Below are positions 1 through 54,196 of a stretch of DNA of 54,196 nucleotides, one piece after another (position 1 is the first letter of the stretch; each line of letters starts with the position of its first letter). The position numbers and the translations under genes are program-made. The notes under the pieces are model-generated. The model searched no databases and was not told where the DNA came from. It saw only the letters and a list, made by a program, of their open reading frames with translations. Source of the DNA: a virus (Duplodnaviria > Caudoviricetes); the IMG/VR virus record IMGVR_UViG_3300045741_000133, positions 1-54,196 of that record. One strand, 5' to 3'.

Positions 1-1926
1 CTCTCCGTAGATGTCTTGCTCCGGAGGAGTCATAGGATCTTCCTCGTCGCCGCCAGTCATGCTGGTCTTAGCGTCGAGCTGCGCCTTCATCTGCTTAGCT
101 TGGTGCTCTTGGTCGCTCTTCTGCTTCTCTAAAGCTTTGGGAGAGAACTGAGCGTACCAAGTCATGTACTCAGGACCTAGGATGAGATCATCACCGCCGG
201 GAAGCGGCGCGAGACCATCTTCAGCTCGAATCTCGTTCAAGGTCTTCTTGAACTTAGACTCTTCCTTCTGACGATTCAGAACCTGAGTTGATGAGTCAGT
301 AGTTACGCCACAGAATGTCAGCTTAAATCTGGCGTCGAATGGCTTGATGATCTCTTCGTTGATGTAGTTCTCAAGGTGGGTAAGAAGCGGATACAGTCCG
401 CGGTTCTTAGAGTTCTCAGTCTTATCCTTGGTGTCGTCCTTACCTCCAAGCGAACCACCAGAACCTTCCGCCTTAAGATGGATGCCCATCTCCGCCGGAT
501 CGATCTGGTAGATGGCGCCGATCATGGTGATCAGGTACCGCATCCAGCCTTCAAAACCGATGTCATTGTGGTTCTGAGTCAGCGGGATCCAGTTAACGTC
601 CTCAACTCCTGCGAAGATCGGGGTGCTGAACGAGTTTCTAGTACCCTTCAGCATGTGCTGCCACTGAGTTCGGACGGTGTCAACTTTACGACGATTAAGA
701 GCCGCTTTGATATGAAGGATGCCCTTCGCGCTAAAGCCTTGAGTGAAATAAGCTTGGTTGTAGTACTCGGCGTTCAGATGACCAGTAACCATCGAGATCA
801 GCAGCTCAAGCTCAGAGATGCCGTAGCCATTATTGTAGATGTCGGTGTTCATGTTTCTGATGCCGACAGCTAGCTCGTCAGCAGTATAGGCTCTCTCGAC
901 CTTGCCCTTGATGACTTGAACCCACTTGTAAGCGTCCTTCTCGAGGAGGTCTTCCTTGAGGTCGATAACCTTCTGCTTTTCTTCAGAGGCTTCTGTACGC
1001 TCCGGGTACAAGATGTCTAGGTTGACAAAGTTCTCAGCAGCGTCTTTGTACCGACGAAGATCCTTAGAGGCCTTCTTAACGGTTCCGCCATCCACAGGAA
1101 AGAAGTGGTGCGGGCGCCCAGCTCGATCTGGGACCTTCTCAGTAGCGTAGAGATCGTAGGTGTAAGCGTCTCTGACCCAAGCGCGAAGCGCCGAATCGAA
1201 GTTCCAGCGCAGCGTCTCAAACGGGCGGTTGTCAGTCTTGCCGCAGTTACGAATGTACTCTTCAACTGCTTTACGCTGATCCGCGAACTGCTCTTCCATC
1301 TTCTTGCGAGCCTTACGCTCTAGCTCGAACTCGGAGAGCTCAACTTCATCATCAGACTTTGAGTTATCCTCAGTCTTATCATCAGTGACACCTTCTAAAG
1401 AGGTGTCGTCGGACTGACCAGCTGCTGCGTCTTCAGCATCAGCCTTCATGACTGGCGCCTCATTCGCGGTATCCTCAGCTTCGTCAGCTGGAGAGTCTTC
1501 GCCTGACATGATCGCGTCGGCGGTCATCTCAGCTTTGAGCTCTTCCTTGATCTTGGCAAGGATAGCGTCTTCATCGCGGAGCTCGATCATGAAGCCTTTC
1601 TCAAGCTTCGACTTAACTAATTTAGAGTGTCCGGCAACTTGATTCTGACGGGTCTGGATCACTGCCGCTACGGCGGTGTCCTGATACGACATCATCTTGA
1701 GGTGTGAGTTTTGAAAGCGGTATGGCTTGTCAGTCCAGCCCTGGGCGTGGATGGCGTAGCTAGGGTCCTCGACGATAGCTTTACCGAAGAAGAAGTCCGC
1801 AGGATCTTCTACGTTGGAGTTGAGGATGGTGGTCTTAGCTTTGAAGATCTGGGTGTCAAGATAGGCGTTTCCAGCCTCAAGTATCTTCTGAAAGATTGAC
1901 GCATTCTTGTTATCGGGTGTTGACAT
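1..1926 (-). CDS. Phage portal protein (3' end runs off the window)
   Basis: Not in the ORF track; translated by hand from ATG at 1926 (AAGGA RBS): MSTPDNKNASIFQ...GYGISELELL...YFTQGFSAKGIL...TLNEIRAEDGLAPLPGGD. These are portal-type motifs, and the gene follows the terminase. Confidence 0.88.
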   Translation of the reverse strand, partial: MSTPDNKNASIFQKILEAGNAYLDTQIFKAKTTILNSNVEDPADFFFGKAIVEDPSYAIHAQGWTDKPYRFQNSHLKMMSYQDTAVAAVIQTRQNQVAGHSKLVKSKLEKGFMIELRDEDAILAKIKEELKAEMTADAIMSGEDSPADEAEDTANEAPVMKADAEDAAAGQSDDTSLEGVTDDKTEDNSKSDDEVELSEFELERKARKKMEEQFADQRKAVEEYIRNCGKTDNRPFETLRWNFDSALRAWVRDAYTYDLYATEKVPDRAGRPHHFFPVDGGTVKKASKDLRRYKDAAENFVNLDILYPERTEASEEKQKVIDLKEDLLEKDAYKWVQVIKGKVERAYTADELAVGIRNMNTDIYNNGYGISELELLISMVTGHLNAEYYNQAYFTQGFSAKGILHIKAALNRRKVDTVRTQWQHMLKGTRNSFSTPIFAGVEDVNWIPLTQNHNDIGFEGWMRYLITMIGAIYQIDPAEMGIHLKAEGSGGSLGGKDDTKDKTENSKNRGLYPLLTHLENYINEEIIKPFDARFKLTFCGVTTDSSTQVLNRQKEESKFKKTLNEIRAEDGLAPLPGGDDLILGPEYMTWYAQFSPKALEKQKSDQEHQAKQMKAQLDAKTSMTGGDEEDPMTPPEQDIYGE

Positions 1927-2021
1927 CTAAACTTCCTTAAAAGATGAGCAATTTCAATATCTTAGCTCAAAGGGGTCAATACTGATGCGGCTATACTGCT
2001 TAATTATATCAGCTCCAACTA

Positions 2022-3854
2022 TCAAAAGGCGAACTGAGGTCCGTCCGAGTCGTCATCGTCTAAGTCCTCTCTACGAACCAACTTTCCAGTGACGGGATGC
2101 TTTACGAAGCCGTCTGAGTTATCCATCACGTTCTCCGGGAGGTGGCCCGACTGAACTAGGAGCTCGGGGCTGGGGGCCTTTCCTACGGCACGGCCCTGGG
2201 AGTCTGTCGTTACTCCGTAGGTGTTGGTCGAGCTCGTCACTACCTCGAAGACCCCAGTTCCGATCTCCTGAGTAGCTAGGAACGCTGAGACTGCTAAGGA
2301 GTCTGCGAAGTCGTCAGTTCCACCGTTGGGGTGACCGATTCGGATGTTACCCGACTGGCCCTGCTCTACCACGAGCTCCTTGAGCTCTCGCGTCTGGATC
2401 TCGTTGTCTAGTAAGTCAGCCTGCTGCGAGTGGACCAGCTTCTTGAGGTTCCAGTAGATCTTCTTCTTAAAGACCGGTGTGAAGGTGTACTCTTTCAAGT
2501 TTACGCCGTAGGTGTTGAAGATCTCCTTAAGTGGCTGAAACGCGTACTGATCCGCCGCTACCTCGTCGATGTTGAACTGCTTGCAGATGTTCTTGATGAA
2601 CTCAGCTACCTCGAAGGAGGACACTGGTTTTTGCTTCGTGCCCTCCCAGCCCTTAGACACGAACTGCCTAAGGCGTCCGCCGGCGTAAGCCGTCACTGAG
2701 AACGTGAATCGGTCGCCCTTGTAAGCAGCGTCGATAGCAGCAGCGTACTTGATGTTGTCGCCTTCCGGGGCCATGAACGACACCTTCTTGACGACTGCCA
2801 TGTCTATGTACTCTGGCGTGATAAAGAAGCTTAAGGAGTCCGCGAAGTTACCACGATACTCTTGATCGAACGAGTCTGGATCTAAGTTGTACTCTTCAAC
2901 TAACTCGACGTCAGGCATGACATCTTCTGGAGCCATGACCCACGTTGGTGCTTTGAAAACCGCGTACGACGGTGGTAGGGTTCCAGCTTGGTGCTTCTTG
3001 TACTCATCGTGCAGAACACCCTGCTTGATGCCTGGAGAACTTAACTTCAATAGAAGCGCGTGCTTACCAAACTGCTTCATAGAAGGTCTTACGGCCTTCA
3101 TGATCTTGGTGTCGGTCTCCTTCATGTTCTCATCTAAGTTCCAGAACGCGATCTCGTCACATAGGATCGCGCAGCACGCCATTCCACGGGTGGTACGACT
3201 TGACGCCGCGGCGACCTTGATCTGAACTCTTGAGTAGTGGACTTGAACGTTGTTCACTATCCAAGGAACCTTCAGATTCATCGTAGAGGCCGTATTCTTC
3301 TTGTCCTTGTTGATCAGCATGCTGAGGACCGGCGAAGACTCGATCAGAGTACGAATAACCTCCAACACCTCATCAGAGAACTCTTTTGAGTGTGACATGA
3401 TCAACACCGTAGCGAACGGCGTCTTCTTCAAGAACGGCTTCCAGTTGTTCGAGATGGCGCAGTAGATCGATACCGCAGCAGAGATCAAGGTCTTACCGGA
3501 GCGTCGTCCGCAGATGAGGTCGATCTTGTTGACGTCAATCTCTTTAAGGTTGTTGGGATCGTAGATGGCTCCGGTCAGGAACTCGTATATCTCGTACTCG
3601 GTCATAAGCACGCGCTTGAACACTACGGTCGTGCCTTCGCGAGACTCCATCCGCACCGCTTTCTTGGTAATCGGATCTAAAGTCTTACCGAAGATGATCT
3701 TGAAAATGACTTCCTGAGCTGGGGTCGGATTTAAGTCTAGGAACCCTGGAGCTCTGACAAAGTTCTCGATCGGATCCTCTTTGATCCTAGCGATGAGCTT
3801 GGAGTAGAGTACAGCGAACTGTTGAGTACTGAGCTTCGTGACGTCTAGAGACAT
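2022..3854 (-). CDS. terL: Terminase large subunit
   Basis: Walker A GRRSGKT, Walker B ILCDE, motif III LSSP, RNase H-like nuclease AIDAA...DDFADS. Confidence 0.93.
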   Translation of the reverse strand: MSLDVTKLSTQQFAVLYSKLIARIKEDPIENFVRAPGFLDLNPTPAQEVIFKIIFGKTLDPITKKAVRMESREGTTVVFKRVLMTEYEIYEFLTGAIYDPNNLKEIDVNKIDLICGRRSGKTLISAAVSIYCAISNNWKPFLKKTPFATVLIMSHSKEFSDEVLEVIRTLIESSPVLSMLINKDKKNTASTMNLKVPWIVNNVQVHYSRVQIKVAAASSRTTRGMACCAILCDEIAFWNLDENMKETDTKIMKAVRPSMKQFGKHALLLKLSSPGIKQGVLHDEYKKHQAGTLPPSYAVFKAPTWVMAPEDVMPDVELVEEYNLDPDSFDQEYRGNFADSLSFFITPEYIDMAVVKKVSFMAPEGDNIKYAAAIDAAYKGDRFTFSVTAYAGGRLRQFVSKGWEGTKQKPVSSFEVAEFIKNICKQFNIDEVAADQYAFQPLKEIFNTYGVNLKEYTFTPVFKKKIYWNLKKLVHSQQADLLDNEIQTRELKELVVEQGQSGNIRIGHPNGGTDDFADSLAVSAFLATQEIGTGVFEVVTSSTNTYGVTTDSQGRAVGKAPSPELLVQSGHLPENVMDNSDGFVKHPVTGKLVRREDLDDDDSDGPQFAF

Positions 3855-3856
3855 GC

Positions 3857-4441
3857 TTACTCTCCGTCTCTAGGCTTCTTAGCGAACAAATCGTTGAAGT
3901 CGGCATCGATAACGTTCGAGTCAAGCTTCTCAACATCCTTGGGCTTGTTGATGATGTCGTCGATCTGAGCCAGGGCTTGCTTCAAGCCCTCAGACAGCGT
4001 AAACGCTTCCTTGAGCGCTGAGATCTCGTGACTTAAGTTGGGGATCTTGATCTGCATGGGTATGCCGTTCACATCGTTGAGGATCTCGCCCGTGATCGGG
4101 TGGATCTTGTAGAAGTGACCGTGCTTGGCGAAGTAGCCCACGTAGTCTTGGAGCTGGGTCTCGATCTGGATGATGCGCATCCGCTTGAACTGGTTGTCGA
4201 GGTTCATCAGCTTCTCGGCCTGAGACAGCTGAATGTTCTGAAGCTCGGCCAGGCCGTGCTTGATGTAGGCGATCCTTAGCTCGTTGAGTCTGCCCTCAGT
4301 TATGATAGATTCAACAACGGGGACTGGTAAGTTGAACTTCTTCGACAGGTCAATAGCAGATAAGCCCTCAACAATAAAGGCGTTTCTTACAGCTTCGAGG
4401 GCTTGTGGGGCTGGTAAGTTTGACTCTTCTGAATCTGACAT
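3857..4441 (-). CDS. Putative terminase small subunit
   Basis: Directly upstream of terL; N-terminal HTH-like segment and coiled coil; call is positional. Confidence 0.5.
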   Translation of the reverse strand: MSDSEESNLPAPQALEAVRNAFIVEGLSAIDLSKKFNLPVPVVESIITEGRLNELRIAYIKHGLAELQNIQLSQAEKLMNLDNQFKRMRIIQIETQLQDYVGYFAKHGHFYKIHPITGEILNDVNGIPMQIKIPNLSHEISALKEAFTLSEGLKQALAQIDDIINKPKDVEKLDSNVIDADFNDLFAKKPRDGE

Positions 4442-4493
4442 CTACGTTTATCTCCAGGTCAATTATACCCAACCCCCGGAAATAAGTATAGTT

Positions 4494-5045
4494 TTAGAAG
4501 TATCGAGCTACTAGGTGCTTGTAGGTAGAGCGCTTAGCCTTGGTAACCGCGTCAAGCTTGTTGCCAGCGTTGTAACGGGTCCAGAACTCAGGATCCTTAG
4601 GGTACTTGGCCTTGAAGTCGGCAAGCACCTTAGCTGACGCGTCAACTGAGTAAGCTAAGTCCGAGAGCAGCTTCTTGGTGTCGAACTTGAAGTTCTTGAC
4701 GGTCTTGTGGTTGATCTGACCGATGCCGTAGTCGACCACTACGCAGTCTTGCTCGCCCGTGGTGATGGAGATACCACATCGCATGTTCTTAGCCGAGATA
4801 CGATAGGACGACTCTTGCATCAAGACAGCTGTCAATAACTTAGGCGATAGTCCGTACTTCTTGGCAGAAGAATCGATAGCTACGGCTAGTGTTGTCGCGT
4901 ACTTATCTTCAAGCTTTGGGTGGTTCTTCTTTATCTGCTTCAGGATTTGCTGCGGTGGTTTCGGCGTCAGGACGCGCGGTGGCACCATCGCTGAGCTCAG
5001 TCCGTGACTCGTGAGCATCGTCACGAGTATGATTAAGGTTTTCAT
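4494..5045 (-). CDS. SLT-domain lytic transglycosylase with signal peptide
   Basis: ESSY catalytic motif, GIGQIN, RYNAG; hydrophobic N-terminus. Confidence 0.88.
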   Translation of the reverse strand: MKTLIILVTMLTSHGLSSAMVPPRVLTPKPPQQILKQIKKNHPKLEDKYATTLAVAIDSSAKKYGLSPKLLTAVLMQESSYRISAKNMRCGISITTGEQDCVVVDYGIGQINHKTVKNFKFDTKKLLSDLAYSVDASAKVLADFKAKYPKDPEFWTRYNAGNKLDAVTKAKRSTYKHLVARYF

Positions 5046-5385
5046 GATTGCCTCCTGTTATGGCTTTCTTTACCTTCTCAACCGCCATCCTCATGATCGT
5101 GGGATCTTCTGTTACTCGAACCCTGAACGACGGTAAAAGTTGACTAATGACTTCGTATACATCGGAGATGATCTGGCGCTGCTGAAACTTACGACCGAAC
5201 CAAGACAGTTCGACATACACCAGCATAGCTTTCTTCTCGCGATAAATTAAGAGCTCTACCTCCTTGATTCGTTTCGACGTGGAAAGTATGTTCAACTTGA
5301 TGGTGTTGATGGCTTGAGGATGATCTAGTAGATCCATCTCAAACAACCACTTAAGACCTTCGTATTGAAACTTGCGCTTATCCAT
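4909..5385 (-). CDS. Hypothetical protein
   Basis: Fills the operon; its C-terminal tail overlaps the transglycosylase start. Confidence 0.6.
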   Translation of the reverse strand: MDKRKFQYEGLKWLFEMDLLDHPQAINTIKLNILSTSKRIKEVELLIYREKKAMLVYVELSWFGRKFQQRQIISDVYEVISQLLPSFRVRVTEDPTIMRMAVEKVKKAITGGNHENLNHTRDDAHESRTELSDGATARPDAETTAANPEADKEEPPKA

Positions 5386-5405
5386 AGGTCAATGGTACTG
5401 AAAGT

Positions 5406-6008
5406 TCAGTCGCGGGGACACTTAAACTTGAGGAACGCATCACCTAGACACACCGCGTCGCCTACGTCTGCATCATATTGATTCACTTGAGGATCTAGGG
5501 TGAGTTTGTATCGAAAGTTGGCATACCTACAAGCTAGATCCTTTGGACCATACTCTGGCATCTTATTCTTACCAGTCAAGTGCTTGTTGAGCTTCTTAGC
5601 TTCCTTATTGGCCTCTTTATCGGCGTCGGTTAGCTTGAGCCCGAGGTTGGTCCTCCAGCCGTCGGCGCCAGTCACATCATAATACGTCACGATGTCGATG
5701 ATCTCTGGGTTGAGCTGTAGCACGATCCAGTGGAGTCCGTCTAAGGTCTTCTGTCCTAGGCGCTGCTTCGACCCAGCGATCTCCTCGATGACGATGTACT
5801 TGGGCTTGTAGTTCTCCACTAGAGAACGTATCTTAAGGCCGAGATCATTCATCTTCTCAAGCTGCTGCCTAGGATACTCCATCTTATCTAGACCCTTAAC
5901 CTTGGGCTTCAAGGTTCCGTACGTAACCAAAGACTTGTCGTCTATGTTAAACACTGCCCACCCGGTGCAGGTCGTTGAAAGATCAAGTGCTAGAAGTGTT
6001 CTCATCAC
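5406..6008 (-). CDS. RuvC-like Holliday junction resolvase
   Basis: LALDLSTTCTGWAV, VIEE and DVGDA acidic catalytic pattern. Confidence 0.85.
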   Translation of the reverse strand: MMRTLLALDLSTTCTGWAVFNIDDKSLVTYGTLKPKVKGLDKMEYPRQQLEKMNDLGLKIRSLVENYKPKYIVIEEIAGSKQRLGQKTLDGLHWIVLQLNPEIIDIVTYYDVTGADGWRTNLGLKLTDADKEANKEAKKLNKHLTGKNKMPEYGPKDLACRYANFRYKLTLDPQVNQYDADVGDAVCLGDAFLKFKCPRD

Positions 6009-6579
6009 TATCCTCCGCAGGAGTCAAGCCGCTCATGCTGAACGGCGTCATCGTCTCATCTCGCTTAGTCATCTTGATCAGAGCTCTTCGGTCTTCCATG
6101 AGCATCTGAAGATCGTCCCAGCTTATCGGTCTTCCACCAACAGCTTCTACGCTCACGTTGATGTATCGTAGGTCATCCACAGATGCTTGGTGAACGTGCC
6201 CGTGGATGTTGAACTTACCTCTGAGCGATTGGACGTGCACTGGCGCGTGACTCAGCCAGGCTTGACCTTTGTACTTCATGAAGCCGTGTACCTTGTCGAA
6301 GTACTCCAGGTACGTCTTAAGCGAGAACTTATCGTGGTTGCCGATGATTAAGTGCTTGCTCCCTCTCATCTTCTTTAAGAGGTGCATCTTAGATTTGTCA
6401 AAGCAGACGTCACCCTGAACCATGACTAGGTCGTGCTTCGAGACTACCGAGTTCCACTGCTCAACGATCCAGGCATCATGTTCTTCCAATGATTTTACTC
6501 CGCCTCGGAACTCTCCCGAGAATACGTGTATCTTATCGTGACCTAGGTGCAGGTCTGAGATGAATCGTGTACAGCTCAT
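5983..6579 (-). CDS. Calcineurin-like metallophosphoesterase
   Basis: DLHLGH, GD, GNHD, HGHVH motifs. Confidence 0.92.
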   Translation of the reverse strand: MSCTRFISDLHLGHDKIHVFSGEFRGGVKSLEEHDAWIVEQWNSVVSKHDLVMVQGDVCFDKSKMHLLKKMRGSKHLIIGNHDKFSLKTYLEYFDKVHGFMKYKGQAWLSHAPVHVQSLRGKFNIHGHVHQASVDDLRYINVSVEAVGGRPISWDDLQMLMEDRRALIKMTKRDETMTPFSMSGLTPAEDSDENTSST

Positions 6580-6890
6580 ATATCGTCTATCTTCCTTCTA
6601 CGCTCTCCCTTGGAGTTCAACAAGTTTCGAGCTACGGACTCCTTGGAACCCATATCTAAGTTAGTTTGGATCGTCTCATCTGCCAGTACATCTCTAGAGT
6701 GGTTCCTAGATCTGGCTTTAAGGATCTTGTCTGAGTCCTTAAGCTTCGAGGTGCCAGTAGCAGAGTTTGCTGACACCATGAACTTCTGATTAGGAGCGGT
6801 AAGAACTACGTCCCACTCCTCCTTCGGAAGCTCTTTAAGCGATCGCTTCTCCTCGCCGGTTACCTTGTGGCGGTATATCTTAAGCGCCAT
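6576..6890 (-). CDS. Hypothetical protein
   Basis: Overlaps both neighbours; GAGG RBS. Confidence 0.65.
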   Translation of the reverse strand: MALKIYRHKVTGEEKRSLKELPKEEWDVVLTAPNQKFMVSANSATGTSKLKDSDKILKARSRNHSRDVLADETIQTNLDMGSKESVARNLLNSKGERRRKIDDI

Positions 6891-9009
6891 TTACGACCTC
6901 CGATGTACCATCTTTCAGCAGGACTTGAAAGACGTTATCAACGATGTTCTTGAATACCGAGTTATGTTCGACCATCAGCACAGGGCACTTTCTAGCCTTA
7001 AGTAGATCCAGAGACTTCTCCATGCTGATCTCGCTCAAGTCCTTGAAGTACTCGTCGAAGATCAATAGATCGATCTTAGATCCCTTACGATACGACACGA
7101 TGTCCGCTAGAGCGAGATCCACAGCTAGGTTGAACCTGCGATTTTGACCGCCTGACAGCAAACCTAAGCTTCTCGGTACTCCGTCTAAGATCAGCGCCGT
7201 CTCGATCTTCTCGTCCTCAGATGAGAACTTGATCGACGCCTGAACCTCGAACAAGTCAGATAGATACTGATTCGCGCGGTACGTAAGCTCATTGAGAGCA
7301 TTCACGAACACGTACGACTTGATCTCCTTAAAACCGTCCTTGAGGACATCGAGCTGAGCAGCGTAGACTTTAGACGCGTCTAGTAGGTTGCTGAGCTCTT
7401 GAAGCTTCTCTGAGACGGTTGCGAACTCGCGCTCTAGACCACTCAACTTAGCGCGCTCTCCAGATACATCTGGAGTTGGAGTGCTAGCTATAGCCTCCTC
7501 TAAGGAAGCAACCTGTTGACTCTGGGAACTTACAAGATTCTGTAAGTTCTCAACTCGGCTCCTCAGGACCGCGAACTCAGTCTTCTGAGATCGAACGGAC
7601 GTTAGAGCTTCGTCGATCTGAGAGATGAGCGATCTTAGATCACCTTCCTCGCTAGAGGTCTCAGGTTGAACGACGTTCTCGTCTAGAAACTTGGCTACGG
7701 CATTAAGCTGCTCGATGATAGTCACAGCCTGCGCGTCGGCCTCGACGGCAGCCTTCTGTGCTCTAGCGACCATGTCAACCATCTCTTGGTTAGCGGCTTC
7801 CATAGTCTCTGCGGACTCTCTCGCGATCTGCTGCATCTGAGCCCTGACTTCGGCGATCTCGCGATCTACGTGAGACACGTCTAATGTGGTGCAGGATTGA
7901 CCGCAGGTTGGGCACTTCTTGTCTGGGTTCTTTACGTAGGCAGTTAATTCATCGAGCTTCTGAGCTAATCTTACGTACTGAGGTTGCTTATCATACTCGG
8001 ACGCTTTCTTGGCTCTCTGGACCACCAGAAGATACGCGTTCGACGTCGCTACGGACTCTGACGACTTCTTAGACTCAAGTAGAGAGTTGTATCGGTTAGC
8101 TAAGGTGTTACCTTCTCGCTGCTTAGCCGCGACCGCCGCAGCGAGCGTAGCTTGCTGAGACTTCGCGTATTGCGCCTTCGCCAGCTTCTCTTGAACTGAG
8201 GCGCGCTCGATGCCTAGTCCGACCTCGTCCGCCAAGATTCGCTTAAGATCGATGTTAGCGGCTGCGACCGAAACTTGGTCGAGCTCTGATTTAGACTTGT
8301 CTAGGTTCACGGAAGCAGCGGATAGCTGATCCGTGAGAACCTTACGCTGTTGGTCATACTTCTTTATCTTGTCATCGATGAAAGATTGAAGCATCGTGAT
8401 CTGAGACTCGATGTTACGCTGTGATCCATCAGTCAGCTGAATTTGATTCTTGAGCTTCTCGATCTTATCGTTCTCGATCTTGAGAAGGCCCATGACTTCC
8501 TTGCGTGCCTTGTCAAAGACTTGAAGGTTCTGGATGCTCGAGAGAATCTTGCCCTTGCCCTCTTGATCGATGGATAGGAACTTCTTATCGTAGTTCTGAG
8601 CAAAGTACACGCTTTGACAGAAGCTGTCAAAGTTAAGTCCTACGTACTCTTCGAGTAGCGTCTGGGTCTCTCTAAGGTCCTTGCCTCTGATTGGTTTTCC
8701 GCTCTTGGTGAAATATAGATCGTTAGGCTTTCTAGATCGAACGATAGTCTCGCCGTCGTCAAAAGTAAGCACTACCTCACAGCTAGTCTCTCCATCCTTG
8801 ATGACGTCGTCGATGTTAGCGTCCTTGGGAAGCTTACCAAACAGTAGCCAGGATATGGAGTTAAATATAGCAGACTTGCCGGATCCCTCCGACCTCTGAT
8901 CGTCTTCATTCCAGCCGTCCACAAGTGTGACACCGCGCTTGAACTCGAAGCTCAGCGCTCCCCATGACATGAAGTTCTTGGCTATCAAACTTGATAACTT
9001 ACTTCCCAC
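6880..9009 (-). CDS. SbcC/Rad50/gp46-like SMC ATPase
   Basis: GSGKS Walker A, Q-loop, CPTCGQ zinc hook, LSGGQ signature, IFDE, H-loop. Start moved to GTG at 9009 behind GGAGG. Confidence 0.93.
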   Translation of the reverse strand: MGSKLSSLIAKNFMSWGALSFEFKRGVTLVDGWNEDDQRSEGSGKSAIFNSISWLLFGKLPKDANIDDVIKDGETSCEVVLTFDDGETIVRSRKPNDLYFTKSGKPIRGKDLRETQTLLEEYVGLNFDSFCQSVYFAQNYDKKFLSIDQEGKGKILSSIQNLQVFDKARKEVMGLLKIENDKIEKLKNQIQLTDGSQRNIESQITMLQSFIDDKIKKYDQQRKVLTDQLSAASVNLDKSKSELDQVSVAAANIDLKRILADEVGLGIERASVQEKLAKAQYAKSQQATLAAAVAAKQREGNTLANRYNSLLESKKSSESVATSNAYLLVVQRAKKASEYDKQPQYVRLAQKLDELTAYVKNPDKKCPTCGQSCTTLDVSHVDREIAEVRAQMQQIARESAETMEAANQEMVDMVARAQKAAVEADAQAVTIIEQLNAVAKFLDENVVQPETSSEEGDLRSLISQIDEALTSVRSQKTEFAVLRSRVENLQNLVSSQSQQVASLEEAIASTPTPDVSGERAKLSGLEREFATVSEKLQELSNLLDASKVYAAQLDVLKDGFKEIKSYVFVNALNELTYRANQYLSDLFEVQASIKFSSEDEKIETALILDGVPRSLGLLSGGQNRRFNLAVDLALADIVSYRKGSKIDLLIFDEYFKDLSEISMEKSLDLLKARKCPVLMVEHNSVFKNIVDNVFQVLLKDGTSEVVNGA

Positions 9010-9973
9010 CGACTGCCTCCAATATGGATAGCCCAAGGGATAGAGTAGCAGGATCCAAGCTTCTGATGTCGCGCGCCCAGGACTCAAACTGAGCTTTGTT
9101 AGTTAGAGTCTCATCTAGAGAGACTCCGTCGAACTTCTCAGACTCAGACTTATCTTCCCACTTTATATCAGACCTGAACTCTGATTTATCGATAGCTACC
9201 ACCGATTCGGGCGTGCCCGTCAGCTGAATGCGTATCTTATTGCCTAAGTTCTCATCTAGGAACGTCGAGATCTTCTCTCGACATTTAGGATCCAGGGTAT
9301 CGATCTTGATCGAAACGTGTCTCGGAAACTTCGTAGGGATGAGCATCATCTCGTCAGAACCTACGTCGTAGGTAGCGATAGCTTTGTCTTGGTTAGCCTC
9401 GCCGAACGAGTGGCTGAAAGGAGTACCAAGATAGGTGAAGTTACCAGTCTGCTGAAGCTTATGAAAGTGCCCAGAAACGACGCGCTTGAACTTCGAGAAG
9501 TCGTCGTGCGTGATCCTAGCATCATCACACAAGTGACCGTTGCCGAAGTCGAAACCAGATACCTCTAGGTGGCCGAACAGCACGGAACCCTCTTTCATAG
9601 AGCCAAGAAGTTCCTTAAGCTTAATCTTGTCGTGGACGTACGGAATGACGTTGATGTCGCCGACCATAGTCGGTTGGTCGATGATCACCACGTTGGAAAG
9701 GGCCTTCAGTACCACTAGTGAGTGATCTTCACAGTCCAGGTTAAAATAGTCGTGGTTGCCGATGATGACATAGTGCGTTAGCTTTGATCGAAGAAAGTAT
9801 CTGAACAGCGCGTTTAAGCAGCGACCTCGGATGACTTCCTTAGTATTTAAGAAGTCACCGAGCCACATAGTAGGTCGATTCAAGCCTTCAACCAAGTTAA
9901 AGAGCTCCTCGACTTGGTCTAGATTATTCGGTTCTAAGTGTGGATCCCCAACAACTGTAAAAGTATCATGCAT
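8999..9973 (-). CDS. SbcD/Mre11/gp47-like nuclease
   Basis: GDPH, GD, GNHD, GHFH motifs; paired with the SbcC-like gene. Confidence 0.92.
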   Translation of the reverse strand: MHDTFTVVGDPHLEPNNLDQVEELFNLVEGLNRPTMWLGDFLNTKEVIRGRCLNALFRYFLRSKLTHYVIIGNHDYFNLDCEDHSLVVLKALSNVVIIDQPTMVGDINVIPYVHDKIKLKELLGSMKEGSVLFGHLEVSGFDFGNGHLCDDARITHDDFSKFKRVVSGHFHKLQQTGNFTYLGTPFSHSFGEANQDKAIATYDVGSDEMMLIPTKFPRHVSIKIDTLDPKCREKISTFLDENLGNKIRIQLTGTPESVVAIDKSEFRSDIKWEDKSESEKFDGVSLDETLTNKAQFESWARDIRSLDPATLSLGLSILEAVGGK

Positions 9974-10075
9974 TGAACAATCACCTCATTCGCGACGATA
10001 GCTACCTTCTCTCGAAGAAAGAAGTTATAGTCTATCACGCTGAACACTATGTAGAGCAGGAACGCGTTCGATAAG

Positions 10076-10978
10076 TTACTCAGCGTCCTCAGCGCCCGCT
10101 TCAACAGGCGAGATACCATCGCTAGTGATCTTGAGCTCAACGAACTTCGGGAGTAGTAAGGTCTTTCCATCTTCGCCTTTCAATGCCTTGGCATAGTGAT
10201 TCTTGTATACGTTCCAGACAACAACTGCGCCAGCTCGTACCTTCTGCTTATCTACCGTTCGCTCGTACCAACCTTTACGAGCAGTCTGAACAGTCAGCAT
10301 CGAGAAGAAGTTGATAGCGTCGCCACCGGCGTTAGTCTTGCCGGGCGAGTTCAAGTTGTCGTAAGTTCGGTTGACCAGCAGTACCGCGATAGGATCCTTC
10401 ACCATCTTGGCTCGAAGCGCTGACAAACCTAAGCGGTTAGTTTTAGCGTGGCCACCAACCTGTTGACCCTTCTGAGTCAGCTCAAGACCGGAGTCTCGAA
10501 TAGAAGTAGTGTTACCAAACGAGTCGAACACCACTAGGAGCTTCTCTTTAGGATAGTCCACAAAGAATGAGTCGATGCCCTTGAGCATCAGCTCGAAGGC
10601 TTCCTCGGTGATGGCGGAGTAGATACAGATAACGCCGTCGGGATCAATCCCCGCTGCGATCAAGTCCTCCGGACCAGTCTTACCTTCAGTCTCAACGTAG
10701 ATGATGCCATAACCTTGCTCTTGGGCCTTCTTCATCGAGTAGAGCGAGAACGTGGTCTTACCGGAGTCGGACTTTCCGGCCCACTGGATCATGTGGCCAA
10801 ACTTGATACCGAGTACCCCAAACTTCTCTCGAAACCATGGATCCAATACCACATAGTCAGTAGGATTGGTCGAGATCGTCTCGAGGGCTTGCCCGAGACC
10901 GATCTGATCGGACATGCGCTTGTCGTTCTTGTAGTTGGCCTGTACTCGACCGATGGTCTTCTTGAAATCAAACTTCAT
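10076..10978 (-). CDS. RecA/UvsX-like recombinase
   Basis: GKSDSGKTT Walker A, catalytic ETE, VVFDS Walker B, AGGDAINFFS. Confidence 0.9.
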   Translation of the reverse strand: MKFDFKKTIGRVQANYKNDKRMSDQIGLGQALETISTNPTDYVVLDPWFREKFGVLGIKFGHMIQWAGKSDSGKTTFSLYSMKKAQEQGYGIIYVETEGKTGPEDLIAAGIDPDGVICIYSAITEEAFELMLKGIDSFFVDYPKEKLLVVFDSFGNTTSIRDSGLELTQKGQQVGGHAKTNRLGLSALRAKMVKDPIAVLLVNRTYDNLNSPGKTNAGGDAINFFSMLTVQTARKGWYERTVDKQKVRAGAVVVWNVYKNHYAKALKGEDGKTLLLPKFVELKITSDGISPVEAGAEDAE

Positions 10979-10986
10979 AAGTTCTC

Positions 10987-11373
10987 CTACTGCCTCTCGG
11001 CTGCGATTTGACGGAACATGACATGCGCGTTCTCAAAGATATCAAAGTGACGCTTTGTCCAGTTTAACTCGGCATCGATCCGCTCAACTACTTCTCGCGC
11101 GTTGGTGTAGCCTGGATCCGCCTCAGCTGAGATCTTGTTCTCAGTGACGTTCTTGCCGCCAGCTGAACCCATGGCTTGGGCGTATGAGGCCTTCTCGATC
11201 GTGGAGGCTTTTACCTTAGTGTCTTCTAACAGCTTGAGATGATTTGACAAGTGTGATTGAACGATCAAGAACTTAGCGGCCCGGTTCCTAGCGTCTAGGA
11301 TGGCGTCTCGATCGATCTCAACGAGGTCTAGGTACTTATTGACGAGTTCTTGTAGTTGTTGATAGTCCAGCAT
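10987..11373 (-). CDS. UvsY-like recombination mediator (putative)
   Basis: Helical 128 aa protein with EADPGY segment, next to the UvsX-like gene. Confidence 0.55.
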   Translation of the reverse strand: MLDYQQLQELVNKYLDLVEIDRDAILDARNRAAKFLIVQSHLSNHLKLLEDTKVKASTIEKASYAQAMGSAGGKNVTENKISAEADPGYTNAREVVERIDAELNWTKRHFDIFENAHVMFRQIAAERQ

Positions 11374-11385
11374 GACTGGATACTA

Positions 11386-11793
11386 TCAAAACTCCATGCC
11401 TACGGAAACACCAACAGTTTTATCAGTTGACGCTTTAGCTCCTAAGAAGAACGGTCCGAGGATCCGGCGCTGTACTTGGAGATCATAAACGATGACATCT
11501 CGATTTGAGACATTGAGTCGCGCGCCCACGTCAAACATCCAGTCCTTCTTAGCCGCGATCTGAATGTCCTTGGTGCTGGTCTCATGCTTGACTGAGTGAT
11601 CGGTAGTCTCGGTAGTAGTTTCCTTAGTGCCGTCGGGACGCTCCACAGTCTTGACGATAGTCTTGACGTCGGTGCGAACTACTTCCTTCGTGACTTCGAC
11701 GTCGCGAAACTCGACTTTAGGAAAGTAGTATCTAGTGATACCCGCTGCCGCTACCGCGACGAGAACGATTAAGATGATCGATTTTAAGTTCAT
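11386..11793 (-). CDS. Membrane-anchored protein with C-terminal amphipathic beta-strands ending in Phe
   Basis: N-terminal TM or signal, V/T/E/K-rich stalk, about 4 beta-strands ending VGVSVGMEF. Confidence 0.65.
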   Translation of the reverse strand: MNLKSIILIVLVAVAAAGITRYYFPKVEFRDVEVTKEVVRTDVKTIVKTVERPDGTKETTTETTDHSVKHETSTKDIQIAAKKDWMFDVGARLNVSNRDVIVYDLQVQRRILGPFFLGAKASTDKTVGVSVGMEF

Positions 11794-12434
11794 AACTTCT
11801 CCTGAACTAGCGTTTTAAGGTTGTTCGTTAGGTCTGCTAAGCTACCGTTGTTATCTAGAAGCTTGCAGCGATCTCTAAAAGTCTGCCAACCGCGCTCTGA
11901 AGCGTGTGAGTCTACAGACGCTCGGTTCTCTGCTTGAGCGTTGCTCACATACACCGGCAGGAAGTCTTCCCGACCGACTAGAGCGTCGAACTCTTGAGGA
12001 AACCTAAGATCTGTCACCAGAGTGAGAACATCGGGATCTACCTTCTTAAGGGTGATGTTGATGTGGATAAGCTTGTCTAAGGGGTGCAGAAGCTCGGTTC
12101 CGACGTACTGAAGAGTCTTTCTCGGAGTGTCGAATACTTGACCAACGTGCCGCCGAATGTGAGTCTCGTAGTCGTAGTTGGTGATCTCGAACTCCTTAAA
12201 GATCTGCTCGATGTACTCGCGAGTAAGGTGAATGTACGTGTCGAGCTCGACTTCCTTAAGCTTTGGGTCCAGGAAGTACTTCATGTCGATGTTAAACACC
12301 TTAGAGCACGTCTCCTTGAGATGACCTGCGAAAGCTACCTCCTTGACTTGGCCAGCGTATATCTGCTTCAGCAGCTCAGCTGATGTAGACTTACCGCTCT
12401 CTTTAGCACCGCAGAACGCGATTAGCTTGATCAC
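11790..12434 (-). CDS. Deoxynucleoside monophosphate kinase
   Basis: GAKESGKST, PRKTLQYVGTE, VTDLRFPQE, HASE (T4 gp1/T5 dnk-like motifs). Confidence 0.88.
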   Translation of the reverse strand: MIKLIAFCGAKESGKSTSAELLKQIYAGQVKEVAFAGHLKETCSKVFNIDMKYFLDPKLKEVELDTYIHLTREYIEQIFKEFEITNYDYETHIRRHVGQVFDTPRKTLQYVGTELLHPLDKLIHINITLKKVDPDVLTLVTDLRFPQEFDALVGREDFLPVYVSNAQAENRASVDSHASERGWQTFRDRCKLLDNNGSLADLTNNLKTLVQEKL

Positions 12435-15208
12435 TTTGACTCCTTAAGGTTGTCGCAAATAACGGGCTCAGCTATCATAACAACTTCACTCTTCAAAGGT
12501 ATAGTGTAAATGTTGTCCTCCATGCCGCTCTGGAGACACTCCTTCGCCGCCTCGGCTTGGTCCGCCCTAGCGTAGCAGCTGATCTCGTCGTGAACCTGGA
12601 GCGCGACCCAAGCATCTAGGTTACGCTGCCTGAACAACCTCTGAGCAGTAAGCATTCCCATGTTAGTGATGTGCCCCGCTAGTCCTTGAATAGGCGAGTT
12701 CTTCGAGTTGTTTAGGTCTGACTTGAGGAGACCACGAATATAGGCCCAGCCGCCTTTCTGCTTGACTCCGTCTTTGCCGAACTTATCTACAGAGTAGCTC
12801 ATTCCGAGGATCTCGGTTAAGTTGACTAGCGCTTCTTCAGTCAGCACGAACATGACCATGCCTGAGGCTTTGTCCTTGACGATAGCCTCGGTCCCGCTCA
12901 GACGCTTCTTAGAAGTCTCGACGAACGCCTCGATCTTGTCCATCTTGTCGTTGCGGTATCGAGCGTTGATCTGCCCGAAGAAGTCACCGATCTTCTTAGC
13001 GTATTGAAAGTGACGACGTCGACCGTACTTAGTCTCGACGAAGCCGTACTCTATGGCCATGTACTCTTGAAGAGACATGTACTCTTTGAGCTTAGGATAG
13101 GTGTTGAGATACTTGTCTCTGATCTCCTTGCCCTTCACCATGTCGGGACGAGATTCGTAAACTCCATACTCGTTAGGTTCTTTGTCCTTGATCATGGCTC
13201 CGATCATGTTAGCGCACTGGGCGTCTCCGGCTCCGTAAGGAATGCCGAGAACGATAGGTTTAACCATCTTACGACCAGGAGGGTACGCCTTCTTCAGGAA
13301 GTTCTTATCTTTTGGATTCGCTGAATACTGACCTAGCGAGTCGAACATGTCGCAATATACCTTGGAGTAAAGATCGAGACCATCCTTGTAAACTGCCTTA
13401 ATCTTATCCTCGTTAGACATGTAAGCGAAGCATCTTGGCTCTAGGGACGAGTAGTCCGCGTTGATGATCTTGTAGCCTGGAGGAGCGATGAAACCCTTCT
13501 TGATGGCTGACGGGCGCGGGATATCATACTCGACGTGCCCACAATCCTTGCAGTGACGGTTAGCCATACACTCGATGTACTCGTCGATCTGAACGTTCTT
13601 AGAGTGGCACTTATCACACATCTCTAGCGCTTCGTTCTCATCATCTACCCGAGGGAGTGTCTGAAGGTTGTAACCACCCGAGCACGAGAAGCGGCCGGAG
13701 GTCGTACCATTCTGCTTCATGTCCATGTACAGCCAACCATTTTGGTTAAGCTCCAACGCAGGCTCGATGTATGTCGACTGCATCTTCATGATTCGTTTGT
13801 ACTTAAGTAGAAACGACACCCACGGGTACTTCGGAAGAAGGTGCTCCTTAATCGCGTCAGCTTCTAAAGATGGAACCCAGTCCTGAGTCGTAGAGCCATC
13901 AGTCTTAGGGAACTTACGGCGATTCTCGCCTAACTTATCGATGAACAACCAGATCAAGTGAGCTGGAGAGTTCACGTTGAAGCGGTAGCGCCGTCCTTCT
14001 ACCTCTTCATACAGCTTCTGCTTGATCTCGTTGACTTTGGCGTCAGAGTATTTGATCTCGTCTTGATCAAGGAGGTATCCCCAGATCCAGTGAGGGTTCT
14101 TATCGTTCTCAGCCTTAACTGCGGCCTTAGCGATGCTCTCCTTATACTCGCCAGTCTTCTTATCGAGAACCTGAGGAACTGACAAGTTCTCCATCTCAAT
14201 GATGCGCTTAACCAAGCGCTGGTGCGATACCGCTTCGTCTAAAGACTTGCCCTTGTCAAAGGTATCTAGGAACGGCGTTATGTTCTTCATGAACTCATCT
14301 TCGAGCTCGATCAACTTCTTAGCGTTCTGATCGTAGAGCTTCTTGAAGTAAGGAACATCGGTGTAGACTCCCCGGCGCTTCATGTCAATGACGACCTCTT
14401 TACAGACCGGCATCAGCTCCTCGTCAAACATCCACTTCTCTATGCGCTCGTAGTCCTTGCCGCGCTCTCTAGCGATCTCACCCAAAACTACCTCAACTAG
14501 GCCGTGGGTCAGGAACGTATCCGCGCAAGCGTACTTCATCTGAGGCTCGAGATCTGCTCTCCATACCTCTCTAGAATCTCCGCCGTTGCGAAGGATGGAT
14601 CCTTTGAGCTCTCTCTTTTCTTGGTCAGCCATGGCGAACGGGTTGATGCCTAGAACATCTTTATAGACGACTGCGGACTCCTTAAGACCAACTGACTCGT
14701 TCTCGTCTCGTACGTGAACTAGAAGACCTCCGTCAGCCACCAGGTTATTCTTGAGATCTACCCCGAAGTTGATGTAGGTGTGGTTTACGTCAAACGGGGC
14801 GTTCCACATGAATAGGTTGGCTTGCTTGAACCAGCGCTCTAGGATGGCCGGGACCCACTCAGGGTAGTCGACATCTTTCGGCTTAACGAACTCGTCATGG
14901 TACTTACCCGTCCAAGGATTGAGCAGGCGACCATCCGTAAACACATCTATCTTCTCTTTATTCTTGGTGCGAACCTTGAAAGACTTGGGATCTGGTTCCC
15001 AGATGAGTAGTGGGATGTAGAAACCTTTGTATCGATCGACGGAGAGTGAGAAGCCTACAACCGAGGTCTTAAAGTACTCAAGACCATTGGTCTCAGTATC
15101 GTATGAGACGAGGTTAAAGTTAGGCTTCCCGCTCGGACCGATCAGGTAGTCGTCGAGCAGCTTGATCTTTTCTGGCGTGTTAATTAGATTGTACTTTTCC
15201 CACTTCAT
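12431..15208 (-). CDS. polA: Family A DNA polymerase with 3'-5' exonuclease
   Basis: Exo DTET / NAPFD / YACAD; TTSGRFSC-NLQ; motif A DYSSLEPR; motif B RKMVKPIVLGIPYG; NSPIQG; motif C QVHDE. Confidence 0.95.
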   Translation of the reverse strand: MKWEKYNLINTPEKIKLLDDYLIGPSGKPNFNLVSYDTETNGLEYFKTSVVGFSLSVDRYKGFYIPLLIWEPDPKSFKVRTKNKEKIDVFTDGRLLNPWTGKYHDEFVKPKDVDYPEWVPAILERWFKQANLFMWNAPFDVNHTYINFGVDLKNNLVADGGLLVHVRDENESVGLKESAVVYKDVLGINPFAMADQEKRELKGSILRNGGDSREVWRADLEPQMKYACADTFLTHGLVEVVLGEIARERGKDYERIEKWMFDEELMPVCKEVVIDMKRRGVYTDVPYFKKLYDQNAKKLIELEDEFMKNITPFLDTFDKGKSLDEAVSHQRLVKRIIEMENLSVPQVLDKKTGEYKESIAKAAVKAENDKNPHWIWGYLLDQDEIKYSDAKVNEIKQKLYEEVEGRRYRFNVNSPAHLIWLFIDKLGENRRKFPKTDGSTTQDWVPSLEADAIKEHLLPKYPWVSFLLKYKRIMKMQSTYIEPALELNQNGWLYMDMKQNGTTSGRFSCSGGYNLQTLPRVDDENEALEMCDKCHSKNVQIDEYIECMANRHCKDCGHVEYDIPRPSAIKKGFIAPPGYKIINADYSSLEPRCFAYMSNEDKIKAVYKDGLDLYSKVYCDMFDSLGQYSANPKDKNFLKKAYPPGRKMVKPIVLGIPYGAGDAQCANMIGAMIKDKEPNEYGVYESRPDMVKGKEIRDKYLNTYPKLKEYMSLQEYMAIEYGFVETKYGRRRHFQYAKKIGDFFGQINARYRNDKMDKIEAFVETSKKRLSGTEAIVKDKASGMVMFVLTEEALVNLTEILGMSYSVDKFGKDGVKQKGGWAYIRGLLKSDLNNSKNSPIQGLAGHITNMGMLTAQRLFRQRNLDAWVALQVHDEISCYARADQAEAAKECLQSGMEDNIYTIPLKSEVVMIAEPVICDNLKESK

Positions 15209-17201
15209 CTGAACTTCCCGGCTTCACTAATCCCAGGCGCGCTCGTACTATCTCAGCTTGAGCAGCGTCAACTTGGATAGAGTAGCCGATTCCCCCTTCT
15301 TTCTTAGCTAAGTTCTTGCGAATCTCATTAGCGAGAGGATATAGTCTCAGGAACTCTTGATAGTCGTCCGGCTCAGTTACAGTCAAATCACCGGTAGCCA
15401 TGTTGTAAGTCAGTAGCTTAGCCTCGTGAGTTCTGATCTGATCATTCTCATGCTTGTTTCTGATCTTAACATACTGCCAAGCTAAGTACCATTTTTTGGC
15501 CTGAGCTTGCACCAATTTGAGAGGCTGCCATACCGTTATGATGCGATCCATGATGTTCTCGTAGTTGCTCATCCCGTAGGCGCCGTCCTTATCGATCGGA
15601 AGATCACCTACGCCCTTCTCCTTCGTGGTTTGTGTCAACACGATGATGTGAGTATCGAGCTTCTTGCACAAGACTTTGAGCTGACTGCACAGGCTGTTCA
15701 GACTAAGTGTCTTGATGTTGCCGTAGCCAGCGCCCTGCTCAGAGTCAATACCGAACGTATACTTCTTGCGACAATCGATGTGACGCGCCACGATGGCGAC
15801 GTGGTCGATGGCGACGATGCCGATGTTCTTGCCCGTCAGTCGCTTTAGCTCTTCGCAGTCTTCTAAGATCTCTTGAAGACCTACGTTCCTAGGCTCGAAA
15901 TTCTCGGTCTCGTTACCTACGACGTACAGTCGATCTGCTAGAGGAGACGCCTTACCGACTAGCTTGTTCCAGCGATCAACGATCTCGCCGACGGCCATCT
16001 CAAGAGTGAAGAACACATAGATGTCATCGTTATCTTGGTTGTTCTCGATGGCGTCTTTTACCCACTTCAAGGTGACCGTAGTCTTACCAACTCCAGTTCC
16101 GGCGATGAGACCAGTTAACTCACGCTTGCGCCAAGGGTTGCCAAGCACCGCGTAGTCGAAGTACCATGTAGATCTTACAGGCGCCCCGAGGTTCTTAATG
16201 TCGTCGATGGTGCGGTTGCGCTGACCTACCGTCAAGAACTTAGAGACCAACTTCTCGTTGTAAACTTTATCTACGGTCACTTCTGCGTAATGCTTTCTGT
16301 TAGCGTGGCTCAGCGCCTTCTTAGTGTTCGCGATGACTGCCAGAGCTTCCTTGCGGTTGAACTTACTCTTAAATAGGATGTTAGCTAGCTTCATGTCCGC
16401 GCCTGATCTATCACCGTAGGATCCGACTGGATCCATCCACAGGTCGTGGGCGATCTTGTTGGCGGGGTCTGCGATGAAGTCGAAGAACGTGTCCGGGATC
16501 TCGTCGATGTTGACGAACTCCTGGGCTATCGTTTGGAGCTTGCCGTCTAAGCGGTCTAGATGCTTCTGACCTCTGTTTATGTCCTCGCGCGTCAAGGCTG
16601 CAAACAGCTCCTTCGGAAACTGATCTAACGAGTAGATCTGTCCGCAAGACTCAGCCTCTAAGATCTGAGCTAAGACTAAGGCGTCGGGCTTCTTAGTGTT
16701 AAAGAACCCGGGAACCCGCATAAGCTGCTGAACTGTAAAGATAGACTCATCCGTGTTGAAGTGCTTTATCAACGCCAACTGCCCAAAAACGTGCTCGTCC
16801 CGAGTCAACTTATCGATCTGCCAGTAAGCGTGAACGCCGTTTCCAGAGTCTACGACGAAGGTGGGTTTGAGTGGAAACTGGCGAAGCTTGACCAAGAAGT
16901 CTTCCTTGGAAGCGTAGACCTTATCCTTAAGGTCCATGTCGACAAACAGAAAGTCGAAAACGTCGACGTGCTTTCCGCTAAGCCATTTTGTGCCTTCGGC
17001 ATATATGTCTTTCGAGGGGTGATTTGGATACCAGTAAATGTTGTATCCTTGATCGTTACGCTGCTTCAAGAACGCATGATCGAACTTATATCCCTCGATG
17101 ACGTCTGGTCCGCCTATCTCCCTGACGAACTCTGGATTAGCGTTTCCATTCTTTAATTTAGGTTGTGCCCAGTTGGGTTTAATGAGTCGAAAGAACTCCA
17201 C
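15180..17201 (-). CDS. Fused primase (AEP/RepB-like)-DnaB-like helicase
   Basis: DMD, SGNGVHAYW and MRVPG primase motifs; AGTGVGKTT, TLEM, IDH and LTQ SF4 helicase motifs. Confidence 0.88.
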   Translation of the reverse strand: MEFFRLIKPNWAQPKLKNGNANPEFVREIGGPDVIEGYKFDHAFLKQRNDQGYNIYWYPNHPSKDIYAEGTKWLSGKHVDVFDFLFVDMDLKDKVYASKEDFLVKLRQFPLKPTFVVDSGNGVHAYWQIDKLTRDEHVFGQLALIKHFNTDESIFTVQQLMRVPGFFNTKKPDALVLAQILEAESCGQIYSLDQFPKELFAALTREDINRGQKHLDRLDGKLQTIAQEFVNIDEIPDTFFDFIADPANKIAHDLWMDPVGSYGDRSGADMKLANILFKSKFNRKEALAVIANTKKALSHANRKHYAEVTVDKVYNEKLVSKFLTVGQRNRTIDDIKNLGAPVRSTWYFDYAVLGNPWRKRELTGLIAGTGVGKTTVTLKWVKDAIENNQDNDDIYVFFTLEMAVGEIVDRWNKLVGKASPLADRLYVVGNETENFEPRNVGLQEILEDCEELKRLTGKNIGIVAIDHVAIVARHIDCRKKYTFGIDSEQGAGYGNIKTLSLNSLCSQLKVLCKKLDTHIIVLTQTTKEKGVGDLPIDKDGAYGMSNYENIMDRIITVWQPLKLVQAQAKKWYLAWQYVKIRNKHENDQIRTHEAKLLTYNMATGDLTVTEPDDYQEFLRLYPLANEIRKNLAKKEGGIGYSIQVDAAQAEIVRARLGLVKPGSSDEVGKVQSN

Positions 17202-17220
17202 CAGAACTCCTTGCTCAGGA

Positions 17221-17520
17221 TCATAGCTTTTCTACATCATACTGACTATCGAGATCGATGGTCACATTATGTGTGAAGCCGTGCTGAGCGATGCTCTGAG
17301 GCATTCCGTTCTTTGGAGCTGATACTTGCATGGACTTAACCATGTAGTAAGTTCCGTCAGCATCAAGCCACAACAAGGTGCCAGTGAAATACTTGTTGGG
17401 AGTGCCGTCTTTGTTGACTGGCTTGCTCTCGCACAAGATCTTCTGCATGACGCCGTACTGTGTGTTGACGTTCTTAACTTTGCCCGCGTAGCGTAGGTTC
17501 TTCTTCTTGCCTTCTGACAT
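17221..17520 (-). CDS. Hypothetical protein (replication module)
   Basis: AGGAG RBS, beta-rich sequence. Confidence 0.65.
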   Translation of the reverse strand: MSEGKKKNLRYAGKVKNVNTQYGVMQKILCESKPVNKDGTPNKYFTGTLLWLDADGTYYMVKSMQVSAPKNGMPQSIAQHGFTHNVTIDLDSQYDVEKL

Positions 17521-17530
17521 AGTGATCTCC

Positions 17531-18046
17531 TTACTTCTGCGCCTGGATACCGAAGCGAGCCAGTACGTGGTTAGCAGCTTGCTGAACCGCTGGAGCTACC
17601 GGAGCCGCCGCGGGTGCCGCAGTAGGCTGCGGAGCAGGAGCTGCGAAAGCTTGAGGTGTCGGTGGTGCTGGCGGCGGTGCTACCGCGGCAGCGGGTCCAG
17701 TCGTAGGGTTACCAAACGCGGGAGCACCTTGAGTCGCTGGCGCTTGATCGTTCTCAGCCTTATACACCGGAGCCCATCCTTTAGGAAACAAGGCACCAGC
17801 TTCTTGGTCTTTCAACTGACCGAAGCGGTACTCAACTTGCTCCTTCTCGGAGACGAGAGAGTAGTAGGTGTATCCGTCTTTGGTTTGTCGGAACGACAGT
17901 TTAAGATCGTTCGATCCGCCTGGAGCAGTTTTAGGCAAGCTTGAGTAGAAGGACATCTTCTCGAAGAACTCTTTCTCGTCCTTTACGTCAGCCTTGATAA
18001 GAAACTCGTCTTGTCCCAATTTGAGACGGTATTCAACTTGAAGCAT
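17531..18046 (-). CDS. Hypothetical protein with Pro/Ala-rich tail, possibly ssDNA-binding
   Basis: Strong AGGAGG RBS; aromatic beta-rich core followed by a low-complexity tail; function guessed from position. Confidence 0.6.
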   Translation of the reverse strand: MLQVEYRLKLGQDEFLIKADVKDEKEFFEKMSFYSSLPKTAPGGSNDLKLSFRQTKDGYTYYSLVSEKEQVEYRFGQLKDQEAGALFPKGWAPVYKAENDQAPATQGAPAFGNPTTGPAAAVAPPPAPPTPQAFAAPAPQPTAAPAAAPVAPAVQQAANHVLARFGIQAQK

Positions 18047-18049
18047 TTG

Positions 18050-18099
18050 ATCCCTCCTAAGGTTTAAGATCTTCAGCGTCGATCTTATCTAGGAGGGAT
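18050..18099 (-). promoter_or_regulatory. Hairpin sequestering the RBS of 17531..18046
   Basis: ATCCCTCCTA (18050-59) / TAGGAGGGAT (18090-99), with inner TAAGATC / GATCTTA. Confidence 0.65.
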
Positions 18100-18115
18100 T
18101 GGTCAGGTGAACTGA

Positions 18116-19899
18116 TTAGTCGTTGAGGCGCCACTCACCATAGATGTTGGTGATAAGCTGTCTAGAACCATCCCGGTGCTGGATAAGGTGCGTCTTAGTC
18201 CAACCAGACGGTCCATCATTATATGATAACTGAAGCTCGGTAGCTGTACCAACTCGGAACACTGATCGGAAGATCGCGGCAGAGTGGTTATGCCCCACGT
18301 TGGAGGCACCGTAGCACTCTTCGATCTCGGCCATTCATGGGCTCCGTTCTCGATACCATTGACTTTGAACGAGTCGTTGATGCTGAGGAACTTAACCTTG
18401 TCAGGTTGCTCAAGCCCGAAGAGCTCGCGCATAGCATACTCGAACGGCATGAGCTCTTGCTCTTCCATGGCGATGTTTAACTTCATGGCCATGATCTTGT
18501 TCATCGGTTCCTTCATGAACTGGCCGTCAGCGATGTAGCGCTTAAGGAAGTCCTCGTGGTTGCCGTACTTAAGAACGATCTGCTGAGCTGGCCAAGCACA
18601 AATGTCGTCAATCTCCTTGCGGCAAGCTTCTAGCTCCATCTCAAGAGATAGAAGACCCTTCTTAGACTTTTGTGACAAAGCTACTAGATTGTTTCGCTCG
18701 TGGGGATTGATGGTGATACCGTCAAAGAAGTCTTCAAAGGTAACGACGTCCGGCTTAACAGCTTCAACGATCTCCTTAGCCATCCTCTTAGCGTCTTTGC
18801 AGGTCGATAGAACGTGCCAGTCACCGGTCTGAACTAGGTCAGCGGTGATCTTGTCTACGGTTCCGTCAGCGTTGTACTTCTTATCGATGTCAGAGAATGA
18901 GCCAGTCTTTGCGTTGATCTGAACCACACGCGAGAAGAAGATACGGCCGTTCTTGATCTCAACGATGACGCCGCCGAGAGTATGATCTAGCTCAGCGAGG
19001 GACGCAGTTCTCTCAGACATGTACATCTCAGTCGCGTAGTTAGCTACGGTGATAGCACCGGTAGACATCAGCGCTCGCGGGATCTCAGTCTTGTTGTTCG
19101 AGTTTGCTACGTACTCAAGGAACTGCTTCGGAGATGCTACGATAGTAGAACCTTTCTTCTGAGAAAGGCGCTTCATACCGGTAAGTGGTTGAAGCTGCTT
19201 AGCGCTCATCTTGATGGTGGAAAGAACGAGGTTATCGTTGAGCGATACGTCCTTGAAGACGATAGACTTCTTAGGAAGCTTAGGTGACAGCGTCCACTTG
19301 TTCTTATGCTCTTTCTGATGCGCTGGATCCGAGCAAGGGAGAATCAAGAGCATGGCTTTGTTCTTCTTACAGAATGTCTGAACCGCAGCGAGAGCGTCGT
19401 CGTGCACGTCGCATCCAGTGACCGCGGTCGTGATGAAGAACCTGTTGTGGTTCGAGATGTTGGCGCGAAGTTCTCTGAAAGCTTCGTCGGTAAAAGACGA
19501 CTCATCGATGATGTTTCTAAATGCTTTCGGATCCTTCTTTTTTGAAGCTTCAACCAGCCCGTCGAAGTTGCCAAAGTGCTTAACTATGGTCTCAGCGTGG
19601 AACGTAGAGTGACGCAAGAACTCAGCTAAGATTGGAACATACTTACGTTGGGAAACCAACGCGAGAAGATCAGAAATCATGCGAGCTTGCATGATGTCCG
19701 CTTTTACCTCAGCGCTGCTCTTGAGAGACTTAAGGTCATACTCACCTTTGTACCGTCGATAGATGGCCTCGAGAGCACTCGTAGACTTCTTGATCCCGAA
19801 CTTCTTAGCGAAGTTGATCGAGATCTCGCCGTATGTTTTACCTTGTTTTCTGCCGTTTATGATGAAGTCTATATGTGATCGTTTGGTAGCCATGGCCAT
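18116..19899 (-). pseudogene. T5 A1-like protein (metallophosphoesterase-type nuclease), frameshifted near 18335
   Basis: RFFITT, MSTGAITVANY, GDWH, GNHE and SFKVNGIENGAH lie in one frame; GHNHSAAI...YNDGPSGWTKTH continues in another frame (18116..18334). Confidence 0.75.
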
Positions 19900-19938
19900 C
19901 CTTCGTTACTCCCTACCCCCGGCAGTAGAGAGATTATA

Positions 19939-20538
19939 TCACTTACGCGCGCTAGCCGTTGGGTTCTCTAACTGAGCCAGAAGATATCCAGCCATGTTAA
20001 ATAGCGCGTTGACCTGCTTACCAGAAGTGATCTGGGTGGTTCCTTTGAACACTCCCTGGAAGTTGATAAACCACATACGGTTGAACTCGTCTAGCATAGA
20101 TGAGTTCTTGGTTATGAAGTACATGGCTTCTCGAAGGTCTTGGTTAAACTTAACTCTCGCGATGAATCCTGAGATGCCCGCTAGAGTGCTCTTTTGCTTA
20201 GGTGTAAGTCTTCGCTTGAAGGCGAAGTGAGTTCCGATAGCCTCTAGATCATCTCTAGAGTTGAAGTCGAGGCAGTTGACGTTCTGGTTGCAGAAGTCGA
20301 TGTGACGCTCGTTCGAGTCTTTCATGTTGGGGTTAACGGAGTTAAGTTGATCCTTGCGAACTCGCAAGAGCATCGACTTAGCTAGAGGATGCGACAAAAG
20401 TACGGTGTCTTGCTCGACCGTGTCTACGATGAAGGTATTCGAGGCTTGGTTGCCGAGATCTACCGTGACTATGCTTCCCTTTTGTGCGTCCACTTCAAGT
20501 CCTCTTAGGTTTAAGCTCGATTCTACTGAATTCTCCAA
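19939..20538 (-). CDS. Hypothetical protein
   Basis: Long ORF in operon; exact start uncertain. Confidence 0.65.
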   Translation of the reverse strand: MENSVESSLNLRGLEVDAQKGSIVTVDLGNQASNTFIVDTVEQDTVLLSHPLAKSMLLRVRKDQLNSVNPNMKDSNERHIDFCNQNVNCLDFNSRDDLEAIGTHFAFKRRLTPKQKSTLAGISGFIARVKFNQDLREAMYFITKNSSMLDEFNRMWFINFQGVFKGTTQITSGKQVNALFNMAGYLLAQLENPTASARK

Positions 20539-20950
20539 GAGATGTAACTGAGAGATCTAGATCAAGCATCGCGACCGACGCGTCGAAGTCCGCATAAAAC
20601 CCCTTGACGTACACTTCCTTGATCCCTGCTTGGTAAAGCATGCGAACGCACCTTATGCAGGGCGAGATAGTGCAGTACAAGACGCAGTTGTTGGTAGAGA
20701 TGCCGTGACGAACCGCGTTACAAAGTAGGTTAGTCTCGGCGTGGATGATGTAGTCGTACTTCTCTGGTCGAGTATTCGGGAGCTTATCGTCTGGAGCTCC
20801 TCGGATGAACCCGTTGTACCCCTCCGCGATAACTGCACCTGACTCTCCGTGGATAAGAAGCGCACCTACCTTCGTCGAGGAGTCTGGTGAGGCGCTAGCC
20901 GTAGCAAGCGCCCTAAGGTGGTAGTAGTTAAGCTTCTTCTCTGAAATCAT
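20495..20950 (-). CDS. dCMP deaminase
   Basis: GYNG, HAETN and SPCIRC zinc-deaminase motifs; ATG overlaps the RNR stop. Confidence 0.92.
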   Translation of the reverse strand: MISEKKLNYYHLRALATASASPDSSTKVGALLIHGESGAVIAEGYNGFIRGAPDDKLPNTRPEKYDYIIHAETNLLCNAVRHGISTNNCVLYCTISPCIRCVRMLYQAGIKEVYVKGFYADFDASVAMLDLDLSVTSLGEFSRIELKPKRT

Positions 20951-22803
20951 CGAATCTCGCAAACTCCACCGGCACACGCTAGCTGCTCAGCCATATTAGT
21001 GTTGTCGTCAGTCTCCATGACTTGAGTTAAGTCGATGTTCTTGACGAGCTTATCATACCGGTTAAAGGTGTCCTCGTCGCAAGATTCAAACGGAGCCTGT
21101 TGATAGCTTCCGCCGTCGAACGGAAGCAAGCTGATGCCTGAGTAAGACATCCGGTGCTCCCACATTGCTTTAGCTAAGCCTTCTACTTCTACTTCTTCGG
21201 GCTTGTAGTTGATAGTGCACGACACGTTGTGGTAGTCGTTGCCCGAGCGGTGACCTGGCTTTACCCAGTTGTCATTGTAGAACAAGACTCGCTGGAACAG
21301 CTGAAGCGCAGTCTCTTCTCCGCGGATGATAGAACCTTCGGGAGACTCTTGCGGAATCGTGACCACGATGTCGCGGTCGTTCGAGATATCGTCCTCTACG
21401 AGCTCTGGGATGACGAGCTTAAAGTACTTGGCGATAGGCTCTGACTTACCTACCCGGATGCGGCGGAGGTAGAACCGGTCGTGCCTAGCGTGGATCCCTG
21501 ATGAAGATCCTAGAACGCATGAGGCAGTTCCTTCTGGTTTGATGGCGGTAGCTCTAGCCGCTTGGTTGATCCCTAAGATCTTAGAGTACTTCTCGTTGAC
21601 CTCTAGAACTAGAGCCGCGGCTTTTCTGAGCTGATCTCCAGTCATAGAAGGAGCATCCGCTATACCGGTGAAAGAGCACCCGAGCAGAGCTTCGGCCTCG
21701 GTAACCTGCTTCCACTTCTCACCTAGATAGTGGAAGTCAGTGTAAGACGCTTGCAGGGTTCCAAGAAGAGCTGCGGCGTATATCCGGTTCATGAAGTCCT
21801 TCTCAGACTTGATGCCAGTCATGTTCGTAGTAGTTAAGTTGCAGAACTGGTGCGAGTTGAGGGCGATCTCGGCGCACGGGTTCTTTCCCATGTCAAGGTC
21901 GTCCGTCCAAATGAAGCCAGGTTCTCCGGAGTTAGACTTGATGCACGCGTCGAAGACGTTCATGAACTCGTCGTGCGTAGTCTCAGACCTCAGCAGGAGC
22001 GCGCTGTTGTTGGCTCTAGCGCGATAAACGGCCTTAGTCCACCACTCTCCGTGCTTGCAGGTCAGCATCAGCTGATCATCTCGGTCGAACAACGAGATCA
22101 GCGCTGCGCGGCGGATACCACCAGATAGAACGCAGTCCGCGAGCATGCAGATCACATCATGAGCTTCTAGGGAGGTCAGCTGGCGCCCGATCGCGGTCTT
22201 GAGCTTCGACTCTACTAGCGCGAGAGCTAGTCGAAGCGGCTCTGGACCCGGAGCTTTCGATCCGGTCGTAGCTAGGTAGGTTCCTTTCGGCGAGATCTGA
22301 GAGAAGTCAAAGATCGGACGAATAGCGCCGTAAAAGTACGCGTTCGCTAAGGCGTCCGCGGCGTCTGCCCATCCCTCGATCGAGTCGTGGATGACATGAG
22401 TGTTCTCGCGCCTTGGTTGGCGAATCTTAGGAAGATCCTTCAGGTGACGCTTCTGGACTGAGAAGCCGACGCCCGCGCCGCACAGCAGCAAGTAGAAGAT
22501 CTCCGCGAATACGCGCGTGTACTTGACGTGCACGAACGAGCAGTTGTAGATTCGAGTGTTGTTCTTCATGATGGCGTCGCCGCCAAACTGGAGCGAGCGC
22601 ATAGAAGGCATGACCTTAAGATCATGAACCTGCTTATACGCCTTGATGATGTCTCTAGACAGCTTCGGAAACTTATCCAGGTGCATGGTCATGTTGCGGT
22701 TGATGCTCTCATCGAGAGACTCTCGGCGCGATCGGTGTGGAAGATACTTTGAGTATGTTTTGAATGTGACTAGATCTGACAGAAGCTTGTTCGACTTGTT
22801 CAC
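20947..22803 (-). CDS. nrdJ: Class II (adenosylcobalamin-dependent) ribonucleotide reductase
   Basis: YNCSF, NPCAEI, FCNLT, IKPEGT, C-terminal CAGGVC; no beta-subunit gene in the window. Confidence 0.9.
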   Translation of the reverse strand: MNKSNKLLSDLVTFKTYSKYLPHRSRRESLDESINRNMTMHLDKFPKLSRDIIKAYKQVHDLKVMPSMRSLQFGGDAIMKNNTRIYNCSFVHVKYTRVFAEIFYLLLCGAGVGFSVQKRHLKDLPKIRQPRRENTHVIHDSIEGWADAADALANAYFYGAIRPIFDFSQISPKGTYLATTGSKAPGPEPLRLALALVESKLKTAIGRQLTSLEAHDVICMLADCVLSGGIRRAALISLFDRDDQLMLTCKHGEWWTKAVYRARANNSALLLRSETTHDEFMNVFDACIKSNSGEPGFIWTDDLDMGKNPCAEIALNSHQFCNLTTTNMTGIKSEKDFMNRIYAAALLGTLQASYTDFHYLGEKWKQVTEAEALLGCSFTGIADAPSMTGDQLRKAAALVLEVNEKYSKILGINQAARATAIKPEGTASCVLGSSSGIHARHDRFYLRRIRVGKSEPIAKYFKLVIPELVEDDISNDRDIVVTIPQESPEGSIIRGEETALQLFQRVLFYNDNWVKPGHRSGNDYHNVSCTINYKPEEVEVEGLAKAMWEHRMSYSGISLLPFDGGSYQQAPFESCDEDTFNRYDKLVKNIDLTQVMETDDNTNMAEQLACAGGVCEIR

Positions 22804-22854
22804 TCACTCTCCTATTCTGTGTTGATTTACCTCATGGTATCGACTTTTAGTCTT

Positions 22855-22905
22855 AAAAGAAAACGCCTCGTGCGACTTTCAGGGGGAGGGATCATCGCAC
22901 GAGGC
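22855..22905 (-). terminator. Rho-independent terminator after the chaperonin
   Basis: 11-bp stem GCCTCGTGCGA/TCGCACGAGGC followed on the - strand by GTTTTCTTTT. Confidence 0.75.
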
Positions 22906-22982
22906 TAGAAAGGTGGTGTCTGCTAGAATTGCGGCACGACCGCCTTACGGGTATCGTACCGCGACGCGATGGCCGCAGTACA

Positions 22983-24605
22983 TCATTTTGGATTAACGTA
23001 GACGATGGCTCCGCCAGCGGTGGACAGCAGCCCCGCGATGGAGACCGCGTTCTCGAGAGCGGTCCTCGTGACCTTGACGGGATCGATGATCCCTGCGGTG
23101 AGGGCTCGAACGACCTCGCGGTTGCGCGCGTCGTAGACGAGTGACTTACCTTGTTGAACTCGAACCGCGCACTCGGCGGCTTGACTCTCTGTGTAGCCGA
23201 TGTTCTCGAGGATCTGAAAGAACGGTGCTTGGAGAGCTTGGCGAAGGATCTGGTGACCGACTGACTTTCCTGGGATGCTCCTAGCGATGCGAAGTAGAGT
23301 CGAACCTCCGCCGGGGATGACGCCTTCCTGGAGAGCCGCGCGAGCCGCGTTAAGCGCGTCCTCGATACGGTCGTACTTCTCCTTGATCTCGAACTCAGTG
23401 ACTCCACCCACACCAATCTTGGCGATGCCCGAGGTCAGGGCAGCGATTCGGTCGTTTAAGACCTGAGCGTCGTACGGCGACTCGGCTCGCTCCTTAGCGG
23501 CCTTGAGCTGGTCAACGCGCTCGAGGATGTCGTCCTCAACGCCTTGACCGTCGTAAAGTGTAGTCTTGTACTTGTCAACGACCACCCGGCTGACGAGCCC
23601 GATGTCCGCCTCCTCGATCGACTCGAGGTTGCGGGCGCCGTTCCCGAGGCGGGTGCCTCCGGAGTAAGCCGCGAGGTCGTCGTAGTATCCTGTACGGACA
23701 TGGGTGGTGTGAGGTCCGGTGACCGGAACCACTACCATACCAGCTTGGTCCTTCTGGATGAGGAGAAACTGGAGAACCTCCGGAGAGAACTCGTTCGCGA
23801 GGATCATGATCGGAGGCATCTTCTTGGTGGGTTGCTCGGTTCCTGGCTCCACACCTGCGAGTATGCGGAACGCCGGGATCAGCTGGGTGTAGCTGATGAG
23901 TCTTCCGTCGTACACGATGAGAGCTACGTCCTGAGCCTCGAACTGGGTGTTCTCACGGTTGTTAAAGAAAGCATTTCGCCCCTCAGCTCCCCGCTGGAAC
24001 TGGTAGCCGTCGACCTTGTCTAGGGTGACTCGGTTGGTGTGACCCTCGTCGACGGTGACTACACCCTCAGCTCCTACGTGGTCGAAGGCGGCAGATATGA
24101 TGCTGCCGATCTCCTCGTCCCCGTTGGCTGAGATCGTGGCTACCTGGTGGATCATCTTGGTGGACTTGACCGGGATCGCGAGCTTCTTGAGCGCCTTGGC
24201 CACGTCCTTAGCGGCGACCTCGATCGACTCCTTGACGAGCTGCGGGTTCAGGGAGGAGTTTTCAGCGAGGACCTTCTCGGTCTCCTTGACGATCGCCTCT
24301 CCTAGGACGATGGCGGTGGTGGTTCCGTCGCCAGCTACCGTGACCGTCTTTCGGCATATACCCTTGACGGCTTGGATGACGATGTCCTCTTCCTCGTTGG
24401 GCGAGGAGCACTCGTCCGCTACGGACACGCCGTCCTTCGTGATCTTGGGTCCGAGGGGCGTTCCCTCTAAGGTTTGTCCTAGTCGACCGAGGATGATGGG
24501 AAGTCCACCAGGTCCTAGAGTTCTCTTAACGATACCCGCGATCTGAGAGAGTCCAGCCAGCTTCGGCTTCATGAGCTCTTCTCGTGTGACGATCTTCTTC
24601 TGCAC
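22983..24605 (-). CDS. groEL: Phage GroEL-like chaperonin
   Basis: TLGPGG, ITKDGVSVA, AGDGTTT, ATISAN, EDALNAARAA, GVIPGGG, IIDPVKV; no GGM tail. Confidence 0.93.
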   Translation of the reverse strand: MQKKIVTREELMKPKLAGLSQIAGIVKRTLGPGGLPIILGRLGQTLEGTPLGPKITKDGVSVADECSSPNEEEDIVIQAVKGICRKTVTVAGDGTTTAIVLGEAIVKETEKVLAENSSLNPQLVKESIEVAAKDVAKALKKLAIPVKSTKMIHQVATISANGDEEIGSIISAAFDHVGAEGVVTVDEGHTNRVTLDKVDGYQFQRGAEGRNAFFNNRENTQFEAQDVALIVYDGRLISYTQLIPAFRILAGVEPGTEQPTKKMPPIMILANEFSPEVLQFLLIQKDQAGMVVVPVTGPHTTHVRTGYYDDLAAYSGGTRLGNGARNLESIEEADIGLVSRVVVDKYKTTLYDGQGVEDDILERVDQLKAAKERAESPYDAQVLNDRIAALTSGIAKIGVGGVTEFEIKEKYDRIEDALNAARAALQEGVIPGGGSTLLRIARSIPGKSVGHQILRQALQAPFFQILENIGYTESQAAECAVRVQQGKSLVYDARNREVVRALTAGIIDPVKVTRTALENAVSIAGLLSTAGGAIVYVNPK

Positions 24606-24684
24606 GCAATCCTCCGGATTCTAGATTGACATATAGTAGCTGGAAACCAGCGCGGCGTCCACCTCGGCGAAAAGTCAAGTCGGA

Positions 24685-24910
24685 TAAGAATTGAATTATA
24701 GTTTTCTTATTGTGTATTTAGTTACAAGTAGCATGTAACGAGTAACAAGTTGTGAGGTTGTTTTGAAGATAGTTGTTTGTGTGGGTGTTTATCAGTGGAT
24801 ATGTTTCAAGTAATATGTAATCAGTATTTTATTCTATAGCCGGACGAAAATGCTGGTAAACCAAAATGTTCCGCCGGCGCAAACTTTTTTCACGAAAAGT
24901 AAAGTTTTAG
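24685..24910. other. AT-rich, G+T-skewed non-coding region at the divergent strand switch (candidate origin or promoter region)
   Basis: Visibly AT-rich and C-poor on the + strand; genes diverge on both sides. Confidence 0.5.
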
Positions 24911-24946
24911 TTCACAGACTTGGCTTTTGGCGGAGAAAATGCTCTG

Positions 24947-26398
24947 ATGAGAGTAACTATCGACAATTCTTTCTCGTACGTTGAGGGTCAGATCACAGCT
25001 CACGCAGAGTCGCTGCTCAAGCAGGTCATGACCTACAAGAACGACATCGAGGCTGAGAAGGGCCAGCTCTTCTACCAGATGAAGATGGCGAGAAAGTACG
25101 GTAACGACAAGCAGTTCTACGCCTGTAAAGCTAGGATCAAGCACCTAGAAGACAATGAGTTCGTCTGCCTCTACAAGGATAGAAAGTTTCCGACAGGACT
25201 TCTCAACCTAGCTCTCGAGTCCTTGAAGGCGCTGAACGTCGCGTTCGAGATCAACGACCTCAGGAAGTCTCCAGGTGAGACAGTCATGCTTCGCTGGAAC
25301 AACGAGCCCTGGGAGCCCAGGTACTACCAAAAGGAGATGATCGAGCTAGGTCTCAAAGCTGGACGTGGGGTGTTCGAGGCCGCAGTTGGAAGCGGTAAGT
25401 CGCTGGTGATGGCGTACCTAGTCAAGGAGCTATCATGCCGATCTCTCGTCATCGTGCCATCGCGGGGGTTGAGCGGTCAGCTGTTCAACGATTTCTCGAG
25501 CTGGTTCGGCTCCCAGAACGTAGATCTGCTAGACGCACAAAAGATTCGCAAGATCAAGCGCCCTAAAGCGATAAGCATCGTAACGGTGCAGTCTCTGGGG
25601 TCTCTAGTTAAGTCTGGTGAGTTCGCTGAGTTCGCCAAGTGGATAGACGCAGTCTTCGTGGACGAGGTGCATCATGCTGGGGCGCTCACGTACACGTCGC
25701 TCCTCAAGGACCTAGAGCACGTATATTATAGATATGGGTTCTCTGGCACGTTCCTCAGAAACGACTCGAAGACGCTCGAGATGTGGTCGTTCTTGTCGAA
25801 TGTGCTGTACCAGTTCCCAGCTTGGCGCGCCATCCAAGAAGGCTTCCTGACACCCGTGCAGGTTCTGATGCATGGCATGAACGGCAGAGCTAGCCAGAAG
25901 TACCCGACCGAGTACGACAACCACTACTGCAAGAACCCAGCTCTATTGGAGCGGGTGGGCGAGATCGTCACTAAGTTCGACTCGGAGCAGATCTTGATCC
26001 TAGTGAACAAGAAGGATAAGTGCGGTCTAGTGATCCACGAGTTCTTGAACTCGATCGGGGTTGACAACGCCTACATCTCGGGAGACAATGACAAGGATGA
26101 GATCAACGGAACCATTCGACGATTTAATGAGAAAGCTATCAGAGTGCTCATCGGAAGTTCAGTCGTCGGTGAAGGTATCGACGTCCGATCTACGGATCAC
26201 CTTGTCATGTGCCAAGGCGGAAAGTCTGAGATTGTCATGGTCCAAGCTGCAGGTCGAGTCCTTCGGTTGTTCGAGGGAAAGTCTCAAGCATACATCCATG
26301 ATTTTAGATTTAAGAACACCAGATACATGGAGAAGCACGCGTTAGAGCGCGCTGAGATATACTCACGTAACTTACAATGCCCGATAACGGAGATCTGA
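24947..26398 (+). CDS. Superfamily II helicase (UvsW-like)
   Basis: PRYYQ, GSGKS, DEVH, SGT, GEGIDV, QAAGRVLR. Confidence 0.92.
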   Translation: MRVTIDNSFSYVEGQITAHAESLLKQVMTYKNDIEAEKGQLFYQMKMARKYGNDKQFYACKARIKHLEDNEFVCLYKDRKFPTGLLNLALESLKALNVAFEINDLRKSPGETVMLRWNNEPWEPRYYQKEMIELGLKAGRGVFEAAVGSGKSLVMAYLVKELSCRSLVIVPSRGLSGQLFNDFSSWFGSQNVDLLDAQKIRKIKRPKAISIVTVQSLGSLVKSGEFAEFAKWIDAVFVDEVHHAGALTYTSLLKDLEHVYYRYGFSGTFLRNDSKTLEMWSFLSNVLYQFPAWRAIQEGFLTPVQVLMHGMNGRASQKYPTEYDNHYCKNPALLERVGEIVTKFDSEQILILVNKKDKCGLVIHEFLNSIGVDNAYISGDNDKDEINGTIRRFNEKAIRVLIGSSVVGEGIDVRSTDHLVMCQGGKSEIVMVQAAGRVLRLFEGKSQAYIHDFRFKNTRYMEKHALERAEIYSRNLQCPITEI

Positions 26399-26409
26399 GG
26401 TAGGTAAAG

Positions 26410-26649
26410 TTGAAGAGCAGGACCTTTCCGAAAGAGAACCAGAAGAAGCTAAACGAGACCATCCGAGACCTGAAAGCGCTGTTGCGTCAACGTGATCGGG
26501 AGATATCTTTCTTGCGCCGAGAGCTAGAAAACCTGGTAAAACCCGTAAGAGATCGAAAGCCTCACATAGATCGCTCTAAGCTAGAGCTGGAGGAGTGGCG
26601 AAAGGACTTCATTCGCCGATGGCGCAAAGAAGTTCAAGGGAAGGAATAG
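26410..26649 (+). CDS. Hypothetical coiled-coil protein
   Basis: In operon with RBS. Confidence 0.55.
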   Translation: MKSRTFPKENQKKLNETIRDLKALLRQRDREISFLRRELENLVKPVRDRKPHIDRSKLELEEWRKDFIRRWRKEVQGKE

Positions 26650-27144
26650 ATGCCTAAGAAGATAGTGTACATAGACATGGACAACACGGTCGCTGACTTC
26701 TACAAGTCGGCCCGCCATGAGAAAGACTCCCACGTCGAAGAGTATAAGATGTGGAATCGTCACTTCTTCCTGGATCTCGAGCCCATCCCCGGCGCCCAGG
26801 GCGCGATCTTCAACCTCGAGCGAATGGGCTTCGACGTTTACATCCTCACGCAACCCCTGGTTGGTTGCCCAGAATCATACACTGACAAAGTTCTATGGGT
26901 TCAGCGCTACATGCCGACGCTGGCGTCGAAGATAGTCATGACCCAGAACAAGGGTCTTAACATCGGAGACTACTTGATCGATGATAACGCCGCCGAGTGG
27001 AAAGAGAAGTTCGAGCGCAACGGTGGAACATTCATCTACTACCCGTACAACAAGCACACTAATTATGACCTCACCGAAGAAGGTCATATCCGTGAGTGGG
27101 CGCGCATAGTAGAATACTTCAAAGGAATTGATCCCAACAAATAG
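26650..27144 (+). CDS. HAD-family 5'(3')-deoxyribonucleotidase
   Basis: DMDNTVADF, GDYLIDD. Confidence 0.88.
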   Translation: MPKKIVYIDMDNTVADFYKSARHEKDSHVEEYKMWNRHFFLDLEPIPGAQGAIFNLERMGFDVYILTQPLVGCPESYTDKVLWVQRYMPTLASKIVMTQNKGLNIGDYLIDDNAAEWKEKFERNGGTFIYYPYNKHTNYDLTEEGHIREWARIVEYFKGIDPNK

Positions 27145-27157
27145 ACAGGGGGGACGA

Positions 27158-28030
27158 ATGATCTCAGCTGAGATTGTCGCCGATTCGCAAGCTCCGTCCG
27201 GAGCTAGACTCACTACTTTCATCCTCAAGTACCCAAGATTCATCCACTCAGAGTTCATGACCCACCGGGTGCTCTCCAGGAACGCGTCAAGCTCTAGAGC
27301 TATTCCGATCTCTAAGATGATCGAAGCTATCCAGAAGGAGCCAGCGGCTCCGCTCGCGTTCACGAAGAACTGTCGCGGCATGCAAGCCAAGGACACCATA
27401 GAGAACCAAGATGAGGCGATGAGGATCTGGCTAGAAGCTAGAGATGCCATGGTCAGCTTCACCCAAAAGCTGTCTGATCTTGGAGTCCACAAGCAACACG
27501 CGAACCGGTTGCTTGAGCCGTTTCAGCACATCACCGTCATCGCGTCCGCTACGGACTGGGCCAACTTCTTCGCGCTCAGATACCACCCAGACGCTCAGCC
27601 CGAGTTCGTCGAGCTAGCCAAGCAGATGTGGGACAAGTTCAACAACGCGACGCCTATGGATCTCGGCGGTGGCGAGTGGCACCTGCCGCTGGTAACCGTC
27701 GAGGAGTACCAGGCGCTACGCTTGGCTAGCGTGCTGCCGAACACTAAGGGAGAGTACTTTAAGCTGCTGAACAAGCTGATCACCCAATCGGTCGCTAGGT
27801 GCGCGAGGGTGTCATACAACACGCTCGACGGCACCGCCAACTCGTACGAGAAGGACCTGGAGCTGTTCCAGAGGCTAGTCGGAAGCGCCCCGATCCACGC
27901 GTCACCTACCGAGCACCAGGCTATGGCTTCGCTCGACTCAACTTTGCGATCGGGCAACTTTAGGGGCTGGAGTCAGTACCGCAAAACACTTAGCAACGAG
28001 AACATCTTAGAATTCACCGGACCCAAGTAA
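27158..28030 (+). CDS. thyX: FAD-dependent thymidylate synthase
   Basis: SEFMTHRVLSRNASSSR, HKQHANRLLEPF, ARCARVSY, HASPTEH. Confidence 0.92.
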   Translation: MISAEIVADSQAPSGARLTTFILKYPRFIHSEFMTHRVLSRNASSSRAIPISKMIEAIQKEPAAPLAFTKNCRGMQAKDTIENQDEAMRIWLEARDAMVSFTQKLSDLGVHKQHANRLLEPFQHITVIASATDWANFFALRYHPDAQPEFVELAKQMWDKFNNATPMDLGGGEWHLPLVTVEEYQALRLASVLPNTKGEYFKLLNKLITQSVARCARVSYNTLDGTANSYEKDLELFQRLVGSAPIHASPTEHQAMASLDSTLRSGNFRGWSQYRKTLSNENILEFTGPK

Positions 28031-28043
28031 AGCGCAGTACAAT

Positions 28044-28571
28044 ATGACCATGATCACTGATATGTACCAAGAGTATCTATTCGTCATCGGTAAGCTTAAG
28101 GATCAGTTTAAGCTAGACCTAGAGGTGTCACACCGCGAGGTGCACACCTTCTTCAAGGACAAGCGACCGATCTTTAAGCTGCTGTACGGCACCTTCGAGA
28201 AGGAGGCGAGTCCGGTCATCGTCGTATCGTTCCACATCGACTTGACTCACTCCGAGGCCATTATGTGGTTCGTCGACCTGTACAAGATTCACCCGCTGAT
28301 CAGACTTCACGACTCTTGGATCGAGGACTCTAATGGTGAGACTTACCTAGGCGAGGATGCGGATGCTATAAAGCATGTGTTTACCACCCAAGAGATCTTG
28401 AGCGACTGGCTAGACAACCACGACGAGGAAGATACTCGAGAGTTCGTTAACGCCAAGGTCGTAGGTCGCGATCGACAGCTTAAGCCGTTTGACTCACTTA
28501 ACCAGAAGGCCCAAGCCATACAAGAATTCGTGCGCATCAAGAAGCCTGATGACGGGGAGAGCGTGCATTGA
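28044..28571 (+). CDS. Hypothetical protein
   Basis: ORF in operon. Confidence 0.6.
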   Translation: MTMITDMYQEYLFVIGKLKDQFKLDLEVSHREVHTFFKDKRPIFKLLYGTFEKEASPVIVVSFHIDLTHSEAIMWFVDLYKIHPLIRLHDSWIEDSNGETYLGEDADAIKHVFTTQEILSDWLDNHDEEDTREFVNAKVVGRDRQLKPFDSLNQKAQAIQEFVRIKKPDDGESVH

Positions 28572-28774
28572 GACGTTCTAAGCTTAAACCCACCACCGAA
28601 GAGACCTTCGCGGTTGGAAAACTAGAGGGTGAGCGAGAAGTTCTTCTCGAGATGCAGGAGTACTTAGATTGCAACTTCACTGTTGAGCAACTTCGCGCTA
28701 TAGTAAAGTCGCGCATCAAGATCCTGATGGCTAGACAGCTCAACGATCCCTTTAAGACCAAGGAGAAGCGGTGA
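28568..28774 (+). CDS. Hypothetical protein
   Basis: Translationally coupled (4-nt overlaps). Confidence 0.55.
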   Translation: MRRSKLKPTTEETFAVGKLEGEREVLLEMQEYLDCNFTVEQLRAIVKSRIKILMARQLNDPFKTKEKR

Positions 28775-28983
28775 CCTACAAGATTCGTCTAGACGACCTT
28801 AAGAAGGCAGTTCAATGGGTTGAAGCCAACTCTCGCGACGTCATGGTTCGGATAGAGCAGCACTACGACGGGCGCAACATCGTCATCAAGTGCGTCGACA
28901 AGTACGAAGCCACAGTAGAGATCAAGCTGTTCAACGACGGTGCTATGAACGTTAAGATCATTAAAGAGGAAGATCTAAAGTGA
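28771..28983 (+). CDS. Hypothetical protein
   Basis: AAGGAG RBS, coupled. Confidence 0.6.
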   Translation: MTYKIRLDDLKKAVQWVEANSRDVMVRIEQHYDGRNIVIKCVDKYEATVEIKLFNDGAMNVKIIKEEDLK

Positions 28984-29372
28984 AGTTCGAGGATCTTACG
29001 CCGTGGGACATCCACATGATAAAGGATCGCGGTGTATGGTTGCTGGCCAACACTAGACTCGACAATCGCTACATAGCGATACTCTCCGTAACGATAGACT
29101 GCATCGAAGCTAAGGGGTACGATCTTAGCTCTAAGCCTAAAAATCTACAAGACGTATTCGTCTCTAAGTACGACGAAGGATCCGGCTACCGTTCTAGCTC
29201 TGGATCTAGAACGACGTTCTCGGCTACCGAGCTCATCTCTAAGGTGTTTGACTTGTTGGCAGAGCAGAACATCGAACTCGTCAAGTCTCAGAGAGAACCT
29301 ACGTGGACTCAGCCCCGGGAGTCTTGGTATATTAAGGCCGATAGCCAAATCAAGAAGCCATGGATGTACTGA
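28980..29372 (+). CDS. Hypothetical protein
   Basis: Coupled ORF. Confidence 0.55.
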   Translation: MKFEDLTPWDIHMIKDRGVWLLANTRLDNRYIAILSVTIDCIEAKGYDLSSKPKNLQDVFVSKYDEGSGYRSSSGSRTTFSATELISKVFDLLAEQNIELVKSQREPTWTQPRESWYIKADSQIKKPWMY

Positions 29373-29977
29373 TGCAAGATTTAATGATCGACTTCGAGAC
29401 CCTCGGACAAGACCCCAGCACGACCGTCATCTCTATCGGAGCTTGCTTCTTCAACGAAGATACAGGCGAGATCGGACCCACGTTCTACATGGCGTTCGAC
29501 GTTGACGAGCAGATCCGTAAGGGTCGAACCATCACTGGCGACACTTTGAAGTGGTGGATGGGTCAGTCTAACGCTGCCAAGAAAGTGTTCAACGAGAAGG
29601 CGAAACCAGCCAAGGAAGTCCTGACGCTCTTCAGTCAGTGGGTATTGTCTCAAAACACTATTTCCAAGATCAGACCTTGGGGAAACGGGAGCACCTTTGA
29701 CATCTCTATTATTGAGGATATGTTTAGGATGTATGACGTTAAGTGTCCTTGGCTTTACTATAATGTTTTCGATCTTCGCACGTTTCGCAGATATGTGGCT
29801 AACGGCGCAAAGGTGGACAAGTCGTCGGGCGTAGACCACAACGCTTTAGACGACGCTAAGAACCAGGCTAAGTTCGTCATCGAGCATAAGAAGTTCTTCA
29901 ACGAGATGCTGAGCGCGTTCGCTCAGATCGCGCAAGCGAAACCAGCGGAAGGAACCAATGCGCCAGTTCAAGGATAA
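29360..29977 (+). CDS. DEDDh 3'-5' exonuclease (Exo VIII/RNase AS-like)
   Basis: MIDFETLG, WGNGSTFDI, HNALDDA. Confidence 0.88.
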   Translation: MDVLMQDLMIDFETLGQDPSTTVISIGACFFNEDTGEIGPTFYMAFDVDEQIRKGRTITGDTLKWWMGQSNAAKKVFNEKAKPAKEVLTLFSQWVLSQNTISKIRPWGNGSTFDISIIEDMFRMYDVKCPWLYYNVFDLRTFRRYVANGAKVDKSSGVDHNALDDAKNQAKFVIEHKKFFNEMLSAFAQIAQAKPAEGTNAPVQG

Positions 29978-30179
29978 AGGATCAACTAGAATCAACCTAG
30001 ATCAGATAACGTCTTACTCGAAAGACTTCGACATCACACCACCGAACGGCAAGACTGACACCTTGATCCTCACTATCGGTTCAGCGCTTCGGAAGATGAG
30101 CTACTTAAATCAAGAGGATCGTGATGCGGACTTCAAGGCGCTCGACGCCTACTTCAAACTGGATAGTGATCTACGATAG
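29958..30179 (+). CDS. Hypothetical protein
   Basis: AAGGA RBS. Confidence 0.55.
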   Translation: MRQFKDKGSTRINLDQITSYSKDFDITPPNGKTDTLILTIGSALRKMSYLNQEDRDADFKALDAYFKLDSDLR

Positions 30180-30370
30180 ACACTACGTCTACGTTCGGCA
30201 TCAATCATCTCGCTTTGAGACATCCTCAGCGCTTCTGGCGTATCTCGTTTACTGGGCATGGCACTTCAGATATGTTATGACCTGGCTACCGGTCAAGCGT
30301 CTAGTCTTGTATCGGACCATAGGTAACGTAGTTGATTTAGGCTCGTATTTAGAGAGCACAGAAGGGGACC

Positions 30371-30688
30371 ATGGTAGACTTCGACGAAAATCACAAAGGG
30401 AGCGAAACTTACATCGCCTATAAAGCGATTGAGAATCGACTGACCGACGAGTTTCAGACATTGACTCTAGAGATCATGGTCGAGAACTATATCCGTCGCG
30501 AGATGCGTCACCGCGGTCTTATGTCAGACCGAGACTTTCAGAACATCAAGAACATCTGGAGATCGATAGCTGAGGAGCTTAAGGTTCTTCAGAAGTATCC
30601 ATACTCTATGGAGTCGTTCCCGCACGCGCACCCGATGACGGTGATCGCAGTTAAACTTGCTAAATCACGTTTAGGAGTTGAGGTATGA
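30371..30688 (+). CDS. Hypothetical protein
   Basis: AGGGG RBS, coupled to the ligase. Confidence 0.55.
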   Translation: MVDFDENHKGSETYIAYKAIENRLTDEFQTLTLEIMVENYIRREMRHRGLMSDRDFQNIKNIWRSIAEELKVLQKYPYSMESFPHAHPMTVIAVKLAKSRLGVEV

Positions 30689-31554
30689 TAACGCAACCGA
30701 TGCTAGCCGCCAAGAAGCCGGTGTTCGAGAAGATCGAGTTTCCGGTTCTCGCGACTCCCAAGATCGACGGCATCCGCTGCGTAAAGGTTAACGGCAAAGC
30801 CTTGAGTCGGTCGTTCAAGCCGATCCCGAACGTCCACATCCGAGGTCTTATCGAGACGCTGCCAGACGGCCTCGACGGCGAGCTGGTTGCTGGCTCTAAC
30901 TTCAACGAAGTACAATCTGGGATCATGACTCACGCGGGAGCGCCCGACTTTAAGTACCTGGTGTTTGACTACGTGAGCAAATCATTGATCGAGCCGTATG
31001 CTGCTCGAGTGATGAACCTTAGAGCGTTGTCGCTTCCGTCGTTCGTCGAGGTCTTGTACCCAGAGGTAGCCAACAACTTGGAAGAACTTCAAGTCATCAT
31101 CGACAAGCACCTAGCTCAAGGTTTTGAAGGTACCATGATCCGCAGCCCAGGCTCGCCGTACAAGTGTGGACGCTCTACACTCAAAGAAGGATATCTGACC
31201 GCGATAAAACACTTCGTCGATGCAGAGGCAGAGCTCATCGGTTTTGAGGAGCTGTTTCACAACGAGAACGAGCAGGAGCTGAACGAGCTCGGGTACAAGG
31301 ATAGATCGTCTCACAAGAGCAACATGGTTCCTGGAAACACTCTCGGTGCGTTCATAGTTAAGTCTGAGGACGGTACCGTGTTCAAGATCGGGACTGGAGT
31401 CGGTCTTACCCAAGCCTTTCGCAAGGAGATTTGGGACAACCAGTCTAAGTTCCTAGGTAAGCTCGTGCACTACCGCTACCAACCGCACGGAGTCAAGGAT
31501 CGCCCCAGGGTTCCCAGCTTCTACGGGTTTCGCAGTCGGGAGGACATGTCATGA
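30685..31554 (+). CDS. lig: Minimal ATP-dependent DNA ligase
   Basis: KIDGIR adenylation motif, LDGEL, VFD, EGTMIR, OB domain ending RVPSFYGFR. Confidence 0.93.
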   Translation: MITQPMLAAKKPVFEKIEFPVLATPKIDGIRCVKVNGKALSRSFKPIPNVHIRGLIETLPDGLDGELVAGSNFNEVQSGIMTHAGAPDFKYLVFDYVSKSLIEPYAARVMNLRALSLPSFVEVLYPEVANNLEELQVIIDKHLAQGFEGTMIRSPGSPYKCGRSTLKEGYLTAIKHFVDAEAELIGFEELFHNENEQELNELGYKDRSSHKSNMVPGNTLGAFIVKSEDGTVFKIGTGVGLTQAFRKEIWDNQSKFLGKLVHYRYQPHGVKDRPRVPSFYGFRSREDMS

Positions 31555-31775
31555 CGAAGATAACCTCGCAGATAAAGAAGCTTAGTACCGGAGTCTGGTT
31601 TACGTACCCGGACGGTCTCATCTTTAGAACAAATCCAAACGACAACCGATTCATAGCTAAGCACCTAGACGTTGCAGTCCTCAAGAAGGCGACGATATCT
31701 ATCGTAGTTCGGGAGGACAGCGAGCTGCTTAGCGTAGCTTTTCGAGGAGCAGACCATGCTAAATCGTATTATTGA
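31551..31775 (+). CDS. Hypothetical protein
   Basis: GGAGG RBS, coupled. Confidence 0.55.
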   Translation: MTKITSQIKKLSTGVWFTYPDGLIFRTNPNDNRFIAKHLDVAVLKKATISIVVREDSELLSVAFRGADHAKSYY

Positions 31776-32328
31776 GAAGATAGTTCAGGCCTTGATCAGG
31801 TCGTGCGTAAAACGCGGGAAGATGTTTAAGATCACTGGAGAGCCTTCTCAGAAGGAAGACGTCTACTTAGTTAGGTACGTCGTCTTCAAGACCAGGTTCT
31901 TGTCGCTCTACATCCACCGATTCATGAGGTCTGACTCATCTGATCCACACGACCATCCCTGGAACTTCTTCACGTACGTAGTTTCTGGGTCATATAAAGA
32001 ACACTTCTACGACACGATGAAGCCTCGCGAGCGCAAGGACTACTTCTTCACCGCTAGCAAGAAGCGTCAGTTCACCTCGCTGTGGACTCCTAAGATCAAC
32101 ATCCGCAAAGCAGGCTCGCTCGCGTACCGAAGAGCCGAAGACATCCACTGGGTAGAGACCGATAAGGTTAGATCCATCTGGGAGATCAACGAGGCGCCAC
32201 TCACGATCTGCTTGATCTTGCGCCGCCGTCGAAGATGGGGTTTTTGGACCTCTAGTCATACTTTCGTTGATTGGCGCAAATTCCTTAAGGTTAGGCCGAA
32301 CGATCCCCGAATCGAGGGAGCCGAGTAG
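31756..32328 (+). CDS. Cupin-fold protein
   Basis: HDHPW...GSYKE...H motif and RRWGF. Confidence 0.7.
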   Translation: MLNRIIEKIVQALIRSCVKRGKMFKITGEPSQKEDVYLVRYVVFKTRFLSLYIHRFMRSDSSDPHDHPWNFFTYVVSGSYKEHFYDTMKPRERKDYFFTASKKRQFTSLWTPKINIRKAGSLAYRRAEDIHWVETDKVRSIWEINEAPLTICLILRRRRRWGFWTSSHTFVDWRKFLKVRPNDPRIEGAE

Positions 32329-32546
32329 TGAAGCGCAGCGAGATCATAAAAAACGTAGTTAATGACTCAGAGGGTAAGTACTCCGAGAACACCGTCAACG
32401 AGATCTTGTTCTTGCTCGAGAGCTACGGCATAAAGCCTCCAACGTATCGTGAGAAGTCGATCATGCCTGGCTACGAGTACTTCGAGGTCGATAAATGGGA
32501 GCCTGAGAGTCAGCAGGCGTCCCAAGACGATACGAACATATCTTGA
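32328..32546 (+). CDS. Hypothetical protein
   Basis: Coupled ORF with RBS. Confidence 0.5.
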   Translation: MKRSEIIKNVVNDSEGKYSENTVNEILFLLESYGIKPPTYREKSIMPGYEYFEVDKWEPESQQASQDDTNIS

Positions 32547-32809
32547 TGGTGGTAGATCTCGTCGAAGCGCTCGTGATGGATCATCTTACGGACCCAGCGA
32601 CGCTCTTCGCGATTGCCGCGGTCCTTTAGATACCTTCTGCACTTGCACCAGGTTCGATGCTTAGATTGATCCTTGGCGAAGCCCTTGCGCTCGCGCCAAT
32701 CGTCCTTGACATGATCCTTATCCTTCTTGCGGTAAGATCCGTCTTGACGAAACTTAGATACGCCGGCGTGCATCAAGTGACGACGCGCCAGCCAAGCTTT
32801 TAATGTCAT
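32510..32809 (-). CDS. Small highly basic protein, isolated antisense gene
   Basis: AAAGGAG RBS; Arg/Lys/His-rich 99 aa. Confidence 0.65.
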   Translation of the reverse strand: MTLKAWLARRHLMHAGVSKFRQDGSYRKKDKDHVKDDWRERKGFAKDQSKHRTWCKCRRYLKDRGNREERRWVRKMIHHERFDEIYHHQDMFVSSWDAC

Positions 32810-32812
32810 AAA

Positions 32813-32856
32813 ACAACTCCTTTAAGTTACCTAAAGAATTGTCATGACCAGCCTCC
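32813..32856 (-). promoter_or_regulatory. Mini uORF (MTIL*, 32831-32845) within an SD-sequestering hairpin
   Basis: GGAGG-N6-ATG ACA ATT CTT TAG; ACAATTCTTTAGG pairs with CTTAAAGGAGTTGT. Confidence 0.6.
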
Positions 32857-32955
32857 AAAGTGGTTAAAAGTTGAACATACGATCATACCAAGACCGTGAA
32901 ATATGCCTTCACATGGTTAAGTCGAGCTGGTAAAGTCTCGGTATTCGGAGGTCCT

Positions 32956-33177
32956 ATGAAGGTGTTTAACATAGTGGCGCTATCACTTGCTTTGGCGATC
33001 CTCGGTTCCCAGGGCGTAGCGATGTTGTTTGAGAGCTTACTTGGGCAGTCTGGTCAGCTTCCTGCGATGCTGGCTGCGGTAGCGATCGGTATCTCAGCTA
33101 GACGCTTGGTCGAGTACATTCTTGGCTACTCCCTCAGCAGCGCGCTCCGAGGCGAAGATGACACCCAGCAACGATAA
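32956..33177 (+). CDS. Small membrane protein
   Basis: GGAGG RBS, two hydrophobic segments. Confidence 0.55.
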   Translation: MKVFNIVALSLALAILGSQGVAMLFESLLGQSGQLPAMLAAVAIGISARRLVEYILGYSLSSALRGEDDTQQR

Positions 33178-33457
33178 GATCACGAGAGAGCCTAGAGACT
33201 ACTGGCGCCCGGTAGCGATCCCGCTAGAGCAGCGATACGAGATGATCATGCAAGTCATGAACTCTACTCGCAAGTTCATGACGTCTAGGCAGATCGCCGA
33301 TTCTTACATCAACAACCCAACGACATCGGATGTTCTCGTGACGGGTTCGATCCTTAACGTATTGGCGCTCGCGAACTTGGTGACTAAGCGTCAGCTTAAC
33401 TTACCGTCAAAGGTCACTCGGTACGAGTATAAACTTCGGGGGAACAATGCGAAATAA
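33158..33457 (+). CDS. Hypothetical protein (possible winged HTH)
   Basis: MTSRQIA...LVTK...YEY pattern. Confidence 0.5.
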   Translation: MTPSNDKITREPRDYWRPVAIPLEQRYEMIMQVMNSTRKFMTSRQIADSYINNPTTSDVLVTGSILNVLALANLVTKRQLNLPSKVTRYEYKLRGNNAK

Positions 33458-33680
33458 CAAACAAGTCGAGCTGTTCGACAACTGGTTCAAGGTTAAGATG
33501 ATGTCTCGCGTCATAAAGAACGATAGTCAACAGGTCGAGTACGCGTACATCGACGCGAAGGACGCAGACGCTGCGAAAGCTAGAGCCATAGCTTCCGCGG
33601 GACCTGGGTGGATCGCGAAGATAAAGCCCATCTCTTACCGACAGATGATCAAGGAGATCTCGTGCGAGCGATCTTACTGA
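33447..33680 (+). CDS. Hypothetical protein
   Basis: ORF in operon. Confidence 0.5.
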   Translation: MRNNKQVELFDNWFKVKMMSRVIKNDSQQVEYAYIDAKDADAAKARAIASAGPGWIAKIKPISYRQMIKEISCERSY

Positions 33681-34210
33681 TCCTGCTCGTAGCTGGCTTT
33701 GGGTGCTGTAGACCTCCGTCGGAGCCCGACTGTGGGTTCGTACAAAACGAGTACTCACGCAGAGTATCATGGCCAAAGCATCCCGTCTCGTTCACGATCG
33801 ATGCTTCTGCTAAGGCATACGAGTCTGGCATCCGCTTCGCAGCCAGCGAGTGGAACCGTCAATCGGGAAGAACCTTGTTTCGAGAGGTAAGCCCTGATGT
33901 ACCTGCCGACATTATCATATTCGTCCTATCCCCGTGGGACGGGCTCGCAAGTGAGGAAGCTAGAACAACCATCTATTTTTCAGACGATAACATCAACCAC
34001 GCTCTCATTAAGATAAACCCTCAGTACGCGTTCTACAACGGTCCGTATGGCTTCGGGGTATCGATGGACTCGCTGATGATCCACGAATTAGGACACGCTC
34101 TAGGTCTCGCGCACCATCCAGGAACCGTGATGAACCCGTTGCTTGCGGAAGGCGAGTATCGCATCACTTTGAGTCAGCACGAGCTCGACGCCATGGCGTG
34201 CGAGTACTAA
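33662..34210 (+). CDS. Matrixin-family (M10-like) zinc metalloprotease, probable lipoprotein
   Basis: HELGHALGLAH zinc motif and VMNP Met-turn; GTG start behind AAGGAG gives a hydrophobic signal ending in Cys. Confidence 0.88.
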   Translation: MRAILLILLVAGFGCCRPPSEPDCGFVQNEYSRRVSWPKHPVSFTIDASAKAYESGIRFAASEWNRQSGRTLFREVSPDVPADIIIFVLSPWDGLASEEARTTIYFSDDNINHALIKINPQYAFYNGPYGFGVSMDSLMIHELGHALGLAHHPGTVMNPLLAEGEYRITLSQHELDAMACEY

Positions 34211-34254
34211 ACGTCCCAGTCTGAGGCATCCTAAGTATTTTGTTGAGACAGACT

Positions 34255-34281
34255 TAACTTTTTAGCTCTACTTGCCGATAG
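34255..34281 (+). promoter_or_regulatory. Sigma28 (FliA)-like promoter
   Basis: TAACTTTT-N11-GCCGATAG compared with consensus TAAAGTTT-N11-GCCGATAA. Confidence 0.6.
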
Positions 34282-34315
34282 GTACTCGTACGATGAGAGT
34301 AACAAAGGAGCAAAC

Positions 34316-35032
34316 ATGAAGAACGTTATCGGAAATCAAAGAGGAATGAGCCTGATCGGAGTCGTGGTCGCCATGGGTATCATGGGTATCTTAATGATGG
34401 TGCTCGCGGACATGACGGTGATGATGACCAAGAACAACACCACCGCGCTAGCTAACTCGGACATCTTGGCTTACGTTAACCAGATTCGCAGCAACATCCA
34501 AGATCCTATGCGAGCTACGACGATGCTAGCTGGAAATCAGACTACTGGCGCCGTCGTAGTCAACGATCCGCTGGTGTCAGGAACTATCTTAGCTCAGGCC
34601 GGGATGAAGCCGAACAACGCGGTAGCTTGGAGCATTAAGCGCGTTGGTTTCGAGAACGTTCTTCCCGCCGGCGCTACCGGCTTGTATAGATTGACGCTGG
34701 TCTTGATCACCGAGAAGACTCAAGGAATGGTCATCGGGCCCACGATCGCTCGCCGCGTAGTAGGTGACGTGTACTGCTTCGTAGCTTCTAACGTGATCAC
34801 GACTTGCACCGGTGGAACCGATCCTGTAGCTCAGGCAAAGGTTCAGTGTCAAGCTCTGGGTGGAACCTGGGTCGACGCCGCAGCTTTCGGAAGTCAGTGC
34901 ACCCTCAGACTCCCAGCCTCAACCGGCGGCGGAGATGATGACAAGGACAAAGGCGACCACAACCATGACGGACACGAAGACAACGGTCACGGTTCATACG
35001 GTAACTCTAACGGTCACCCCTGCAACCACTAA
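34316..35032 (+). CDS. Type IV pilin-like protein (class III signal peptide)
   Basis: NQRG|MSLIGVVVAMGIMGIL prepilin cleavage site, C-terminal Cys pairs, His/Asp tail; AAAGGAG RBS. Confidence 0.8.
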   Translation: MKNVIGNQRGMSLIGVVVAMGIMGILMMVLADMTVMMTKNNTTALANSDILAYVNQIRSNIQDPMRATTMLAGNQTTGAVVVNDPLVSGTILAQAGMKPNNAVAWSIKRVGFENVLPAGATGLYRLTLVLITEKTQGMVIGPTIARRVVGDVYCFVASNVITTCTGGTDPVAQAKVQCQALGGTWVDAAAFGSQCTLRLPASTGGGDDDKDKGDHNHDGHEDNGHGSYGNSNGHPCNH

Positions 35033-35042
35033 GGAGGATGAT

Positions 35043-35369
35043 ATGAAGCAGTACGTTACGGAACATCCGAAGTTGACGATCATACAGAAGAAGTTCTTGC
35101 TCGAGGCGATCGAGCAAGGTCGCGAGGTTGAGGTAGTAGAGTCTAACTCTGAGTTGATCTCGACCAAGAACAAGATCTGGGTTCAGGCTACTGACCAGCG
35201 CGGGTACTACGATGAGATGCTCGATAAGTCGACATCCGTAGGCTTCGCGCTGATCTTAAAAGACCTGATCCAAGACGTACCGATCTGGGGCGAGCTTACT
35301 GACGATGACAAGCACCAGATCTTAGACTTGAAAGGTCTGCTTGAGGAGTCTGAAGAAGAGGCTGCATGA
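35043..35369 (+). CDS. Hypothetical protein
   Basis: AAGGAGG RBS before ATG 35043. Confidence 0.6.
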   Translation: MKQYVTEHPKLTIIQKKFLLEAIEQGREVEVVESNSELISTKNKIWVQATDQRGYYDEMLDKSTSVGFALILKDLIQDVPIWGELTDDDKHQILDLKGLLEESEEEAA

Positions 35370-35602
35370 CTTGGACGAAGATGGTAGTTTACATGCAGTC
35401 AAACCCCGTATCGGTGTGGGTCAACGAGAGCAACACAAGAGTAGTTACCTTCCATCAGTACGGTCGATATACTAGTCTTCGCTCAGACGTTAACGCGCTT
35501 GACTTCGCGCTTGACTTCTTGTTCGGGAACGACATGACGCTTGAAAAGTACTTAAACTCTCTCGAGGACACGCGGGAGATAGACATAAGGATGGTAGCAT
35601 GA
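35366..35602 (+). CDS. Hypothetical protein
   Basis: ATGA coupling. Confidence 0.55.
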   Translation: MTWTKMVVYMQSNPVSVWVNESNTRVVTFHQYGRYTSLRSDVNALDFALDFLFGNDMTLEKYLNSLEDTREIDIRMVA

Positions 35603-35877
35603 AACGACTTAACCTTGAGCTGCTAGTACCGGACGACGTCTCGGTTCAAAACATCGCTGATTTGTTGTTCGCTGGAACTAAGCAGATCGCTCTCCCAGCT
35701 AAGGACCCAAACTTTAGAATCTTGCTTGACATAGAGTTCGTCTCAGACGGTAAGACCGCGGTGATCTCGAAGAGATCCGTAGCGATCCCGAAGGACATGA
35801 CTAAGTCTAACCCAGAGATGGAGCTAGTTAAGCGCGAGGCCGACAAGGACTCTAAAGCTTCAGACGAAGAGGAGTAG
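35599..35877 (+). CDS. Hypothetical protein
   Basis: ATGA coupling. Confidence 0.55.
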   Translation: MKRLNLELLVPDDVSVQNIADLLFAGTKQIALPAKDPNFRILLDIEFVSDGKTAVISKRSVAIPKDMTKSNPEMELVKREADKDSKASDEEE

Positions 35878-35880
35878 TCC

Positions 35881-36108
35881 TTGGACAAGCACGAGAAGAT
35901 CATGATGGGATTAGAGAAGCTAGCGAACGCTGAGGGTTACGCCTTGAGCGTCATGACCGGTCGCGACGAGCAAGGTCGCTGGTTGATCAAGCTTCAAGCA
36001 GGCCAAGCCAAGCTCTACGTAGGACTCGGTGCTTTCGCGAGGGCACCGGGCATAGTGTTGGAGCCGTTCGTCGAGGAGCTGATAAAGCAGCTGAGAGCCG
36101 AGCGGTAG
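35881..36108 (+). CDS. Hypothetical protein
   Basis: AGGAG RBS, TTG start. Confidence 0.5.
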   Translation: MDKHEKIMMGLEKLANAEGYALSVMTGRDEQGRWLIKLQAGQAKLYVGLGAFARAPGIVLEPFVEELIKQLRAER

Positions 36109-36145
36109 ATTTTTTAAGGTAACGAGTATCCTTAAGGAGGATGAC

Positions 36146-36445
36146 ATGAACTACTTAATCGCTTTGTTCGGCATCGCTACGGCGCAAGCCTCGATCCCGC
36201 CGATCACCTACGGCAACTTGTCTTACGAGTCAGACGTGAGACCTATCATGACTCGCCGCTGCGAGAAGTGCCACAACGGTACCAACCAGCTCCCGAACAT
36301 CCTCAAGTACGAGGTTGCCTTTCAGCTTCGCGAGGAGATCAAGGCTCGGGTGTCGGGCGATCGCAGCATGCCTAAGTACGGTCAGATCACCGAGAGCGAG
36401 CGAAACACGATCAAGCGCTGGGTCGAGCAAGGCGCTCAAAAGTGA
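36146..36445 (+). CDS. Small secreted c-type cytochrome
   Basis: Signal peptide ending AQA, CEKCH heme motif, distal SMP, IKRWVEQGA. Confidence 0.8.
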   Translation: MNYLIALFGIATAQASIPPITYGNLSYESDVRPIMTRRCEKCHNGTNQLPNILKYEVAFQLREEIKARVSGDRSMPKYGQITESERNTIKRWVEQGAQK

Positions 36446-37008
36446 GCATCAAGTCTGATCCTAATTTCATCAGACTCAAGAAGGAGCTGAGAGAGCTCCA
36501 CGGTCTACAGTGGACTAAGGTTCAGACCTTGCGAAGGTTCGTTCGAATACAAGCTGATCTTCAGCGAAGGATGCACAAGAACTCGGTCGTCATGGACGAG
36601 GCGTCCGGACACGGTGGTGCTAGGTACATTCCAGAATACGCCGCCACCGACTTCAGAAAAGTCAGCCGAGCGATCTCGAGACTGGCCAAGGACATTGAAG
36701 CTCGTCGAAAGATCATCTCGATGCGCGAGAGCGAGATCGAGTACGCTAAGAACACCGTAGTCATGAACGCGTACTTCGAGACCTCGACCGGTGTAGTTGG
36801 CATCCACGCGGTGTGCTTCAAGTGTCCCGACGGCACGATGATCCAGGAAGAGATCTGGGGAAACAACTACCGCAGGAACACGGATGGCAAGCTAGAGATG
36901 GCTGGAGGCTCGTTTAGAGTGTTCAACACCTTCGAGGCTACCGTCAAGGACTTGGAGTCAGATCCAGAGCTTAAGAGGATATCCGACGATCAGGAGGTAG
37001 CTCGATGA
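36442..37008 (+). CDS. Hypothetical protein
   Basis: Coupled ORF. Confidence 0.55.
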   Translation: MSIKSDPNFIRLKKELRELHGLQWTKVQTLRRFVRIQADLQRRMHKNSVVMDEASGHGGARYIPEYAATDFRKVSRAISRLAKDIEARRKIISMRESEIEYAKNTVVMNAYFETSTGVVGIHAVCFKCPDGTMIQEEIWGNNYRRNTDGKLEMAGGSFRVFNTFEATVKDLESDPELKRISDDQEVAR

Positions 37009-37505
37009 CTAACGTAGCAACCATGAACACACAAGCGGGTCCGATCAAGATCTGCACGGTGTTCGACTTCATCCGCGAGGCGAAGCGCGAGATGCTTCCC
37101 AAGCACTACGAGGATATCGCGGTCGCTCAGAAGGAGTTCTACTCAAGTGCCAACCACTTTAAGTACGGGTTTCGCCCGGACGCTAGAGTCATCGCTGAGA
37201 CTCGTCACACCCTGAAGCTGAACCCGATGAAGCTCTTGACCGAGCTCAAGAAGACCACGACGACACTGTACCGCGAGTCAAAGAACCTGACGCTCGAGGA
37301 TCTCATCTACGGAGTCGTGAGCGTGTCGATGCACGAGTCCGGTCAACCGACCCACTTCTTCTGCATCGGTGAGGATCTGTACTGCCTGGTCTCGGTCGAG
37401 GACGTGGTGCTGTTTCTTACGGCCGACTATCACCAGCAGCTCGTGTGCACCAGACCCAACCGCAACTTTAACATCTATGCGCCTCACTTGAGGGTGGAGT
37501 TTTAG
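37005..37505 (+). CDS. Hypothetical protein
   Basis: AGGAGG RBS. Confidence 0.6.
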   Translation: MTNVATMNTQAGPIKICTVFDFIREAKREMLPKHYEDIAVAQKEFYSSANHFKYGFRPDARVIAETRHTLKLNPMKLLTELKKTTTTLYRESKNLTLEDLIYGVVSVSMHESGQPTHFFCIGEDLYCLVSVEDVVLFLTADYHQQLVCTRPNRNFNIYAPHLRVEF

Positions 37506-37506
37506 G

Positions 37507-37881
37507 ATGAATCGTCGAAGCTTTATATCATCGATCATGGGACTCTCAGCGCTTAGCCAAGTTCCGGCTAAGTTCTTCTGGTTTCAATCAGCCGCCGCAA
37601 GTGTCACCAATGCCAAGGCCGAGCAACTTAGGCGTGATCTCGCCAACGCCCGAAGAGGCGACGTGTTCATCGTCCGCAACAGCAAGTTCACTCGCTCGAT
37701 CAGGGTCCCTAGCGGAGTAACGTTCATCGCGGACGCCACGGATCCTAAGAGTCGCCTAACCTTCAGCGAGATCTGGGTGGACGGAACCATCTGGTTCTTC
37801 GGGATCGGGCAAGAATCAGCACTCAAGTTTCAGACCATCGCCAAGCGAGTAAAGAGATACGAGAACATCTATGAAGCGTAA
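37507..37881 (+). CDS. Protein with twin-arginine (Tat)-like signal
   Basis: MNRRSFISSIMGLSAL. Confidence 0.55.
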   Translation: MNRRSFISSIMGLSALSQVPAKFFWFQSAAASVTNAKAEQLRRDLANARRGDVFIVRNSKFTRSIRVPSGVTFIADATDPKSRLTFSEIWVDGTIWFFGIGQESALKFQTIAKRVKRYENIYEA

Positions 37882-38083
37882 GAAGGCTAAGCCTAAGAAG
37901 GCGGAGCTTCCTCACGGGTATCTCTGCGCGGAGTGCGCGGAGGCTAAGGGACTTAAGTGGCCTGAGGGTCACTGCGCGACGTCTCACTACGACGAGTGCC
38001 CGTACTGCCGCGAGATCAAGGGTCTAACCTCCGTAACCGACTGGCTGAGGCCGGGTCAAAAGGAGCTCAAGTCATGGGACTGA
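37871..38083 (+). CDS. Small zinc-finger protein
   Basis: CAEC...CATSH...CPYC. Confidence 0.55.
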   Translation: MKRKKAKPKKAELPHGYLCAECAEAKGLKWPEGHCATSHYDECPYCREIKGLTSVTDWLRPGQKELKSWD

Positions 38084-38289
38084 AGCGAGTCATCAAGGTC
38101 CGAGAGGACAAAAAATCCGGCGAGTTTTACCTGAGATTGAAAGACTTCTCCAAGATGGTGGACGTGTCGAAGGTTAAGTCGTATACCCTGGAGCCGGTGC
38201 ACGACGACTCTCCGGAGCACGAGCCCGTACGCTGCTTGATCCTAAAGTTCTACGACGAGGACGGAAACCCAGTGGAGGCTAAGTCATGA
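38074..38289 (+). CDS. Hypothetical protein
   Basis: AAGGAG RBS before ATG 38074. Confidence 0.55.
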   Translation: MGLKRVIKVREDKKSGEFYLRLKDFSKMVDVSKVKSYTLEPVHDDSPEHEPVRCLILKFYDEDGNPVEAKS

Positions 38290-38537
38290 TCAAGAGATTA
38301 GCGCTGACCTTGGTGGTCCTAACCGTGCTAGCTTACGGGGCGCGAGACAAGATGCTGAACGACTGCTCGAGGGCTTGGACCGACGAGCTAGCGTGGGAAT
38401 GGCGCTTGAGGACCCGAGAAGTTCAGAACGACCCCGAGGTTCGCGAGATCACGAAGGGTATGTACGACCGAGCCTCCGACCTACGCGTGGAAGTCTGCAC
38501 GCGTCAGTACCGCTGGGGCTTATGGAGGTTGTTGTGA
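38286..38537 (+). CDS. Hypothetical exported protein
   Basis: GGAGG RBS, N-terminal hydrophobic segment. Confidence 0.55.
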   Translation: MIKRLALTLVVLTVLAYGARDKMLNDCSRAWTDELAWEWRLRTREVQNDPEVREITKGMYDRASDLRVEVCTRQYRWGLWRLL

Positions 38538-38866
38538 GAAGGATGTCACCTAGGCACAAGAACCAAAGACTGATGAAGCTCGCCAAGATCCAGATGAGCG
38601 TAGACTCGAGCGCCTACGGAACGCACGCTAGGATCCGTGAGCTATGCACGCGCGTCATAGAGACTCCTACTATGTCTCCTAAGCTTAGGGAGAACTTAAC
38701 TAACAACCTTAACGCGATGCTCACCCAGAACCGCTCGACCGCGGGCGAGTTCATGCAAAGATTCGTGAACGAGCGAACCATCGACTCGTACCTTGAGTTC
38801 CTCCAGGACCGACTAGGGATGTCGTACGAGGAGCTGGAGGCGGTTTACGGAGAGGCTAAGTCGTGA
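38522..38866 (+). CDS. Hypothetical protein
   Basis: 3' part of ORF 38375..38866; start uncertain. Confidence 0.5.
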   Translation: MEVVVRRMSPRHKNQRLMKLAKIQMSVDSSAYGTHARIRELCTRVIETPTMSPKLRENLTNNLNAMLTQNRSTAGEFMQRFVNERTIDSYLEFLQDRLGMSYEELEAVYGEAKS

Positions 38867-39059
38867 CGATCGAGCTCCCGCTTCCTGGGTACGACCAGTG
38901 TATCTTGACCGTGTCGATGGCTAACTTCCCTAGGCGCAAGCTATGGAGCCGAGCGCTACCGAGGGTAGTCAGCGTCGACTCCGTCGGACCCTGGGGTGAT
39001 CCTTACGTCCACCACGTCTTCAGGTGGGCTTGGCTCCGGATCGACTGGTACCGGTTGTG

Positions 39060-39503
39060 ATGGACCCGAGAGACGACGGCGTCACCCACGTGAACATCTA
39101 CTCCAAGGGGTCAACTGCTATCGGCAGGTTCCTCAGCAACTTCGCCGATTGCCACGTCAACACCGAGGACGGCTACTTCCGGACGATCGAGGGCTACTGG
39201 TACTGGCTCTCGACCAAGCACGAGCCGTTGAGGAACTTCCCTGGGTGGCAGTGCAAGAAGGTAGGTCGAAGCCTCAGAGGCGAGGATTTTCCAAGTGACC
39301 CTGACTTCCAATCGAAGATCCTGAAGGCGATAGCCTTAAAGATAACCTCGAGCGAGTGGGCCGTTCGCGAGCTCGTCAAGACCGATCCGCTCCCGCTGTA
39401 CCACTACTACGTGGCGGACGGCAAGTCCATCCCCGTCAAGGACGGTCTCTGGGTGGTCAGCTTCATATCGGAGCTTCGAGACGCCTTAAAAGGATGCACT
39501 TGA
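39060..39503 (+). CDS. NADAR/YbiA-like protein (putative)
   Basis: GRFLSNFA...DGYFRTIEGYWYW resembles the NADAR LSNF / FxTxExY motifs. Confidence 0.5.
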   Translation: MDPRDDGVTHVNIYSKGSTAIGRFLSNFADCHVNTEDGYFRTIEGYWYWLSTKHEPLRNFPGWQCKKVGRSLRGEDFPSDPDFQSKILKAIALKITSSEWAVRELVKTDPLPLYHYYVADGKSIPVKDGLWVVSFISELRDALKGCT

Positions 39504-39513
39504 TCGATTGTCG

Positions 39514-39542
39514 TTCACGACCTGACTTTCATTAAATATAAT
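39514..39542 (+). promoter_or_regulatory. Sigma70-like promoter
   Basis: TTCACG-N17-TATAAT. Confidence 0.6.
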
Positions 39543-39582
39543 GGTGCCAAGCTAAGGCGCTTCAAGCGCCAGGAGGTACCGA

Positions 39583-39930
39583 GTGTCCAAGATCGAGAGC
39601 TTTCTAGAGAGATACTTCAACGGCGCGTTGGTCGCCGCGTTCCTCGCGGCCGTCGCGATCGTCTTCTACCACGCCTCGGAGTCGACCCGCCGCTTCAACG
39701 CCGAGACGAAGGCTTACCGAAATGGCTGCGAGGACCTCAGCCCTAAGTTCAACGACCGGCTGATCGTCAAGGACGGGTTCTACGGAGGTTACGTCCTGGT
39801 GGTCAAGGGGAGAACCGACAAGTCAGTCTCAGGCAACCTCGTCACCGAGACCATCCTAGGAGACTTAGACGAGAAGAAGGACGTCCAGTTCTTGTGCGTC
39901 GACCTAAGGCAGAAGCGAGGTAGCAAGTGA
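39583..39930 (+). CDS. Membrane-anchored hypothetical protein
   Basis: AGGAGG RBS, one TM segment. Confidence 0.6.
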   Translation: MSKIESFLERYFNGALVAAFLAAVAIVFYHASESTRRFNAETKAYRNGCEDLSPKFNDRLIVKDGFYGGYVLVVKGRTDKSVSGNLVTETILGDLDEKKDVQFLCVDLRQKRGSK

Positions 39931-41003
39931 GCGAGGATAAACCACAGAGGCTCAAGATCACGGAAGCGTTCCAGCCTCTAGCCCCAAGCGACGCCAAGTG
40001 CACTATAGTGTCAGAGACCGTAAAGCAGCTGAGGGTAGATCTCTGGCTCGACGCGGATCCCAACCTCACCATCACCGACGTGGCCTGGAAGCTGAACGAG
40101 ATGGGATACCGAACCTCTATGGGCACCGTGATCAACGTGAACAACGTGTCCGCCGCCCTTCGCCGAAACTGGGGACTCAAGTACGCTCAGCGAGAGTACG
40201 TGCCTCACCGCGTGACGCTCAGAGCCAAGTGGAGCAAGGCCGTGATCGAGTCTGAGTTCCGGGTCCGGATCGAGCCCGCAGACGACCCGTACGCGAAGGT
40301 CTCCGAGGAGATCGCTAAACCTCAAGTCGAGACCAAGCCCCGGCAACCATCGGCTCCTAGAGCCTTAGAAGCTCCGTACGGCGAGAAGACGCCTCCGAAG
40401 CCGCTCGAGATCAACAAGACCCTCACGCCAGAGGAAGCGGAAGCACACTGGGCCCAGGAGCGGGAGAAGCTAGGGATCACCACAAAGAACAAGTCGCACG
40501 ATGAGTTCTTAAACGACTTGAAGAAGCACGCGGAGTCGACGACCGAAGAAGTTAAGTCGAAGCCTCTGACCCTAGACCGTAGGATGCTGCGGATCAAGGT
40601 AGTCAGCTTCCGAGAGCCAGAGATCAAGATGATCTCAGAGCTTCACTCGTCCTGGAAGGTATTGATCCCGACCGCCGACTACCGGCTCAACCGCAGAGGT
40701 ACCGGCTCGATGTCGACCGCCCATAAGTACACCCTCGTCAACGAGCCTAAGATCCAAGGAGCTTGCTACGTGGACGTGAGCTTGAGGAAGTACGTCTTGA
40801 TCCCCAAGGACCTGATCCTATCGAACCCGGAGTATCTGACCGAGTCGACCCGCCCCTTCGTGTGGGTCTTAAGCGTCCGAAGGATGCTCGAGGATCACCC
40901 AGATCGGCTGGCCCTGATCGACATACCCGTCGAGGGTAAGGACTACGTCCCGGACGATCCCGTCGCTAAGGATGTGCTCAAGAAGTTCCGAGGTGAGTCA
41001 TGA
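39927..41003 (+). CDS. Hypothetical protein with recombinase-domain-like HTH segment
   Basis: VAWKLNEMGYRTSMGTVINVNNVSAAL resembles the DNA-binding motif of large serine recombinases; no catalytic domain. Confidence 0.55.
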   Translation: MSEDKPQRLKITEAFQPLAPSDAKCTIVSETVKQLRVDLWLDADPNLTITDVAWKLNEMGYRTSMGTVINVNNVSAALRRNWGLKYAQREYVPHRVTLRAKWSKAVIESEFRVRIEPADDPYAKVSEEIAKPQVETKPRQPSAPRALEAPYGEKTPPKPLEINKTLTPEEAEAHWAQEREKLGITTKNKSHDEFLNDLKKHAESTTEEVKSKPLTLDRRMLRIKVVSFREPEIKMISELHSSWKVLIPTADYRLNRRGTGSMSTAHKYTLVNEPKIQGACYVDVSLRKYVLIPKDLILSNPEYLTESTRPFVWVLSVRRMLEDHPDRLALIDIPVEGKDYVPDDPVAKDVLKKFRGES

Positions 41004-41209
41004 GCTTCCGAAGGATGGAGAAGGACGAGATCATCTCGACCGCGGACCGTCAGCTGACAAAAGCTCTAGAGGAGAGAGGGATCAACCCTAGGGGAAAGAA
41101 CGTGCTAAAGCTCAGGGAGGCTTTAGTCGATAAGTTAAGTCAAGAGGTAGACTGGAGGGATCAGATATTCCCATGGATCCCAGAACCGCAAGGAGGGAAA
41201 GATGAGTAA
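41000..41209 (+). CDS. Hypothetical protein
   Basis: Coupled ORF. Confidence 0.5.
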   Translation: MSFRRMEKDEIISTADRQLTKALEERGINPRGKNVLKLREALVDKLSQEVDWRDQIFPWIPEPQGGKDE

Positions 41210-41438
41210 GATCCACACCAAGCTAGAGATGCCCCTGGAAGACTGGGTTCGAGTATACCAAGCCCTGGAGGTGAGTCTCGCGGTGACTAGGCTTCAGATC
41301 ACGGACGGTGATCCTGAGGCGATGATCTGGGTCGGTAAGAAGATGAGACGCATCCAGGGTACGCTCCTCAAGGTCCGTCACGAGCTCGACGCCGAGACCC
41401 GCAAGCTTAGAACCGAGGGAAGCTATGACCCGCTCTAG
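41202..41438 (+). CDS. Hypothetical protein
   Basis: AAGGAGG RBS. Confidence 0.55.
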   Translation: MSKIHTKLEMPLEDWVRVYQALEVSLAVTRLQITDGDPEAMIWVGKKMRRIQGTLLKVRHELDAETRKLRTEGSYDPL

Positions 41439-41568
41439 ACCTAGGCCTAAGACCTACTCCATCCAGGTGGATAATCTTGGTCGCCTCATCCTTAGGGCTA
41501 ACACGTTGGTTCAGCTGATCGTGAGGCCGCAAGCTGCGAACACCATAGAGATACGAGCTGAGGATTAG
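41425..41568 (+). CDS. AbrB/MraZ-like microprotein (47 aa)
   Basis: Hand translation MTRSRPRPKTYSIQVDNLGRLILRANTLVQLIVRPQAANTIEIRAED. Confidence 0.4.
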   Translation: MTRSRPRPKTYSIQVDNLGRLILRANTLVQLIVRPQAANTIEIRAED

Positions 41569-41570
41569 CA

Positions 41571-41804
41571 GTGGGGTCGCAAGACGAGCAAGCTTACCAG
41601 CCTAAGTACCCTAGGATCAATAGGATGCAGCGAAGGTACCGAGACCTCAAGTCTTCCGCGAGGCTGACCCTTCATGGGTGGTTCTGGTGGACGCTCTTCA
41701 AGCTTCGCCTAGCGAGGCCTTACTCCGAGTTCATGTGCTGGAGAGGTTGGTACCGGAAGTACCTAGACGGACGATGCCACTACTGCGGTAAATACCATCG
41801 ATAA
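41571..41804 (+). CDS. Hypothetical protein
   Basis: GAGG RBS; C-terminal CHYC. Confidence 0.5.
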   Translation: MGSQDEQAYQPKYPRINRMQRRYRDLKSSARLTLHGWFWWTLFKLRLARPYSEFMCWRGWYRKYLDGRCHYCGKYHR

Positions 41805-41872
41805 GCCCGCCTCTCTTAAGTGCAGAAAACAGGCCGCGGCCCCCTAAATCTGCGTTCATACGAGGCACTGAC

Positions 41873-41901
41873 TTGACTTTACCCGACGGCTCGGGTACGA
41901 T
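41873..41901 (+). promoter_or_regulatory. Sigma70-like promoter
   Basis: TTGACT-N17-TACGAT. Confidence 0.65.
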
Positions 41902-41932
41902 GATCTTAAGCATTAAAACGGAGGTGATTTCC

Positions 41933-42169
41933 ATGACCCAACCTAAGACTAACAAGACGACCTTACTCATAACCCACCAGCTCGACGCGCCTGGAGCTCC
42001 ATTCTTCTCGGTCGAGTCCGAGATCTTCACCGGCTCCTTCAAGGACCGCAAGTCGCTCGTGCAGTTCATGACCGACCGGTTCCGGATGACCCCGGTCGCC
42101 GCCCAGGGATACGTGAACCTGGTGGTGGAGCGCGAGGAGTACGAGCTTACCGCGGAGGTGCGGTCGTGA
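41933..42169 (+). CDS. Hypothetical protein
   Basis: GGAGGTG RBS. Confidence 0.6.
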   Translation: MTQPKTNKTTLLITHQLDAPGAPFFSVESEIFTGSFKDRKSLVQFMTDRFRMTPVAAQGYVNLVVEREEYELTAEVRS

Positions 42170-42372
42170 GACTCACCATCCCAGCGATAATGGCGGCGAT
42201 GCTAGCCACGTCCTGCGTCGAGTCTCGCGACCATAAGGATCCTAGGCCTAACGCTCCGGTCCCGGGCGACGCCAGGTTCCTGGACCGGTTCGAGGACCCC
42301 GAGAACGGAGTCATGTGCTACCGCGGCTCCGGCGAGACCTTGTCATGCGTGAAGGTGCGGGAGGTCAAGTGA
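42166..42372 (+). CDS. Small putative lipoprotein
   Basis: Signal ending LATSC; GVMCY...LSCV. Confidence 0.55.
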   Translation: MRLTIPAIMAAMLATSCVESRDHKDPRPNAPVPGDARFLDRFEDPENGVMCYRGSGETLSCVKVREVK

Positions 42373-42389
42373 GCGACTCGAGCCAGGGC

Positions 42390-42950
42390 TCAGACGTAGT
42401 AGACCTCGGCCTTCATCTGGATGAGGTCCACGTCGTTCCGCTCCAGCCGGATGCGTTCTTTGTTGAGGAGGTACTTGGTCAGCTCCTTCACGCGGTCTAC
42501 CGCCACTCTCCAGAGAGCGTACTCTAGACCGGACCTAGTCACCAGCCTCACCTCTACCGATCCTCCGCCCCCGGAGATCGTCCACCACACCTTAAACTCC
42601 ACCTTGGTATCGATCTGAAACGCCCGCAGCTCCTGGGAGGCGCCTGAAGCTATCAGCTCCGTCAGGACCTTCTCGTGGTGGAACGTGAGGTTTCGGACGT
42701 ACGGCCTCTCCTTGGAGGTCTTACCTCGGCGAGGCTTAACCCCAGGCTCGTTCTTCAGGTTGCGAGCGACTCGATCCGAGACGCAGCCGTGGCACACGTT
42801 GTGGTAGCCCGAGTCCCACGAGGCATCAGGCTTGAAGTCGGTGAGCGGAAGCATCGCTCTACAGCTAGAGCAGCTCTGGAGCTTCACCCCTTTGATGACG
42901 TGGATCTTGGTGTGCTTTAGGCGCTTGGGACGACTTGGCTTTTGGTTCAT
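42390..42950 (-). CDS. Zinc-finger hypothetical protein
   Basis: CSSC...F...CHGC, as at the N-terminus of many phage endonucleases; no nuclease motif seen. Confidence 0.55.
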   Translation of the reverse strand: MNQKPSRPKRLKHTKIHVIKGVKLQSCSSCRAMLPLTDFKPDASWDSGYHNVCHGCVSDRVARNLKNEPGVKPRRGKTSKERPYVRNLTFHHEKVLTELIASGASQELRAFQIDTKVEFKVWWTISGGGGSVEVRLVTRSGLEYALWRVAVDRVKELTKYLLNKERIRLERNDVDLIQMKAEVYYV

Positions 42951-43164
42951 AACGATTCTTATTTTACAGTGTATCGCGCTGAAACGGCCGCACGATGTTC
43001 GACTAGCCCTCCCAGATGCTATCTATTCTCCCTCTTCCACTCCCCACCCCAAACTATATCCTCTCAACCCCTCGACTTTTCGTCTTCCGACCAGCCCTCC
43101 CCAGCCAACACCCATCGCTTTCTCCTACCGGCCGTCTCGTTACGACACGGACTACACTTTTACC

Positions 43165-43193
43165 TTTACTGACTTAACTTTTCACCGTACTAT
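43165..43193 (+). promoter_or_regulatory. Sigma70-like promoter
   Basis: TTTACT-N17-TACTAT. Confidence 0.55.
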
Positions 43194-43227
43194 TTTAACC
43201 ATACCAACCCTTTAAGGAGGTTCTCTA

Positions 43228-43713
43228 ATGGGATACACTACTGAGTTCTCCGGATCCTTCAAGATCGATAGAGTGCTTGACGCTGATACTGCTAAGCTAG
43301 TTCGTGGCTTGTCCAAGACTCGCCGGATGGCTAGGCGGCTTCCTGAGGCTTACGGGGTCGAGGGTGAGTTCTACGTCGATGGTGGCGGTCGCTTTGGTCG
43401 AGATCGCGATGAGAGCATCATCAACTTCAACCAGCCTCCCAGCACGCAACCAAGCTTGTGGTGCTGCTGGACCGTCGGCGAAGACCTTAAGTCGATACTC
43501 TGGAACGAGTCAGAGAAGTTCTACGAGTACGTCGCTTGGCTCAAGTACCTCCAGACCAAGATCCTGATCCCTAGGGGATACTCGCTCTCCGGGGAGGTGT
43601 CGTTTCAGGGCGAGGATCCTAACGACTTCGGGGTCATCCGGGTGGACGCCTCGACCCAGGACATTCTGGTGGCCGAGGGTCGCAGAGTCTTGGGCGAGTT
43701 CGAGCAGGCTTGA
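43228..43713 (+). CDS. Conserved phage hypothetical protein
   Basis: TAAGGAGG RBS; MGYTTEFSG...QPSLWC...EKFYEYVAWL. Confidence 0.7.
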   Translation: MGYTTEFSGSFKIDRVLDADTAKLVRGLSKTRRMARRLPEAYGVEGEFYVDGGGRFGRDRDESIINFNQPPSTQPSLWCCWTVGEDLKSILWNESEKFYEYVAWLKYLQTKILIPRGYSLSGEVSFQGEDPNDFGVIRVDASTQDILVAEGRRVLGEFEQA

Positions 43714-43836
43714 GGTATTTTGATCAGGTGCCTCGTTTCGGTACCGACTTAACTTTCGACTGTACTTTTCGACTATACTTTTGTAGGATGATCTTAACGG
43801 CGCCGATCAAGGCGCCCGAAAACGGAGGGACGTAAC

Positions 43837-44256
43837 ATGACGAATCGACTAGAGTGGTTAGAGAGACAACTAGACCGAGCGGACATCTCAGACGAGCTGG
43901 CCGACCAGTACAACCGCGAGGCTAACGAGATCCAGTCAAAGATCAACCACGATAAGGCTAAGGCTCGGCAGCGCAAGGCCCTGGAGAACGCGGCTAGGAT
44001 CCAGCACGTCTTAGAGCTGGTCGAGGAAGGCCGCATGGTGGAGCTGGTCGAGACCTACGGCGGCGAGTTCCAAGACGACTACACCATCACCGACTCCTTC
44101 ATGGTGATCTCAGGGTGCTTCAACCCGAGGAACCCCAACGGTCAGAACTGCTGGCAGTGCGACGACTTGGCTTCCGCGCTCCAGAAGAAGTTTCAATTGA
44201 TCTACTACCGAGTCTACGACCACTACGTCCGGCTCCAAGACCAGAAGGTAGGCTAA
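43837..44256 (+). CDS. Hypothetical protein
   Basis: GGAGG RBS. Confidence 0.6.
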   Translation: MTNRLEWLERQLDRADISDELADQYNREANEIQSKINHDKAKARQRKALENAARIQHVLELVEEGRMVELVETYGGEFQDDYTITDSFMVISGCFNPRNPNGQNCWQCDDLASALQKKFQLIYYRVYDHYVRLQDQKVG

Positions 44257-44358
44257 CATGACGATCCGAAGAGCTATAAACATGATGCTTGGCTTCGTGG
44301 TCGGTTGGGCGCTGGTGACGGCGCTCGCCCTGGCGATGGTCCACTCCGGAGGTGGTTT

Positions 44359-44607
44359 ATGAGTCGAGTGACGATGCTGGACGGCGGGGCGTTCGACGAC
44401 GGCTCCTTGGAGTGCCTGAACTTCTCGGTCGCGACTCAAGAAGAGGCCGTGGCGGTCTCGCTCGAGTGGCTGCGCTCGAAGTTCGGGAAGACCCACTTCG
44501 ACCAAGCCGTGGAAGCTAGGCGCCGGGCCGGCGAGAGCTGGATGAGCGTGAGAGACTTGACCGTCGACTGGGACGGGGACCTCATCTTAGAGGTTCACTG
44601 GGGCTGA
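44359..44607 (+). CDS. Hypothetical protein
   Basis: GGAGGT RBS before ATG 44359. Confidence 0.55.
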   Translation: MSRVTMLDGGAFDDGSLECLNFSVATQEEAVAVSLEWLRSKFGKTHFDQAVEARRRAGESWMSVRDLTVDWDGDLILEVHWG

Positions 44608-44674
44608 GTCCAGCCGATATAAACTTAACTTTTGCCAGAATCAAACAACTTAACTAACTCAAAGGAGAACTAAG

Positions 44675-45070
44675 ATGGAACTGTCTAAGGAAGCTCAAGA
44701 GAACTTGTCTAAGATCGCGTCGGGCGCGGCTAAGATCTTGTCCGAGGCCGTCGACGAGACGACCGGGCTCGTTCGCGAGAACGCCAAGGAGCTAGTTCGA
44801 GAGGTGGTCTTGTACCACGGGATAGTCGGCAACGCTTTCTCGGTTCTTGCTGCTCTCTCGTTGGCAGCGTTTACCTACTTCGGCTGGACTCATGCTCCTG
44901 AGACTGGAGACGGTCGATACTGGGCAGCTGGTGCGTGCTTGACTCTCGCGTTCGGAACCGCTATATGGGTGCTGTGCTCTGTGCAAGACGCGATCAAGGC
45001 GATCGTAGCTCCTAGGTTGTTTCTCATCGAGTACGCAGCGGACCTATTGAAGAAGGACGATGAGAAATGA
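44675..45070 (+). CDS. Two-TM membrane protein
   Basis: AAAGGAG RBS; two hydrophobic helices; APRLFLIEY. Confidence 0.65.
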   Translation: MELSKEAQENLSKIASGAAKILSEAVDETTGLVRENAKELVREVVLYHGIVGNAFSVLAALSLAAFTYFGWTHAPETGDGRYWAAGACLTLAFGTAIWVLCSVQDAIKAIVAPRLFLIEYAADLLKKDDEK

Positions 45071-45306
45071 ACTCTACCTTTACGTCCAAGTCCGTCGGTC
45101 GGTGCTTGACTGAGTACCGAAGGGTGAACTACGACGTGCTCGTCGCTAGAGCTAAGTCGTACAACCTGTACTCTCAGTTCGACGCAAACAAGTCGTCGCC
45201 GGTTAAGCTGACCGAGCCTAAGTGTGGCTACGGTCAGGTCTTGTTCGCGGTGCTCGAGACCGGCGAGGAAGTAGAGCTGATGAGCATCATCGACTCCTCG
45301 GATTAG
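45067..45306 (+). CDS. Hypothetical protein
   Basis: ATGA coupling. Confidence 0.5.
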   Translation: MNSTFTSKSVGRCLTEYRRVNYDVLVARAKSYNLYSQFDANKSSPVKLTEPKCGYGQVLFAVLETGEEVELMSIIDSSD

Positions 45307-45386
45307 TGGTTCACTAACTCCAGGAGTCTTGTCACAATACTTAGGTAGTTTTTGTTACGAACTAACAACCTTTAAGGGGGTATTTA

Positions 45387-46088
45387 ATGAACAAGATCAT
45401 GAACTTAATCGTAGCTATCGCTGCGATAGGGTTCCTAGCGGGTTGCCAGCCCGTAGAGAACGAGGCTTACACCGCTCAAGGTCAAGCCGGAGCTGCGGGT
45501 AAAGATGGCAAGGATGGTAAGGACGGAGTCGGATGCTCTATCCTGAAGTTGTTGACCGGTGCTCGCGTTACCTGCTCGAACGGGTCCGTAGACTTGTCCA
45601 ATGGTAAGGACGGATCGAACGGTAAGGACGGATCGAACGGTAAGGATGGCGTCTCGGTAAAAGGAGATAAAGGCGATCCTGGACTTCCCGGCAAGGACGG
45701 AAAGCCTGGGGTGTGCACCAAGGGTGACGCAGGTCCTCAAGGTCCCGCCGGCAAGGATGGTAAGTCGACCTCGATTCAGATCTTCACCGCGGATGCTAAA
45801 ACTTGCCCAGACGGCGGAGTCCTGATCGTGACCTATATCGACACCAACGGATCCGGCAAGTACGAAGACTGTGACACCTTGATCCAGCGCGTTCCGCTTT
45901 GCAAGCCTAAGTGCGACTGCAAGAAGGACGATGGATCGGACTGTGATCATCACGACGACGAGTATGATGACGACGGTAACGATAAGGTCGAGATCTGTCA
46001 TCGAATGAGTAACAAGACTTTAAGAGTATCTCAAAAGGCCGTTAAGGCGCATCTCGCGCACGGCGACTACCTAGGAGGTTGTAAGTGA
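45387..46088 (+). CDS. Collagen-like lipoprotein
   Basis: Lipobox FLAGC, G-X-Y repeats, Cys-rich module, C-terminal KVEICH...AHLAHGDYLGGC. Confidence 0.8.
   Translation: MNKIMNLIVAIAAIGFLAGCQPVENEAYTAQGQAGAAGKDGKDGKDGVGCSILKLLTGARVTCSNGSVDLSNGKDGSNGKDGSNGKDGVSVKGDKGDPGLPGKDGKPGVCTKGDAGPQGPAGKDGKSTSIQIFTADAKTCPDGGVLIVTYIDTNGSGKYEDCDTLIQRVPLCKPKCDCKKDDGSDCDHHDDEYDDDGNDKVEICHRMSNKTLRVSQKAVKAHLAHGDYLGGCK
45603..45646 (+). repeat. 18-bp tandem repeat in the collagen gene
   Basis: GGTAAGGACGGATCGAAC x2 plus a partial copy. Confidence 0.9.
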
Positions 46089-46600
46089 GCAACAGAACTT
46101 TAACACTGATCGTTCTTTGGATGTCTGTCGTGGTAGCGCTGTCAAGCGCCTTCGCGGCCGAGAACAAGGTCGAGGGAACCGGCAACAACGTGAACATCTG
46201 CCAGCCCAAGATCGAGGTTAAGTCATGCGGGTCTTGTTGTCAAGCAAAGCCTCGCGTGATCGTCAAGACCGTGGAGAAGATCGTCGAGAAGCCGGTCGTG
46301 GTCGAGAAGATCGTTGAGGTAGATCGTCCTCACATCCTTCCCGTTCGCGAGGTGATCGTCGAGAAGAAGATCGATCGCACTCGAAAGAACCACGTTAGCT
46401 TGCTCGCTGGCTACGGAGCCTTGGGCAACTTGAAGGAGACTCAAGAGACTAACAAGACGGTAGTTCGCACTGAGAACGGTCCCGTCCTAGGACTTCAGTA
46501 CCTTCGAGAAGTTAGGTCTGGTGAGAAGTCTTCGCTTGATCTCTTGATCCAAGCGCAGACTAACCGCACGATCTCAGTCGGTATCGGCATCGGATTTTAA
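46085..46600 (+). CDS. Secreted protein with VEKIV stalk and C-terminal beta-strands ending in Phe
   Basis: Signal peptide ending AFA, Cys cluster, ends ISVGIGIGF. Confidence 0.7.
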   Translation: MSNRTLTLIVLWMSVVVALSSAFAAENKVEGTGNNVNICQPKIEVKSCGSCCQAKPRVIVKTVEKIVEKPVVVEKIVEVDRPHILPVREVIVEKKIDRTRKNHVSLLAGYGALGNLKETQETNKTVVRTENGPVLGLQYLREVRSGEKSSLDLLIQAQTNRTISVGIGIGF

Positions 46601-46723
46601 TAAGATTTTAGGTGTGGGACGCGTCCAGCGACGGCTGGCACCTAAAGATAACGCAACTTTAGCGCGTTACTCGGTCATGAAGAACACATAACTGGTCGAG
46701 GTTTGCTTACTAGGAGTTCTACG

Positions 46724-47722
46724 GTGAAAGCTCTAATCAGATGGAGTCTGTTCTTAACGGTAGGACTCTTGTTTCAAGTTCTGATCTACGTCGTCTATCC
46801 ACTCGCTTGGTTGTACTGGCGACTCAAGGTCTACTCTAAGCCAGGCGACAAGACAGTGTCCGAGCACGAGAGCATCTCTGGCTTTCGCGAGAAGCGAGAG
46901 CCTTACGGGATGTACCTCAACACTATCGATGATCACGCCTCGTTCTGCATGTATGGAGCTTTGACTACTCTAGCTCTAGAGCTGCTGGTTCAAGAAGGTA
47001 GCGTCGTTCGTCGAGTCAACGAGGACAAGACACTGAACCGATGGTCGGTATCAGGCGATGTCATCATATCGTGGTGCCTATCGTTCACGTATCCTAAGAT
47101 CGATCAGCGAGACCTAGTTCCGGCTCTCTTGGAGCTCGCGAACTCTTACCTGAAGTACCTAGGTACTAGATCCTGGGACGAGATCAACGACGGAGACGTC
47201 AGCAACCGATGCAACAACTTCGGTGTAAACTACTGTCCTGACTCAGATTTTCATAAGATAGGTCAGCCCGCGACGGGTCCTCAGTTCTACACCTCTTCAG
47301 CCTTGTTCGCGCTTGCCAGCAAGTACTCCTGGAAGTTCAAGATCGTGTTCTGGCTGCACTGGATCATCATGGGTGGTTGGTATTGGTGGTTCGCTCCAGC
47401 CTTGTGGACTAAGGATCGTCAGCTGGTGTACGTTCGAGACATGACGATGAGAGCGTTGTACGTCCATAAGTTCGTGTTCGGTGATCGCTGGTGGATCCGA
47501 AAGCCGATGGAGTGGATCGCTTTCAAGACCACGGATCGTAGGAACGATCTTTGGTACGCGATGCTGGGTATCAACCCCATCCGCGAGCTTCCGGCAGCTA
47601 TGGACGGGTTCTTCTCTCAGAAAGAGGACTTCACGTCAAGGATGAGCGATCGAATGAACGGTTACTACGGAGAAGCAATCTACAATCTAGCAGAGCAAGC
47701 TAGAATGCTTAACAAGAGGTGA
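46724..47722 (+). CDS. Trp-rich membrane-associated hypothetical protein
   Basis: GTG start behind AGGAG; N-terminal TM. Confidence 0.65.
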   Translation: MKALIRWSLFLTVGLLFQVLIYVVYPLAWLYWRLKVYSKPGDKTVSEHESISGFREKREPYGMYLNTIDDHASFCMYGALTTLALELLVQEGSVVRRVNEDKTLNRWSVSGDVIISWCLSFTYPKIDQRDLVPALLELANSYLKYLGTRSWDEINDGDVSNRCNNFGVNYCPDSDFHKIGQPATGPQFYTSSALFALASKYSWKFKIVFWLHWIIMGGWYWWFAPALWTKDRQLVYVRDMTMRALYVHKFVFGDRWWIRKPMEWIAFKTTDRRNDLWYAMLGINPIRELPAAMDGFFSQKEDFTSRMSDRMNGYYGEAIYNLAEQARMLNKR

Positions 47723-47934
47723 TTCATGGACGAAGAAGTGAGCGATGTTCTTAAAGTAAAGGTGGTTCCATAGCGGTGTGTCGACCGGACCGAATGGGCC
47801 ATAAAAATCGAGATGCGGGTTTTGGCGCTCCCGAAAAGCACTGAATGAGACGCTTACGGACACCGTTGCAACAGGACCGTGGGGTCAGCGAGGTGAAAGA
47901 CTCGTTACTTAGTATCTTGGTTCTTAGGATAGCA

Positions 47935-48052
47935 CAGAGGTAGCTTAACGGGTAAAGCCCGTCATTGGAAGGCTGAGACGCTCGAGTCGGACCTCAAACG
48001 TAGGAGCAGATCACGCTGGACGGAGATTGTGCGTTCGAGTCGCACCCTCTGC
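47935..48052 (+). ncRNA. tRNA-like RNA with a 55-nt anticodon loop (possibly Pro-UGG derived)
   Basis: Acceptor CAGAGG/CCTCTG, D arm GCTT/AAGC, anticodon stem CCGTC/GACGG, T arm GTGCG-TTCGAGT-CGCAC. Confidence 0.7.
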
Positions 48053-48063
48053 CTAAGTTTTCT

Positions 48064-48498
48064 TCAAGGCTTGAACCATCTGGTTCCGCCTGGCTTGTAT
48101 GACCCAAACGGTTGGTTCTGGAAGTGGACCCAGTTTAGGTTGCCGTCCTCGCAGAATAGATTAGCTTCCTCAAGGGCTGCCTGACCCTCAGGAGTGTTCT
48201 TCATCCACTTAGTCAAGGCTAGAACTGGGTCTGCGATGTCTACGGCGGCTGCGCTCGTCACGTTCTCGAGATGCTTGGACTTCATAGGGATCTTCGATTG
48301 ATCGGTGATGCCCTTCTGAGCGTAGATTCGTAAGTGATCCTTAAGCGTGCGAACTCCAGAAGTAACGCTCATAGCCTTACCCCACTTAGCGCGGATGATG
48401 TTCACCCGATCGGTGAGGTCTTGGCACTGCTCGAGCTTCTTAGGATCGAGAGCAGACTCGTCGATGTCGGTGTGGATGATCTCCTTGAGCGTCATCAT
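48064..48498 (-). CDS. Peptidase M15-family endolysin
   Basis: VTSGVR, SKH...AVDI, WVHFQ zinc motifs; follows the tail genes. Confidence 0.8.
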   Translation of the reverse strand: MMTLKEIIHTDIDESALDPKKLEQCQDLTDRVNIIRAKWGKAMSVTSGVRTLKDHLRIYAQKGITDQSKIPMKSKHLENVTSAAAVDIADPVLALTKWMKNTPEGQAALEEANLFCEDGNLNWVHFQNQPFGSYKPGGTRWFKP

Positions 48499-48839
48499 GA
48501 CTTGAGCCTCATCAAGCGCTTAGACTCTATGATCGGCTGCTCTACGAACTTAGGGAGCACCTTTTGCTCGCCGTCCTCATCTAAGATAGGCTCTCCGTCG
48601 TCGTCGAACGCGAGCTCGGTTCCTGATTGAACCATCTCGCATCCGCACTGGACCTCGCCGTCGTACGGCTCTAGGTTTGACAGAGGTTCTGATGCTAGAT
48701 TCGCTGGTATCAACACGTGCTCGAACTGGCTGGAGTCGTCCCAAGGACCACCGAAGCGGTTGGTTCCTTGCTCTGGACGACTAGACTCATAAGATGTAGC
48801 TACTGATTGATCTCGCTTTGAGACGATGGCGAACTTCAC
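48495..48839 (-). CDS. Hypothetical tail-associated protein
   Basis: GTG start at 48839 behind AGGAGG. Confidence 0.55.
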   Translation of the reverse strand: MKFAIVSKRDQSVATSYESSRPEQGTNRFGGPWDDSSQFEHVLIPANLASEPLSNLEPYDGEVQCGCEMVQSGTELAFDDDGEPILDEDGEQKVLPKFVEQPIIESKRLMRLKS

Positions 48840-48840
48840 G

Positions 48841-51168
48841 TTAGACCTCCTTAACCCTGAGAAGCTTGCTAGCGCCGACGATGTTACTCGTTCCTGCAAG
48901 AACGTACCAGTACACATCTACCTTGTGGATACCGGGAGCTACTTCTACTGAAGCAAACCCGCTCGAGCTGCAGATCGTTGATGATCCGTTCGGAGTGTCG
49001 AACTGGACTGGAGCACCAACTAGAACTCCGTTTACGGCAGCTTGGAAGTATGTTCTTCCGGCGCCGGCAGCTTGGTTGTTCGTGAATGACACAGACCAGC
49101 TTATCTCTAGAACGCTTCGCTTACCGTCAGCGCCTGAAGGAACTATGAGGGTCATCTCAGGTACCGGAACTGGGGTGGTGAACGTTGTTGAGTATCCAGT
49201 GGTTCCAAGCGTCATAGACCAAGACTTGCGAGAAGGATGAGTGCTAGGCGTAAGCTTAGCGCTGGTGCTGATGGAGCCGGTTCCGATCGGACTCTCGTTG
49301 TTGATGCAGCCGCCTTGGATGTTGCGGTAGGTATGAACCAAGCTTGCGATGTGCAAGCCCTGGAAGGTGAAGTTACCGGTGCCAGCCGTCTTCTGGATGG
49401 AGATGGTGTGGAGACCATACGACAAGCCGCTGAACTCGATGCGCACTGGTAGGTTTCCTTGAGCGCTGTTGGTGCTGCGGTACGATCCGCTGCCCAAGTT
49501 GCTTGCGTTAGACCTAGCTACACCAGTCGCGTTAAGGACGGTGTCCACGGTGACGGTGAAGTCGTATGTGCCAGCGACTGACGATGCCATGTGTAGCAGA
49601 AACGCGTTACCGATGAACGCATATGTGATCGGCTGAGTGTTATTCGCCAGCGTGGTAGTGCTGAGACCAGCAATGATGTTAGGATCGATCGAGAAGAACT
49701 GCTGGTTGGCGCCGATGTAGATGAACTCACGCATCGGAGCCTTGAACAGCCCGCCGACCGGCATCTGCATGTTGTCGATCAGAGTCGTGCCAGTTACACC
49801 AGATCCGTCAAACGTAGCCATCATGCAGTAGTCCGCTAGCTCAACCGCGTTGGCTGGGATAGCCGGCTTCTTCGGCTGGTAAACCAACCACTGCCAGATC
49901 TGCATCGCGATACCGGTGAAGTTCGTGCACATGATCTTAACCGTGTGAGATCCGTACTGAAGTCCTGAGGCTATCTTTAATGTTCTGTCTTTAGCAAGTC
50001 CGGTGACACCGGTCTGAACCGTTACGCCGTCCACTATGATCGAGTACGCGCAGGCGACCGTGCCTTGGGAGACGTACCTGAGATCGACTCCGGAGCCCAC
50101 GAAGGTGAAGGTGATGAAGTCGTTAGTGGCGTTAGAGAACAAGCCACCGACGCTCGAGCCACCGCCTAGATCGGCGATCGCGTTCGTCGACGAGACCATC
50201 GTGGTGGTACCGTCAGCGAGAGTGAACGCGTTGAGCTTAGCTGTGGTGGTCAAGGTGTTGAAGTCGTCCGTGCGACCGATACCGAACTCTCTCCAGTGGA
50301 TCGGCGCCCTAGCTAGCTCCTCGTTAGAGTGGTCGGCAGAGGTGTAGAAAGCGGCACTAGAGTTTACTTGGTTGATGACCTTGCCGATCGTTCCAGATTG
50401 GCTGATGTACTCGATCACGCGTCCGCCGCGGCCGTTCAGCGACGGGTTACCGTCGAACGACGCGTTGTAGGCCACCGACTGAGCCGTAGCGCTGTTGTAC
50501 TTGGACCCGTTAGCGATGATCTCGCCCTGAGGGGTTTTTACGTTGACGGACTCGTTCAAGATCTCGATGCCGCACATAGAGATGACTGAGGATGCGACGC
50601 GGATCTTTACGGTATGGAGGCCGTAAGCAAGATTGCTGACGATCGGGGTCAGCAGGTTAGCGGAGTACAGCCGGTTTCCTAGGACGTCGGCGTGTACAGT
50701 GAACAAGTTACCGCTCTCAGTTCCGCCGTCTACGGTAGCTCTGAAGTCCCGAGCACTACCCGCGGAGATCTGGAGCAAGTTAAGACCAGTTCCCATGAAA
50801 GCGATTTCGATATAGTCGTTCGCGAATAGGGACTGCAGGTAGCGACCGTAGGTGCTCTGCTTTACGACTTCCCAGCTGCCGACGAACCTGATGCGCCCGG
50901 TGTCGTCGTTCATGGCTCCGTAAACGTTCTCGCCGTTGGCCCCGCGCTCGTTCTCCATCAGAACCAGGTCGTGAGTCATGATGCGCTCTACTGCGATCGC
51001 GGGTCTGAGAGTCTTCGAGGGGTCTGGAAGCTGTCGAACCGAGCCGGATAGGTCGGTGACGGTCGAGTTTGGTGCTGAGATCATCGGAGGATTAACGAAC
51101 GACAAGCTTGCTGAGTTCAGCGAGTTGATCTCTCCGAGGGCCGTTAACTTTGCTTTTTGCTTTGCCAT
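48841..51168 (-). CDS. Tail fibre / receptor-binding protein with three repeated carbohydrate-binding-like modules
   Basis: Three FxGx...VD...L-x-YG-x-HT-[VI] repeats; beta-rich. Confidence 0.7.
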   Translation of the reverse strand: MAKQKAKLTALGEINSLNSASLSFVNPPMISAPNSTVTDLSGSVRQLPDPSKTLRPAIAVERIMTHDLVLMENERGANGENVYGAMNDDTGRIRFVGSWEVVKQSTYGRYLQSLFANDYIEIAFMGTGLNLLQISAGSARDFRATVDGGTESGNLFTVHADVLGNRLYSANLLTPIVSNLAYGLHTVKIRVASSVISMCGIEILNESVNVKTPQGEIIANGSKYNSATAQSVAYNASFDGNPSLNGRGGRVIEYISQSGTIGKVINQVNSSAAFYTSADHSNEELARAPIHWREFGIGRTDDFNTLTTTAKLNAFTLADGTTTMVSSTNAIADLGGGSSVGGLFSNATNDFITFTFVGSGVDLRYVSQGTVACAYSIIVDGVTVQTGVTGLAKDRTLKIASGLQYGSHTVKIMCTNFTGIAMQIWQWLVYQPKKPAIPANAVELADYCMMATFDGSGVTGTTLIDNMQMPVGGLFKAPMREFIYIGANQQFFSIDPNIIAGLSTTTLANNTQPITYAFIGNAFLLHMASSVAGTYDFTVTVDTVLNATGVARSNASNLGSGSYRSTNSAQGNLPVRIEFSGLSYGLHTISIQKTAGTGNFTFQGLHIASLVHTYRNIQGGCINNESPIGTGSISTSAKLTPSTHPSRKSWSMTLGTTGYSTTFTTPVPVPEMTLIVPSGADGKRSVLEISWSVSFTNNQAAGAGRTYFQAAVNGVLVGAPVQFDTPNGSSTICSSSGFASVEVAPGIHKVDVYWYVLAGTSNIVGASKLLRVKEV

Positions 51169-51197
51169 GTTTATCCTCTAAGTATATTATATCTCAA

Positions 51198-52292
51198 TTA
51201 AAATCGAGCGTCAGCTGACCAGTGAAAGCGACATGCTGTGTTAGCCGTTAGTCCAGTTCTTTCTACTGAATTTCCGCTATCGGAAGTAGCTACGTTTACT
51301 ATGGACACGTTGCCGCTACCATCGGTAGCTAACGGAGTAGACGTACTGCCGGTGTTCGGGTTATAGTACGTCATAGTAGGCGTTGCTCGCTTAGCTTCTT
51401 TGAATTGTATCCAGCTCCAAAATATGCCAGTACCAGCGGAATAACCGCGTGTAGCTCCATCGAAATCATTCGATCCTCCGGCAACTCCAGGAACCGTAGA
51501 TAACGAGTAGCTCTTCTCGTAGTACCTTCTAGTTTTAATTAGCTCTTCCTGGAAGTTCCTTCCCGTCCTCAAAAAGGTATACTGGCTAGTATTGGTGGCC
51601 AGGGAGGACCAGTCGCCCGACAGAATCATCACGCCGGACAGGCTGAAGTCGTGGTTCGTTCCAGTCAGCCAGGTCGTGTCTTCGCCTGTAACCTGGAAGA
51701 ACTGGCCCGACAGCCACGAGCCCTGGGTGGAGCTCTGGTAGGTGGAGCCTGACACTATGTTCCAGTTTACCTGGAGGCCCAGCCCGTTCGTGCGGTTGAT
51801 GCTGGCCGGCGACGTACTCAAGGCTGGGAACTTGATGGCCTTGAGCTCCCACGTGTTGGCTGCCGAGATCGAGTACTGCTTGAGGTAAGAGTGCGTGGAG
51901 TTGGCGTACAGACCGACCGTTCTGCTGGATGCCACTGACGACTTAACCCAGAAGACCAGCGTCCACTCGGACTGGAACATCTTCAGTGTGTCGTAGCCCT
52001 CTACAAAATAGGACTTCACGATCGCCGTGTTCGCAGCCAAAGTGCCGGCCGCGGTCTTCGCTGACTGGCTGGAGAACGGGGCGTTCGAGCTGACCGGGAC
52101 TGAGGCTTGCTGAGACTCGGTGACGGTTGCGCCCGAGTTCAGGTTCGAGAGCTTCATCAAAACTGACCCGTATTTGGCCGCGTTAGAAACGGCTATCGAG
52201 GTTCCCTCGGGCCACACCTCGAAGCCGCCGTCGATGATGATGTTTGGCTCGAGTCGATTCAGTCTTGGGGTTAGTTGTTTTTTATTTCCCAT
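51198..52292 (-). CDS. Tail fibre protein
   Basis: NIIIDGGFEVW start, EELIKTRRYYEKSY motif, KRATPT, ends ADARF. Confidence 0.7.
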   Translation of the reverse strand: MGNKKQLTPRLNRLEPNIIIDGGFEVWPEGTSIAVSNAAKYGSVLMKLSNLNSGATVTESQQASVPVSSNAPFSSQSAKTAAGTLAANTAIVKSYFVEGYDTLKMFQSEWTLVFWVKSSVASSRTVGLYANSTHSYLKQYSISAANTWELKAIKFPALSTSPASINRTNGLGLQVNWNIVSGSTYQSSTQGSWLSGQFFQVTGEDTTWLTGTNHDFSLSGVMILSGDWSSLATNTSQYTFLRTGRNFQEELIKTRRYYEKSYSLSTVPGVAGGSNDFDGATRGYSAGTGIFWSWIQFKEAKRATPTMTYYNPNTGSTSTPLATDGSGNVSIVNVATSDSGNSVERTGLTANTACRFHWSADARF

Positions 52293-52293
52293 T

Positions 52294-52806
52294 TTATAGT
52301 CCTAGCGCTTGCTTGATGGTTTGAGTCTCAGTCCAGCCGACGATCGGTACTCTTACTCTTAGCTGCAGGGTGTTGCCTGCGCCGAAAGTCACCGGAGCCG
52401 CTTGATTCACGTTCGACAGAGCACCGCCGGTAGTAGACTGATACGCGAAGAGTATCGTACTAGACGTGATCGGGATCCCATGAAACAGTATTCCGCCGCC
52501 CGAGATACCCTCGCCACTTCCAACGATGTTCGACGTAGGACTCATCAACTTTGACTGATCGATAGTGAAGCCGGTAGGCATGTTGACGGTCAGAGAAGTA
52601 GCCGTAGGAGCTCCGGACAACGTCAATAAGTAGTCTATGAACATCCATCGACCCTCACGCCACCAAACGCCGGTGTATGTAGTGTTGCTGACCCACGATC
52701 CAGACGGAGTAAAGCTAGTCTGCGCGGTGATGATCGGAACTGGAGCCGCGAGGATCTGATCAATCGAGATGTTCGTGTCGTTAGAGGGTCTTCGTTTATT
52801 CGCCAT
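52294..52806 (-). CDS. Tail fibre-related protein
   Basis: G-x-W-x-R-x-G and NMPTG, VPIVGW beta-sandwich motifs. Confidence 0.6.
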   Translation of the reverse strand: MANKRRPSNDTNISIDQILAAPVPIITAQTSFTPSGSWVSNTTYTGVWWREGRWMFIDYLLTLSGAPTATSLTVNMPTGFTIDQSKLMSPTSNIVGSGEGISGGGILFHGIPITSSTILFAYQSTTGGALSNVNQAAPVTFGAGNTLQLRVRVPIVGWTETQTIKQALGL

Positions 52807-52807
52807 C

Positions 52808-54103
52808 TTATGCTCCCACGTATTCTGCGATCATGATCGCGCCGTTGTCTACGTTACCTGAGACGTGAGTGTAGGTACCAGTTCCAGTACTCATTCGAGT
52901 CTGCATCGAGAACGTTACCGGTGCTCCAGCCGTTAGCTGAACTATTGAGAACGGCATGGTAGATGTCTCCGCGCCGGTCCCGAAGATCTCAGTCATGTTA
53001 GTCACTAGAGTAGTTCCGCTGCCAGAAGTCAGGATGATCTGAGAGATGACTCGCTGTGAGGTACCGTTCAGCTGGATGTGACACGGAGCCGTCACCTTGT
53101 ACTTGCCCGTGAAGTTAGGCGTGAAAGTGATAGTCGGGCAAGAAGCATTAGTTCCGAACGTTGCCGAGCTTAAACCGCCGGTATTCGTAGTGTTGGCGGT
53201 ACCGATGTGCGTTCTTACCGTAGACTCAAGCGTAGTGATTCTAGCGTCGCGGGTTGTGTTGGACGTCTCTAGTCCCAAGACTCGATCGCCGAAGCTCTTA
53301 AGATCAGTGTTGTTTGGTGCCGCTTGAAAGTTCGACTCAGGAACCTCAGCAAGCTCCGCTACCGTAGGAACCAACGCGTCGATCTGGCCCTGGATGGTCT
53401 CCATCACTTGGAGCACGCTTCCGTTAGGCTTCTCGACCAAAGCTCCAACCGAGGTGACCACGATCAACCGATCGTTGATCGAGTCTGCCTGAAATCGTAG
53501 GATCTGGCCTAAGCCTCCGCCGGAGTCTACCTCGTAGTAGTCGCCGTCGATGCCAGCACCGAACGCGGCGTTGCCGTCGGTTCTGTAGGCTGGTTGACCG
53601 TCGATCTCTACCTTCAAGAAACCTACCTTGTAGTTAGGAAACTGGTTCACCTTGAAGGCGACGCCGACGTTGAAGTCTGTCTGACCTGCCGCGAGGGTTC
53701 CGCTGATGACGATCGGCTGACCGTCTACCAAGGTCATGCCTGACTTGACATTGTGATCGATGACGCCCTCAAAGATCTCAGCGTCTCGAGCAGCGTACAA
53801 AAGTTTGATCGTAGAAGCACCGTTCACGACGTACGACACGTTCTGGATCAGTCGTCCAGATATGGATGAGTACAAGCTCAGATTGCTCGACCACTGCATG
53901 AGGTTGGTCTGGGTGAGCTCTGAAGCATTTGGAGCCGAGTACCCGGTCACGCCGGTTGGGACCGTGAGAGACGACAGCTGGATCAGGGTGTCGCCGGAGA
54001 CCGCCTGGTGGAGGAAGCGGGTCTTCTTGTAGCCGACCGCGCCCAGCCTTGACTGGGAGTCGGACGACTTTCGGATGTAGGAGGATGTTTTGCCTGTGCT
54101 CAT
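52808..54103 (-). CDS. Tail fibre / baseplate-associated protein
   Basis: Short coiled coil (DARITTLE) plus C-terminal C1q-like head (FTPNFTGKYKV). Confidence 0.65.
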   Translation of the reverse strand: MSTGKTSSYIRKSSDSQSRLGAVGYKKTRFLHQAVSGDTLIQLSSLTVPTGVTGYSAPNASELTQTNLMQWSSNLSLYSSISGRLIQNVSYVVNGASTIKLLYAARDAEIFEGVIDHNVKSGMTLVDGQPIVISGTLAAGQTDFNVGVAFKVNQFPNYKVGFLKVEIDGQPAYRTDGNAAFGAGIDGDYYEVDSGGGLGQILRFQADSINDRLIVVTSVGALVEKPNGSVLQVMETIQGQIDALVPTVAELAEVPESNFQAAPNNTDLKSFGDRVLGLETSNTTRDARITTLESTVRTHIGTANTTNTGGLSSATFGTNASCPTITFTPNFTGKYKVTAPCHIQLNGTSQRVISQIILTSGSGTTLVTNMTEIFGTGAETSTMPFSIVQLTAGAPVTFSMQTRMSTGTGTYTHVSGNVDNGAIMIAEYVGA

Positions 54104-54104
54104 T

Positions 54105-54196
54105 TTATAAGTCCTCTATCGGAGTGTTGGACCAGCCGGCGATGGGGCATTGGAAGGAGCTGCCCTGCTGATGCGAAGTCCCGGTCAGCGCGTAGC
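54105..54196 (-). CDS. 3' end of an upstream tail-fibre-like gene (partial)
   Basis: Hand translation ...SSFQCPIAGWSNTPIEDL*, sharing the PI-x-GW motif with 52294..52806. Confidence 0.55.
   Translation of the reverse strand, partial: YALTGTSHQQGSSFQCPIAGWSNTPIEDL

Follow-up and report, generated by a model that had tools for sequence, protein, structure and literature searches.

Very short upstream ORFs in bacteria and phages are usually indistinguishable from chance. The locus described here raises the question of whether a reading frame of just four codons, lying before a gene for a small basic protein, belongs to a device that controls this gene, and in this case it is comparative evidence that decides. 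The DNA analysed, hereafter the window, is a whole virus record of 54,196 bases, with an estimated completeness of 47%. By its sequence it is a large lytic-type phage, encoding a DNA polymerase, a primase-helicase, a ribonucleotide reductase, a GroEL-like chaperonin, an SbcC-like nuclease, a terminase and an ATP-dependent ligase; the chaperonin gene (22983-24605, minus strand; phrog_5725, E 5e-107) adjoins that of the ribonucleotide reductase (20947-22803). We compared ten loci carrying the basic-protein gene: the window, L001, L002, L003, L004, L007, L008, L010, L011 and L015, among which L001 and L004 are closely related, as are the window, L002 and L015.

All parts of the locus lie on the minus strand of the window. 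A first SD, GGAGG (SD1, 32856-32852), was read from the sequence and its position checked by script; it stands 6 nt ahead of the ATG of a four-codon mini-ORF, ATG ACA ATT CTT TAG (MTIL*, 32845-32831). Another stop in the same frame, TAA (32824-32822), comes two codons past the TAG and runs into the first base of a second SD, AAGGAG (SD2, 32822-32817), the GGAG of which starts 10 nt past the mini-ORF stop. The main ORF (32809..32510) starts 7 nt after SD2, at the ATG in 32809, and encodes a protein of 99 aa. The mini-ORF is the 5' arm of a predicted hairpin (32805..32848), in which it pairs, including its own ATG, with SD2, the spacer and the main ATG, leaving the stop codon at the apex. The MTIL-TAG frame with its GGAGG-N6-ATG and the hairpin, with the mini-ORF as its 5' arm and the downstream SD in its 3' arm, are as the preliminary description had them, and all positions were verified by script. 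Just 5' of SD1 there is a motif, TAACCAC (32860..32866), common to the window, L001 and L004, with the counterparts TAACCAT in L002 and TAACCTAC in L015. Further upstream, a promoter-like extended -10, TG-n-TATGAT (32882..32890), was found by eye and by alignment ~36 nt 5' of the mini-ORF ATG; it aligns with a TATAAT in L002, and the promoter-like -10 of both loci is situated ~33-36 nt before the mini-ORF ATG. A consensus promoter scan did not call the -10 candidate of the window, which is not accompanied by a good -35, and by inference only we regard it as a candidate promoter element.

The 99-aa gene is convergent with a plus-strand ORF of 72 aa (32328..32546), with a 37-nt overlap of their 3' ends (32510-32546) and no terminator-like site on either strand between 32300 and 33100, and a small ORF resembling a membrane protein, with its start at 32956, diverges from it. 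The preliminary description had called it the only antisense gene in its block, which fits the ORF maps, where predicted plus-strand ORFs surround it from 24920 to ~41003, but such placement is not conserved: in L001, L003 and L004 the family gene and the gene upstream of it point the same way. The neighbours vary from locus to locus, including tail-fibre-like, major head protein, oxygenase and nuclease genes, and we found no neighbour gene conserved among the loci. In the window, a nearby plus-strand ORF of 190 aa (31756-32328) matches phrog_4786, annotated as cysteine dioxygenase (E 1e-27), and another of 200 aa (33608-34210) carries a matrixin-type zinc metalloprotease motif (Pfam Peptidase_M10, E 1.4e-6) and has no PHROG match; the gene upstream of the family gene in L004 is a 2OG-Fe(II) oxygenase-like ORF. 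In five of five contigs (G001, G003, G004, G005 and G006, of 155, 108, 93, 42 and 18.5 kb), the family gene is within ~1-10 kb of one contig end (positions 6250, 4549, 9644, 754 and 3939, respectively), which may reflect either the genome end or the points at which assembly started.

The gene is real and belongs to a conserved, uncharacterised phage protein family. As had been noted, its product is rich in Arg, Lys and His (15, 12 and 8, together 35 of the 99 residues), with a pI of 10.07. A word-indexed search retrieved 24 homologues at 59-78% identity, which strongly conserve a core (DWRxxKGFxKDQxK...NRxxRR...) and the extreme C-terminus (...SSWDAC or ...DPWMWD), and a profile search of 1.84 billion representatives retrieved 54 proteins with E ≤ 1e-3, 13 of them with E ≤ 1e-10. 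Many of the members found with the profile have 140-230 aa and carry the homologous domain at their C-terminus. The gene was single-copy in all five viral records searched, one of which is 96% complete. Neither Pfam nor PHROG returned anything for the window protein, or a credible assignment for any family member: among 72 members, Pfam at E ≤ 0.1 yielded scattered single matches, none of them to a rescue factor. Likewise, the family profile had no match among PDB sequences, Foldseek searches of PDB and BFVD gave nothing better than E 4.7, and the best hit of a wide VIA-align search (Z 4.1) extended over one helical hairpin, with no significant structural neighbour. The ESM Atlas gave unnamed clusters only, INPHARED phage records gave no DNA match and one chance tblastn match (E 0.8), and two scans of genome contigs found no relative. 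With an alignment of 72 sequences, AlphaFold predicted a mostly helical, extended model (pLDDT 81.5, pTM 0.42); with 25 sequences, the model was poor (pLDDT 62.9). It had been proposed that the product might act as an ArfA/BrfA-type rescue factor; this did not find backing in the Pfam, PDB sequence or fold searches, although the best fold score, Z 4.1, does not exclude a relationship, and the conserved C-terminus of the family is aromatic and acidic (...SSWDAC), not a basic tail. We can only guess that the protein, basic and helical, binds nucleic acids or ribosomes.

The leader is present in nine of the ten distinct loci, L003 being the sole one without a mini-ORF, and always with the same design: a strong SD, then a frame of 4-6 codons (an ATG plus three to five other sense codons) that is closed by a stop. 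In these nine leaders, the GGAG of SD1 is 5-9 nt from the mini-ORF ATG, that of SD2 appears 8-12 nt past the mini-ORF stop and the main ATG follows another 5-9 nt on; the stop is 17-23 nt before the main ATG, and the two ATGs are separated by 35-43 nt. The encoded peptides are MTIL, MFIR, MFTLH, MTVIM, MTIRM, MISI, MPISRT, MTISRM and MTSNM. They end in TAG (three leaders), TAA (one) or TGA (five), with CTT, CGT, CAT, ATG (four times), ATT or ACG as the last sense codon and G, G, T, C, C, G, A, A and C as the base after the stop. A further in-frame stop occurs no more than three codons on in seven of the nine, hinting at selection for termination ahead of the main start; we consider this only suggestive, because the TAA or TAG overlaps or adjoins the SD2 context and because the lineages are not independent. 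The leader is kept in members with ~30-46% protein identity to the nearest query (L010 and L011), and also precedes the extended start in forms with ~60-120 extra N-terminal residues. Its presence in short and extended forms indicates that it tracks the true start of the gene and not a given position of the protein.

For comparison, when both strands of the window are scanned, 133 of the 108,252 positions (0.12%) have a leader of this type. We also took the mechanical starts of all 222 ORFs with 80 aa or more in the window and the eight loci other than L015; eight were preceded by such a leader, and seven of these belonged to the family gene; the leader of L004 was missed in this count because its longest-frame start is an upstream GTG. 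The eighth match, before the SbcC-like ORF (6880..9087, minus strand), was dismissed as chance, since it is inside the upstream ORF 8999..9973; there, a three-codon frame preceded by an SD (9087-9130, minus strand) is found 15 nt upstream of the TTG at which the SbcC-like ORF mechanically starts. A search with a degenerate pattern for leaders before other genes retrieved 13 matches in viral contigs, 12 of which were ordinary gene starts and the remaining one the L010 contig itself.

The sequence of the leader is also conserved in part. The leaders of L001 and L004 are identical over 39 bases, as far as the second codon of the mini-ORF; their adjoining main-ORF codons differ at silent sites, and their mini-ORFs keep length, start and stop and differ in the inner codons. 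The stretch ATGACAATT is common to the mini-ORF sequence of the window, L004 and L010, and AGTCGAA is common to L008 and L010, with TCGAATGTGA in L004. Parts of the mini-ORF sequence are therefore common to very divergent members that have different pairing partners, and selection may act on more than the presence of any short translated frame. Other blocks lie upstream of the leader. L008 (1690-1727) and L010 (1863-1900; approximate coordinates) contain a nearly identical block of ~36 nt, 45-125 nt upstream of the mini-ORF, with 17 identical bases followed by TAATCGCG and a TCCGAAC segment; in L008, a perfect 13-bp palindrome is found between this block and SD1. The block could be a promoter, an operator or a further RNA element. 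Likewise, the sequence CCTAATCTC(C/T)CACTG appears upstream of the leader in L001 (2753-2767), L004 (2743-2757, approximate) and L008 (1609-1623), only once per viral record, and its CTCCC can pair with SD1 in L001 and L004. The candidacy of CCTAATCTCNCACTG as a repeated phage promoter was rejected, given that it occurs once per record.

Taken alone, the window hairpin is moderately unusual, and we regard it as suggestive. The 81-nt fold of the window has a predicted energy of -18.4 kcal/mol (z -2.08), and 8 of 200 shuffled sequences were equally stable; the duplex between the mini-ORF arm and the main-start arm reaches -16.3 kcal/mol, whereas shuffled sequences average -5.9 (sd 2.1), with 2 in 1000 matching it. 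In the window, the 3' arm pairs with AAGGAG involved, and the main ATG pairs with the C+AT of the mini-ORF start. What places this hairpin beyond chance is its conservation in nine of the ten loci, against 0.12% of background positions. In all nine leaders, the arm duplex was better than 94-100% of shuffles in which the main ATG was kept fixed (Fisher 2e-9). RNAalifold, run on a MAFFT alignment of the leaders, returned no pairs and no consensus structure, because the pairing register differs among loci; for this reason we used an alignment-free arm-swap test, comparing the energies of cognate and non-cognate arms of the nine leaders. Cognate arms averaged -13.3 kcal/mol versus -7.6 for non-cognate ones, a mean that 0 of 20,000 random re-pairings attained, and the cognate partner was the top one in both row and column for five of the nine leaders. 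The conservation of uORF and hairpin among homologues, on which the preliminary description had made its case depend, is thus confirmed, with arms that co-vary. A chance origin of the leader is ruled out by the background rate together with the arm-swap permutations. Searches of Rfam 15 returned two chance-level rows for window positions 32300-33200 (E 0.21 and 7.6, far below gathering scores) and no match at E ≤ 0.1 for eight loci.

What stays constant across the nine leaders is that the start region of the mini-ORF pairs with that of the main ORF, the two ATGs pairing directly in several loci; the hiding of SD2, which is often in the apical loop region, is not constant. In all nine the stop codon is at or near the apex of the hairpin, and in most loci the whole leader is predicted to form a single closed domain with outer helices. 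According to the thermodynamic model, the probability that the main ATG is unpaired in the free leader is 0.00-0.10 in seven of the nine, and holding the region from SD1 to the stop single-stranded gives 0.41-0.73, again in seven of nine leaders. The exceptions are L001, where opening the mini-ORF moves this value from 0.04 to 0.17, and L004, where it falls from 0.32 to 0.07. In the predicted folds, the mini-ORF ATG itself has an unpaired probability of ~0 in eight of the nine leaders, and SD1 is likewise paired in L001, L004, L007 and L011.

In L003, the family gene is preceded by an ORF of 82 aa, and 5 nt separate its TAA from the 5' arm of a strong hairpin. Both the SD and the spacer are covered by this hairpin, the outer helix of which takes part of the ATG (-35.8 kcal/mol over a region of 111 nt, z -3.5). 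This locus appears to follow the same logic with a different upstream reading frame, in that a ribosome terminating at the stop of the 82-aa ORF would act like the ribosome on the mini-ORF of the other loci.

The conserved design and the co-varying arms make the opening of the hairpin by a ribosome on the mini-ORF, which the preliminary description had inferred, the natural reading of these sequences. We consider it somewhat probable that the region is a conserved cis-acting device for leader-ORF translational coupling, operating through hairpin unfolding, reinitiation or both, on an orphan phage gene, and that translation of the main protein probably depends on translating the tiny frame. SD1 would drive translation of the mini-ORF of 4-6 codons, itself the 5' arm of the hairpin; the 3' arm would be made of the spacer and start codon of the main gene, with SD2 enclosed near the apex, and the fold would keep ribosomes from initiating directly at the main ATG. 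A ribosome loaded at SD1 would read the mini-ORF, melting the entire 5' arm, and terminate at the apex, 8-12 nt before SD2, after which the main start could be used in either of two ways: a new 30S subunit would bind the site once it is unfolded, or the same ribosome would re-initiate 17-23 nt downstream. The output of basic protein would in this way be tied to, and limited by, translation of the mini-ORF. Both unfolding of RNA and ribosome scanning are presented as established models of coupling, with phage examples, in a review (PMC12548453). The loci agree with them in that an SD and start of its own lie near the downstream start in nine of ten, and a sequestering structure has one arm inside the upstream frame in nine of nine leaders; the thermodynamic model also agrees in outline with coupling, L001 and L004 deviating from it. 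Translation of the mini-ORF, dependence of the main ORF on it and the kinetics of the process are what we infer from these data.

Some aspects sit less well with coupling. Since the mini-ORF ATG is paired, the hairpin should also hinder its own opening event; and a ribosome on the stop codon would cover or abut SD2, so that the simple picture of a second ribosome binding there is sterically tight. The pairing of the mini-ORF ATG, and of SD1 in several loci, leads us to suspect that ribosomes may load for the most part while the RNA is still being made and lacks its 3' arm; this would permit only a few rounds of translation per mRNA. A more elaborate possibility, which we find quite doubtful, is that the leader is a gate reading the state of the translation apparatus, with both start codons locked against each other and the orphan basic protein as an effector on ribosomes or mRNA, in such a way that only loading on nascent RNA, or dwelling on the mini-ORF or its stop, would let the main frame be read. 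If this were true, the protein would appear as a brief pulse, or solely under disturbed host translation, for example in phage takeover, and the family as a whole would constitute a phage module of translation-status sensor plus effector.

The locus had been described as a candidate sensor of translation termination, with a CTT-TAG end mirroring the prfB site but with the RF1 codon; we rejected an RF1-specific or prfB-like release-factor sensor because stops vary (TAG three times, TAA once and TGA five times) and CTT is the last codon in the window alone, one leader in nine. A more general sensor of stalling or termination, in which the dwell of the ribosome on the mini-ORF or its stop would set the time that the hairpin stays open, and expression would rise when release factors, recycling, tRNA or an antibiotic slow the ribosome (erm/cat-type), seems to us unlikely. 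It shares with attenuators a leader ORF that is the 5' arm of an RBS-hiding hairpin, and attenuators are treated as analogous in the coupling review (PMC12548453). The partial conservation of the mini-ORF (MT(I/V/S).. in five of nine, and ..(S)RM or ..SRT in L004, L008 and L010) and the second in-frame stop of seven leaders would also suit a sensor, but neither the stop, nor the base after it, nor the last sense codon is constant, the inner codons differ even between L001 and L004, and L003 manages without any mini-ORF; furthermore, a ribosome waiting at the stop would overlie SD2, located 8-12 nt on, or lie right against it, and the downstream gene has no Pfam match, to resistance and release-factor families included. 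The mini-ORF would be secondary if the basic protein bound the hairpin of its own leader and shut off its translation, an autogenous operator that we judge rather improbable. The high pI and the predicted helical and extended fold of the protein are consistent with it, as are the fact that the leader always accompanies the family gene though neighbours differ at every locus and the conservation of some leader bases beyond what pairing needs; against this, the protein matches no RNA-binding family in Pfam, PDB sequence or fold searches, free co-variation of the hairpin leaves little constant sequence to be read, and the SD1, ATG and in-frame stop of nine of the ten loci go unexplained. It is the mini-ORF and leader sequence shared beyond pairing that keeps both sensor and operator alive.

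An element for mRNA stability or processing is, in our opinion, about as improbable as an operator: a ribosome parked on SD1 or the mini-ORF would protect the message, or the hairpin, long and irregular, would be a cleavage site at which a nuclease, specific for double strands or for GGAG, times expression. SD1 is near the likely 5' end in the window and L002, with the candidate -10 ~33-36 nt before the mini-ORF ATG, and the leader of most loci folds as one closed domain with outer helices, but the candidate 5' end, a prediction, is much further off in L008 and L015, and this explanation does not account for pairing of the start regions or for the fixed distance between ATGs. The bar minigenes of phage lambda reportedly shed short peptidyl-tRNAs and starve the cell of a tRNA. 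A toxic minigene of this kind, shedding short peptidyl-tRNAs and depriving the host of a tRNA, would be in keeping with a strong SD before a very short ORF in a phage, and with the Ile codons of seven of the nine mini-ORFs; we deem it very improbable, given that the last sense codon is not constant, that the element is always base-paired to the start of one particular gene and that L003 lacks it. Programmed bypass, as is said to occur in T4 gene 60 by take-off and landing of the peptidyl-tRNA, would here imply that the peptidyl-tRNA on the last codon of the mini-ORF detaches when the stop is reached and re-pairs with a codon matching it at the start of the main ORF. L001, L004, L010 and L011 end in ATG-TGA and have an SD-like GGAG 5-9 nt before the main ATG, and the last codon of L007, ATT, recurs in frame as main codon 3; nevertheless, the window and L008 have no such codon in frame close to the start, the SD and ATG of the main ORF are normal, and the nascent peptide would have only 4-6 residues, all of which leaves bypass as the most far-fetched of these ideas.

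Coupling through the leader ORF remains our preferred reading. Beyond it, our results establish the anatomy of the leader, its conservation and the co-variation of its arms. The comparison, over proteins down to ~30% identity, shows selection on the frame of 4-6 codons, on the SD and the stop that belong to it and on the way it pairs with the main start. The module, of ~60 nt, would be a compact natural instance of coupling and potentially a reusable genetic part, and it belongs to an orphan, single-copy phage protein family whose dosage evidently matters. Our literature searches, done with general terms that would miss differently worded papers, found no description of this leader.

Several known systems show one or other of these features. 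In R1 tap/repA, IncI/IncB repY/repZ and hok/mok, a leader frame must be translated and structure blocks direct entry at the main start; these leaders have tens of codons and are targets of antisense RNAs. The phage leader resembles them in combining a short leader frame with a structure that blocks the main start, and differs in having 4-6 codons and no evident antisense partner, the antisense placement of the window gene not being conserved. The leaders of ermC, cat-86 and cmlA continue across the stem, lie before resistance genes and depend on a ribosome stalled by a drug. In the phage too, the leader ORF is the 5' arm of a hairpin hiding the next SD, but this ORF extends no further than the apex, shows only loose sequence conservation and precedes a gene for an uncharacterised basic protein, the family of which has no Pfam or PHROG assignment. 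The start of the MS2 maturation gene, closed at equilibrium, is usable on nascent RNA only and yields few proteins per RNA. A start used mainly on nascent RNA is what we propose as a possibility for the phage leader, where the kinetic window is inferential; the MS2 gene, unlike the phage leader, has no mini-ORF. As to prfB, its frameshift autoregulation site combines CTT-TGA with an internal SD that lies a few nt ahead of it, and with a +1 frame that stays open into the product. The window, and no other locus, shares with it a CTT directly before the stop. Unlike in prfB, neither the type of stop nor the CTT is conserved, SD1 ends 15 nt before the CTT instead of a few nt, the +1 frame after it closes with TAA after one codon, the base after the stop varies and the downstream gene is not a release factor.

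Closer in size is the leader of EHEC LEE1 (ler), which contains a two-codon minigene whose translation is needed for optimal downstream expression and whose position relative to the next start is critical (PMC3262186). It is alike in being a very short translated frame in a 5' leader; it differs in having two codons and belonging to a single bacterial locus, with no start-to-start hairpin reported (PMC3262186). The closest likeness is to translational coupling proper, by unfolding or scanning, the examples of which include genes VII/IX of phage f1, coat and lysis genes of MS2 and fr, and E. coli rpmI-rplT (PMC12548453). The phage leader enters this comparison through its sequence and predicted folding. 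As in the coupling described there, upstream translation would remove a hairpin that silences the downstream RBS, and the stop is near the next start (PMC12548453); L003 resembles the ordinary, two-gene version. In contrast to the coupling treated in that review (PMC12548453), what takes the place of an upstream gene in the phage leader is a dedicated frame of 4-6 codons that has a strong SD to itself; its start codon pairs with that of the main ORF, and divergent phages inherit the device together with a single gene family.
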